NCBI GenBank assembly: GCA_964187785.1
Contig: OZ076409.1
Location: forward strand, 35,900,001-35,964,000
Reading direction: 5' to 3'
Length of the DNA: 64,000 nucleotides
From: Amphiscolops sp. MND2022
Taxonomy: Eukaryota
Part shown: positions 1 to 64,000 of the stretch, piece after piece
Layout of the letters: every line of letters begins with the position of its first letter
Position numbering within the stretch: the first letter of the stretch is position 1
Position numbers and translations under genes: made by a program
Notes under the pieces: model-generated
The model's database searches: none
What the model saw: the letters and a program-made list of their open reading frames with translations, nothing else
What the model was told of the DNA's origin: nothing

Positions 1-299
1 TTGTACGCAAAATAGTCACCGAATCTTTTCGGAACTGATCGGATACGAGTACTTTTCTCCCTTTGTGGCACTATTGGAGGCATTCTCTTGTTTTTTGGTT
101 TCGTAACTTTTGTTTGAGGCGTTTTTAATGGAAGCGATTCATTGTTAACTCCCTCTGCATAACTTTTCATTCTTGCTCCGGCATCAGATTCCTTTAAATC
201 GCTTGTGCTCGCAGTAGGCCCTTGTTCGCTTTCGGTACTTTTTTGCCTCTCATCTGGATTGGCTACTCGTTCTCTCTTTCCTAATTTACCTATCTGTTC

Positions 300-3200
300 A
301 ATCTCAACCTCTATTAAGTCGTAATCGATGATCCCAGATTCGTCTGTTTGTTGAGTTTCAGTGTGTTCCTGGGTTCCGCTCATTCTTGTGAAGATTCGCT
401 CCCGCGGTTTGTACTTTTTCATTCGATCGTAATGTACTTTGATTACTTTTCTGGTCTCTTCGTGGCACACACGGAAATTCAGATCGTTGATTATTTCGAG
501 AATTTTGTACGGTCCTCTGTAGAACGAAGTGAACTTCTTTGTTTGTCCCTTCTTTACTGTAGGGAAGAAAATAAGCACTTGTTCACCCACGTGGTAGACA
601 GGGCCATATGCCCGGTAATCATAATACGTTTTCTGTTGTGTTTGTTCTAATTCCATGTGCGATCTCACAAGATAGTGAGCTTTTTGAAGTTCTCTCTTTG
701 TGTTGTAAATAAAATCACTCGGAGTCGGGAATAATTCGGTATGACGTGTCTCGTACATACAATCAATCGGTAATCTCAATGGTGTTCCCATCACAAGATA
801 GTTTGGACTATGTTTAGTGACTGCATGAATTGACGAGCGATATGCCATCATGACCAGTTGCAAATAACAGGTCCAATCGCTCTGGTGATTATCGATGTAT
901 TTCGAAAAGCTTTCTTCAATTGTCCGGTTTGTTCTTTCAATCATCGCATTGCCTTCTGGATGAAAAGGAGTGGTGGATGTCCGTTCAATGCCCAAAACAC
1001 GACACAACTCTGTAAAGAGTTCCGACATAAAATTTGTTCCTTTATCACTATGTAAATTCACGGGACATCCGAATTTCGTGATCCAGTTATCGACTAATGC
1101 TTGTGCGACTGTTTTTGCTTCCTGATTTGCCATGGCAACGGTTTCGAACCATTTACTAAATTGATCACCAATCAACAAAATGTACTTTTGGCCATTGGAT
1201 TCTGGCAAAGGACCCATCACATCTAATGATACCTGCCAAAAAGGATGGCTCGGTTTCCACATTTTTAGACTGTGTCTGTGTTTCTGTGGGGTGCCTTTTC
1301 TCCTCAAGCATTTATCACAGCTTTGAACCCAGCTGTTCACGTCTCGTTTCATCCCAGGCCAAAAGAACCGTACTTGAGCTCTCTGATATGTCTTTTCGAT
1401 TCCGAAATGGCCTGTGCACGGAGACTTGTGCAGCAATGGTAGTCTTTTGGAAATTTGATTCTCCGCAACAATAAGCTGATGTGCCCAACGATCTCCGTCT
1501 TCTAATTTTTTTGTTCTGAAGAGAAGTCCTTGTATCAACGTGAGGTTCTTAAAGTCCACTCAAAACTTCCATAGTTCCCTAGAAGCTCCGTTCATGTTTT
1601 TTCGATCAGGTCTCTGCTTTTCTTCGATCCATTTAGGACTTTCTTTATGTTGTTATCTTCATGCTGTTTCATTTGCATACTATTACGATCTGTATTCTGG
1701 ATTAACATCCATGGGTTCGCAGGATGTTCCTCCATTGTCGTGTTTTCTCTCAGTGCTGCCACATAGACAGTTATCGGATCTTCCTCCTCCGGCAGTACTC
1801 GCGATAAACAATCTGCATGAGGGATGCTTCTACCCGCTTTATGTTTAATTTCGAAGTCAAATTGTCCAAGTTTTTCCAACCAACGTGCAACCATCCCTTC
1901 TGGATCTTTGAAACTGTAGAGCCATACCAAAGCTCTGTGATCAGTAACTATTGAAAATTTTCTACCTAAGAAATAGGTTTTGAAATGATTTGTAAAATGG
2001 ACAACGGCAAAGAGTTCCCTTTTAGTTGCTGAATAGTTTTTTTGGCTTTTATTCAGAGTTTTGCTGGCGTAAGAAATAACTCGATCAATTCCTTCTTGTT
2101 GCTGTGTTAGGACCGCCCCAATTTCCGTTAGTGAAGCATCCGTAGTTAGAGTTCTAATCTCGATTGTTCGGATACCCCAAAATAGGTGCCGACAACAATT
2201 TTCCTTTCAGCTCTTGCAAAGCCTGTTCGCATTTTTTCGTCCACGCGAATTTGTTTTCTTTCTTCAGAAGATTGTACAGAGGTTCTGAAGTCTTTCCGAA
2301 ACCCGGAATAAGTTTTCTATAGAAACCCACCAACCCAAGGACTGCTCTAACTTCTTTCAGACAAGTTGGTGATTTCATTTTCTCAACTGCCTTCACTTTT
2401 TCTTCATCCACCTCAACCCCATTTTCAGAGATGACATGTCCTAAGAAATGTATTCTCTTCTGGAGAAATTTACACTTTGATCCTTTGATTTTTAGTCCAC
2501 TTTTCTAAAATCTGCAACATACCAGTTCCAGTCTTTCCATATGTTCTCCGAAGTTTCTACCAAAAACGATTATGTCATCTAGATAGACCAGGGCAACGTC
2601 GTAGGATAGACCGCTGAACACCAGTTCCATGAGGTTCTGAAAAGCCCCTGGAGCTGATGCTACCCATTGGTAGTCGTTTCCATTTGTATAGACCCATCGG
2701 CGTAATGAAAGCAATGAGGTTTTGACTATCGTCTTTTAATGCCATTTGGAAATACCCGGATGTTAAATCAATGCTCGAAAAAAAAACATGTTTCCTTCTA
2801 GAGAGTCTATTACATCGCTTATTCGAGGTAAGGGCCAACACGTTTTTTCGATCTGTTTGTTTAAACCCCGGTAGTCAACAACCAATCGGAAAGACCCGTC
2901 CTTTTTCGGGACCAATATGCTTGGAGCCGCCCAATCGGATTGAGTTGGTGCAATTAGATCGGCTTCGGCTAATCCTTCAACGATTTTTTTCATTGCTTTC
3001 CGTTTATCAAAACTCGTGTTTCCGTAGGTTCTCCTAAAAGGTTTAGCGTCAGGTTTCAGTTTGATTTGGTGCTCAATCTGATTGTTGAAACCCAAATCAT
3101 TTGAGTGTCTCGAGAAAATTGTCTCGTACTTATTGCATAATGTTCTTACTTGGTGCAGCTGGTCCTTTGACAGATTTTTATTTTCTATATTAACATGTCT

Positions 3201-4010
3201 CTCGAAGCTGAAATCCTCGCGCTTCGTTTTCTCTTCTGTCTGTCGTTGTAATTTTAAAGATTGTTCATCCAACTCCAATGTTTCTAGTGTATCTACCCTA
3301 GTATCCCGATAAGTAACAATATCTTCATTGTGTATGTTCAATAGTCCTACCCAACACGTTCGGTTGTCATCGTTCACTAAGGCATGAGCAACCCATAATC
3401 CTGTCGCTTCTTGGAAGGTTTCGAGGGGGTTTACTATACCTTCTAACTTGGTAGCCTTCGAACCATCCTCGTATCTCAACTCACACTGCACTAGTGTCTC
3501 AGTTCGTGCAGGAATTGCTTGGTTCGACTTGGCTGCCAAAAATGTTGATCCCTCTTTACTAGCATTTGACTTTAGTTCCATGCTTCGGTTTATTTTTCCA
3601 CAGAATAGTTTCTGTTGTTTCGCGTACAGTACACAATCGTTTTGTACCATGAAATCTAATCCCAGTAGGCACGGGAAAAAATCCAATGCCGAGATTAAAA
3701 ATGTGGCCCGAAACTTGGGTGTAAACTTTTCGAGCATAACGATCATTTCAATTTTACCCTTTATCAGTAGAGGCGAGTTTTTTGCCGTGAGTATCTTCCC
3801 GTCATACTCTTCCGTTTTACCACTGAACGTTAATGTTTGCAAATATGACCAGCTGATCAGTGAGATGCTGCTACCACTGTCGACTAAAGCAGTTGTAAGC
3901 TTTCCTTGGAGCAAAAAGGTGGTGTATAAAGCGTGTGTTTTAAGTTGACTCCGTTCAGTCATTCCCAAATTGGCCAAAGTCGATCGAGGCAAATGTGTGG
4001 CCATTTCCAC
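300..4010 (-). pseudogene. pol: Gypsy pol (PR-RT-RH-IN), disrupted
   Basis: ORF pieces 2763-4010, 2575-2841, 2505-2714, 2154-2411 and 1592-1930, plus integrase motifs at about 400-1250. Multiple frameshifts; the 3' end coordinate is approximate. Confidence 0.9.
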
Positions 4011-4021
4011 ATCGGCCTGTT

Positions 4022-5023
4022 TTAGTTTAAAAAAGGACAGTCTTTTTTGAAATGCTGTGAGCTTCCGCAGTTATAGCAATTCCTACACTCTCTCACCCAA
4101 TGACCACGTTGACCGCATCTATGACAACTATCCCCTGCGATACCCGCTCGATCCGATTCTGAAACCCTCTCGCGAGACTGGGATCTGCTTTGTTCACTTT
4201 CCGACCTACCGGGCGTTTGTTGTCTGCCTTTATAACCTCCGCGTCCTCTGCTTCGTCCCCCTCGACTTCGATCTCCCCCGTTTCCGTTTCTATCACTATC
4301 TCTTGAACTACTTCTTCGGTATTGTTTCCTTTCCGGAAAACTGTTGCTGTTGTCATTTCGCGAATCTCGCGAGAGAGAGAGTTTTTCTATCAACTGATTC
4401 CCAGAATTAATCAATCTCTCATTGTTGTCGGGTTGAAGCACAGCGACTCTGCGTTCTTTTTCTTCTTCCTCAACTCTAGTGACGGCTTCAAGGTGCAGAG
4501 CCATTTCTAGTATGCGCTCTATGTTCATTTCAGCGTCTCCAATTGTCTTTCTGAGATCTAGTCTCACTTGACTATTACGGATTCCCTCAAGGAATCCCCT
4601 AACTACCAAGTGATCTCTTATCTCTTTTGATTCACCCGGGTAGACCTTCATCGCTAAACCCTGTAAGTCGCCTAGAAAATCGGTTAATTTCTCCCCCGGG
4701 CTTCTCCCTCCTCGCAAGCCGTCCCCGGAATACCACTGGTTTCTCAGTGTAATGAGGTCTGAAAGCTTTCTTCAACTCGTCATAACTTGCTTTTTGAGCG
4801 TCAGTTAAAGTTCGATAGAAATCAATCATTGGAGACGTAAGGCAAAATAATGCGGCCGATCATCAATTTGTACGTCATTTCCTTCACGAGTTTCTGTTCT
4901 AACCCAGTTCTGGAGGTTAGCTAACAGTTCGAAGTGAGTTATATAACTTTCGATGTCATTGGAGCCAGTGAACGGTTCCGGTAATAATATCTTGGAAGTA
5001 CCCGTAGCCATCGTAGCTATCAA
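4022..5023 (-). pseudogene. gag: Gypsy gag, frameshifted
   Basis: Three ORF pieces (4826-5023, 4632-4829, 4022-4717) with LPEPFTG...YITHFELLA, and knuckles CHRCGQRGHWVREC and CYNCGSSQHFKKDC. Confidence 0.9.
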
Positions 5024-5228
5024 CCCGACCTTGCTCTTCTTTCTTTTATGTGTACTGAATCTAATTAAGGAAAAGTCACGCTAGACAACTTTTAAGATTT
5101 TATTTTTAAGCACTAGCTCTTTGATAGTGACCCACTAGCAAAAGCTTGTTGTTTTTCAAAATCAGTGAACTCCACTGATTTGTTTTAAAGACTATTTATT
5201 TCTTAGTTTCTTTTGTTTTCAATTTTTG

Positions 5229-5246
5229 ATCCCACCCTTGTCACCA
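5229..5246 (-). promoter_or_regulatory. Primer binding site, probably tRNA-Leu
   Basis: TGGTGACAAGGGTGGGAT directly after the LTR end, complementary to a tRNA 3' end of the ...ATCCCACxxxTGxCACCA (Leu) type. Confidence 0.75.
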
Positions 5247-5247
5247 C

Positions 5248-5661
5248 TGTAACGTTCCGAGGTGAACGTTTTGTTGGCTTTGAAGGATTTTCGGACCAGT
5301 TGAGTTGACTGGAATGCTTTTTGGAGAAAGTTTTATATTGAAAATTAAATTAGAAGATATGTTGAGGTTGAAATTGATAGATAGAAAAATGTGTATTTAG
5401 CGCGAAAGATGGTTGAAAGAAAGTTGGAAGATTCGACGCAGAAAAGCTCAAAAGCAAAATGTCTAACTTCTCACGCTTCTTTAAATACCCCTTATCAGAC
5501 AATCTTTTGGTGAGTCCCACCATTATCGGAGTTATTTTATTACATTATACACAGACCTGTCGAAACCCGTTGGCTACATTATCAACGTTTACTGTCGAAC
5601 CCCGACCGTACAAGGTGACTAAGTTGTCGAGCCCGTCAACTTCAATTTACGATGTGTCACA
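5248..5661 (-). repeat. 5' LTR of the Gypsy element (~414 bp)
   Basis: Minus strand reads TGTGAC...GTTACA (TG..CA ends), followed after 1 nt by the PBS. The outer boundary is inferred from the terminal motif only, as the second LTR is not in the window. Confidence 0.7.
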
Positions 5662-5945
5662 TAAATATTATTTTATTGCCAGCCATATTTTAGGCTATAA
5701 AATCTCTCCATTTTTTTCTTTCATTTAATTCTTTCTTTATTTTGATTTTCAAAAATATCATATAGGTTTCCTATAGTCTTATCGTTTTTCTTCAGTTCCA
5801 GAATTCTACAAACTGGTATTCTACAAACTGTACTTAACCAGTTTGTAGAAAACCAAAAACAAAAGATAGTACAGGACGTTTCGGCATGAAAAATTTGCCG
5901 AAACGTCTCGAGTTTTATTTTTGCCGAAACGTGCTGTTCCCTTGG

Positions 5946-6560
5946 CACGTATGCGCAACAGATGTTGGCTCCGAGACGCAAACCAATTGAAATCCGAAGC
6001 TGCTGATCATCAAGTCTCAGGCCTGGGTTCTTGCAAGGGGGTGGCTGTAAACAGGTCGAATTTTTCTGGTCGAAAGGACAGAGGTCGAACCTTTTGATCG
6101 AATTGCTGGGATCGAATGGAATGCGGTCGAATTTTATCGTATTTGTTGTATGGCTCGGTCGCTTCGCTCCCTTCGCCAAGTAGCAACATTGAGGCATGGC
6201 CATAATGGCACGTCGCTCCGCTTCGCTTCGCTCCTGCATTTAGGGCACTAGGGGTATGTGAACATATCTGACTACGTTTTAAAAATTTCGATCCGAGTTG
6301 TTTCAATCCCATTCAAAAAATTTGGTATGTCGACCTGAGGACTAACTCTGATTTTCGATCCCGTTCCTTCGACCTATTTCCGCCCACCCCTTGCAAGGAA
6401 CGACGTTCAGCCATTGAGACCCGATTTGGCTTGATGAGCGTTTAAAATTTTGGAACGTTTGTCATCCATACTAGAAATTAAATCTTGGACGGTTTTGACG
6501 TAGACAGGGTGTGTCCAATTGTTCTGAGTTCCATCGAGAGGTCTCTCCTGTTCATTCGCC
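5946..6560 (-). mobile_element. Fragment of a CRE-like (restriction-like endonuclease type) non-LTR retrotransposon, interrupted by a MITE
   Basis: With the insertion removed the minus strand reads ...NWTHPVYVKTVQDLISSMDDKRSKILNAHQ..SQWLNVVPCKNPGLRLDDQQLRISIGLRLGANIC..AHTC. This matches the 'WL..vP....G..L....R..i.LRLG' post-RT motif of CRE-type elements. Confidence 0.65.
6039..6389. mobile_element. Mutator-like MITE
   Basis: 22-bp imperfect TIRs (GGGTGGCTGTAAACAGGTCGAA / TTCGACCTATTTCCGCCCACCC) and a 9-bp TSD CTTGCAAGG at 6030-6038 and 6390-6398. Confidence 0.8.
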
Positions 6561-7028
6561 AAAACTATAAGTACTTATTTTACTCAAGTTACAAACTCAA
6601 CATTCGCCCGCAAATAGGGGCTTAATTTAGAGGTATATATATAGGTTTCAATATACAGACATCGCGGGAAATTCTTCAAGATGTTGCGGCAAACAGGAAA
6701 TTTTTATGCGTTTTTAGATCCTATTAAATTTCGAAAGTTTATTTTTGGCGTCAGATCTCATTAAGGACTCCCTATAGTGGAGTTGCGAATTTTGTCAAGT
6801 TCCGTCTGTCTACTGGAGTAGTGCCTGCCTTGAGTAATAAGCCTATTGTATTTTCCCTGATTGTTTCCCCACGTTTGCAGACCACGGGATCTATGCCATC
6901 TCAGTGTGGAAAATAAACATTTGGAAATACTGGCGAAATAATGCCATCTTTTGTGGAAGACATAGCATTAAATGGAAAAGCGTTTTTCTAAATGGGTATT
7001 CATTTCATCATGGTTTTCAGTTTCGGAG

Positions 7029-7859
7029 ATGGGGAAATCGTATGAAAATTATATGTCCAAAAAGGATTTCCATCCTACTAATTTGGACAATTTAAAGAGA
7101 AAATGGATGGCAGAACAGAGACACGACGAAGCGAAGAGGAAAGAAGATGAAATGCGAAAGCAATACGAAAAGGAACAAGAAATTTATAACAACAAAGTGT
7201 TGATGGGAAATGAAAAGGCAAAACTTGGCCTCAACTTCATGTATGAACCACCACCTGGTGCTAAAAAAGAAGAGAAAGAAGTCGAAAAAGAGCAAGAGTT
7301 TAAATTCGAATGGCAGAAAGTAGCTCCTCGTGAAAGCTACGTCAAAAATTCAGACTGGGTCCAAGATCAGCCTTTTGGAATCTGCGTCAGGAATGTGAAA
7401 TGTATGAAGTGCAAACAATGGGGTCATATCAACACTGATCGTGAGTGCCCTATGTTCAATAAAAGTCTGGAGTTAACACCAGAAGCAGCTAAAGGTCTCG
7501 ATTCGACGCAGTTACAGACTTTGATGGCCGAGGATGGTTACAAACTGAAGAAATCGGTGACTGGTATGGGACCTGATAGAAACTTCGTGATCGAAGATAA
7601 GAAGTCAGAGCAACAAGAAATGAAGCACCTACTTGCGCAACTGTCTAACAAACAGAAACTTAAATTGTTGAAGAAGTTAGGTCTCGGCGATGGTGCGTCC
7701 AAAAAGGAGAAAAAGTCCAAGAAAGAAAAGAAGCACAAAAAGCAAAAAAGTTCACACAAATCCAAAGACCGGTCCAGGAATCGCTCAAGCAGTGTTTCGC
7801 CTGATAGAAACAACTCGCGTGATAGAAAACGCAAACGGCACGATTCTGATTCAGACTGA
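7029..7859 (+). CDS. CIR1: Corepressor interacting with RBPJ 1 (CIR1) homolog, single coding exon
   Basis: MGKSYENYMSKKDFHP...WMAEQ, GLNFMYEPPPG, FKFEWQK.APRE, DQPFGICVRNVKCMKCKQWGHINTDRECP and a Lys/Ser/Arg-rich tail. Start taken at the internal ATG 7029, just after the TTTTCAG acceptor ending at 7020. Confidence 0.95.
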   Translation: MGKSYENYMSKKDFHPTNLDNLKRKWMAEQRHDEAKRKEDEMRKQYEKEQEIYNNKVLMGNEKAKLGLNFMYEPPPGAKKEEKEVEKEQEFKFEWQKVAPRESYVKNSDWVQDQPFGICVRNVKCMKCKQWGHINTDRECPMFNKSLELTPEAAKGLDSTQLQTLMAEDGYKLKKSVTGMGPDRNFVIEDKKSEQQEMKHLLAQLSNKQKLKLLKKLGLGDGASKKEKKSKKEKKHKKQKSSHKSKDRSRNRSSSVSPDRNNSRDRKRKRHDSDSD

Positions 7860-8266
7860 AAGTTTTTCATTTCATGAACTTTTGTGTTGGTAGTTTTTTC
7901 ATAATAGAATTCGCTTGTCTACTTCAATATTCTAAATACAGTTATCACGAGACTTATCTTTTTCAGCTAAACTGTTCACTTGTGAGTCATGACAATGATT
8001 TTCGCCAATAACAGGGTTGTTACTCGCGCTAGTGTCAAATGAAGTACTGGAAACAATTTTTCAGTCTTTAGGACCAAATGCATGGAGCGGGACGAAGCAG
8101 CCGATTTGACAGATCAAAGGCAAACATTGACCAAGATAATTCAAAACATACAGCATAATGATAAAAGAAAATGGCACAAAGAGCATTTTGTTATTTTCTA
8201 ATTTCGGATACCCTGTTTTCGGTTTTTCGTCTCAGTTTGCACTGACTAAAAACACCATTTTAATCT

Positions 8267-8700
8267 AACAAGACAAGAACGTGTCAAGTCGGCGCCCCAC
8301 TTAGGGCTCGAAAAGCACAAATTTTTTTGAATATGCTAATGGCGTTTTTATGAAAAATCACATATATTAGATAGTCGAAATCTACCCCAAGGAGGTAGTC
8401 TTTCGTGCTCGTTACTCTGAAAACAAACTACGAAAATGGAGACAATTTTTTATTCTGAAAAAGTTGCACTGCCGAAAAACATGAAAACAAATCGAAAAAA
8501 CCATTTGGTGTGATATATGAAAAAATTCGAAAATCGCACAGCGCCGAAAAAGTTTGAAGCGCGAAAATCCAACCCGCGACCTCCAGCTTGCGAAGCAGGC
8601 ATCCTAACCACTAGACCAAGTGGTCGGGCTTTTCCGCGAAAGTCCGTTCGAGAAGTGGACCATTCAATGTAAGCTATGTGGTCTAGTGAAAAATAACTAC
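8267..8700 (-). mobile_element. HINE/DINE-1-like element (partial) with tRNA-like cassette
   Basis: Family 3' terminus in reverse orientation (AACAAGACAAGAACGTGTCAAGTCGGCGC) and a tRNA-like segment at 8560-8625. Far boundary approximate. Confidence 0.6.
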
Positions 8701-8955
8701 TCAACGTAAAAGTTGAGCGTGTTTTTTATCAAATGTGCTCATTTTCAGATCATTGTTGGTCGGCATATTCCGTTTCATAATGTTTCCGATTATTTAAAAG
8801 ACAAGTTTTTTCTGCACTCTTCTCGCTGAATGATCCACTTTTTACAGACTTTCAAATGAAAAATGTACATAAAAGTATGATTAGGTTCATTTAAAGGTAT
8901 TTACAGTGGAAGAGCTTGATAAACTAGCCTTCGTTAAGAGATTCTGAGACTGATG

Positions 8956-9534
8956 TTTTTTAGTCGGCGCTGCTTTTCTAGTGAAAAGAGCCCGACTATT
9001 ACAGTGGCTAGTTTTTTTCTTTTTTTTTTCGAGACCACAGACCTCATCGTGTATGTACCACTTTTTACAGAAACTACTCAGGCTGAGTCCGGCCAATGCA
9101 AACTTAGTGCAAAGGGTCCCTTTCATTTTACCTTTTTTACGTAACCTACAAAAGCGGACGAGACCAAAGGGTCCCCCCTTTCAATTTTTTTTCGGCACTG
9201 TCCGAATTCTTTTTCGAAATTTTTTTAATGTCTCAAAAGAGTCCCCTCTTCGAGTTTTTTGACAATTTCCAACAGAATGTATGTTAATGAATCCCGAAGG
9301 GTCCCCCTTTTCATTTTTCGGCACTATGCGACATTTTTCGAAAGAAAATAGTACGAAGTCTTTTTCAAAAAAGTTTTTTTTGTTCCCAGTCTCATCGAGC
9401 ATGAAAGGCACACTTTAGGTGTCTCGAAACTGTTTTCAACGCTTTTTCACGAATACGTCCTGGGCATATTTAAAAAACTTTGCGCTTTCTGAGCCTTAGA
9501 TATAGCGCCGATTTTAGACGTTCCCGTCTTGTTT
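8956..9534 (+). mobile_element. Helentron-associated non-autonomous element (HINE/DINE-1-like)
   Basis: 5' TTTTTAGTCGGCGC...CCCGACTA foldback; 3' subterminal inverted repeat GCGCCGA followed by the hairpin AGACGttccCGTCT and TGTTT. T-rich flanks, no TSD. Confidence 0.75.
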
Positions 9535-10698
9535 GTTTGAAACATTATTGATTTGGTTACAACAACATTGTAATACAAGAACGTTTTTGTAACCCTGAGT
9601 GTAATGAGATGATTTCAAAACGCAACAAAAAGGCGAAGAAAAAACAGCTTCAGTTTAATAACGTTCCCAAATGAAAGCAGTGAAGGTTACTTATCATTTT
9701 CATTTTCAATCTTCGTCACCTCAATTAGTCAGTTGTGTCTCATTTCCAAATGGACTGGTTGTCGGTTATCAAATTAAATACTTTGTCCCGGTTCCTTCAA
9801 AATCTGTTGAAATTTAATGACTAGACGAATGAGTAATTTCCTTCTAATCAAGTAACCACAATAGTTCATCCGTGTGCTTCGCGTGAAATTTACTGGGCTA
9901 AGTAAAAATTTACAAACACTTGAATTTTTTGATATATCGGTCAATTGTTTTCGACGTATTACCTTTAGGAATTTCTAAAAAGCTGCCTTTTGTTGGAATA
10001 TTTATATCTTTATTGGAGATTTTTGTAAATTACCAAAATATCCCTGATCCCACAGTGATTATTTTTTGTTCTCCAGAGTCGCTTTTGAAAGTGTATGCTC
10101 AATGCACTTATTGGTCAACATTTCGCAATTCCTTATGCTGTTAAACCAACAGTGTTGTGTTGGGATCCTTACATGCCTTCATAGACCATCGATTTATTTC
10201 ACAATTTTTGTGTCCAACTGATTCAAAAGCAGAGGTTTGAATAACTCCATTGTAAAGTGGTAGAATAATTGGTTAGGACTTTTCAGCATGTAATACCATT
10301 TGCAACCATTAATTGAAACCTAATTATCGCATACAAACACATGTGTAGAAATTCTGCGCGTGATCCATTTTTCAAAGAGTTTCCTCTGAAACTTCAGGTT
10401 TTATTTCAAACTAATAATATCTAGAAATATTGTATTCGATTGTAATGACACGAATGAGTTTATCGACCGTACTAATTGCGCCCCTGAGAACCAGTTTCAA
10501 CATTGAACAAAACTTTCAACTTGAACAATCAAATTAGTTGGAAAAAGATTTCCGATAGGTCTTTTCAGCGCAGGACGCTGAAAATTAGCAAAACTTCATT
10601 CGAAATTCCCGAACCTTTCAGATAAGATTAAATTTTCTAAATAAACATTCAAAATTCCCAAATCACATTTAATTTTAGCAATCCCCAGCGGACCACTA

Positions 10699-11456
10699 CA
10701 GTAGCGTTCTAAAATATCGCAACCTCATAGCATAAAATGGCAAAATTCAAAACCAAATATCTCATAAACAGTCACGAACAAAAAATTTTGCCAGCTAGGA
10801 AAGTTTCTTAGAATTTTATCTAGTTTACAAAAATGTTTGTTTGAAATTTCTACGACCGTTACCAAAAAAGTTAGAAATTGCAAATTTTAGTAAATTTTAA
10901 TTGAAATTTGAGTTTTTTCGAAAATTGAGTAACTTAGAATAAATTTTTTTGGATTTTTTTTCATTGGGAAACTTCCTATAATCTCCCGAACCTACCGAAT
11001 TGTTTTGATCGAGAATTTTTTTCGAATCAGAAAAAATACACTATATTTTGTGTCTATGAGCACTGAAGTACATGTATTAAGATAGGCTATAAGAATTGTA
11101 TTTAGAAAATTGATGATTTTTATTTGAAATCGAAAAAGTTTTCCGATCAAATTATATCAGCATCCTCAGGAGATTTGGGGGCAAATGAGTGACTGAAAAT
11201 TTTTCAAAAATATATTTTCAACTTTGTCAAAATCTAGAAAAAGTACAAATTTGATTAAATTTTGTCAATATTTCCAATTTCTAACTATTGTAATTTTTGT
11301 CGCAGAAATTTCAAACAAACATTTTTGTAAACTAGATAAAATTCTGAGAAACTTTCCTAGCTGACACTTTTTCGTATTTGTGACAGTTTTCAAGAAAGTT
11401 GGACTTGAAGTTTGCAATTTTAAGCATTGGAGTTGCGATATTTTAGAACGCTACTG
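10699..11456. mobile_element. Tc1/mariner-type MITE
   Basis: Perfect TIR CAGTAGCGTTCTAAAATATCGCAAC / GTTGCGATATTTTAGAACGCTACTG with TA on both sides, plus long subterminal inverted repeats (~10795-10860 vs ~11298-11365). Confidence 0.9.
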
Positions 11457-11870
11457 TACTCGCATGTCGCTGGTAATTAAGGTTGAAAGCATTTTATTCT
11501 TTGCGAAGCAGCATTTTTATTCTTTTAACCTCTCCAGTAGCATAATAGCGTTTGCTAATTTTGATTGTCTAATTTTTGGAATTAGCCAATTGGAATCAAG
11601 ATTGATAAAGCAGACTGATTTTGGAAAACAAATTTGAATGTATTTTTGCAAATTTTCTACGTCCTACACTATCTACTACATAGAGTTTTATTTACACAAC
11701 TCTTTGTTGGCTTATGTAAGTTGTGTGGGATTAATTTGAATCAGCCATTCATGTGCACTAATTCTAAGGTAAATTTCAAGGATCTTTTACGGATTCTTTT
11801 TTAAATTGTGGTTATTGAACCTTCATCTTTTCTACGTGTATCGTAGATATTTGGGTCTTCGTTTGATTTG

Positions 11871-12835
11871 AACATGGCGGTAGCGGCCCAAGTCGGCAAC
11901 CCGCTCATAATTCAAAAAGAGCAGTGTTTTGGGTATGCGAAGGGACACTGTTGTTAAATATGTTATCAAAATTACAAAAATATCAGAAAGTGGGATACCC
12001 ATAAGACTTGAAAACCTCTTTTACCCTAACTCGAAACATCGAATAACCCAATTTTTAAGATCAAATTTGGAAAAAAATTTTGTGAAAGTCTCAAAAACGC
12101 ACAAGCTGAAAACTTTTCAAAAAGTGAAGGGGTTAGTTACACTTCGACCAAATTGATTTTTTTCCAAAAAACGCGTAGTGCCGAAAACAACGGTGTTTTC
12201 CCCAATATTGAGAAAACAGGACCCAGGGAATTTTTTGTAGGACTAAGAAAAACACTTTAAGCTCGCCAAACGCTTTTTTTCAAACCGAAACATTCATGAG
12301 AGTGAAGGGTGTACTCTTGAGGAAATGAATTGTTTGTCCAAGAAATGTCCCACCTAACTTGAAACATCAAAAACCCAATTTTTGATAAATGTCAATTTTT
12401 TCCCGGAGAAAGTCTTATACTGCAGAAAAACCCTAAAGGAGACTCTAAGTTCGCAAATCGCTCTTTCTAAGCCAGCCAAAATTTTTCAAGAAGTGCCATT
12501 TTACCAAAAAGAACCTCAAAAATCTGAAGGTTTTTCGGTTTTTTTTTCCCAAAAAGTCCTCGAACAGTCGCGTAGTACCGAAAAAACCCACAGTGGAGGG
12601 ACCCTTTGATCCCCACTCTATCTTAACATTTATAAAAAAAACTCTGTTCAGTGCGGGATTCGAATCTACGTCCTCCTGCTTATCAAGCCCGCACTTGCTT
12701 TATAGTCACGCACTTATCCACTACGCCAAGTGGTCGTTTCGGTCTCTAGTTGAAATTTACGAAAGAGGACACTAGAAGGTGGGTTGCCACTGTAAGGGTT
12801 TTGGACTTTTTTGAACTAAAACCGCCGACTAAAAA
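11871..12835 (-). mobile_element. HINE-like element with tRNA-like cassette
   Basis: CGCCGACTAAAAA at ~12823-12835, a degenerate 3' end (AAGTCGGC) at ~11871-11900, and A-box/B-box sequence at 12650-12735. Confidence 0.55.
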
Positions 12836-14023
12836 CAAGGCAGGGTAAAAACCTCTCAACTGTTTGAAAACTTCGCGCAAAGCTTCTTTGATATAGGTTC
12901 CAAAAATATTCAAAATGTTCTTAGAGTATACTTTTTGCAGAAGTGTGTTAGTTTTTTGAATAAAAAATTGCTCGATAGCTTGCAAGTTCGTTCTACTGGC
13001 GGTTCCATATATTAGAATACCATATTATGGTGAAGCGTTTACAAAGGAATTGTAAAACGGTAGACATCTCTGAGGATACATGTATCTAACCTTGTACATT
13101 AAACCACAGAACTTTAGTTTTTTGTTAGGTGTGAAATGTGATTTCTGAAATTTAGATCTTATCTATGTAAACACCGAGGTATTTACAGGAGCTAAATTCG
13201 TTCCAAATTTGCTACCAAATGTGGTTTTTGACAAGGGCTTGGTATTTACGAATGTGTTACATCATTGATCAATTGTTAAGTTGTATGAAGTTTGGTTCAT
13301 TTTTTTCATGTTCAATCTTGCCGCTGTTCGAAATTAAATTCTTGGCATTTGATTTTCGTCTAAAATTGTTACTGTAATCAGAGTAAAATTTCAAAATGTC
13401 TTCTAGAATTCACGGATGTTTTGTTGCAAAAAACATCTTTGAAGATCATTTTGTGAATTCGGTTGAAATGAAACAAGTTACGCTTGGGATTATTTTTTAC
13501 ATGCTTTGACTGTTGTTACTTGAAAGTGGACTAAAGCCCTTCACTTGCTATTTGAACACTTTCGAAATGGCTCTATTCAATAAAGAATGCACGAAATTGT
13601 GAAAGTGGCTATTTATAATCTGTCTACATTACCATCGTACAGAGCATTGTTGAATGGTTTTGTGCAGTTTGATTTTTACGCCTCTTGACAACGCGCAATT
13701 TGAACAAGACTGTCCGAGTGCTTTTAGAGCTGCTTTTATTGCGTCTGTTTTTCTCTTTGCCGTACAGGTGCGGTATCAAGTCATTGTCACTGAAGTCCAA
13801 GTCATGCTTGTTGGCGGTGTACTCGACAAAAGCAAAAAAATATATATTTTATCGAACCATATACTGCAATCACTGCACGTTCTGTGCTTGATTGTATTCG
13901 AGAACGCAAGTTATATTAGAAAATACAGATTTACAGTATATCAAACATCGAATGCACCGAACCGTGGGTGTCGTGATCAACTAGGTGCCTACCGTAAACT
14001 TTTAATTGCAAAGTTGTCTTGCA

Positions 14024-17000
14024 ATGGCTGCCGTTAATCAATCGGACACTACTGGGGCACAAGCTCGTATGAGTATCGCTTTCTCGGATGAAGGAATTGA
14101 CGAGTTCGATTTGCAGCGTCTTCGGGCTGCTTCTCAAAAGGCAGATCCCGACTCAGACGAGGACGAGGAAAGTGAAAATGATGTGGAAGAAGATGATTTC
14201 TCAATGCTTAGAATGCTCTATCAGCTCCCCATGGATAACGATGAGCTATGTAAGCTGTCTTGAGTATTCTTGACCTTCACAAAAGTTTTAGGCCTTTGCT
14301 GAATTGAGTTTGGCGTACTTTTGAGTTATTGTGTTGGTTTTTAGTGGGCGTTTTTTGTTAGAAAAAGTGACCAATTCTCATTTCGGCTTTTTGCCTGATG
14401 ACAGACCTTATACTGAATGGTTTTCACAGACTTTTAAAAACTAACTTCGACCTAATATCAAGGAAACATCCAAAGGACCTTTTTGTTACCAGATAATTTC
14501 AACTTTTTTAGGGAACTAGAAAAGACCAAAGAGTCCCTTGCCTCTTCGACTTTGAGACAAAAACAGTTTCTTAGCGAGTTTGTAGCACTGCGTTTTTTGA
14601 GCTGGCTTGGGCTGTTCGTAGCTTGTTTTCTGAAACGACATTTTCTGACTTGGAAGTAACATCCCAAATTGAACCAATGCGTTACTGAGGCAACGTTGAC
14701 GCTTTAATACATGAAGGAACTTTTCAAGTGAAGTAGTTTCATCTTAACATTTTTCGGATTTTAGTGCGAAGTAACTGATATCCCGAAAGGGTTGGTAATC
14801 GTAACCAAAAAACTCGTGGAACGTGAATGTTGGAATGAAATGTTATAAAGAATTTTGGCAAAGAGTTTTTGAAATTGATTCATGGGAAACTATTTTTGAA
14901 TCCATATTTTCTGGGCTAATACTAATTGCATTTCATCGACATGTTCCTGGTAAGATGTGAAAAATAAGCTCCCCTGGAGTGCACTCTAGCTTTAAATGCC
15001 TTCGATCAAAAAGATTCAATAGAAACAGGCTGAAACATCTCTCAACAGGCTGAAAACTTGTTTCTGTTGCAGCTTTCAAAATGTCCATCTTCGTGAGTTA
15101 CCTGAAGGAGCACAAAATAGATGCAGTGCTCTCTCGTGTCATCAAAGATCTGTTGTCTCAAAATCAGCTGCCCTACAACCCACATGCTGGCTTCCATCGG
15201 GCTTTGAAAGTAGAAAACCAGAGCTTCTATCTGAACAAAATTACCCAAGATGCTGTGACGAAGGCACTGAACATGCCCACGTACTTGACAGACATCTCAT
15301 ACTTAGCTGGAATCCGCAAGTTCACCAATGTGTGGGGCCTCGCTAGTCTTATCAAGGTCTGTTTATCTGCGTTCTCACAAAACTTACATTTGTTTTAATG
15401 GAAAGAAATGTGCCTTGAACAAGACCTCTGTGTGATTCTACATCAATGTACACTTAGCAATAGAAAATTTGCATGAAAATCCTCGAAAAAATCCGAGTTT
15501 TGTATCACTTAGACATCAAGTTGAAGTACCAAGAGAAGGAGTACTAGGAAGGTATACAAGATTTGCTTAAGCATTACGAAATATTTTTAAAGTCCGGAAT
15601 TTCATACCGGTGTTTATTAAGTAATTCAGTCTAAAAGTTGTTGCGACGTGTCATTGAGCTGAAAAACTGCAGATGATTGATTGTGGCTTGCATTTATGAA
15701 AGGGTCACTTTTAGACGATGAGTCCGCGGCATCTGAAAGAATTCGAATGGCTGTTGAATAGCGTGACCCCTGACAAAACCACGCTGGTGTACCACAAGGG
15801 CTTCTCTGCCCAAACTGTGTTGTCTGTGGTTGGCCCTGCCTCCTTCTACGGCAGCTTCTACCCAGAAATACACACTATCAGCTTCAGAGTTCATTACGTA
15901 ATCATGGGCAATCAAGACCGCGATTTGGCTCTCAACGTTTTTGCCGAGTCAGTCTTGAATGACGTGTTCTTTGCAATGAATCAAAATGATCATTTGTTTT
16001 TGGGTGAGTTTTTCAACTATCATCAACCGATTTTGTTTTGAAACATGATCATATATTTAGACAAATCCTTTTCCTTTCTCCAGGACTCTACATTGAGAAC
16101 GATGATTGTGGTGGGTACAAGAATTTTGAAACGGACCGGTATTTCACACCTGAATTCATATTGCGCAATGAACAGCTGATTTATGACGAGCTGGCAAACG
16201 CCGCCAAGTAATTATTTCGCTTTTTCCACTATTTTTCCACTAAAAAACTTCCACTATTTTTCAGTTCAAAATGTGTCTAATACTATACTATATTATACTA
16301 TAAGGGTTGTTACAAACTTTATCATGAAATATTCGGAATAGTGCTCAAAAGTATGAACTTCATTGGCCGTTGTAACTCAGTACCTCAGCGTAAAAAAAGT
16401 ACGATAAAATGAAAATTTAGATTAAATTCGGTCATTCACATCTGATGACAGGGGAGTTCATTTTCTAATTTTAGAGAGAAATTCCAAAAAAATAATCAGA
16501 CAACCTAAATCATACAAACCGTCTTGAGTTTGATGAACGAATAGTGTGCGAATGAATAATTCGTGCTTGTTTGTGAAATACCGTACTCAATCGAATAAAA
16601 GCCGCGGCTTTTTCTTTTGAACGCTGCAAAAATGGCTTTTAATTTTCTTTTTGTGAATTTCGCTAACCACAAAAAAATGTGAAGACCCGAAGTAAGATTT
16701 CTCTTATAATTTGTTTCCACTCTGTGAGAGAAAGCTTTGGACTACTTTGAGCCTTAGGCGGGCGCCGATCTAAGCCGTTCCCGGCTTGTTACACTTGCGA
16801 TAAGCAAGTGTTATGGGAAAGTGCGGGCGCCTTTTTTCCGGGCATATTCCGAAATTGAAAAATTTGAGGACTGAACAACACAGACGCCTACGGTGTGATC
16901 GGCAACACCAACATGGTTACTTCTTCCGAAAACTTGATTGCATGAATTAGTGAACAATCAGCTTCCGGTTTGCTTCCGTTGAGAAGAGGATTTTCAAGTT

Positions 17001-20000
17001 TTTTCCGAACATGGCCTAATACATTCACCCCTAATACAGCAGCTGAACATTCAAGTAACCAAAAGTTGTCAATTTCAATGATCCAAGGTTGTTGAGAAAT
17101 AAAACAAATTTCTTTGCCAAACGATGCTTGTTGAGTTTTTTTATTGAATTGGAATAATTCAAGCCTGGTTAATTCATGAAAAATTCACGGAATATTAAGT
17201 AAGTGAATTATTCGATGATTAAATTCAATAAAATTCCAAAGCCTCACCATATACCAAGTTTCGCATCATTTAGCTTGTCTCTGTGGAGTGGAAAAAATTT
17301 CTCCCTTGTGGTGAGACGATAACCAATTTTGACCAACCAGTTCAATAAAAAATTCCAGGCATCATTTGGCTTCAGAAATTGTCATTGTTTAATACTCTTT
17401 GCACTGAGATGCAGAGTTAAAATGGCAACTATGTTAAAATCATACTTTCCACTTTTATTCCGAATAATTCGTATTATTCAAATGATTCAATTTTTTTAGA
17501 TATAATTCGAACATTTAACATCCCTGCATTGATCAAAAATCTACTTGAACTTCAGAAAAATTGAAGCAAACTGGTTGGAAAAATTGTAGATGGGGGAACA
17601 CTGATATTGAAAAGAAAATGTTTCAGAGGGGCACAAAAAGTTAGTGCAGAGATGATGTTTTTAATTGACCCCGACTTGCAGACATACAAACGTGGTCAGA
17701 AGCAATACGAGTGTTACTTCATCGACATATCCATTGACAACCAGGATGACCCCGAAGAGATATTCTCTTTTGCTGAATATTTCATGGCTTCTGTTTACGA
17801 GGGCTGTTTCCTGCGCAAACACGAAGCAGAGGCCTATTTGGGTCTTTTTTGTGCCCGTCAGCTTCTCGGTACACTGAATTTTGATTTGTTCACTTTTCAA
17901 TTAGATCAAACTTTCCACTGAAGAAATTATTCATCAAAATATTTGGCCAAGACAACATATATATTAGGAAATCGACGATTTCTTTGAAGTTTTGAATGAG
18001 TTACATAAGTTGTCGAATGAAAAAATTTCTGTTGATTTTATTTTCAAAAAGCTAGAATTGCTCAATTTTTAGTCAATTACGATCGTCCACCTAAAGATAT
18101 GCAGGCGAATCTGCGCTCTGACTTTGTTTCCAACAAACGATTGCCTTTCAAGCCCGCTCTGGAACTGCAGCGCCAAGATTCCAGTGAGCAACGAATTCGC
18201 AAACCAAGAGCTGAAGTGGATGAACCCGTAGATAGAATTGAACAGTTGCGAATAAACAGAGAGCTCGAAGCTGAACTTGGCATCAAGTCGAGAATTCTGC
18301 AGGGTAAAAATACCGGCAACAAAGTGGACCCTAGACGTGCGATGCCGAACGATACTTCCAATAGCAGATTTCTCTCGAACTATGTGGAGATGGGGAGACC
18401 TGCAAGTCCCGTGTGGAATCATGGCATTGCATACCCTGAAAATAGACAGAAACCCGTTGTGAATGGTACCAGAGGTGTTCGTGTCAAGTCTGAAGACCAA
18501 GACGAGGATATAAGGTAGTTGTCAATCTTACATTTGTATGTACTGCCAGTACATTTCTGCCATGTCTGCCAGTGGTATTTGTTTGTCAATTCAGGATGAC
18601 CGAGATCTGTTCTTGTTTGTCAAATATTCTTGAAATTCTTGTTCAATAGCTCCGTGAAATATATAAAAATATACCCAAGCATTTGAGGTTTTAAAGCTGG
18701 AGTACTTATTTTTGCTTTCAGGTTTCGAAGATGTTATCCATATGAAAGTTCTGATGCTTCAATTTGCCGGAAGTGCATTCTTACCGTTCATGCGCTCCTG
18801 GACTAATCGTCAGCAACCAAACTCTACGTTAAGCGCATTGTTTTGAAAAAAAAATCAGGAACGGACTAACCGTTTTTGTTGGTTTTTATTTCACGAAGTC
18901 ATTCTATAAATTAGCTTGAGGCCGATTTCTTAATCACTGTACTGCAGTGTCCTATTCGTTAGGATCGTTACACCGAAATTTAACTCATTTCTAGATTCTA
19001 AAAAGCGAAAATGTTTGATTTCGTATAGTTTGATTTCTTGCACCTTTAAGAGCCAACATTACAGTACATAGACAAGCTTGTTTTCTACAGACACAATTTT
19101 GTGCCTGTAACCCCTTAGATTCCACAGAAATATCTTTAAGCGTGCGAAATTGATTGAATTCCATTAGTTTTGTGGAAACCGAGACACCGTCAACGCAATT
19201 CTGCGGAATCCCATAACATATAAATGAAACATTAAGCATGTGTCCCCGGATTCCACAAAAAATTTATTAACCAATCAATTTGCTTTAAATTTTGGTGTCT
19301 TAGAATCCACGAAAATTTAACGTTCCCTTTCTCAGAATCTGTATCTCAGGTTTCACAACTTGATATCAGAATCCGCAGAAGTGTCGGCTTCTTGCCTTTT
19401 ATCTCTGAATCAAACTAATTTACTTTATTGTATTAAATTGAATTAAATTTGTTGTTCCAGGCCTGACTCCCGTGCAATCAAGGCTCCTTTGAGAACTCAC
19501 TTCGAACGGAACATTTGCCAACTGGATAACAGAAACAACCAGTTCTTCGAGATGTTGCATAAACTGATTCTACTTAATCTCATGGACAAATACACGTCCA
19601 CCACAGAACTGTTGTCCTCCATTTATCGTGTGCTTCATGGCTTCGGCTGGAAGATAATGTGTAACATGATGCAAAACGTGGCTCTGCAGGAAATTGTCTT
19701 TGCCTTCCACAAGACGCGAGTTTCTGTTGATATTCTAAATGTGGAGTTCCAAAGATACCGAGAGAACCTCAACTTTCTTTTGGGCTCCGAGTTGCAAGAA
19801 AAATCCAGTGATTATGAAAGTCTACTCTTGAAGTACGTTGCCTATCAATCTTTTGCTTGGTTTTAGTTTTGATTCAAAGATGTTTGGAAAAAATAAATAC
19901 ACATGTTAGTCGGCTCCTTGTGAAAATTGACCAAAAAAAGTAAAGACTACATTTTTAATATTTCTGCTTTAGCAGGAATGTTATTGAAATCTCAAAATGT

Positions 20001-23000
20001 CTACTTTTTTCGGTACAATTCTTGGCACGATACTGAATAATTCAGATATTTTGTTCGGGACGCGCGCAGCAAGCCGACACGCCATCAAACCGACAATGGA
20101 AAACTGAGTCAAGGAGCCGACACGAATGATCTGATTGGTCCAAAAGTGTTCATTCCAAGTTTGAAGTCAAACTTGAATGAATTGCGCAGTTGTTTTCACT
20201 AGCTATTATATCTACTGTCGGATTGTTGACGCGTCGATTTGATGGCGTGTCGGCCTGCTGCACCACCTCCATTTTGTTCGGCAGTGACTATAAGCGTGAG
20301 AATTAAATTTCTCAAGCTGCCGACGACAATTCAATTCTCGTGCGATGAAACGAGCGATTGGTAATTATGCATTCGTACGCTGACGTCATTGAGATGAAGC
20401 GAGCGAATGTTCGTAAATGTGCTTTCGTTGCGCCGAGTTATTGAGATGAAGCGAATGTGAGTGTTAATTATACTTTCGCGGAGAGCTTCGCCTGCATTCA
20501 AATATATGTTTGCTTTAGTCCGAGATTTACTACTATTACTATTAAAAGACTGAATTGATTCTAGAAAGAAATACTTGATATTTACATGTACATATTTTTT
20601 CAACAACAGATTTAAAAGCGGTATAAACTGGTACAGTGCTTAATTGTGCGCTAAATAATGATTAAACAGGAGTGTATTGGTATTCCAGATATGATTCTAT
20701 TATTAATGAAAGATTAAAGCAGAAATAGTGGTGTGCCCCGGAGGGGCCTATTTTTCACATTTCGAACTATAGAGCATTCAAATCGGCCGAAGGGCCCCCT
20801 GTCAATGTTTCATTTTATTTGATCTACAACGGTATATGAGACTAAAGGGTCCATCTTTGGAATTTTTCGGCACTGCTACTTCGTATTTTCCCCTCCGAAG
20901 TTTCCCTCGTTTAGTTTTTGTGATGTTTACTTTTTTTGGAAATTTTTGGCAATGTGCGATTTTTCAGATTTTTCAAAACCCACACCGGAGCATTTCTAAT
21001 AGACTGCTCTTTTGCGCGGAGCCGACTTCTTCCGATAAACACCACCTTATTAAGAGGTGAACTTATTTTGTTTTCTGCCCTTCATTTTTGGGTCATAGAA
21101 ATTGTTGAAGTACGCTAGTACAGACCGGGTGACCCTGAAGGCTACTGAGAGATCATTTTTAGTACCATTAATCAGTTGGTTTCTTTTTCGAGCCCTGTGG
21201 TTGAAATGAGCTTTTTCTCAGAAACGAATTGGCAATGGATTCGCCTTGTGATAACGTGAAGGCTCCAAGATTCGATGCTGAAAACCAAACGAAAAGCAAC
21301 TATTGACCTATTCACATCACAAACGGAGGTTCTGTAAATCATTCTTTGATTGTGCTTCTTGTAATTTTTACCAGGTGTAACTATTTGCTGGATCAAATTC
21401 ATGCAAAACAAGACCCACCGATGCCCTTGAACGACGTAGTGCCTCTCAGCATTTCCACTATCGACACCTTGAGACGTATAAACAGCATGATCGAGGCACA
21501 ACTTATCTGGAGCATGGAAAACATCCAAAATGACCAATTCCCCCTCATCATGGAAACCGTGGCTCGCTTGAGAGAGAAGTATCCAACAGATTACGTCATC
21601 CCAACAACTCCCAGAATAAGACGTGAAAAGGGTCAAAGGCAGGGTTTTGACATTTTGACAATCATGATTATAATACAAAATATCAATAAACCACTGAAAA
21701 TATTCCAAATTGTGCCTGGCTACGTTAGATGACAATAGTTTCAGATTTTCTAAAGCAAAAACAACTTATTTGAAGAAAACTCGTTTATTTTTGCTTCGTT
21801 GGAGAGAGATCTTGAGATCCATTTTGAATGAGGTCAAAATTCTTACGAAAGGTTGCAACCGAAAACCAAGTGGAAACCTCCTAGTCAAGAGAAAGCTGAC
21901 GTGTTCATTCATGGAATTGAGTACAAGTTCATCATTGACCAAGACGAGTTGTTTGTTGTGTTGCAAAACGCTCTCTCAAAACACTCAGCCCCAGAATCTA
22001 TCAAGGTCGACGTCATTCTCATGCAGTATCTGGTCGACACTCGGGTGGACGAAATTTGGAAGGATTACATCATAGAGTTAGGTTGGTATTCCACTTTCAA
22101 AATTTTGTTCTTCCAGACTTTTGTTGAGCGCCCGGTTTAAAAATTCGCTTTTTCAATGGCTCAAATCGGTGTTTTCTGGATGAAAAAAAAACAAAAGGGA
22201 CTAAAAACCTTCTCTTTTCAATTTAACTTCAAGTGGCAGTTTAGGATCCAAATACGAACCTTGTTCACACTATTTCTACCTATGAAGTTACTCATTTTTG
22301 ATTGGGAAATCAACAGCTTTCTATTAATTCAAGACAAATAATCACAACCAAAGTGTGTGAAAAAATGTTTTGTTCAAATGAAAAACTATTTCAATAGAAA
22401 TTAACTTCCTGCTTTGAAAAAGAATGGCTAGACTCGAGTCTTCGGTTGCTTTCGGAAACACGAAGAAATTCAATTATTCGTTAGCGAAACGGATTCCTAA
22501 ATTGTGCAAAACTTATCCAGAAATGGTGTCTTACCTGACAATTCAACAATAAAATCCTAGTCTCTATCAGAATAATCGATATCGTCATAATATTTTCAAA
22601 AGCTTCATATTAGGTAATCCAGAGTTGGTAGACTTCGTCTTCGATGTCCGGAAATGATCGTTTCAGAACATCGAACACGAATTCTTTTTTAATTCTGTTA
22701 GGGGATGATGGACAAAACGAGACCATTGGAATCTCTCATAGCCCCTGGTGTAAAAAATATCCCGCGTTACTGTTCCAATGAGCTCTTATATATGGTCCCC
22801 GTGATCATCGTGGGCTTTCGGGCCAGTAAAGGGCATCAGGTGTGCGGAAGCTGTTATGATAGTGGTTATCAGTGGTCACGAGTTCCGATTTTTTTTCAAC
22901 TTTTTCGAACTGGTTTCAGTCATTTTTCGTCTACCCTGCCAATGGCGACTCCTCCCACATGAAGGTATTTCACGGGATGAAAACCTTTCATCAAAAAAAA

Positions 23001-26000
23001 GGTTTCAACTAGACTTGGATGCTATTTTTAGTCGGCGCTTTCCTAGTGAAACGTGCCCGACTCTTACAGTGGCTAGTTTTTAGTCGGCGCCTTTTCCCTT
23101 AAGGAAAAAAGCCCGACTCTTACAGTGAGTAGTTTTTTTTTTTTTTTTTTTTTGTTTTTTTCAGTTGACAATCTCACTCTGAGTGGTCCACTTTTCTTAC
23201 AATTCTGCAATTCTGCGCAGAAGGCAAACTTTACTCCAAAGGTTTTCAAGGAAACATACACAACCGGACGTGCCCAAAGGGTCCCCCCTTTGGATTTTTT
23301 TCGGCATTTTGCGACTTAAAAAATACTTTTTTTTTCGAAAAAAATTTCAAAAATAATTTTTTTGAAAATTTTTTTTTCCAAATTTTTACAATAGTTGTTC
23401 CTTGAATATTTTTGAGCCTAAGATATGGCGCCGACTTGGGACGTTCCCGTCTTGTTTTTTCTTTTTTTCGTCAGACTACAATCTCACTCTGATTGGGCCA
23501 CTTTTCTTGCAATCCAAACTACTACCATAAGGCCAAGTCCGGTCAGCGGAAATTAGTGCAAAAGGGTCCCCTTTCATTTTTTTACTTTTTTAACGTAATC
23601 TACAAAACCGGACGAGACTAAAGGGTCCCCCCTTTCGAGTTTTTTGATATTTTGCAACAGAATATATGTTAGTAAAGCCCAAAGGATCCCCCTTTTACAT
23701 TTTTCGGCACTATGCGACATTTTCTGAAAGAAAAAAAATCAAAAACTTCAAGTTTTTTTTTTCAAAAAAAGTCTTTTGCGCTTTTTGAGCCTTAGATATA
23801 GCGCCGACTTTAGACGTTCCCGTCTTGTTCTCATTGACAAAATTGCGCATATATTGAATTTTTTGTTGTCTACAAAAAGTTATATCCACTCGTGTTTTTC
23901 TCACTTCATCTACTTGAGTATTCACTAGTCCTTAACAACGTCGCCAGTAAGGGTGTCTCACAGGAGCAGTTACTGTCGCTTCTAGATTCGGCCGCTTATC
24001 TTTTTTATTCTGTAAGAACTCCGCTTTCTTTTTTTCTCGCTAGTCTGCAATGCAAAAAACTAGGACCATTCAAGAAAAAATTTTTTTTCTCAAAAAATTA
24101 ATATTAGACACAACTCATTTCTATTGCGTGGAATAAGGCTTCCGGCAAGCGGGCGTTCGCCTTTGGAAGTCTTTTCTATTGAATTTCTGTCATGTGTTTT
24201 TAGTTGGCGCATTTTTGTAGAAAATGTGCCCGACTATTACAGTGGGTAGTTTTTTTAGACACGAAAGGTCCACTTTTTTGTTCATTTGTTCAACAACCTC
24301 AAACCTCAACAACTTCAAACCTCAACAACTCCAACCTCAGAAGCGCGTCCAAAACGAAAAGAAAAAACAAAACAGACGTCCACAACCTCGAAAACACTAA
24401 AGATCCCATCTTAGCCCCACTTTTTTTCGGCACAATGCGACTTTTGAAGTTTTTTGGATTGCACCAGAAGGTCCCCCCTTCATTTGTTTCGATATTTTGC
24501 AACACAATGGATGTCAAAAAATCGCAAAGAGTCCCCCCTTTTACATTTTCCGGCGCTGTGACACTGTTCAAAAATCTCATTAAAAATTTTTTTTGGGAAA
24601 TTTTTTCATGTCTCCAAAGGGTCCCCCTTCAATTTTTTAAAATTTTTTGCAACCAGCTGGAGTTTCACAGAGCCCGAAGGGTCCCCCTTTTAAATTTTGA
24701 GCCTTAGATATGGCGCCGACTTTGGCCGTTCTCGGCTTGTTTTTAATTGAAATTGTTCTTTATTCTTCAACAGATAAATTAAATTATTATCATTATTTCT
24801 AATCACGCCAGTTTGCCACAATTTTCCATTGAAAAAATTTGATAGTGGGTAGAAAAGAGCCCTTGAATCTTTACTAGGGCATCGTAAAGCAGTTCAGATT
24901 GGATGGAGACTTGAAATATTATTCGCTGAAGTTCGCTTCAGCTAAAAATTCGAAAATAGCTTTTCTAGAGCATACCTTCCTTTCCGGTTAATCCGGATCA
25001 GATGCAACGATATACATGAAGTCCAACACAATTTGCATGTTTCAATTCTAAATTGTAGATTATATTTGAACCTTTCCTGCAAAAGTTGTTGATTTTCTGT
25101 TAATAGCTTGTACTTCGCATTTAATTTTTCATCTATTTTTCAAGATGTAAGATGAAATGACAGTTACTTGGGTAGGAAGTGAACTAATTTCTGAGCTTTC
25201 CAATAAATGCGAGCATAGTCTGGAGATGAGAACTATTTTTTTCAGGCTGTGCACCGTCTTTACCCCCCAACCCATGGCCCAGACTAATCACTGCTTTCCG
25301 AGAAGCTGCTCTCAAGATGGAACTGTTCTTTGAGTATGAAGAGGATTTGTGCAAACGGGTCATTGATATCCATGCCGGAAAAATTGTCGATCGCGAGAAC
25401 TTTGTCTACAACTTGCCATCAACCAAAATTTATTCACACAAGATGATTCTTCCCATCATTAGCTTGCAGCATGCACAAGTTAGTCAAGCTCTTTCAATTT
25501 TTATGGCCTCTTGATACATGAATTTTGAAAATGATTTCTTGTCGAGCTTTTCAGTTTCCTTTTTTTTGCAAAAGTCAAGTTTTGAATATGGCTAATTCAA
25601 TATACAAATGTGGCACTTTTATTATCATATTTATATTGATTGGATTATTTTCCGTTCGAATTCAGACAAGATATCATCTTGTTCGTTTGAAAAAGAACTT
25701 GAAAGAATACAACTTTTTTAGCAAAAAAAAGAAAAAGGCTCTTTCAATTTTTCATTTCGTTTGCAACCATGGCTCCTGCTTCAGAGAGAATAAATCCAGT
25801 TGGCAACAAAAAGCGATGTAAAAATAGCTATATTGAAAGCAGTCTCTTTAGAAAATGGTTTTTGTACTGAGTTGTTCACGTCGAATATAAATCGCAACAA
25901 ACAAGAGACAAGCAGAAGAGTTTTGGTTGTTCCATGATGTTTGTTTTGTTGCAGAAAATGATCGACTATGCACAGATGTTCGACAACAAACAATTTCCGC

Positions 26001-28866
26001 AATCGATTGGCCAGTTCAAAATTGCCAGCACTCTGGCGCTGGTTGGACACACATTCCTCTACGGCAAGGTGAGTAGCAACCAACTCTAGAACCAATTTGT
26101 TAATTTTGCCAAAAGCCAAGTGCTAAATTGGTGAATTTTCTGCCAATTTATTGCCAACTAGTGTATGGTCATTGAGAACTATCATGGCATTTTTTTAGTT
26201 CTGCTCAGAAAAATTCTGGAAAATATCACCTGCGGAAATCACCAGAAGGGAGCCCTTCAAGCTCGAAAAACGCTTTTCTTAACTTGAAACGTTAAAAGTT
26301 GAAAAAATGTATGGAAAAAGCCGCACTGTGTCAAGAAATTCGAAGATTGGGACCTTTAGGTGAAATTTTTCAGACCATTTGATGAAATAGAAATAAACAT
26401 TAGAAAAATGTCGCACATTGTCGAAAAACTCAAAAAGAAAACGTCTAAAATTTTATAATAGCGTGAGATTCGAACTCCTGCTTCCCCGTCTCGCATACTA
26501 ACCTTTTGGTAAAGTAGTGAACTAATCACTGTAATAGTCGGGCACGTTTGTTACAAAATGAGCTGATTAAAAAGATGCAATTCTCTAGCCAAAACTTTCA
26601 TTTATTATTCCGTTGTAAAGGGAAGCCTCGAACTTTCCCACTGAAAATCCAGCTGGTGCTGTTAACCTTCAGTTTGTTGAAGTATTTCTCTAATTCTGTA
26701 TCAGCGTCGCCTTCACCAACGTCGGTATAATATCTAATTTAATGATGAAGTGGTTTCTCTTCAAGGTGACTCCTTATCTTGGAGTGTTGGAGTTGGACGA
26801 ACATGTGTTCTTCAAAGGACCCTCTGGCTGTTGGTTCGAGGCTCTGCAACACTATTGTGGCCTGATCTGGAGCCACATTCAAGATCTGGACACGGCCTAC
26901 AGAACTGTGACTGGCACATTCATGGGGTACAATGAGAAACGAATGAGTTTGGTCGATACTCTGAGCAGACCCAAAGCATTCAAAGCTGAGCTGGAGTTCT
27001 ACTTACGCAAAAAGGTCAGCGAATGAATCACGAAAATTTCCATTTTCTTTCAATAGAAACATATGATTCGGTAATTTCGGTCCATTAATTGGAGTTTTTC
27101 ATCATAACTATTTGTCCTCCGTTTTACAATGAACCGCTGGTTTGAGAGTTGAAATAAAAGTTTGTTGTATTCTGAAATGTATAGGAATAATTATTTTAGG
27201 AGCCAGTATACATAAAAACTTACGTAGTGGAGGACTGGAGGTACATACCAGTGGTGAAGTACCTCAAATTTCACTACGTGAACGAGAATGACACGGACAA
27301 AGAATTGTTCTTCAAAGAAGACTGGGCCAATCTTCATACCAATCTGTTTTGGCTCAAAAACAAGGCCGCTTTCCATTTCCAGCAGTCTGGGCCTCCGTTG
27401 CAACAGGACCCTTGCAATCGAGTCAATTTGAAGAAATCCATCAATGATATCAATAAGAGAATCAAAAGGGTTCGATATTTTTTGTTTACGCGCTTTGCAT
27501 TAAACTTTAACACCTACCTTGTCGTATTGAGTCAGTTTGAAGTTGCTCTGAAACTTCAAAAACTCCATGTTTCCTCTTCTTTATTTCCATTTATTGAAGA
27601 AAGGATCGCGCCGATCGGAATAGTCACAAACTGTTGGAATAATCGGAAGCTGTTTAGTATAATTCGAGTCAGGGATATTATACGCTGTTCAAATATGCGA
27701 GATTCCAATACTCTCCTGAAAGCATGATCTAGAAAGCTTTGTTTCTCATGTTTTTTCATTGACAAAGTCTGTTTTTTTAGTGCCGTGAGCAAGTGGACTA
27801 CCTGTCTGCGTACAGGTGGCTGTGCACGCGGTCTCTACTGGACGAGAGCTTTGAGCACGTGGCCAGTTGTTGGCGGATGTCTAATAGCACAGTCGGCATG
27901 CTCGAGTACTGCAACGTGCTTAACAAGTCCCTCCAGGAACTCATTCTCTACGCCATGGAGTCACCCTACTCTGAGGAAAAGAGTCCCCTCAAATCTGTCA
28001 GTTTGGGTTAGCACCTTTCTATGTAACTGCCATGTGCACATGGTCAAAGTAGAGAGCCAGTAGATTCTTTAGCAGTGTTGCGTTTTCATTGTCAGAGCTT
28101 GGTATTGCAGTTCCTCGTATGACTAGTTGTAGTAGTTCAACCGATTTTACCAAAATTCGGGTATTGTTCATCGACAGTAGTTGGCGAGACTGAATTGTAT
28201 TAGGTTTTTCAAATTTATTCACCTTACTTTTTGCATGTATTGATAATTGCTTTTTACAGTGCCCAAGTTGGAAGTTTCAATGTCTACTTTTTAGTGAAAC
28301 CTTTGTTTATGCTTGTTATTCATACCGTAAATTCAGGTAGATTTTTGATTGCAGGAATGATGGCAAATGCTTATCGGTATAAGGTGAACAAGTCTTTGGA
28401 AAGGGTTGGTTCTTTGGCGCCTAGCAACCTCGACGAGCTGACTCAGGAAAAACTGCGGGAGTGCATGGAATGGGATGAAATCTCTAAAAACGCCTTCCTC
28501 AAGATCGAAGACAGATCTCTTGAGATTTTGCGCGAAGTGTTTGATCTCACAGAAGGCATCATAGTAGCTGTTGCTTATGATATCAATTCCATCTGCGAAA
28601 AGTCACAGTCGGCTCTTAAAAACTTGAAACTCAGAAAGAATCCTTACAGTGTAATGGACGAAGTACCCTCCCATTTCGCAGGCGGTGAGGTGAAGAAAGT
28701 TGACGAATGGGGAGGCTTGAATAACCAAAGAGGAGCCAATGTTTTAGCTCCTCCTGCTGAGAGAATGACATCTACTACAAGTGCGACGTCATCAAAACGA
28801 AGCAACCGACCGAGATATGTCAATCATCCTTATGTGCAAACCAAAGACCCTTTTCCTAATATTTAG
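14024..28866 (+). CDS. Uncharacterised ~1360-aa protein, 15 exons, two homologous halves each starting with an RIIa/Dpy-30-like docking helix
   Basis: Phase-compatible GT-AG exons: 14024-14249, 15073-15356, 15715-16003, 16084-16207, 17627-17868, 18073-18514, 19461-19832, 21375-~21631, ~21833-22081, 25246-25478, 25955-26068, 26766-27014, 27200-27469, 27781-28006, 28355-28866. The exon 8/9 junction is uncertain. Confidence 0.85.
20058..20270. mobile_element. Mutator-like MITE in intron 7
   Basis: ~37-bp TIRs (GGA...GCAGCAaGCCGACACGCCATCAAA) and a 10-bp TSD ATTTTGTTCG at 20048-20057 and 20271-20280. Confidence 0.8.
23025..24742 (+). mobile_element. Cluster of at least three head-to-tail HINE-like copies
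   Basis: 5' motifs TTTTTAGT(C/T)GGCGC at ~23025, ~23077 and ~24196. 3' motifs GAGCCT.AGATAT.GCGCCGACTT + hairpin + TGTT ending at ~23456, ~23829 and ~24742. Internal AAGGGTCCCCC repeats. Confidence 0.8.
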
Positions 28867-29184
28867 ATTAGCTCTTCCTAATCAGTCATTTATTTCTTTG
28901 TTTGTTGTTTGTTGAGTGATTTTAGAAACGTTTTATAAAGCTGATTCACACTAAACTTTTTATCACTAATTGCGTCACATCGGGGGCTTTGAATTTTTCA
29001 CTGAACGTCTTTCCGAATAGTGAATGGTTCTAACATGGGTTTCTTTTTCAGATATGTGTTGCTCCTACAGAACCATATCAATTTCCAATATCTGGTGCTA
29101 CAAAATTGGGTTCTGTAGTAACTGCTACCGCTGGTCACGGTCGATGTGTTAGAATTGAGGAGCTGCTGGTCGACACTAGAAAAA

Positions 29185-30447
29185 ATGGACAGCCAAAGCT
29201 ATGAGGTATTGGACCTGTCTCTCAGACAGACCATAGAAAAACCCAATGCTGTGTTGGATTTGTCAGTTCCCAAAGATCCTCACATATCTTTCAAGAAGTT
29301 GACGGTCAGAAAATGGATCACTGATAGTTACATATCTCCACATGATATTAATTGTGCAAACATATCTTCTTGTGCTTTGATGGGTAATAAAAGAAGCTAC
29401 TCACCGCTAGTCTCTGCTATCGACGATTCAGATGCAGGTTCATCTGATGTCATAAAAGGGCCCGAGGTCATATCGCAACAGCTTCAGTCGGATGATGTTG
29501 CTTCGTCTCTCTCTTCTATTTCTGATCTTTCATCCGTTTCTTCCATTCTATCTCTTTCTCAGAAGAAACTATCATCTTTCATTCCTTCTTTGCAAAACAT
29601 AGTTGGTGCTATTGGTGACACAGAACCAAAAGATGAACAAGATCAAACCATTGTCAAGAAGAAATTGAGGATAGCCGAAGATGAAGCAGAGAGCTGCCTT
29701 GATGGCAGTCCCCTCACTAAAACACCCCAAAGTCTGTATTTCTGTAAATATTGTCGACAATGGTTCTACTCATCTGAAGCTTTGAATGAACATAAAAAGA
29801 TACATATGAACAGTGACAAGCCTAAAAATTTTGTGTGTAAATATTGTAAAATGGCGTTCAAAGGAGCTGCTGAGTTGAAGATACACGAACGAACACACAC
29901 AGGAGAGAAGCCCTACAGCTGTGACATATGTGGCTTTTGCTTCGCCCAGTCTGGAAACCTCACCCAACACCGCAAGCTGCACCTGGGGTTCAAACCCTTG
30001 GCTTGTGATATCTGTGGAAAGCGATTCATGCGGCAATACGACATGTTACGTCACCGAGACACACACACTGGTTACAGGCCTTACAAATGCGAAATATGTA
30101 ACAAAACCTTCGTGAGAGCTGGACATCTCACGCTTCACAAACGAAACCACTTCGATGAGAAGAAATTCGATTGCTGCGAATGTGGAGAAAAGTTTGTGCA
30201 GTTGAGCCAACTGACGGAGCACAAGAAAAGCCACCTGGATAAGTCTTCCAACTATTGCCAAGAATGCAATCTGTCATTCAGCTGTTCTAACGAGCAGCAC
30301 GAACACCTGAACACATTCCACGTTGCCAACTTTTTGCCTTTCGCTTGCGATTTCTGTGACAAGAGATACAAACATAGTCGTGCCTTAGAAAAACACAGAA
30401 AAACTCACCAAATACCACCCGTTGAAAATATTACCTGCCTAGTTTAG
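29185..30447 (+). CDS. C2H2 zinc-finger transcription factor (8 fingers) with two VLDLS CtBP-type motifs
   Basis: Eight C-x2-C-x12-H-x3/4-H repeats with TGEKP/TGYRP linkers; N-terminal EVLDLS and AVLDLS. First ATG at 29185. Confidence 0.92.
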   Translation: MDSQSYEVLDLSLRQTIEKPNAVLDLSVPKDPHISFKKLTVRKWITDSYISPHDINCANISSCALMGNKRSYSPLVSAIDDSDAGSSDVIKGPEVISQQLQSDDVASSLSSISDLSSVSSILSLSQKKLSSFIPSLQNIVGAIGDTEPKDEQDQTIVKKKLRIAEDEAESCLDGSPLTKTPQSLYFCKYCRQWFYSSEALNEHKKIHMNSDKPKNFVCKYCKMAFKGAAELKIHERTHTGEKPYSCDICGFCFAQSGNLTQHRKLHLGFKPLACDICGKRFMRQYDMLRHRDTHTGYRPYKCEICNKTFVRAGHLTLHKRNHFDEKKFDCCECGEKFVQLSQLTEHKKSHLDKSSNYCQECNLSFSCSNEQHEHLNTFHVANFLPFACDFCDKRYKHSRALEKHRKTHQIPPVENITCLV

Positions 30448-31859
30448 TTGTTTTAAGTTAAAAGTTTATCTTGAAATGCGTGAAATTTGCATTTATCAAA
30501 TTACAAATTTAAATTCTATTTTCATTGTTAAACGTTTTCAATGTTTAGATTATGTAAGGTTGTAGGTACGAGGTAATGCATTACGCCAACAGATAGACAA
30601 TGGAACTATACGCCATTAGGCCGCCAAGAATGGTTATTTTGAGTCGTTGCTATTCAGTCATTGAAACCAGTGGCTTGCTTCGAATAATCACTCTTTCAAC
30701 CCATCAGATAATTGGAGTCTGCTTTTTGACATGGTTAATTTGATTGTCGGCCTAATGCGCGTGTTCCCTGTGTTCAGACGACACATAGGAGCACAATCAG
30801 TTTTTGGTGCCACCAGTTTTGATAACGTCACCATTTTTAGGTGTCAAAATGCCTTCAATTGGCTTTTTAAAATTGAAAAGATGTTGCTCAATTGGACAGT
30901 CGCCCGAAGTGACTGACGAGTTGGGATTTTGATAGTGCGAACAGTCATAGTGTTAATATTTTCCCAGTTGCCCCGTGGGTATTCATTTTAGTTAATCCAG
31001 TTCTTGGAAAGAAGTCAATGTCATTAGAAATCATGCTATGACCGCTCATTCATTTCAGAATTTTTCCAGATACTTCCTAATAATTCGGCTTCAATTGTTA
31101 TATTCTCTTAGCAGCTAGGTGATATGATTTTGAAAAGTGCCTAAATTCTACCATATAGTCAATTTTTCCAGAAACTGTCAAAATGGAAATTTTTGCTGCT
31201 GCGGAAGTATTACTGAGTCACGAAAAGGCTTGTTTTTGAAAATGATTACGGTTATTTGTAGAGCTGTCTTAAAAGACCATCTGAAATAGTCTGATTTTAA
31301 ATGCAAAATAAACTCCGACTGTTCATGGAATTTTCTTCAAAATTGATACCGTTTTACAATCTGGCTATGCCTTTTCCACTTTTTTTATCTCTGAAAAACA
31401 TCGATGACCTGTAGCAATAATTCAGCTGAAGTCTTTATAAGGCGGTTTTTGTAATACATTGAAATGATTTTATTTCTTTGTGACGAACTTGTTAAAATAG
31501 ATTGGGTTTCCAGTGGCTTACCGAAATTAAAATCAAAATGAAATCTGTTTCGTGAAATCTGTTTGGCATTGAAATGTTACTTCCCTGGAAATTCGTTCCA
31601 AACGATTTCGCAAACATTCCTGGATTCATGTTCTTCAAAGTTACTTGAAAGTTTTTCTAGGTGAAAAAATATTGAGCTCTAGAGGATCGATTGTCTTGAA
31701 CTGATGTTATGCAGGTTATTTGCTGATTTTTCATAGCAACTCGATCGAAAGAAGATTTCTGATTCATTTTCAGGAATGCTTCAAGTCGAGTGAGAAACCA
31801 TCCCTCGGCTGATAAAATTTGAAACAAATTGAAATCATCTCTGACAAATTTGGTCACCC

Positions 31860-32693
31860 ATGAAAATGGGCATCGTGTTAAATTTGACAACCAGTCGCCA
31901 CGTGGCTTTGATTTCACGCGTTGCTATTGAACAAACCGGAGTTCGATCTAGAAACGTTCACAGATCAAGATTACTAGCACAATCGGTTCGGCTTCTTGGT
32001 TCGAAGTCATCTCATCCTGAAGCTACAAAAAACATTAAGTTAGATATGAGGCCGTCGAAATCCGAAGCATTAAAGCATTCTTCTGATGAAATTTCTCAGA
32101 AAAGGGGTCACCCAAGTACTTCGAAGAATGAAACAAGTTGCAACGTTGAAATCGAATCTCGGGTGATTTTATATACTGACGGATGTTACAAAGGCAAGTC
32201 AAAAACAGCTGGAATTGGAGTTTTTTCACCTGATCACCCTGAATTAAATATGGTAGAACCTGCTCTTTTTCATCCGTTCACATCACAAAGGGCTGAATTC
32301 GAAGCTGTGATTAGAGCCATCATGAAATGTCGAAGTCTGAAACTTCCAACACTTCGTCTCTGCACAGACTGTGAAAGAATTGTTCGTTTTGTCAATGAAT
32401 ATTATTCCAACCCAACTCTAGTTCTCGCTGTGATTCAGAGAAAGTCTAAGTGCCGTGATAAAGATTTGTTGATAATGCTGGGCAACATGTTGTCTTAGGT
32501 TGATGTTAAATGTGATCACGTACGCTCCGGTTGTCCCGGAAACAGAATGGCTCACAAGAGTGCTCAAAAAGGTGCTTCCAAAAAGCTCGAAATACTGGAT
32601 AATTTGAACGTCGAAAAAATTGCAACCTGCTTTTTAAAACAAGGAGACATTCATTGTTTAATAAAGATAACTCTAGAACGGTTGTTCGAATGA
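31860..32693 (+). pseudogene. RNase H1-like gene with an in-frame TAG at 32496-32498
   Basis: ILYTDGC...AGIGVF, TSQRAEFEA, LCTDC, DKDL; after the TAG the frame continues VDVKCDHV...GNRMAHKSAQKGA to TGA at 32691-32693. AATAAA follows at ~32746. Confidence 0.8.
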
Positions 32694-33025
32694 GAAAAAG
32701 ATTTCGTTAATCATGTGATTTATTATGATCGTTTCAATTTTTTAAAATAAAATTTTTGTTTGATGTTATACAAATCAATTTGTGTTTGCTTCGACCGAAA
32801 TTAGTTGTCAAAAGGAGTGGGCCTTCGCCCTGAAAACCATTTTAGCAAAGAAACAGCAAAAGAAACTTTTGGAAGAAAATTTTCACTGAAATTTTTCAAT
32901 CTGAGACGAATCATTAGTAGTGGAGACTAAAAAGCTTTTTTTAAATATAGCTATTCAAAATAAATAATTTCAAAATAAAATAAGTTATCTTGACAGCGTG
33001 TTGTTGCAGAGATTTTTTTGAAATG

Positions 33026-33265
33026 AGTACTTTTAGACATAATGAACAACTTAAGAATTCCCAACGAGGGGGGTGTTAAGGAACGGGCTCACCGGGTGTA
33101 TCGATCTTTTGAAGAGAGCAGAGTCGTGGAACTTCAATTGCGGTCATTAGTTTCGTCTCATCTCATTGAAAGTATTCACAAAAAGTGAGCAATCAAACAC
33201 GCTGATTCATTGAATAATCAAAAGTCACTGAAGTCAATATAGTCATTGATGAAGTTTCATTGACA
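33026..33265 (-). repeat. 3' LTR of BEL element 1 (recognisable part)
   Basis: Near-identical to 38816-39054. Starts TGTCAATG on the minus strand immediately after the purine tract GAAAACGAGGCGGGAA. Confidence 0.9.
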
Positions 33266-36200
33266 TTCCCGCCTCGTTTTCCGGTATAGGAAAACTCATT
33301 CATGTAGATGGAGCACATCTTTTGGGGGTGATGATGATCTTTGTGTTGTGTTTGTTGTCGATTGTTGGGTGTGAGAGTCTTCTATGATGAGGTGATGTGA
33401 CTTAGCAGGTGAGCTGGTTTGTGTGTTTTTCCTTGATGCGTTTTGAGGTAGCAACTCCTGACTTCACCATTTGGACCTCGAATAGCTCGTTCTACCAAAC
33501 CAATTGGCCATTGACCTCTCGGGCTGTTGTTTTGGAGTATCCAGACCACATCTCCTTCTTTCAATTTATCAAAAGTCTTGTACCATTTGACCTCGTTCGT
33601 AGTATTGGTAGGTATTCCTTTAGAAGCCGTCTCCAAAACTGTTCCAAACATTTTCGACACTGCTTCCAAATGCGTTTTGTTTGTTTCGAACTCACTGCTG
33701 CTATTTCGAGTGTTGAAGGTGGTTGTAGAACATGTCCAATTAAAAAATGACTAGGGGTGAGGGCTTCCAAATTCTTGGAGTCTGATGAAACTGGGCTGAG
33801 GGGACGACTGTTGAGGATTCCCTCCACCTGACATGTTACGGTGTGGAAACACTCATCATTGAGTCGTTTTGATCCGACAATACTGTATAAAATTCGCTTG
33901 TTCATTCCTATCAGGCGTTCCCAAACACCACCTTGATGAGGAGTTCCAGGAGGGATGAATCTCCAGTCGATTGAACGAGTACTTAAACGGCGTGCAAGGT
34001 CATGAAGTATGTTCGCTGCTCCCTGAAAATTCGTTCCATTATCGCTGTATATGACTTCTGGGTTCCCTCTCCGGCTGCAAAAACGGTCAATTGCCATGAG
34101 ACACTTTTCAGTGCTTAAATCCGTGACAGGTTCCAAATGAACGGCCCTGACAACTATGCAGGTGACGAGGCAAATGTATCTTTGTATCGGTTTCTTACCA
34201 CTGAATACTTGGTATGGACCGCAATAATCGATACCAACGTTCTTGAAGACTGCTGGTTTTGCAGAAAAGCGAACGCTTGGCAAGTCCGCCATTTTTGGCT
34301 GGCTCGGCAGTTGACGTTGTTGACGGCACGTGTGACAATTGAAGGTTATTTTCTTCAGAACAACTGTGGCTTTGATTATCCAGACTTGCTGCTGTAAAAT
34401 AGAACGTAAATGTTCAACTCCAATGTGTCCTTGTTTTTCGTGCTGGTGTTTGATGAACAGATATACAATAGGATGGCGTGCATCCAAAATGACTGGAGTT
34501 TTCGAGTTTTTTGAAACTGGTGCATTTTGTATCCTGCTCCTTGAACGTAGCGTAATTGCGTCGTCAAGGAATGGGCTGAAGTTGATTATTGAACTTTTTG
34601 GGCTGACACTTCGTCTTTGCTGTAGATCTATTATTTCTTTTGAGAAAACTTCTGACCGCTTCAAAAGAAAGTTTTGTGCTGTTGTGTTGATTTCTGCGGC
34701 TGTCTGCTGAATGTTCTTTATTTTGTTACGAACTACGAAGATGACTCGAGTTGTTGATAAAATTTTTGTCCACGACGAAAATCTTGAATAGTCTATCAAT
34801 CTGGTTTCGGAATGCTATTGCAGTAAAAACTAGTTAAATTCGGTAAAGGCTCTGTGGGAATAGGTATGCTGGTTGGCTGTGTTGGCCAGTGTTCCTCAGT
34901 CAGAAAAAGGAAAGTGGGACCCTTGATCCAAGAAGAATCTTGAATTTTACTGGCCGGCAGTCCTCTAGTTCCTTCGTCTGCGGGGTTTCCTTTTGTCGAA
35001 ACATACCTCCATTCCGTTTTTCGGCTGTGTTCAAGGATTTCGTAAATGCGCTTGGCTATGAACATTTTGTGCTGTTCCTTGTTTCTATTGTATATCCAAC
35101 CCAAAACGCTCGTGCTGTCGCTCCATCGCTCCAGTGTACTGTTTGATCTATTTGTAAAGTTAGTTCTTTGTTAAGTTTTCTTCTGAGACGGCTGGCTTAA
35201 ACAGAAGCTTGAAGTTTCAGCTTGGGTATCGTTTGTTGTTTAATGGGGGATACACGTGTTTTTCCGAGGATGAAAACTATTCTTGTTTTTCCATAAACAT
35301 CTGTGTTTCGTAAATAGGCGGATACTGCTGTTGCTACTTTTGAGGCATCGCAGAAAATGTGAAGTTGGACGTTCCTGTTTAGAGTTGATCCGATGTATCG
35401 TGGAATTTTGAAGTCTGCAAGTTGTGGCATATCTCTCAATGTTCTTGGTAGGGTCTGTTCTGCTGCTTCTAATGGTTTATCCCACATTTGACCATTTTCC
35501 AATTGTCTTGTAGTTGAATCTTCATTGTGATTGTGAAGGTTGGTTTTGAACCAAAGGGGTCGAAAATTTTTGAGATTAGGCTTAAAGTTTTCCGCTGAGT
35601 CCAGACTGTTCCTTCGAAACAATCAAACTTGGGTATCTGTATTCCAATTGAGTCTTCAAAAGGGCTCCATTTGACACCTAGAATTCTTTCAGTGTTTTCG
35701 TGACGAAATTTTCAATCGGTTTTGCTAAAACGATCCTGAGGCAATTTCTGACAAAAGGTAATTTCGTTGCTACACCATTTCGTCAAATTGAAGGAACCTT
35801 TTAGTAGGAGTTGTTTCATGCTGCGTTGCATTGTGAGGACTTGTTCGACGTCATTCAGAGACTTTATGAAGTCATCCATGTAAAAGTCTTCGAATACTGC
35901 TTCTGATGCTGCTGGAAATTCAATCTTGTTGTCTCGGGCAGTTTGTTGTGGTGCATATATTGCGCAAGTTGGTGAGTCTTTCTCTCCAAAAACATGCCTC
36001 TGATACTCGCAAACTTCTTGTTCTTCAAACTCGTTGTTTGTCCAAAGAAAACGAAGGTATCGGCGATCTTGGGCTCGTACACCGACATGCATAAACATGC
36101 CTTTTATGTCGGCCATTAAAAGAACTGGTTTTTCGCGACCTCTCAGAAGGATGCCAAGTAGGCTTCCCAACAAATCGGGTCCTCGAAGGAGTTTATCATT

Positions 36201-38709
36201 TAAGCAAACACTGTTCGATTTTGCTGCGACGTTAGATATTCTTCTGACTTTTCCGGGCTTATTGGGGTTGACTAATCCATAATGAGTAGAATCTGGTATT
36301 GTGAAGTTGGCTGTCGTCTCTCCACAACAAACCTGTTTCGTATCTACCATCAACTTTGTTGCAAGTTTTCTGAAGTAATTCTTGAGCTCTTTCATCTTCT
36401 TGGTTGTCGTTGACGTCAGTTTGACATTGTAGTAGACGTCAGTTCCGTATGTCATCAGTAGACGTCAGTTCCGTATGAGTCTGTTTTCCACCAATTGAGA
36501 ACTGCGTCTTTCAAGTCTTCTTCTCTGCTTTCGCACTGTTGACAGAAGAAACTTTCCATGGACGTTTCTATTGGATGGGGTCCGGCCATGGACCATCCCA
36601 GCTTTGTTTCCACGGCTGTAGGTGCGTTCGGTGGACCTTCTTTGACACTCCTGGCGACTATTGGAGAGTATAGATCGCATCGAATAAGAACTTCAACTTG
36701 AAGATCAGCGAGTGTTGTCAAGGTTATTTCATTTAGATGGGGGTATTTTCTGATGATGTCTGTTGGGTGCTCTTTCAATTTTGGTACCTAGAAATCTTCA
36801 ACTACCAGAATGTTTTGACAATTGAGACGTTCGGAATCGTTAGCATCGGAAATTTGAAATTGGACTGTCTTTGTAGAATGGTTCTTTTGACTATTGAATC
36901 CTCTTATGACCACATCTGAAGTCTCCATGGGTTTTAACTCTAACATTTTTGCCAACTGGGGTGACATGAAGCTGCTAGTGCTCCCACTGTCCATAGTGCA
37001 TAGACAGTTTGCTTTTGTGATAGGCTGTGCACGGTAACCGGCACTACTTGAACCATGGCTGAACAGTTAACTTTTGTTGTGAAGACTTCGGTTTCATCGT
37101 TCGTTCTTGCCTGCTGTTTGTTGAAAAGTTAACCGAGTTGGACTTAGGCGCTGTTTTCTCTCGGTGAAAAAGTGTGTTGTGTCGTTGGTTGCAATTGTTG
37201 ATTCTGCATGTGGATTTTGATAAACAATCTTTCAACAGGTGATTTTGGCTCAAGCAGTTGTAACAAAAACCTAGCGTTTTTACGTTGAAATGTCTTTCTT
37301 CGGAAGACATCTTTTTGAATTTTTCGCATTTGAAAATCTGATGCGAGCCGTCCTTCGAAGGACAAAGAAGTTTCGGGGGTGATTGTCTGTACATTGCAGT
37401 CGTTGTTTTGGAATTCTGAACAAAATGTACCCGATGAGTGGCAGTGTGTTCAACGTTTTGTTGTTCAAGTTGCTCGTATGCTTCGGCTATTGGTTGAAGC
37501 CAGTCACTAAGAGTTGACAGGTTTGGCTGTTCAATTTTTTCTTTAACTAAAAACTGTTGCCACTTCACTGCGTCCGAAAAGGGCAAATTGTCTGTGGCGT
37601 GCTTCAAATTGGTTGTTGAGTATAAATCGGCAGTTAAATTATGAGCTTCGAAAACCCTTATTATCGTCTTGATGAAGGACGAAAATTTGATGTATGTGTC
37701 AGGTCGATTGTGTACAGGGGGGAGGTGCTGTATCAATTTTTGGATCATTGTTCCAACAATCACTGTGGGTCTGCCAAAACGACGTTTCAGCTCGACAAAA
37801 GCTTCTTCGTAATAATTGCCATCACATCCAAAAGATTGTATGACTTCTTTTGCACGGCCTTTGACTAAACCTTGCAAGTATGCAATTTTTTGGCTGCTGC
37901 TCAGGGGGGCTTGTCAAATCATGAACTGAAAGCGACTGTTCCAAATTGATTTTGGGTAGAGCATTCCGGTACAAGTAGAACTGTGAGTCATTCCGTTGTG
38001 AGACACCAATGTTACCAATACTTGGCACTGAAACTGGTATTTCAGGTGCTGCTGATTGATATGCTGAGGAAAAACTGGCTGCGTTGGCACTTGGTAGCGA
38101 AGCTGCATGGACTTCGACATCTGCTGGCCTAGGCTAAAAACCAGTTGGCTGTTGAGAATGATCACCTCTATTGCTGAGTTTAGAATGTGTGGTGTCCGGA
38201 TCGTCAAGAAATTGAACTGGATCCTGACAAGCAGTGGTAGTATATGACTGAAACGTTCCCTGGGTTCCTTGATTTGTACAGTGATCTGCATTCAATGTTG
38301 AATCTCCCGTGAACATTACTTGGAATAGGTTTGGAACTCGCTTACGAGTCTGGCTCAATTCTAGTGCTTTAGCCCTCAATTCATCACTCAATACAAAATA
38401 TAGTCAATTTTAGCACTAAATTGGCATGTTCCGATTCATCTGCATTTGCAACCATTGAGTATGTCAACTCTTCAACTGTTGCTAGTTGTGTAACAACATA
38501 TTTTTGATGTTGCTCAGCGAGATTGAAACTTTTCTGTTCAATACTTGCATGGAATGATTCTATTAACGCGTTGAGTCTACTTGTAGCAGCTGATAGTTTA
38601 GCCCTCGTGACCATTATAGGCACTGGCGCTTTTTGCTTTGAGCCCATTTTGCAGTTATTATTTGAATTGATCAATAGCTCTCGTTTTGTACTGCTCGTAT
38701 ATGACGAAC

Positions 38710-38727
38710 ATCACGTCGGGGTCACCA
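38710..38727 (-). promoter_or_regulatory. Primer binding site, tRNA-Trp
   Basis: TGGTGACCCCGACGTGAT, the 18-nt complement of the metazoan tRNA-Trp 3' end. Confidence 0.9.
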
Positions 38728-38728
38728 A

Positions 38729-39054
38729 TAATTATGCGGGAAAATGATTAAATAGATTTACGAGATGAACAAACTTAAATAATCTTGAGTTATGTTTGGT
38801 ATCATTGAAATTTTAAGTATTTTTAAACATAATGAACAACTTAAGAATTCCCAACGAGGGGGTGCCAAGGAACGGGCTCACCGGGTGTATTGATCTTTTG
38901 AAGAGAGCAGAGTCGTGGAACTTCAATTGCGGTCATTAGTTTCGTCTCATATCATTGAAAGTATTCACAAAAAGTGAGCAATCAAACTCACCGATTCATT
39001 GAATAATCAAAAGTCATTGAAGTCAATATAGTCATTGATGAAGTTTCATTGACA
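38729..39054 (-). repeat. 5' LTR of BEL element 1
   Basis: Starts TGTCAATG at 39054 and runs to just before the PBS. The inner ~90 bp has no clear match in the 3' LTR. Confidence 0.8.
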
Positions 39055-39259
39055 GAGCTGTAAATCAGTCATCCAATTTTAAGCTTTTCTATTGTTATTT
39101 TACTTCCCATATTTCATATTTCATAAGAAAAATATTTAAAACGTTTTTTTTACAAAATTTCCCTAACACCAATATTATATCCAAGCTAGAGTTTCACCCA
39201 TAGAAGTCAACTGACGTAAAATATATATCATGCGATATGTATTTGTAGAGATTTTTGGT

Positions 39260-41560
39260 TGACCTCAGAATGACCCAAAAAATGACAAAAATTGCAAATT
39301 TTTCCGATTTTTAACATTTCTGAAACTTTTGTCAAAAATGTTTTAATAAAAAAAATGCCTCAAATTGAGACCGAAATTGACAAATATTCCAAAAACATCC
39401 ATTTTAACGCTTTATGCCTTTTATGTTAATTTTTCGATAGACTTGCTGGCTTAGAATGTCTTTCAAGAAATAAATGCAATTGTTTTGATAAAATGCCCCA
39501 AAATCTCACAAAAATTGACAATTTTCAAAAATTCAGATTTTAAACGTTTTGATGTAATTTTCGAAAAACTTGGTGGCTTTGAATGTTGGTTTTTTCAACA
39601 AAGAAAGAATTTGTTGTCCGGGAGGCTTTTGTGAAGTAAACGCAATTTTTAAATGGGAAAAAAGTCCGAAGTGCAAACGAAATTGACAAAAATTCCAAAT
39701 TTACCGAGTTTCCACGATTTTGTTTAACTTTTGTCAGATTTTCAAGATATTGAGTGTTTCAGAACGGTGATACGTTCAACAACGAAAATGTTTGTTGTTC
39801 GGTGAGATACAGGCAGTTTCGTAAAATAAAATTGCCACATTGACCCCAAAATGGTCACAGAAATCTTTTTACAATTTAAGATTTTCTAACGCAATTTTCG
39901 TGAACTTTTCAAAGTGTTCATGCGTCTCTCTGAAACTGTTCGATAGAAATTTAGTTTGTTGTCCAGTAGGTTGTTTGAATGGATAAAAGCAGGTTTTTGA
40001 TGTAAATATGCTTTGATTTGACACCGAAAATGTCGAAAAGTCTAAACATTTTCAATTTATGTAGCTTTTCATGTCATTTGGGTACATTTTTGAACGTTTT
40101 TGTGAGTTAGAAGGTTCAAATGACGGAAAGCGAAAAAATAGGTATGTAGTATCCTTTTTCAATGAGAAAATTACCGTAATTCCTATCAAAGACACTTCAA
40201 AACAACCCTAGTTAATCGCAAAGTAGAAAAATTAAAATTTTGAAACGTTTTTGTGCAAAGTATCAAATTTAGGGAACGTTTCGACGGTTAGAATAGTGGA
40301 ATGTTTCAACAACGATTGCAGTTGACATCAGTTGGTTTCTGGTGGGGGTATTTGCTGATTTGTGTTTCGAAATTGTCCCAATATGACCCAGTAACCGAAA
40401 GTATCAAAATTTTGCAATTCTTGACTTTTAAGGGATTGTTTGTGAATTGTTTTGTGAGTAGACGGTCCTAAAGCTCCGGACGATTAATCAAGCTGTGCAG
40501 TACTCTTTCTGAGGAAAAACTGTAGTTTTCTTATTGATACATCTTCTCGGAACGACCGAGCTTCGTTGAAATTTTTGTAATTTCAATTGTTAGAAGAATG
40601 AATACATTCAACAGCAAGCAAACGCAATATGGAGTAAAGTTTTTGAATGTCAATTGCAACTTCATGTTGGAAAAAGGGCCTCAAATTGACCCCAAAATAG
40701 CCGAAAAGTTCAAAGTTTTCAGAATTTTTGTCAATGTAACGCCATTTTTTCGAAAGTTAGAAATATTTTGTGAATTACAACTTTAAAACGTTTCATCAAC
40801 ATTTTTGTACAGTAGCTTTTATGAAAAACAACGCCTCATTTCATCAGAAATATGCCTCAAGTTCACCCGGATGATTGAAAACAAAAAGTTTTCCTGTTTG
40901 TCGTTTTTCATGCAGTTTGTTAACGATATTTGAAGGTTTTTGTGGCTAAGAAGATTCGAAACACTCAAAAACGATCAAAATACCTATGCAGTATACCTTT
41001 TCGAAGAGAGAGTTGCAGTGATTTGCTTCAAAAACACTTCAAAATTACTCCGATGAGTTTGAAATGGAAAAAATCTAAATTCAACGTTTCTCATGTGTGA
41101 AGTTTCTGAATTTTTTGAGAAGTTTCCATCATTGGACGAATGAAAACGTTCAACAGCGATTAAATGCATTATCCAGTAGGCCTTTTGAAGGTCAACTGCA
41201 GTTTCTTGTTAGAAAAGCGTCGAAACAATCCCAAAATAGTAGGAAACATGAAATTTTGGCAGTATTTTGACAGTTTAGCGAATTTTTAATGAAAGTTACC
41301 GACACTTCGTAAAATTAGAAAACTCTAATTTTTTATTTAGGCATGCAGATTGTTTAAAAAATTACAATTTTGCTTGTGAAAAGTTCGTCAGAACGACTTG
41401 AAATAATAGAAAAATCAATTTCGTAATTCAATGATGACTGAACCCGGTATCCAATAGGCGTTTTTGAAAAGACATCTGCAGTTTTTCAGAAAAGTGCCTC
41501 AAATGACCAGAAAGTCGTCGAAAAATCAAAACTTTTCACCTTTTTAGTGACTTATCGTGC
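39260..41560. repeat. Highly degenerate tandem repeat, period ~175-180 bp
   Basis: Recurrent GCCTCAAATTGACCC.AAA.TG.C.AAAA-like motif near 39355, 39492, 39835, 40010, 40190, 40375, 40678, 40855, 41035 and 41497. Confidence 0.55.
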
Positions 41561-43933
41561 AAACTTTTAAAAAATTGGTTTTTTAGGTTCTGGTATCCAC
41601 ACCTAATAACACCAGGTCGACAAATAATAAATAGGTGTTTAGTGTTTTCTTGAAGTGTTTCCTGAAATGGAATGACATTATTCAGAAAGTTTCAATTTTT
41701 TCATCAAAATTCTATGCGTTTTCGTAGTGCAAAGGCTACTCTTGAGCCTCAAAAATATGTCGTTGCTAGAACAGTTTGGACGGAAAATATCCTGCTGGTC
41801 AGCGGTGGCGTCTTTTTACAGTGAATGATTTAAATGATTGAATAAAAGCATTTTTTGTTTGTTTCCACATCAGGATATTATATGTTAATGATCAGCCAAT
41901 TTAATTTCGATTCCCCACCTAATTGTTTCACCAATTATAAATAGTTCATTGATGTAGCATTCAGGAAAATGAATCGAAAAAATCGGGAGTGTAAAAACTT
42001 TCAAAAAAGTAGCTACCCGTGGACGGCCAGAGTTGGCGCCCGCTTCAGGCTCGAAGAGCGCAGTCTTTTTATGATGCTGAAAAGCAAATGCTCTTTCTCG
42101 CCTGAAATTGCGCAAATTACAGCTCTGTAGGACTTTTGAACTTTCTCCCAAATGAGACCAAAAGTCGACCTTTGATGATACTTTTGGTGTTGAATATGCA
42201 TTGAACAAGTACCGACGTTGGTTGTTCTTTAGCTTGTTAAGCAATGGAAAGCTGTCTGTCTTAGCGTGCTAGCGTCCAATTTTTTTGTTGTCTTATGACA
42301 GAAAATGAAGTACATCAATGCTGTTTGTGGATGCATGGATTTTGACTTCAGTCTACTGGGGCTTTTCTGGAGAAGAAAATTTACTGCGCATCATCAGAAA
42401 ATACCAAATTTACTTCTGTTTCTCTTCCAGCCTCTACAAATGACTCGGCATAAATCTGCTTGCTACAGACATGGAAAATATATCGTAATGGCATTTTTGA
42501 TGAAACCATTATACATGACAGCCTGACTGCAAAATGTAAAAAAAAACAGGAGCCATTTAAACAGGAAGTAAGAAAAGAAAGCGTGTGTCTTCAAACAGTT
42601 TTAACATGATTGTCCAAAAACAATAACCATGGTGTGTATAATTCAATACTGTTCATGCAGTGATGCAGAGACTTGTCGAAGAAATCAGCCCACACAAACA
42701 ATGCCGCTAATCTTTCATCGACTACGCTTTGCGAGGTTCTTCCTTAATTGCTTTCCTACATTGGAATACTGCAAAAAACTTGACTTGTTAACCATGATGT
42801 GACTGCATCTTGCGTAATGAGGGAAAAGAACTGACGGGCAGCTTTTTTTTATTTTCAATTCAAGCATCGTGCCTTGCAACACTGCAGTCATACCGCATTT
42901 TTCTTTCATAGATTCTTTAATACCCACCAAAACATGCGAGCTTATGTGAATTTGGGCCGGATGAATACGAAAAGTTAACAGCCTATAAACAACAACCAAG
43001 ACAAAATTCCCTATTTTCTTTATTCCCTTCCCAGACTGTATACGTCATCTAGCAGCGCATGTTGTTCATTTTATATTATACAGTGTATGGTGTATATTGC
43101 TCTTCTCCGTTTTCACTTTCTGCTCCGTGTTACTTTGATTCTGCGGAGAGTCCCCAAGGAGTCAAAGAGATAACCAGTCTCCAGTTCCTTTAATTTGGCT
43201 GGAATTCATACTATTCATACTGTATATGCATATTCAGTGCATGCTGGCCTGTAGCTTTCTACTACGAGACGAAATTCAAATAGAAATTCACCGAATACAC
43301 TTGTAACATTCCATGCAGTACTGCTTTCGTCTCTCATGTCACTGTACGATATTCCCCTAATTCTATACTACTGCGTACGTTACTCTATCCCTCTGTCTTG
43401 CGTGAATAAGCGTAGGAATATATCTCTATATGCGATAGAGTTTATCCCGCTTGCTGTTAATTCCGTTTTGTCGGTCACTTGGGATAGCCTCGCCGAATGT
43501 AATCTGCGCAAAAATTAAAGCGCCTTTTACTATTACTGTCGTACATCATAAACTATTTCGAATAGACAAAAAACGGGAAAACACCCGTTTGTCATCTTGT
43601 CTCGAAATTGTTGCCCAGAATAACATAATTTGTATGAAAATGAAGAGCACTTCTTGTTATTTGTATTGGAGAAACTGAATACGTGTAATAATTTAAATGA
43701 ATAAACTTATTAATTCATGGATTATTAGAAATGCGAGCTGATTAAGTTCCCGTTGCGTCAATCAAGCTAATGGAGATAGCTGCTGGTTGTATCTAGAAAT
43801 GTCAGAGATACAAATGTACGAATGGTGAAAATTATGAGATAGTGTAGTTTGGACACCACCGTCTTATGTATCGTTTTGTTTATTCGACCAAATTTCTTCA
43901 TGTCTCCTAGCCATACATTCTCTCTCATTAGTA

Positions 43934-44092
43934 ATGAAATTCATTCAAAATGTCTCATGTCTCTTTACTTTTGCAGACCACTAGTGACAGAGTAATGATG
44001 CAGATGTAATGAGTCATTACATCTGCATCATTACTCTGTCACTAGTGGTCTGCAAAAGTAAAGAGACATGAGACATTTTGAATGAATTTCAT
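43934..44092. repeat. Perfect palindrome, 79-bp arms with a 1-nt spacer
   Basis: 43934-44012 is the exact reverse complement of 44014-44092, centred on G44013. Confidence 0.97.
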
Positions 44093-44424
44093 CTCAAGAT
44101 AATTAAAAGCAGCCAAGAATTGCTGTTTTTTATAACAAAAAAGACAACAGTTTTGGAAATTGGGTTCCTTGAAATTTAGTTTAGTTTTCAGTGCTGTTTC
44201 TTTGAAACCCTTAGCACAAATATAAAAATAAAAACAGCGTTGTAATTTACCCGAAATGTCGAAAAACTTTTTGTTTGTAAATTTAAAATAAACTTTTTTG
44301 GGTTTTTGGCTTTATTAGCTTGAGAAGACTGGCATCTTGTCTATTGTCTAATTACATCTCCATAGCTTGGCACGTTTACTGTTCAGTATACAGCTGACAG
44401 GCTACTTATTTACCGTATAACAAG

Positions 44425-47400
44425 ATGGCATCTCCGGTTTTGTGGCTGATCAGTATCGTCTCAATCGCCTGTTTGGTCTGCAACAGCAAAGCTTCTGAAA
44501 CATTTTCGTCAGAGTGAGTACTCGATTTCATTATGACACCATCACAAGCATCTACTTGAAAAACATCTCATGATTTTCTACATTATTAGGCTTTTTGCTG
44601 TGCAATAAAAACCTTTTTTGTGAGAAATCTTGAAACATGGTCATCGAATTTTTTCGAATTTCATCAAGCAAAATGGAAAAGCGCTGGTCGCAACGGGAAG
44701 CCAAGCAAAACTTGTACGAAGTTTTTTAAGTGCTGTTCTCTAACTTTTAATTTCAACACTCATTTCGAAAACTTGAACCTTGAAATGCAAGCAGTTTTGC
44801 AAAAGGTAAATGAGCCCTCTTTATTTTCTTCTGCATTGTGCGACTTTTTTCCAAACGTTTTTCATTCCACCTAAGGATCCCCTTTCAACTTTCTTGATGT
44901 TTTTAGCATTTTTTTCGAGTCTCAAGGGTGCCCTTTCAGGAATTTTTTGCAACTGTAAGTAAAATTGATAATAGTTTTCACAATCATTAATACTTAGCAT
45001 CTTTTGATGACTACTCTTTTTGAGCCTTCAGCGGGGCGCCAAGGACATGTTTTTTCCACGTTGAATATAATGGCGAATGAAGACAGCATTCATAAGAACA
45101 ATTAAGTGGTAATTTTTTCTCTTTTAGTTTGCTTCAATTTAGCTCTCTTGAGATAGTTCGCAACGGTATATTTTAATTTTTTACGCTAAACCATCGTTCA
45201 CTCCTTATAAATCCCTAGGTATTTGATTCAAATTTAGACAGATGAAACTACCGCTTGTAAATTGTGTCTTCTAATCCTAACCAATTTAGCGCCCATAGAA
45301 TTTCGAGAGTCAAAGGAAATTTTATTTACATCTGAAGACACTCCGAGGAAATTGCGAACAAAACTCAGAAAGTGATTAGGAGTTAATTCCCCATAGAATC
45401 TGGGATTGAAGCCTTCTCCTGGGTGACCTCATTTCCTACTTTGAGCTCGGAGAACACCAATTTTCTTTCAAATCTCCCAACTGTTTGGATGTGCTAATTT
45501 TATTGCAACTTTGCAGAATAGGTGATCCGAGAATAGTCAAGTTTTGCATCAAATTTGAAGGGCTTTATAAAATGGGACTGGTTTAAAACAACTGAAGAAC
45601 CTTTTCCTTGTGGATAATTAGTATTGTTTGATAAAAGTCACCCGGAAAAATTTCAAAAACAATCAAAACATCAATTAGTGTTGTTAGATAAAAATCAATT
45701 GATAAATATCAATGATAAAAATCAAGATAATTATCAAGCTCAGTTTTCATTATCACTGATTAAAATCAAATACGACGCTTGCAGGCCTGACCGGGTCTAG
45801 CTCAATTAGACGAACGCTCAACTAACCGATTGATCCATTGGAAGGCTATCAGCTGTTTCTATAATTTCATTGGTTTATTCAACTTCGCTGACATGCCGTA
45901 TTTCTTCGAATACAGGCCGCGGCTTGTAAGTTTTTTTCCGTTGTGATTTCGCAGCCTATATTCGAAGAAATGCGGTAAGCTATGGCTTTTAGGATCAAAT
46001 TTTCAGCCTTAATGCGGCTTCTAATGGGGGGCGGCCTATATTCGGGGGCGACTTCTATTCGAAGAAATACGATACTCCGATTACGTAATCATTACCAGCA
46101 GTGAGCGGAACTGTTATAGGAATGCGGTAGCCGTGATTTTAACCTAACAGGTTTATAGCCGCTTGTGATTTTACCCGATTCTTTGATCGCTCTTTAATGT
46201 TCGGCTATATTCCACGCCACCTAGGGATGCTCGCAAAATTGTTCAACTGCACAGTCGTCTAACTGAGCGGGCGTTCAATTGCACGGTACCCAGACCTGAT
46301 CAAGTTTACGTAATCTGAGCGTCGGAGAGTGTGTTCACAAAGCGGGAAAACTTTGTTTTCTGTTTCAAAGTTCTGAATGACTAACGAAGTTTGTTGATTT
46401 TGTCATTGACTTACGTATAATTCAATTGTTTCTGCCTGACCCTATTTTTATCGGATTTTTTTGATAATTATCCGATTTTTATCAAAAAAAATCGGCTATT
46501 TTTGATTTTTTAAATAAAATCAAGATTTTTAACAACACTAACATCAATACATTTTCGTTCAATTTGAATCGTGTTCTCAATGACGAAATTCCTCTAGTTG
46601 ATACAGAGACTTTTGCCTTACCACAATTCCTTATGTGTAGGAAGAGCAAGTATCCTTCCTTCTGTCTTTACAACATTCACCTATATGACATTAACTTCTA
46701 AAAAGTTCTAGCTACATCAAGATTGACAAACACTGATTTTTGTAACCAATCAAAGACTAAAAATATTTTGTCACGATCAAAAAGTATACTTTCGGATGGC
46801 ACTTTTAAAACATCACCTCAATCATTCAAACGAAGAGATTTTGAGATTTGCTTTATGTTACTTCAAAAATCACTACTGTAGTCCTATAAGCAGACCAGCT
46901 AGTAAGGAGAGCAACAAAAAAAACAATTTCCACAGTAAATTAATACCTTTACCAATCAGAACTGAGTCTACTACTAACTAGCAAAATAAATCAAACATTT
47001 CAAGAAACAGCAGCAATCCCGCCATGGCACATTGCTGACATTGCCGTCCTAATGATGACTTTTAGGGCGACTTAGTCATTCAAGTTTTGGTATTTTTCTT
47101 TTTCAAACGTGGCTCCCCTTCCGAAACCCTTGGAAAATCTTTTTTTTGGAAAATCTAGCTTCCTCAATTTATTCAGTTTCCTACGTCACTTCCAACCTCG
47201 TTTCCATTTCTCACGTTTACTAGTCGTACGAATAATAATCGGACGGTTGAAAGTAATCTTGAAGTTTGGAGGTTAATTTCCGAAAGTCCAAAAAACGCTA
47301 GTTTACAATTCAGGGACAACTGGAAAATACTTTCTTGCACGGATTTTCTTGGAAAAAAATCGCATGTTTTCAAACTTAATAATGATGAAGTGTAGCCTGG

Positions 47401-50400
47401 CTAGAATTGAATTACCCAGAATCGAAAAGCGATGGGTAATTATATAGAACTGAAATATTTCGTCAAATTTTGATGAGTCGAAAGCGAATTCATTTTCTGT
47501 CGAGTATATAAATCTGGTAATTGAACGTCTTGTAAACGAATCGGAAAATTGCATGTGCGTGGTTTTAATGATCACGGCCTTTGTTCTGATTTCTTATCAT
47601 TATGCTAGGTTTGGAAATAACGCCTAACTAACCTACTAAATGTCCATTTAAACTGCCAACCATCAGCCAGTACACTGTGTACCCCTATTTCTGTACATCT
47701 TTGAACGTAACAAGAATGGAACGTCCTTCTACATTCACAGCATGTTTATGTTCAATTAAAAAGTACATAAGATGTACTTCATCTAAATGTAAAGACTAAT
47801 TGAAGGTGCACAACTCAATCGAAGTTCATCAGTTTCGAGACAATCAACAATCACAACCATCGAGAAAGAGGTTATGGCTGTTCTGGTAGTCAAACTACAG
47901 TGGAATGCTGAAACACGTACTGAGCAGTACGAGAAAGGCATTCGAGGTATCTTTAACAAAGTACCTACTGCATCACCCTTCGGACACCTTATACCTATCA
48001 CTGAAGTTGAACGTGGGTGCACCAACCATCATGTGCTCACCAAAAACTCCCTAAACGCTTTGGAAGCCATCACAGTCAGGAAGATTCATTTTTCGCAGCT
48101 AATCCGTTTCCCGTCAAACCATCTCCTCTAATTCCGGTGATTTAGTTATTATTCTGAGGTCTTTACAGACGGAAGACACCCTGCCCTGCAGTAGATTTGC
48201 TCATTTCGACGGAACTCCCAAATTTCTTCCGAAAGTTTTTCAGTGTATTTGGCAGACCAGAAAAGATAAACAAGGACCTTTAATCTTAACACGCTCAATT
48301 TGTGAAAAAGTTCACCTAAGCTACTGGAACTGTTACCGGATTTTCAGGCTACTTATTGTAAACACCGCAGTTCAGAACTGACAGCAAATTGACCTCAATA
48401 AGAAATTCTCTCACACAAAAAAGCGGCTCATTCGAAACTGGAATAGAGAATCCTGCAGCTGCAATCTTAACGGAAACATTTGAATACCACTGACTTTCTC
48501 AAAATGATATTGAACACCGCGAAGAACTTACCTAATTCGCTGATTTTTTGCTTTGCCATGAAGCTGAAATAAAATGCTTGATTCCAATTGAAACGTTTTC
48601 TGTATGACGTAATCTCCGTGAATGTTTTTCGAAATCCGTTTTTCTCTCCACACAGTGAGACTTTTGGAAACTCTGTGCATTTTCGAAAGTTTTTCGTTTC
48701 TTGCCTCACCCGTTTTATGTCCCCTTTTGTCCGGAAACGAAAATATTGGGTTCCATAGTTCGTCCAGAAACTGGCAAAGACATAGATTCTATTTTGAGCC
48801 CAATAAAAACGATCAATGACAGCAATACTCGGTCATTATTTTTAAAATAGTTTTTATGCAATTCAAACACCTTCTGAATAAAAATATTGATTCCTCATAA
48901 CAATGAGAGGTTGATTAACAGTTCCCAAGTTTTGTTACATGAGAACCCATGAGAACTCATCCCAAATTTTTGTTACGTTCGATACCGTCGATGAGGGTTT
49001 GAAAATAACGACTTTGGGAGATTTTAATCGGCGCTTTTCGAATTTTCGAAGAGAAGATTGACTATAGCAGTGGTTTTCTGAAGACGAGCGAATTGACAGA
49101 TTTCTGTAAGCTATGCTTATTGCACATGGCGAAGTCAATGTGCATTGCAGTCCAGCTAAGTAAGTTTTTTTTCCACAATAGCCAACTTCATAATGAGCGC
49201 CTTTTAGACAAAAGCCAAAACCCCAGAGAGATTCGAACCTGCAGCCTCCCGATTGCACGGCATAAGTGTTGACCACTGTGCCATAGGGACGTTATTGAAC
49301 AAAGTTGAACTGTTGAATATATACGCATGCGATTAAAATAATATATATACGCATATTAAAATAATCGATGTCTTCGTCATGTGTTGCGAAGCACCGCTTC
49401 GCCTCTGTGTAATAGTAACAGTTATCTTAGTAACTTCTAACTGCCATTTGGTTCAGAGGTTAACTCGGTTTTCTGAGAAGGTCTGAGAACCAGAATGCGA
49501 CGGTTCGAGTCTCGCTCTGAGCCGATTTTTTTATGCTTGCAAAAGTAGGAGACCCTAGGGTTTTTTCGGCCCTTTAGATTTTTGGGCACTATGCGACTTT
49601 TTCAATGTTTTTAAACCAAAGTGCCCCCTCTTGATTTTTATCAAATCTTTTTACAAACGTAGAAGGCCACCTTTTGTTTTTTTCAGCACAATGCGATTTA
49701 CCAAATTTTGTTTGAACTTGTTTCACAATTTTTGTTTTTTTTAAGGTTGTCTGTGAAGAACAACCTTTTCCGAATCCTAAAGATGATCTCTTTGATTATT
49801 TCTCCGCCCTGTGGAACTGATGAAGGTTTTTTCAATAACTGGAAAAACCAGTTTCCTATGAAAAAACCTTGTGTTTTTCGGCATTGTGCAGCTATTTCTC
49901 CGAAGAAAAATGCGATTGGTCAAATTTTTACCCCTTACTTTTGAAAAAAATTTTGGCTGGGCAAAAATGTTTTAATGATCTTAGAGGGTCTCTTTTCGAG
50001 TTTTTCATGTGACTCTTCGTTTCTGAATTTTGCAAAACCGAAACCTCCTTTGATTTTTATTGGTAACGAAGCTTTGTGGAAGCATGGGGGTATTTGAAAA
50101 AGTTGAAAAACAATTCAAAAAATTTTTGTCGAAAAGTTATTCGAACTTTTTGTTTTTGGTTTTCTGTGAAAGAAATTTTTCTCCGAGTCTTGAGGGTGAC
50201 CTGTTTATTGTTTTTAGGAGTCGGAAAATATTTTCGACAACATTCACTCGTGTCATTTTTTTCTCCCAGGGGCCCCTTCACCTGTCAATGAAAATTTCAA
50301 ATTTCTCGAAAACTGTCCAAACGATTATTATAAAATTTTGCACCGTCATTTTACACCCAAAGGGGCCCCTGCCTGCGCAAAGGCATCAAAATCTTATGAC

Positions 50401-53400
50401 TGGGTGAATGGAGAATCCCCAAAATTTGTCCCGAGGGAGTGAGGAATCCCCAAAAATTGTCCCGAGGGAAGGGTAGGGCCCCTATCCCGAGATCGAGGTG
50501 GAGCTAAATAACAACCATATCCAAAACACGCACTTCTGAGTACGATCTCGAAAACTGTACGTATGATTCGAACGAAATTTTCTACAGTCATTCTACACTA
50601 TATTAGAGTCCTATTTGTGGAATGGCATCAAAATCGTATGGCTGGGATCCGAAAAACATAGCCAAAATTAGCCCTAAATGGTTTAAAAAAACAGCCTTTT
50701 TTGGACTACAACATTCGCCCAAATTTTCAAACATAGTCAAAATCGGTACACTCTGCCTAAATTCGTGCCAATGAGACCATTTGGTCTTTTTGCCGCTGTT
50801 TCAGCCTTCCAGCAATCCCCTAACGAAAAATGGCGAGACTGTTTTTTCAACTTCAGGCCTCCCAAAGTTAAGAAACTTCCTTACAACTAGGATTAGAAAA
50901 GGATGTGCAAAGTACTCGAATAGTCGAGAAAAATGCTCTCTGTATCTTAACCTAACGTTGACTTATAATGTTTTGAGTGTGAGCAGGATAAGGGGTTGAA
51001 ATGCCAAAATTGAAAATGGAAATGTAAGTATCATCCAAAACTCATCGGAAGACGTTCAATTAACTCCAAAGCTGTTCAACTGACATTGTTTAGCGCACCA
51101 AAACCATGCAAAGTTTTTTTCACCCATTTTGAAAAGTATTGAAAGCTGTATTAATTATCAGTTAACAAGAAATACCCAAGTACATTCTCATCACCCTCGG
51201 GGGAGATGAGAATGGACTCTTCAAAAGCCAAAAGATACTACTTTCCCAAACTTTAAAACATCGAATGTCACGGCCGACACGCAGGAAAACACAGAATTGT
51301 TTCCAGTACCTCCATGATTTTTTGATGTACCTTCTGTAAGAAACAGTTGCAGGAATTGCAGTGCTGCTAATACGGGATCGTCCAGAACTGAGAACATATT
51401 CTACAGCATGGAAAACGTTAATACATTTGTCGTCATCAACCCATCTACTAGCCAATCCTGTGAGGACGTGCATCTGTCTTGGTGAGTGGGGCAGTCCCCA
51501 AAAATTGGTCTGAAGGATGGGTAGGGCCCCTATCCCGAGATCGAGGGCGGAGCTGAATAACAACCATATCCAAAATGTAAACTTTTGAGTACGATCTCGA
51601 AAACTGTCCGCAGATTGGGCTGAAACTTTGCACACGTGCTTAACTCGATATTCTAAGCACTTTTTTCTTCTGATGTTTTGCCTAAAAGATCTTTGGTCAT
51701 GCCGAAAAACCCTACTGGTCAAGAAAAAACGACTTTCAGTTTTCAGTTTTTTCTCAACCATGATCTCATAACTTTTCTCAGATTTCTCGGAGCGATTCGG
51801 ACGTGGACCACAACATTGTTCAGCGGTTCGTGGGGAGTGTGCAGGGCAATTTTGGCGCAAATCAGATAGGAAAGTTCAGATCGAAACAAAGTGAGGAATA
51901 GAGAATTTTCTAAGAATTTTTTTTCGAGAAAAATGTCTTGCTCTGCAAGAAACCGCAGAGCTGTTCAATTGACGTAGTTTAGTGTACCAACACTCATCAA
52001 TTTTTTTGACCTATTTTAAAAAAGTGTTCAAATCTGCATTAAGTATCAGTTAACAAGACATACTCAAGTACATTCTCCTCTCTCCCCACTGTCGGGGGAG
52101 ATGAGAATGTACACTTCGAAAGCCAAAATATGCTACCTTCTCAACTTCTTCAACCTCGTCAACCGACACGCAAAAGACACAAAATTGTTTCCAGTAACTC
52201 CATAACTTTTAGCTGTAGGTTCTGTAAAAAAATCGCAGTGGTGATACTAAGTGATCCAAAAGTGAATACATATAGTAAACCATGGAAATACTTTAAGAAT
52301 ATCTGTCATCGTGATCAACTTTTCGCACCCATCCACTAGCCTATCCTGTGAGGACGTGCATCCGTCTTGGATGTGAGGAACATAGCCAAAATTGGCCCAA
52401 AAATGGCCAAAAAAGTCATTTTTTGACTTTTTTTTGATATTCTCAAAAACTGTCCATACGATTCAAACGAAATTTTCTACAGTCGTTCTACGCCATATTA
52501 GAGTCTTATATGTGCAATGGCATCAGAATCGTATGGCTGAGATGTGAGAAACATAGCCAAAATCAACTCAAAAATGGCCAAAAAACAGCCATTTTTCGAC
52601 TTTTTTCGATTTTCTCAAAAAGTCTTCATACGAGTCGAACAAAGTTTTCTACAGTCATTTTACACCATAATATGGTCCTATGAGTGCAATTTCAATAAAT
52701 TCGTATGACTGGGATTCGAGCGAGTCAGAAGGAAAGCAGAAGTCAGACTTAAGCGGACTCAGTTCTTGAGTATCTCTATTCGTACTTCTTGGATTTTTCG
52801 TGTCAATCAAAACAATTTCCTTTGATAAAAAATTGAAATAATTTAAAATGATTATTCAAAATCAGCGGACCAATCAGAGAGCAGCGGCAAAAGTGTCATT
52901 ATAGCAGCAGTATTGGCGTGGAATCCAGGACAGGCACTGTCGTGGAATCCAAGAAACGCTTAACATCAAAGAGAAATTTTGTCCTGGATTCCAGGACTTT
53001 TCTCAATTTTCGTGTCCCGGATTCCACGAAAAGCAGCGAAAAGCTTGCCTGTGCACTGTGATGGACTCCTTTACCGCATATGCGGCTCTGGTTTGATCCT
53101 GCGGACTGACAGAAATTCTCAAAAAAAAGTGCGGGAAACGTTTCCACAAAAATTTTTCGAATTGTTTTACGATTTTTTAAAAAAATGTCAGTAAATCGCA
53201 TAGTACCAAAAAACTCTAGAGTTGCTCGCACAACTTCTCGCTCTGCCTTCTATGCTCGCACAATGCCTCGTTTCTGCTAAAATTCGAGGAAGTTTTTGAT
53301 TTTGAAAAATTCAGAATTTTTTCAAACTTTGTAATGAATTTTCTCTGTGATTGTGGAAAAAGCCATACGGTTTTTTTCGGTATGTGATTCGTTTTTCGAT

Positions 53401-56243
53401 AAAGTTTTCAATTGATCAAAGTGTACCCCTTTACAATAAAGTTTGCTGACCATGAAAAGGCGTTTGGCTAGATAAAGCTCTTTCGAGACTATGAGATTTT
53501 TTTCGAAGAAATTTTTATTTGATTTTTTTTTCAAAAATCAATCGGAAAATTTCAGTTTTCCGATGTTCTCAGTAGGGGAAAACGGTTTTCCAGTTTTATG
53601 CGCATCCCTTTGCATATTTTGAAAACGTTGTTTTTTAAATCTTGAAGGTGGTGCCGACTTGGCCGTTCCCGGCTTGTTTCACAAAGTTCTAAAAAGTGAT
53701 TTGATTTGATTTGATTGTGAGTCAGCGTTTCTGCTCAGTATCTTTTTTCGCCTGCAGTCATTGTGTTCTATCACTTTTACAGACATGGTAGTCGCGCCAT
53801 TTCGTAAATCTTTGAAAAATTGATTGAATTTGTCATGTATCAGTTTTACCAGCAGTACCCTACGGTTATCTTATTCCAGTTCTGGAAAGACACAATAACC
53901 GTTTTTAATTAAAAGCATAAGCCTTGGGGTGATAAATGTCATTTTAGAAGTCTCAAAATTCCCACAAAGCTGCACGTACTTCAAATGTTGCGGCTCAGAC
54001 ATAAACTCTGCTCTGAAGTATCACGTTTCAATTAATTGTGATAGAACAAGAATTTAAAGGGTTTGGATTCCCTAATGTTCAAAAATCTGTTGGGGAATTC
54101 TCAAACATTGATACCCCGAGAGCTGTATCTGAAATTGAGGCATCCTTTGAAAGTTTGCAAAAATTTAGATCTTCCTTCGAAAAAAGTCGTTTTCATTTGG
54201 ACGTTTGATGTCTCACTGAAAGCAAATCAAAATGCAAAATATGGCCTAATCTTGAAAGCTTGACAAAACCTGTAAAGGTTATTTGTTTCAGGTAGTAGGA
54301 CATCACTTTGTAAAGTTCTCTCTTTTTATTCAAATGCTCATAAAATAGATATCTAAAAAGTTTAAAAGTAATGTTCATATTTGCGCCTGTTTTTACACAT
54401 TTGGACATTTTAATTGTACGTATAATGTTGCAGACAAACGACCTATACAGAAGAAGTATGTCAATTCGATTGGCAGTGTCGCAATTTGACGGAGCAGGCG
54501 TATGAGGACCACATAGAAATGTACGCAAACAGTTCTGTCAACTCTACCTCCATCCCAGAGGCTCCTGTGTATGTATGTTGCAATGCAAACATAAGCACCA
54601 CTTCAGACTACGCTTTCAATGATGACGAAGATTTCGAAATGTCGCCCGGAGTCTGTTGTATTCAGGTCAGTAACTATATCTAACTTGTTATATATCCTCA
54701 GTCGAAGTAAAAATTATTGTTCATCAATTAACAACTTATTTCCGCTTTTTCGAATTTCGAACTAGCCTGTATGTTAACCATCTCTCATAACGTTGAAACT
54801 TATGTTAACGGTTCATTCAGCTTCTCATTGACTGTAAAATAATAAAGGCAAGGCTTACAGTATGTATACTCATAGTCATACAAGAATCATACAGTTTTCA
54901 ATAGTTTTTCATTGAAAACTGAAACTCTAAAAAGCTTTTGGCATTCTGCAGGTTGAATTGGATCCAATTTTGCAAAGTTTGAACAGAATGCTATGATCGC
55001 CTGATTGTGTAGGCAAGTATAGACGACGTCTTTCACGTATGTTTCTTCCAGGAACCTCTTCCGTTGTGGGTGACGATTCTTCTGGTCATCATTTTCTTCA
55101 TCCTCTGCACCGGGTGCTGCATTCTGTGCTGCGTGGTCAGACCAAAGCTGGAGGCACTTATGAATCGATTCCAGACACCCAGGGTCACAACTGACAACAT
55201 CCAGACTATGGCTGCACTAAAGGTCCTCTCAACTGACACCAATTTGATGGGCGGGGGTCAACCCCCCAATCAAGGTCACTTTGTGCCACCGGGTAAGAAA
55301 TGAATTTCGACAATTTTGTTTTTACTTCCGGTTTGTTTTATATATGAAAGGAAAATCGTTCATTCAGTACTGTCGTTTTTGGGCTGTAAATAGGAAATTT
55401 GCATCACGGTGACCAAGTCAGTCAAGTATATCCACTGCCAAATTCTCTGCCTGAATTCTTTTTCAAATTGAGCTATACTAACTGCACTTTTTCAAAAACC
55501 GCCGTAATTTGAATACAACGTATTCGGTTTTTGACAATAATAGTTTCGGAGAAGAAATATGATAATCAGTGAAATGCCTCAAAATCCGCAATTTTAACGA
55601 ACAAAAGAGTGATACCATTTTTCTTTTGAAATTTGCTTTTCGGATTCACTTTTCTATTGCGTCTCGTTCATCTGGAATCAATTTCTGAATACATGTTCTT
55701 CATTTTGACCAATCGACATGCGAATCATGCATTCAAATTTTCTCAAAACTGGCATAAAAAGTGCCATTTTTCAGCGATCATAAGAATGGTCACAATGCTA
55801 CCTTTTCAGCACCTACACAACCTGTGGCCTACTCAGCCGGCGTCCCTCCTCCCAATTACCCCACTCAACCAGTTCCTCCTTCCCCTTATGCTGCTGCTCC
55901 CCCATACGCGCCCCAAGGTGTCGCTTCCCAGCCTCACCCGGGATACGCCCCTCAGCCCCAAACGGGTTACCCCGCCCAAGAACAACCCATAGGTTACCCT
56001 TCCCAAACTCAAGGTCAACCGGGATACCCTACACAGCCTGGAGGTCAACCAGGATATCCTACACAACCAGGAGGTCAACCGGGATACCCTATGCAAGGTC
56101 AGCAGCAGCCACCCTATCCCACCAATTATGGTGCACAGTACCCGTCTCAACCTCCCTACGGTGCCCCTCCCCAAGCTGCAGTGCAATCAGACCCATCCAA
56201 ACCTCAAATGACAGTCGAGGTTCCAACAGCTTCTGCTGCCTAA
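44425..56243 (+). CDS. Type I membrane protein, Shisa/WBP1/VOPP1-like (signal peptide, Cys-rich ectodomain, TM, Cys cluster, Pro/Tyr/Gln/Gly-rich tail), ~331 aa
   Basis: Exons 44425-44513 (signal peptide MASPVLWLISIVSIACLVC), 54434-54665, 55052-55292 (TM WVTILLVIIFFILC+TGCCILCC) and 55810-56243 (PPNY, GYPTQPGGQP repeats). All junctions are GT-AG and phase-compatible; the exon 1 link across ~9.9 kb is inferred. Confidence 0.8.
45676..46540. mobile_element. hAT-type non-autonomous element
   Basis: TIR TAGTGTTGTTA / TAACAACACTA and an exact 8-bp TSD ACATCAAT at 45668-45675 and 46541-46548. Confidence 0.9.
45896..46072. mobile_element. pogo/Tigger-like MITE nested in the hAT element
   Basis: TIR CCGTATTTCTTCGAATA / TATTCGAAGAAATACG, with TA on the right and TG (probably mutated TA) on the left. 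An extra internal TIR copy lies at ~45960-45976. Confidence 0.7.
49221..49290 (-). pseudogene. tRNA-derived sequence (SINE-head-like)
   Basis: A-box TGGCACAGTGG and B-box GGTTCGAATC at tRNA spacing; acceptor and anticodon stems pair poorly. Confidence 0.6.
49443..49523 (+). pseudogene. tRNA-derived sequence (SINE-head-like)
   Basis: TGGTTCAGAGG...GGTTCGAGTC followed by a T-run; degenerate cloverleaf. Confidence 0.45.
50210..52770 (+). repeat. Composite repeat with internal ~165-bp units and a ~420-bp duplication
   Basis: AAAACTGTCCATACGATT...ACAGTCATT.TACAC...GGCATCAAAATCGTATG-like units near 50310, 50550, 52447 and 52617. Block ~51060-51480 recurs at ~51955-52370; GGGTAGGGCCCCTATCCCGAGATCGAG occurs at ~50471 and ~51519. 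Confidence 0.7.
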
Positions 56244-57076
56244 TTATTGCTACTCTCTTCGTTTTTTACTGCCAACAGACTGAAATATTTCGCATGAAAC
56301 AATTGGTAAAAGTTGATTGGCGAAAAACTTCAAATTGTTTTTGAAACGTCGCTTGCGTGTTTCATAAATTTATCAGTGAATTCTCTGTTTTCAAAATTGT
56401 AAAATTGGTTCATGCTATTCAACCTTTGATATTGAAAGAATACAAATAAAGCTCGTCAAAATTCTAGGTTGTTTTAGGTGGGAGACACAGCAACTTGTTT
56501 TCCAAAGTCAAAAGTCAATTTATTTACAAATTTGGATGGAAAAGTTTTGTCCTAAAGAAGATTTTGTTCCAACACAAAGGCCTTAAATTTCGGAAGTTAT
56601 CGTTTTAGATTCATATATTTGAGAGAAAGTGTTTGTTTTTCTCCTGAATTAACTTGTTTTTGGGAAATTGATTTTGTCACAGAAAACAGACAGCTTTGAT
56701 AATGTTTTGTTTTCCGATTGCTCCATTCTGAAATGTTGCAGGGATTTAACCCTCATCACGGCAATGACAATGCCACCTGTAGTCCTCTGGCGCTATGATC
56801 TAAATCACGGGACTAATTCACTTGGACATAGGGATCCTGTGGTTTTCATGACCAAAAAGACAATTTTCAATTTTTATTCACTTTTCATTGTAGACGTAGA
56901 CTCACTCAATTTTCTCTCTCACCCAACAATCCTTCCCACTGTTTCTTTTTCCCGAATGCTTTTTCCTTTCAAATCTTGCCAAACAATTGAATATAGTTTA
57001 AAATGCAACAACCAATCAAATACATCTCGACAATCCATCTATTTGCAATGTGATCAATTAGACTCTCAAATAATAA

Positions 57077-57592
57077 AAACAAGCCGGGAACGGCATAAGT
57101 CGGCGCCATATCTAAGGCTCAAAAATAGCAAAAGGACTTCAAAGTGTCAAGTATTCTCTTCTACAGTACACGCATGAGGAAAAAAATTGAAAAAAAAATC
57201 CGAATTTTTTTTTGAAGTCTCCGGTAAGTCGCATAGTCCCGAAAAAATGTAAAACGGGGGCCTTTGAAGTTTTTTAAACATCCATTCTTGTGCAAAATCA
57301 AAAAAAAATTGAAGGGGACCATTTGAAGACATTTAAAAAATTGCGAAAAAAGTCTCACAAAGCCGAAATAACATGCACAAAACAATTGGTCAAGTGTGAG
57401 ACTCGAACCTACGTCCTTCTGCTTGGCAGACCTCAAAAAATCCTAATTTACCTCTATGCACAACTTACATTAGTGTGGCAGTTTAAGGAAGCCAGCTTAT
57501 AAAGCTTATGAAATCTGACACTTCGTTGATCTTAAAAAAAAGAAAAGTCACTGCTACAGTCTGCGTTTTCTACGAAAAGCACCGACTAAAAA
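57077..57592 (-). mobile_element. HINE-like element with tRNA-like cassette
   Basis: AAACAAGCCGGGAACGGCATAAGTCGGCGCCATATCTAAGGCTC at the left end, GCACCGACTAAAAA at the right end, and a B-box GGTTCGAGTC (minus) at ~57401-57410. Confidence 0.8.
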
Positions 57593-60500
57593 ATTGAGGT
57601 CTCACAATACCAAAAAAATCCAATATATTACCCTTGGTTGTCGTCATTGATATTTGGTCGGTTAAAATTGGGTTTTTTATGGATAAAAGTAAATCTTGCT
57701 ACTGCGCAATGCTGTATTCTCGATCTATCGTGGTACAAAGGTCAATTATCTAGGATGGTATATTTGTATCTATTTCACAACTATACTTTAGTACCAATAT
57801 CTATCTCAATGATCAGTATCTATTGTATAACACAATAACATAAACCGACAGTAATTAGAGTTCTATGTTTGTAAACAATGATAGACTCTCTGTCTAGATC
57901 CGTATGTTACGGTGATGATAGAGGTCATGATGTCTGTATGATATCACAGGGGGGCCTTTTGGTATCAAATGATTTTGTATCAACTCTCAATATCCTAAAA
58001 ATTGAAAGGGGGACCATTTGGTAACATTGAAGACACTTTGGCTTCAAATGATTTTGTATCAACTCTAAATAGCGCCGCACTGAGACTTCGGAAAAATTCT
58101 TTTTTTTTGAAAATGGATTTTTGTGTTTTCAGTTGGAGAAAATGTATCCAAGTCTTATGCGTGTCATTTGGGGGTATTTTTCGGCACTGCGAAATTGATA
58201 AAATATTGAAAACAGTGTCCTTTGCATATTCAGGAATCTTAGTTTTTTGAAACTTGAGTCGGGTGCCGGCTCGGGTGGTCACGGCTTGTTTGAATATGAA
58301 ATTAAGACATGGCGATGAGTGTAAATAACCACACCCGACTTAGCATCGCGTTTTCCCGCTCTAAATCATTATGACGACAAGATGTTTTCGGCGCGTAGCC
58401 TACACTACGAAACCTGCGAAAAGTTTGAACTTTTTTGACGGGTTGTGATTGATTTCAGACTTTTTAAAAAATTCAAACTTCTTAAATGTTTTATGCAAAG
58501 AAGTTTAGTTTGTTTTGTCATCGAATTCATTTTTTTTCACCAGGAAGACTTTTTGTTCAACATTTGTTCACAAAATGCATGATACCTTTTTTCAGGAAAT
58601 TCAATATTTTCACTACTTTGGAATTTTTCAATTAGTCACTATATCCGAAAATAATAATTGAATTGTGGGGACATTTAATGCTTCTTGGGTTTTTGAAATT
58701 TGAGATACTTTTTCACTCACCAGAGCCGTGCAGAGCTTGATCGTTTATTTAGGAACGATCACAACGCAGGTGTTTCCTTAGATCGAGTTTTTAGAAAATT
58801 GATGCAAGATTTTCCAGATCAATGAATATTTTTGACAACGAATAAACAGGCAAAAGAAATATTTTAGCAAATATACTTGTTTGCAATTCGCGTCCGCATT
58901 TTTGATAAGAAATGGAACAAGTTGGGAACGGAATAGGTTTAGAGCTCGTTTAGAGCTCAAAAAGCGTAGAAAACTTCAAATTGTTAAGGAACTATTTTCG
59001 AATTGTTTCAAATATCGAAAGCTCTCACAGTGCCAAAAAACAAACTAGAAAGGAGGACCTTTTGGGCTTAATTTTTTTTCGTAACTCAACTATGCTAAAA
59101 AGCCGATTTCTGGAAAAATAGGGAAAATCTCATATTGCTGAGTACTAACAACTGAACTTTTGACCTTTTGAAAAGGTTTTTTTGAAAAGGTCATACAACC
59201 AAAAAGGGGAAACTTATGGAAATGGAATTATTTTAAACATTACCCATAGCCGTGAACAATATTTAAAAACCATTTAGGCCTAAAAAGCATCTTTTCAACT
59301 GAGAACATCCGAGAAAGTAAAGCGAATCCAATATGCTAAGTTAAAAAAGGTGCCAAAAATCCCACATACAGTTTTTTAAATCCGAATTAAAGAGTCCTCC
59401 CGTTGCTTAAGAGAGTGTTTCAACCTTCTTGGGCAATCAAAGGGGACAAAAAGGACTCATGCTTTTTCTGACATTGTGAATGTCGTAGTACTTTTGACGT
59501 TATATCCGAAGTGAGTGGTGTTTTACTAAAGAGGACGCGGAGAATCAAGAAAAGCGCCCCTTTTGGCCATCACACTATATCTGAACTCTTGACGTTACAT
59601 CCGAAGTAACTTGCGTTCTACTAAGAGGATGCGGAGGTTCGACAAAATTGTGCTAAATTCGATTTTTGACGCGACATCCGAAGTAAATTGCATTTTGCCA
59701 AGGAGGAGGGGAAAAATAAAGAAAAGCATTGCCTTTGGCACATCAGGCTACATCTGAACTTACCACGTTCTATCCGTTGTAAATTTACCAAGGAGGTTCG
59801 AATCTTATCTTTCACTTCCACCGTTTCCTTTCCTTCCACCAAAGTAGAATGAAAGAATGCTACTTCCGAGTTTTTTCGCGTTATATCCAAATTATTTGGT
59901 ATTTTTGGTGATAATGAAAGCAAAAAAAAACATTTAGCGCAAAAAAATTTCCTTTGGGTTTTTGGGCACTATAAGTTTGACGCCTTGAGATACCTTCGGC
60001 TCTTTTTGAGCCTTAAGCGGTACGCCGACTTAGGCCGTTCCCAGCTTGTTTGAATTCATTCCACGCATGTCTTCTGATAAAATACCTCACGTTTCGCGTG
60101 AAAACGTGTTTAGCTTTTTTTACACACTGTGGTTAATGACACCTGAAAAATTTTACAGAAACAACGCTTTATCGCATTTATTTTTTGGGCATTGAATATT
60201 GAATTTGAAAATCAAGAAATGATTTTCTATGAAAAAAGTCAATCACAAGAATGTTTTGTGTTTGGACTCTGAGAGTTATCATACCCACCAAGTCGTTCAA
60301 AATTTGTACCAATTTCGTCAAATTGGAGAAAAATCTGTTTTTCGAGAAACTCGTGGGGCCTTTATTGAACAATAAACTCCAGGCATCTCGTCTAAAAGCG
60401 TGCTGGATAGCTGATTACTTCAACGTTGAGCTTGATGCGTATTCTAATTTTCAAGAACAGTCAACAGTTGAACAAAATATGAACATTAGTGTAAGAATGT

Positions 60501-60874
60501 ACTCGAAAAACGTACTCGAAAGCAATTTCATTCGTCGTTGTACTGTTGGATTATTCCAAGAACCAAAACATCAACAATTTTAAAAATATTGGATGTAAAT
60601 CGTCACAATTTATAAACTTTCGGATATTTTGTTTTTTTTTAGTGTCGTTTGAGTCAGTTTCAATAATCAAAAAATTCCGATTGGGTAAGGAAAATCGTGC
60701 TGGATAGTTGTTTCTTTCGTTGTTCAACTCTTTGTAAACTGTAACTCACGAGAGCAGTCAAAAACTGTACAAAAATATGATTGGAACTGTCAAAAGTTAG
60801 AAAGTATTGAATTTGTACCTAATTTGGGGTCGTTTTGGGGTGGCTTCTGTCTTTCGAATATCTCTACAAATAAA

Positions 60875-62006
60875 TGTTCATTGACATCCAGACAGGATAG
60901 AGGATGAGCTTAAGCAGCTCTTCTAGCCTCTCCCCTTAATATAAATAACATGAAAGGAATTGTTGCGATACAATTGACTTGGGTATAAATTAGGAAGGTA
61001 AACGCGGCACAGTTAGTAAGTTTCCTGGGGCGGAAAATAATGGAAAAACAGTGAGCCATGTTGACTTGATCAGGTCGTTTTGTTGCTTGTGCGTGTTCAC
61101 TTTTGTTCCTTGGTTTGGTCCACTCATTGTAAAAGCTGATTGTTTAAGCTTATCATGATAACTTATTCATACCTCCAGAAATCCTTCAAAGTTTTGGTTT
61201 TAGGGCTGACCTGTTTGTGATTAATTCTTCGAATAACAAAGTCTTTACGCCCGCCCTGATTGTTTCCAGGAACCACAATGACAACGTCCAGAGCACTCGT
61301 AAATTCTTGGATGACCTTGTCGGTCCAATTCAGCGTCAAAAGCACTTCTAAGTATTTTGGTTTTTAGAATAAAACAAATGCTTCCGATGGATTCTTCGTT
61401 CAAATGGACTTTGTCTTCTCTCAAATGAGTGACTTTGTAGACCCTCTTTTCTACTCCTCGAAACGACCAGTCTTCCTTTCGATTAGATAGCAGTTTGTTT
61501 ACTGCACTGGTGCGTTCTCTTTGATTGTGACGAGGAGGAATTCCCAGCACAAACACTTTATCAGCTTTGCCTTTTAAAACGTTAGCAAGGTCACTAATTT
61601 TGTCCGCAACCTCTTCCGAACTAACTTTAGAGGGTGATTTACCTTGGAAAAGATCGTTTCCTCCAACGAAAAGTACTATAATATTGAAGCGACCCACGCG
61701 TGGAATGAAATTATAAACGTCGTGAACTTTCGCACTTTTCTCATACAGTTGGAACAACTTGTCCAATTTAAGAATTCTCTCTTCTCGTTTTCGAAGTTAT
61801 TGATTGTTGTTCGTGTGAAATTTTACATCCGTTTAACATCTCATTAATATTCATTACAACGTCAAATTTATACAATTTTGATTAGATATATATTTGGCTC
61901 AAACATTCTGATTAAACATCGGAATTCCTTCGATTGTTGAATACTTTAAATGCTTGACCGAAAACCATAAGTATTTGATTTGGATTATGATTGTATGGCG
62001 CCAACA
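60875..62006 (-). repeat. Putative 3' LTR of BEL element 2 (~1.13 kb)
   Basis: Begins TGTTGG directly after the purine-rich GGAAAACAGGGCCGGCGA, the same context as the confirmed LTR start of element 1. A candidate end ...TGAACA at 60875 gives TGTT..AACA termini. The second LTR is not in the window. Confidence 0.65.
61245..61796 (-). CDS. SGNH/GDSL hydrolase-like accessory ORF within the putative LTR, probably 5'-damaged
   Basis: IIVLFVGGNDL (block III), KVFVLGIPPR, VNKLL, HLREDKVHLN (block V DxxH), and a C-terminal H-x4-C-x3-C-x-C. No in-frame ATG and no GDS block I visible. Confidence 0.75.
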   Translation of the reverse strand, partial: LRKREERILKLDKLFQLYEKSAKVHDVYNFIPRVGRFNIIVLFVGGNDLFQGKSPSKVSSEEVADKISDLANVLKGKADKVFVLGIPPRHNQRERTSAVNKLLSNRKEDWSFRGVEKRVYKVTHLREDKVHLNEESIGSICFILKTKILRSAFDAELDRQGHPRIYECSGRCHCGSWKQSGRA

Positions 62007-64000
62007 TCGCCGGCCCTGTTTTCCATAGGAAAACACTCTTCTTTGAAAACTGGCGCCAACTTCACCACAGGTCGTTTACACTGTCCAGTAGCTGTTTTGA
62101 TTAGAGCAGATCTCACAAAGCCATCTCATCCAGGATAGACTTCTATAATTCGAGCCGTTTGGTAGTGAGATCTTTTCATGTTATCTTCCACTAACCACAC
62201 AAGATCACCAGAGGATATATTTTTCTCTTGTTTCGAATACCATTTACTTCTTGAATGCCATTGTGGTAAATATTCATTTGTCCAACGTTTCCATATCATA
62301 TCGGCATAGGCTTGCGATGATTTGAATATCTTCCTGTGGTTAGCATACAATTCGGCATTAGGAATAAAAGGGACCGCACACGTTTGATCGTCCCAGTAGA
62401 AAATGATTTGGGGTCAGCGCTTCCAGGTCTGATGGATCATCACTCACCGCTGTTAATGGCCTTGCATTAAGTGTTTGCTCGACAAGACACATTGTAGTAA
62501 TGAGAGTTTCATCGGTTAAGGATCGGGAACCCAGAATAGCAAACATAGCTTTCTTGCAGCTCCGTACCAAGCGTTCCCAGACACCTCCAAAATGAGGGGC
62601 ACTGGGAGGGTTGAATTTCCAAATAATTCCTTTCGATGCCAAACTTTCTCCCATTTGACTTTTGTTCCACGAGTCAATATATTCCCGAAGCTCCCTAGCG
62701 GAGCCGACAAAATTTGAGCCATTATCGCTCACTATAGTCTTGGGTTTGCCACGCCTCGATATAAAGCGCACAATTGCTGCCATGCAAGAGTCTGCATCGA
62801 GACTTCTGACAACTTCAATGTGAACCGCACGCGTTGTTAGACAGGTGAAGAGACAACACCATCGCTTCATGGTTCTTCGCAGCATTTTCACTTCAAAGGG
62901 ACCAAAATAGTCTATGCCAGTGTTAGTAAAAGGATGGGCTTGAAAGTCTAATCTTTCAGGAGGTAAATCCGCCATGAAAGGTTGTTTTACTGCAGAGCGG
63001 AATTTTCTGCAGTCCACACAACTACCCTTAATTTTTCTTAATGCGTTACGCAAACCAAGAACACAAAATTCTTGCTGGATCACATTCCGCACATATTCCA
63101 CTCCCTCGTGCAAATTGTCAATATGCGCTTGCAATAACAATAATTTCACCACTGGATGAGTCGAGCACAATAAAATAGGATGTCGTTGATCAAAACTGAG
63201 GTTTTTTGCATACTTCAGTCTTCCTTGAGCCCTGATTAAACCAAAATTGTCAAGAAAAGGCGTGAATTTCTTTAAGTTGCCATCAATTTTACCCTCTGCA
63301 CCTTTTTGTAAGTTTGCAAAAGTTTCCGGGAAAAGCTCCCTTTGAACAAGTTTGATGAGAACTTTTCTCGAATTTTTTAATTCATCGACCGATAAATAAC
63401 TGGTATTCGTCTTACTCCTAAATCTTAAGCAAAACGCAATAACACGTTGAATTTTAGAGAAACTGCTGAATCGATCCCAAGTTATCAAATCTCTTTTCTG
63501 GGTAACGAATATGGATTCCATTTCGCCCATACTCGATGTGACTTCGTCCAAGCCCAGTGAAGTAACAGGCCATTCTTCCATTGGTAGTTTCAACCATGCC
63601 GGCCCTGTTAACCACTCTGACTTCGTGAGATTCTCAAGGGAGATACCTCGAGTGCCAATATCAGCGGGATTCAGTTCCCCTCTAACATGTCGCCACTCGT
63701 CTATTGTTGTACTTTCAAGTATTTCTGAGACTCGATTGGCAACAAAAACGACTTGCTTCTGATGGGCACTTTTCAGCCACTGTAAGACAGTCTCGGAGTC
63801 TGTCCAGTGATAAATACTTTGAAACCTGAGGTCATGCTCTGAACAAATGAGCTTTCGTAGTCGAACTCCATACATTGCCGCTTGAAGTTCCAACCTGGGA
63901 ACCGACAATTGTTTCATGGGAGCAATGCGGCTTTTTCCTAGAATGAACGATACTTCGCTCCCAGTCTTTTGTTGATAACGAATGTATGCAACAATAGCCA

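Follow-up and report, generated by a model that had tools for sequence, protein, structure and literature searches.

The esterase-bearing BEL/Pao element and other features of the window

The window, i.e. the whole stretch of 64,000 nucleotides analysed here (G000:C1:35900001-35964000), ends within a BEL/Pao retrotransposon, which is read on the minus strand and whose 3' LTR contains the remains of an SGNH-esterase-like gene. The 3' LTR occupies positions 61198-62006 (809 bp, minus strand; TGTTGG...CCCTAAAA, ending in ...TAAAA). Searching the genome with window positions 60875-62006 as the query located the 5' LTR, which the original prediction had placed past position 64000, at G000:C1:35968665-35969473; it is identical to the 3' LTR at 808 of 809 positions, the ORF region included, and the full element corresponds to C1:35961198-35969473. 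The 5' LTR covers query bases 1-809 only, i.e. window positions 62006-61198, and the other genomic copies gave no match past query base 809-824 in this search. Positions 60875-61192, which neither the 5' LTR nor the other copies contain, represent host flank outside the LTR. The LTR had initially been taken to end in an AACA at 60875; its true end is the ...TAAAA at 61198, and the AACA is attributable to chance, since the flank contains 8.6 such tetranucleotides per kb on this strand. Likewise, the target site duplication (TSD) is not the ATAAA suggested at 60870-60874 but the 5-bp sequence CCAAA at 61193-61197 (minus strand, read from 61197 to 61193), and the identical five bases precede the 5' LTR.

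The LTR is preceded by the polypurine tract (PPT) region at the end of pol (62007-62023, minus strand, assigned from the sequence) and by the 3' part of a single gag-pol ORF (62007-64000, minus strand; RNase H/Peptidase_A17 and integrase), which continues to G000:C1:35969473. The predicted succession of pol, purine tract and TGTT at 62006 was confirmed, and the same context of purine tract and LTR start is found in all copies with a mapped 3' LTR start, except that the pol frame does not stop at the tract but runs five codons into the LTR. Pfam detected Peptidase_A17 and rve on the minus strand of the window pol, which is broken by a +1 frameshift near 62379 and a stop codon at 62128-62126.

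Wholly inside both LTRs lies a stop-to-stop frame of 183 codons (61796-61245, minus strand), which, as had been noticed from the window alone, is read in the sense direction and encodes GGND (61664-61653), DKVH (61415-61404) and a Cys tail. This frame contains no ATG. Comparison with longer copies revealed a 458-bp deletion (junction at 61735..61736, minus strand), which corresponds to LTR nt 272-729 of these copies and is present in both LTRs of the window element; the deleted segment starts with GT, and the junction has a 2-nt microhomology. The coding sequence proper comprises 61245-61735 (minus strand), i.e. codons ~36-198 of 198 of a 5'-truncated SGNH esterase gene (98% identity over residues 32-198), which keeps block III (GGND), block V (DKVH) and the C-terminal CxxxCxC and lacks the start codon and the block I serine. 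Because the deletion took the real start and block I, the basic, coiled-coil-like N-terminus of the original prediction is an artefact: the first 20 residues of the frame (61796-61736) come from non-coding LTR sequence, which is read across the deletion junction at 61736/61735. The remaining 5' part of the LTR (61736-62006, minus strand) is rich in AUGs and is likely to represent U3. The window copy is a dead, non-functional derivative. An independent deletion in the 5' LTR of another copy (L032) shares its end point with that of the window (LTR nt 727-729), which suggests a hotspot or a cryptic acceptor.

A second BEL/Pao element in the window (33026-39054) is distant (36% integrase identity), has LTRs of ~240 bp and broken frames, and contains no long LTR ORF. 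Based on motif labels, we take the minus-strand sequence at 1-4771 to be a broken Gypsy-type element with a zinc-knuckle gag, protease, RT, RNase H and integrase; the ORFs at 31845-32498 and 29122-30447 presumably encode an RNase H-like and a C2H2 zinc-finger protein, and the uninterrupted 295-aa ORF at 6972-7859 presumably a CWC25-like splicing factor. At 43934-44092, two 79-bp arms separated by 1 nt form a perfect inverted repeat, and a dispersed repeat of ~55 nt, which occurs in both orientations (9479-9533, 16736, 23402, 23775, 24687, 57072-57134 and 59996), also adjoins the 5' LTR of the esterase-bearing BEL element.

The BEL1 family carries the esterase ORF in both LTRs

The family of the window element, which we refer to as BEL1, was retrieved with a 21-base exact pattern yielding 44 LTR matches (21 pairs and two singles), from which 19 pairs and one single were fetched; one copy (L034), the 5' LTR start of which was mis-set in the LTR comparison, was excluded from later counts. 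BEL1 elements have two direct LTRs, a TGG-type primer binding site (PBS) 3' of the 5' LTR and a PPT, and a search for the primer tRNA gene gave no matches. Their LTRs are mostly 1251-1274 bp long (~1266 bp), compared with 809 bp in the window copy, and LTR pairs diverge by 0-2.4% (L034 excluded). Both ends could be mapped in 18 elements; the TSD is an exact 5 bp in 17 of them and 4 bp in L037. In copy L027, a frame of 2225 codons contains Pfam DUF1759, protease, RT, Peptidase_A17, integrase and DUF5641.

The long BEL1 LTR harbors an ORF of 198 aa at nt 623-1219, the stop codon of which lies 46 nt short of the LTR end. Gag-pol, which encodes 2214 aa from its ATG, begins 81 nt past the esterase stop. 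The ORF region is present in both LTRs of all 19 two-LTR copies fetched, i.e. the ORF is doubled at each insertion, as had been proposed. It is complete in 19 of the 37 LTRs scored, including 14 of 20 LTRs in the ten youngest elements.

The LTRs break the TG...CA rule. TG...CA termini are general in the excerpted text of PMC3601003, where BEL/Pao LTRs are not modelled; all BEL1 copies end in AA, as do the related family BEL2 and a family on a metagenome contig (L131, see below), and LTRs of the esterase-free sister family end in TTACA. The three AA-ended families have clean 5-bp TSDs and young copies, which suggests an integrase tolerating a non-canonical U5 end. The last ~12 nt can be aligned with the canonical terminus in the sister family, and we therefore rejected an origin of the AA ending in the insertion itself.

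The LTR-borne protein resembles PAF-AH/TesA-type SGNH hydrolases

Complete copies encode ADS (residues 17-19), PG (35-36), GGND (60-63), DKVH (143-146) and a C-terminal CxxxCxC, which include the SGNH catalytic set S19, G36, N62, D143 and H146 of blocks I, II, III and V, and the predicted pI is 9.6. Pfam matched Lipase_GDSL_2 (E 2.7e-4) and Lipase_GDSL (E 8.1e-4), both under the curated cut-offs; the homologue in another BEL family (BEL3, see below) clears the Lipase_GDSL threshold. By sequence, no significant match was found in the PDB. An AlphaFold2 model based on a 38-sequence alignment (pLDDT 94, pTM 0.90) predicts an alpha/beta/alpha SGNH fold of the PAF-AH/TesA type, and Foldseek returned PAF-AH first (E 3.5e-6, TM 0.58), followed by OatA and TesA (probability 1.00, TM 0.5-0.62), with 89 chains at E<=0.001. 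The SGNH assignment of the original prediction is supported by the modelled structure in this way, while the Pfam profiles fell short of their cut-offs. In the Atlas, the protein scored 0.92 to GDSL clusters; 227 relatives were found among the cluster representatives, and none of the 81 matches or 10 clusters looked up was a named homologue. From these results we conclude that the LTR-borne protein is very probably an SGNH hydrolase.

The esterase is a stand-alone protein of 198 aa, the model of which begins with beta strands, and it is not fused to a coiled coil as in ORF1p of the CR1/L2/RTEX type. Neither the sequence nor the model gave any sign of a signal peptide, a transmembrane segment or a coiled coil. 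The N- and C-terminal strands, a largely conserved His4 and three cysteines suggest a probable Zn site.

The module recurs in other retroelements and is under purifying selection between LTR-borne families

A protein search of the genome yielded 1124 candidates, 150 of which were scored, and hand-picked representatives were fetched. The esterase homologues elsewhere in the genome are 44-56% identical and occupy different positions. In the sister families grouped as BEL2, the esterase lies at the 3' end of LTRs of 1654-1676 bp (4 of 4 pairs, with TSDs), and two solo LTRs (L075 and L082) with TSDs contain an open esterase ORF, as foreseen for an ORF that is left behind in solo LTRs. A further BEL family on a metagenome contig (L131) has the esterase in a 1367-bp LTR. 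In BEL3 (L079/L101; 258-bp LTRs), it follows pol inside the element as an ORF3 and precedes the 3' LTR; in two Gypsy families, it is located between the 5' LTR and gag, and in a CR1/L2-like LINE it precedes a separate PHD ORF1.

The integrase tree joins BEL1 and BEL2 (97/93), and their sister is an esterase-free family with CA-ended LTRs of 920-950 bp. A quickly built esterase tree is mostly unresolved, with BEL1 and BEL2 esterases neither joined nor separated. Among 20 related elements, which were hand-picked and are not a random sample, three belong to the esterase-free sister and 17 are BEL2-type with the ORF deleted; several of the latter are very young. The deletions have at least two breakpoints, and a C-terminal remnant persists in 4 of the 17 copies. 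The simplest history would be a single gain into the LTR, which was followed by several losses. The easy loss of the esterase in young families shows that an element can do without it in cis; a supply in trans by other elements is a possible reason. Seven BEL2-type elements (L111-L115, L126 and L129) have a BEL1-like gag N-terminus (MASGGTID; 40% vs 28%), the rest being ~90% BEL2, which is likely to reflect a gag swap by recombination.

Between LTR-borne subfamilies, dN/dS was 0.075 (dS 0.77) and 0.18 (dS 0.67), which shows purifying selection on the esterase between these families, and the catalytic residues are retained across families that are 50-56% identical. Within BEL1, the 21 shared variants gave a dN/dS of 0.46 (8 S, 13 N), which is not clearly lower than the baseline of about 0.56 from post-insertion LTR differences (22 S, 44 N).

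Esterase ORFs located upstream of the main genes are depleted of AUGs

In young BEL1 copies that keep the start codon, the 675 nt between the starts of esterase and gag contain no ATG in any frame; some older copies have gained an ATG in this interval. We pooled eight ORFs located upstream of gag or ORF1, one copy each, counted AUGs after the start codon and derived the expected counts from dinucleotide shuffles. Three AUGs were found in any frame versus 55.6 expected. The next most depleted triplet of the same eight ORFs reached 0.60 of expectation, and antisense CAT was near its expected count in most upstream-positioned ORFs. In contrast, gag-pol windows of equal length contain 7-17 ATGs, and the esterase in the ORF3 position of BEL3 contains 9-10 AUGs (expected 9.6-10.7) in all three full-length copies.

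The start contexts differ as well: position -3 of the esterase start is a pyrimidine in BEL1, BEL2, L131, the LINE and both Gypsy families, and position -3 of the gag/ORF1 start is a purine in BEL1, BEL2, L131, the LINE and Gypsy 1. An exception is Gypsy 2, in which the first AUG past the esterase stop opens a 46-aa frame and not gag. The leader of esterase-deleted BEL2 copies is still free of AUGs in 15 of 17 cases, and the old esterase start reads TTG/TTA in all 11 copies in which this site was read, probably owing to one event. All three elements of the esterase-free sister have an AUG-free run of 821-878 nt, the beginning of which lies ~400-470 nt within the LTR. The BEL1 LTR contains 12 AUGs upstream of the ORF. 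In L027 (772-798), an 8-codon uORF begins with MRYH, like the esterase start, and ends 9 nt before the esterase ATG.

Expression of the esterase ORF

An AUG-free ORF in combination with a weak and then a strong start context is a signature of leaky scanning in eukaryotic initiation. It implies a transcription start upstream of the esterase ORF, which would hence lie in R or U5. We propose, with a probability of roughly 0.7 based on these sequence features, that the LTR esterase of this clade would be an upstream cistron of gag that is read by leaky scanning. Transcription would start slightly upstream of the ORF (~LTR nt 560-620 in BEL1); the 12 upstream AUGs of the BEL1 LTR count against this proposal in that they make it depend on such a late start. 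The esterase would be the first cistron of an RNA starting in the 5' LTR; a fraction of the ribosomes would initiate at its weak AUG, and the remaining ribosomes would move on through 675 bases devoid of AUGs and reach the strong start of gag-pol, 81 nt past the esterase stop. The deletion of the window copy spans the putative transcription start region and could result from aberrant strand transfer at the microhomology or from cryptic splicing.

Available RNA sequences are contigs from three runs of one seawater metatranscriptome sample, which are mostly 90-95% alike, strandless and possibly derived from DNA; they cover parts of the element, gaps in this cover carry no information, and its RNA start, end, strand and level are beyond their reach. 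R is weakly favoured over U5 for the ORF, because one sense RNA contig holds the presumed U3 and most of the ORF. BEL1 contains no AATAAA. An attempt to map R by recombination breakpoints among copies was abandoned, as recombination is too abundant throughout. In both esterase-bearing Gypsy families (L085:4606-4758; L086:4624-4791), bases following the 5' LTR are complementary to an intra-LTR stretch (14 and 11 nt, respectively), presumably as in self-priming (Tf1) elements. This layout would place the RNA start directly upstream of the esterase ORF.

Translation of both products could also be governed by alternative splicing instead of scanning, with the ORF or its start acting as an optional leader exon. 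In one RNA contig, LTR 154-388 is followed by 696-1002, and the missing segment has GT-AG ends (388|389 GT ... AG 695|696); this joint removes the start codon, and 0.4% of random deletions would have such an appearance. The end of a second RNA joint is no more than 3 nt away from this acceptor. The deletion in the window likewise opens with GT, followed by a pyrimidine tract with TG at its end. In BEL2, the ATG comes immediately after a TAG, a donor-like motif lies ~70 nt upstream, and a GTAAGT...TTGCAG pair is found past the stop. However, the informative contig is a single one from one sample, which may be DNA, the motifs of BEL2 are absent from BEL1, and no splice joint was seen on BEL2 in the RNA contigs. 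Searches of the genome for processed copies or for the predicted spliced junctions gave no matches, as opposed to 294 for the unspliced sequence. Moreover, exon skipping requires neither an AUG-free ORF nor a weak start context. We consider splicing rather unlikely as the principal mode, although it may contribute to expression. The GTAAGT...TTGCAG pair itself is conserved at BEL2 LTR ends (L091:2998-3067 and others), where its halves lie ~30 nt apart before the PBS and the donor side has 294 genomic matches; in Gypsy 1, a 26-nt GT...AG pair follows the esterase stop (L085:5345-5380).

The original prediction had placed the ORF in U3. Such a gene, i.e. an ORF3 that moved into the LTR and is expressed from the 3' LTR via a subgenomic RNA like MMTV sag or HIV nef, would fit the finding that a different BEL family of the genome (L079) has a related esterase as a genuine ORF3 behind pol. 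The motif CGTAAA, a candidate polyA signal that three families have ~50 nt before the end of the LTR, would place the ORF upstream of the polyA site; this position is equally compatible with a long R, and L131 has a different motif. There is no cause for a last cistron to avoid AUGs and the real ORF3 copy does not do so, whereas the AUG-free run of the LTR-borne ORFs extends through the PBS up to the gag start. AUG depletion, start contexts and the ORF3 control point to R/U5 upstream of gag, so that the U3 placement is most likely wrong and a U3 gene very improbable. That the ORF plays no part today, either as a neutral passenger or as a gene in decay, is very unlikely in our view. The within-BEL1 dN/dS, which is indistinguishable from the post-insertion baseline, and the deletions in BEL2, which are of at least two kinds and affect 17 of the 20 hand-picked elements including very young ones, are in line with such a reading, but the dN/dS of 0.075 between LTR-borne subfamilies, the catalytic residues kept across families and the AUG avoidance, which indicates selection on the nucleotide level as well, argue against it.

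Coming back to leaky scanning upstream of gag, we tentatively extend this reading to a portable, AUG-free 'scan-through' cassette, in which R/U5 (about 650-750 nt) would serve as an enzyme gene and which BEL, Gypsy and CR1-type elements of one animal would place before their main genes without disturbing their translation. Such a cassette would also work in trans for elements lacking it, and we give this extended reading as a whole slightly less than an even chance.

Possible function and implications

For the ZfL2-1 esterase, hydrolysis of pNP acetate and binding to anionic liposomes were demonstrated (PMC3905857, in excerpt), and a membrane role has been proposed, as a hypothesis, for rotifer GDSL ORFs (PMC5408684, in excerpt). 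The small basic esterase described here (pI 9.6, probable Zn site) may similarly bind anionic membranes or hydrolyse acyl esters, and may, by analogy with the ZfL2-1 esterase, aid particle assembly or transport; such a membrane- or lipid-linked role is a plausible candidate, to which we give not quite even odds. It is less probable that the protein acts in counter-defence by deacylating a host defence molecule, or as an RNA-binding factor like the Oskar SGNH domain, which is non-catalytic; the remaining probability goes to other roles. Its basic nature, the lack of an apparent signal peptide, transmembrane segment or coiled coil, and its occurrence in BEL, Gypsy and LINE elements combined with ready loss in cis, which fits a trans-acting public good, are in favor of these functions. 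On the other hand, the catalytic residues are conserved, unlike in Oskar, and the characterised retroelement esterase binds liposomes and showed no oligo-A RNA binding (both from the excerpted text of PMC3905857). These alternatives concern function only and are compatible with expression by leaky scanning.

In one genome, a single module occupies four positions and is spread over three retroelement classes, and some young sister families possess it and others do not; the comparison between esterase-bearing and esterase-lacking families is a natural one for addressing the role of the esterase. A full enzyme gene in an LTR, likely in R/U5 and not in U3, would widen the known coding content of LTRs and, if located in R/U5, would imply an unusually long strong-stop DNA or R region. 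Placement in the LTR would seed esterase genes as solo LTRs, and an annotation that masks LTRs would hide such genes. The AUG-depletion signature represents a simple means to infer the translation mode of accessory ORFs.

Comparison with known systems

SGNH esterases recur in LINEs, Penelope-like elements and LTR elements. Coding sequence in R/U5 also has a precedent, as gag of Ty1 begins inside the 5' LTR; Ty1 places only the first gag codons there, and here it would be a complete accessory gene. In full-text literature searches, with subscription papers, supplements and Repbase/Dfam outside the scope, no SGNH gene was found in BEL/Pao elements or within an LTR. The comparisons below rest on excerpts of the cited papers, and excerpts of PMC6431247, PMC7599744 and PMC5718144 were included in the comparison literature.

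The closest parallels in content are the Vesta LTR retrotransposons of bdelloid rotifers, which carry a GDSL/SGNH ORF3 that is common to Athena/Terminon elements (PMC5408684). Both systems have a stand-alone SGNH ORF with intact catalytic residues in only some families of LTR elements, and in both the module is common to unrelated retroelement classes of one host. However, Vesta elements are non-BEL and have an internal ORF3 after pol, whereas the esterase in the BEL lineage of the window is not an internal ORF3 but sits in both LTRs of a BEL/Pao element, before gag and free of AUGs. ORF1p of ZfL2-1 (CR1/L2/RTEX), which was absent among the Foldseek matches listed, shares the SGNH fold, the catalytic set and the position upstream of the RT gene; there, the esterase is fused to a coiled coil and replaces an RNA-binding ORF1, while the esterase described here is a protein of its own, which has 198 aa and a Cys3 motif at the C-terminus and is additional to gag or to the PHD ORF1 of the LINE (PMC3905857).

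With regard to layout, MMTV sag and lentiviral nef are likewise long sense ORFs in both LTRs, but they lie in the 5' part of U3 and encode other kinds of protein than an SGNH enzyme, and, unlike them, the BEL1 ORF stops 46 nt before the LTR's 3' end and is likely read from the 5' LTR (PMC2664473). ORF0 of rice Retrosat2, RIRE3 and RIRE8 is similarly an extra, lineage-restricted ORF before gag-pol; these are plant Gypsy elements, the ORF0 has no assigned function, and placement within the LTR is not described in the excerpted text (PMC3485330). Taken together, the esterase probably acts in the manner of esterase LINEs and of the accessory SGNH ORFs in rotifer Vesta elements, and its layout is that of an LTR-encoded gene, which is neither an ORF3 nor an ORF1p and is probably not located in U3.
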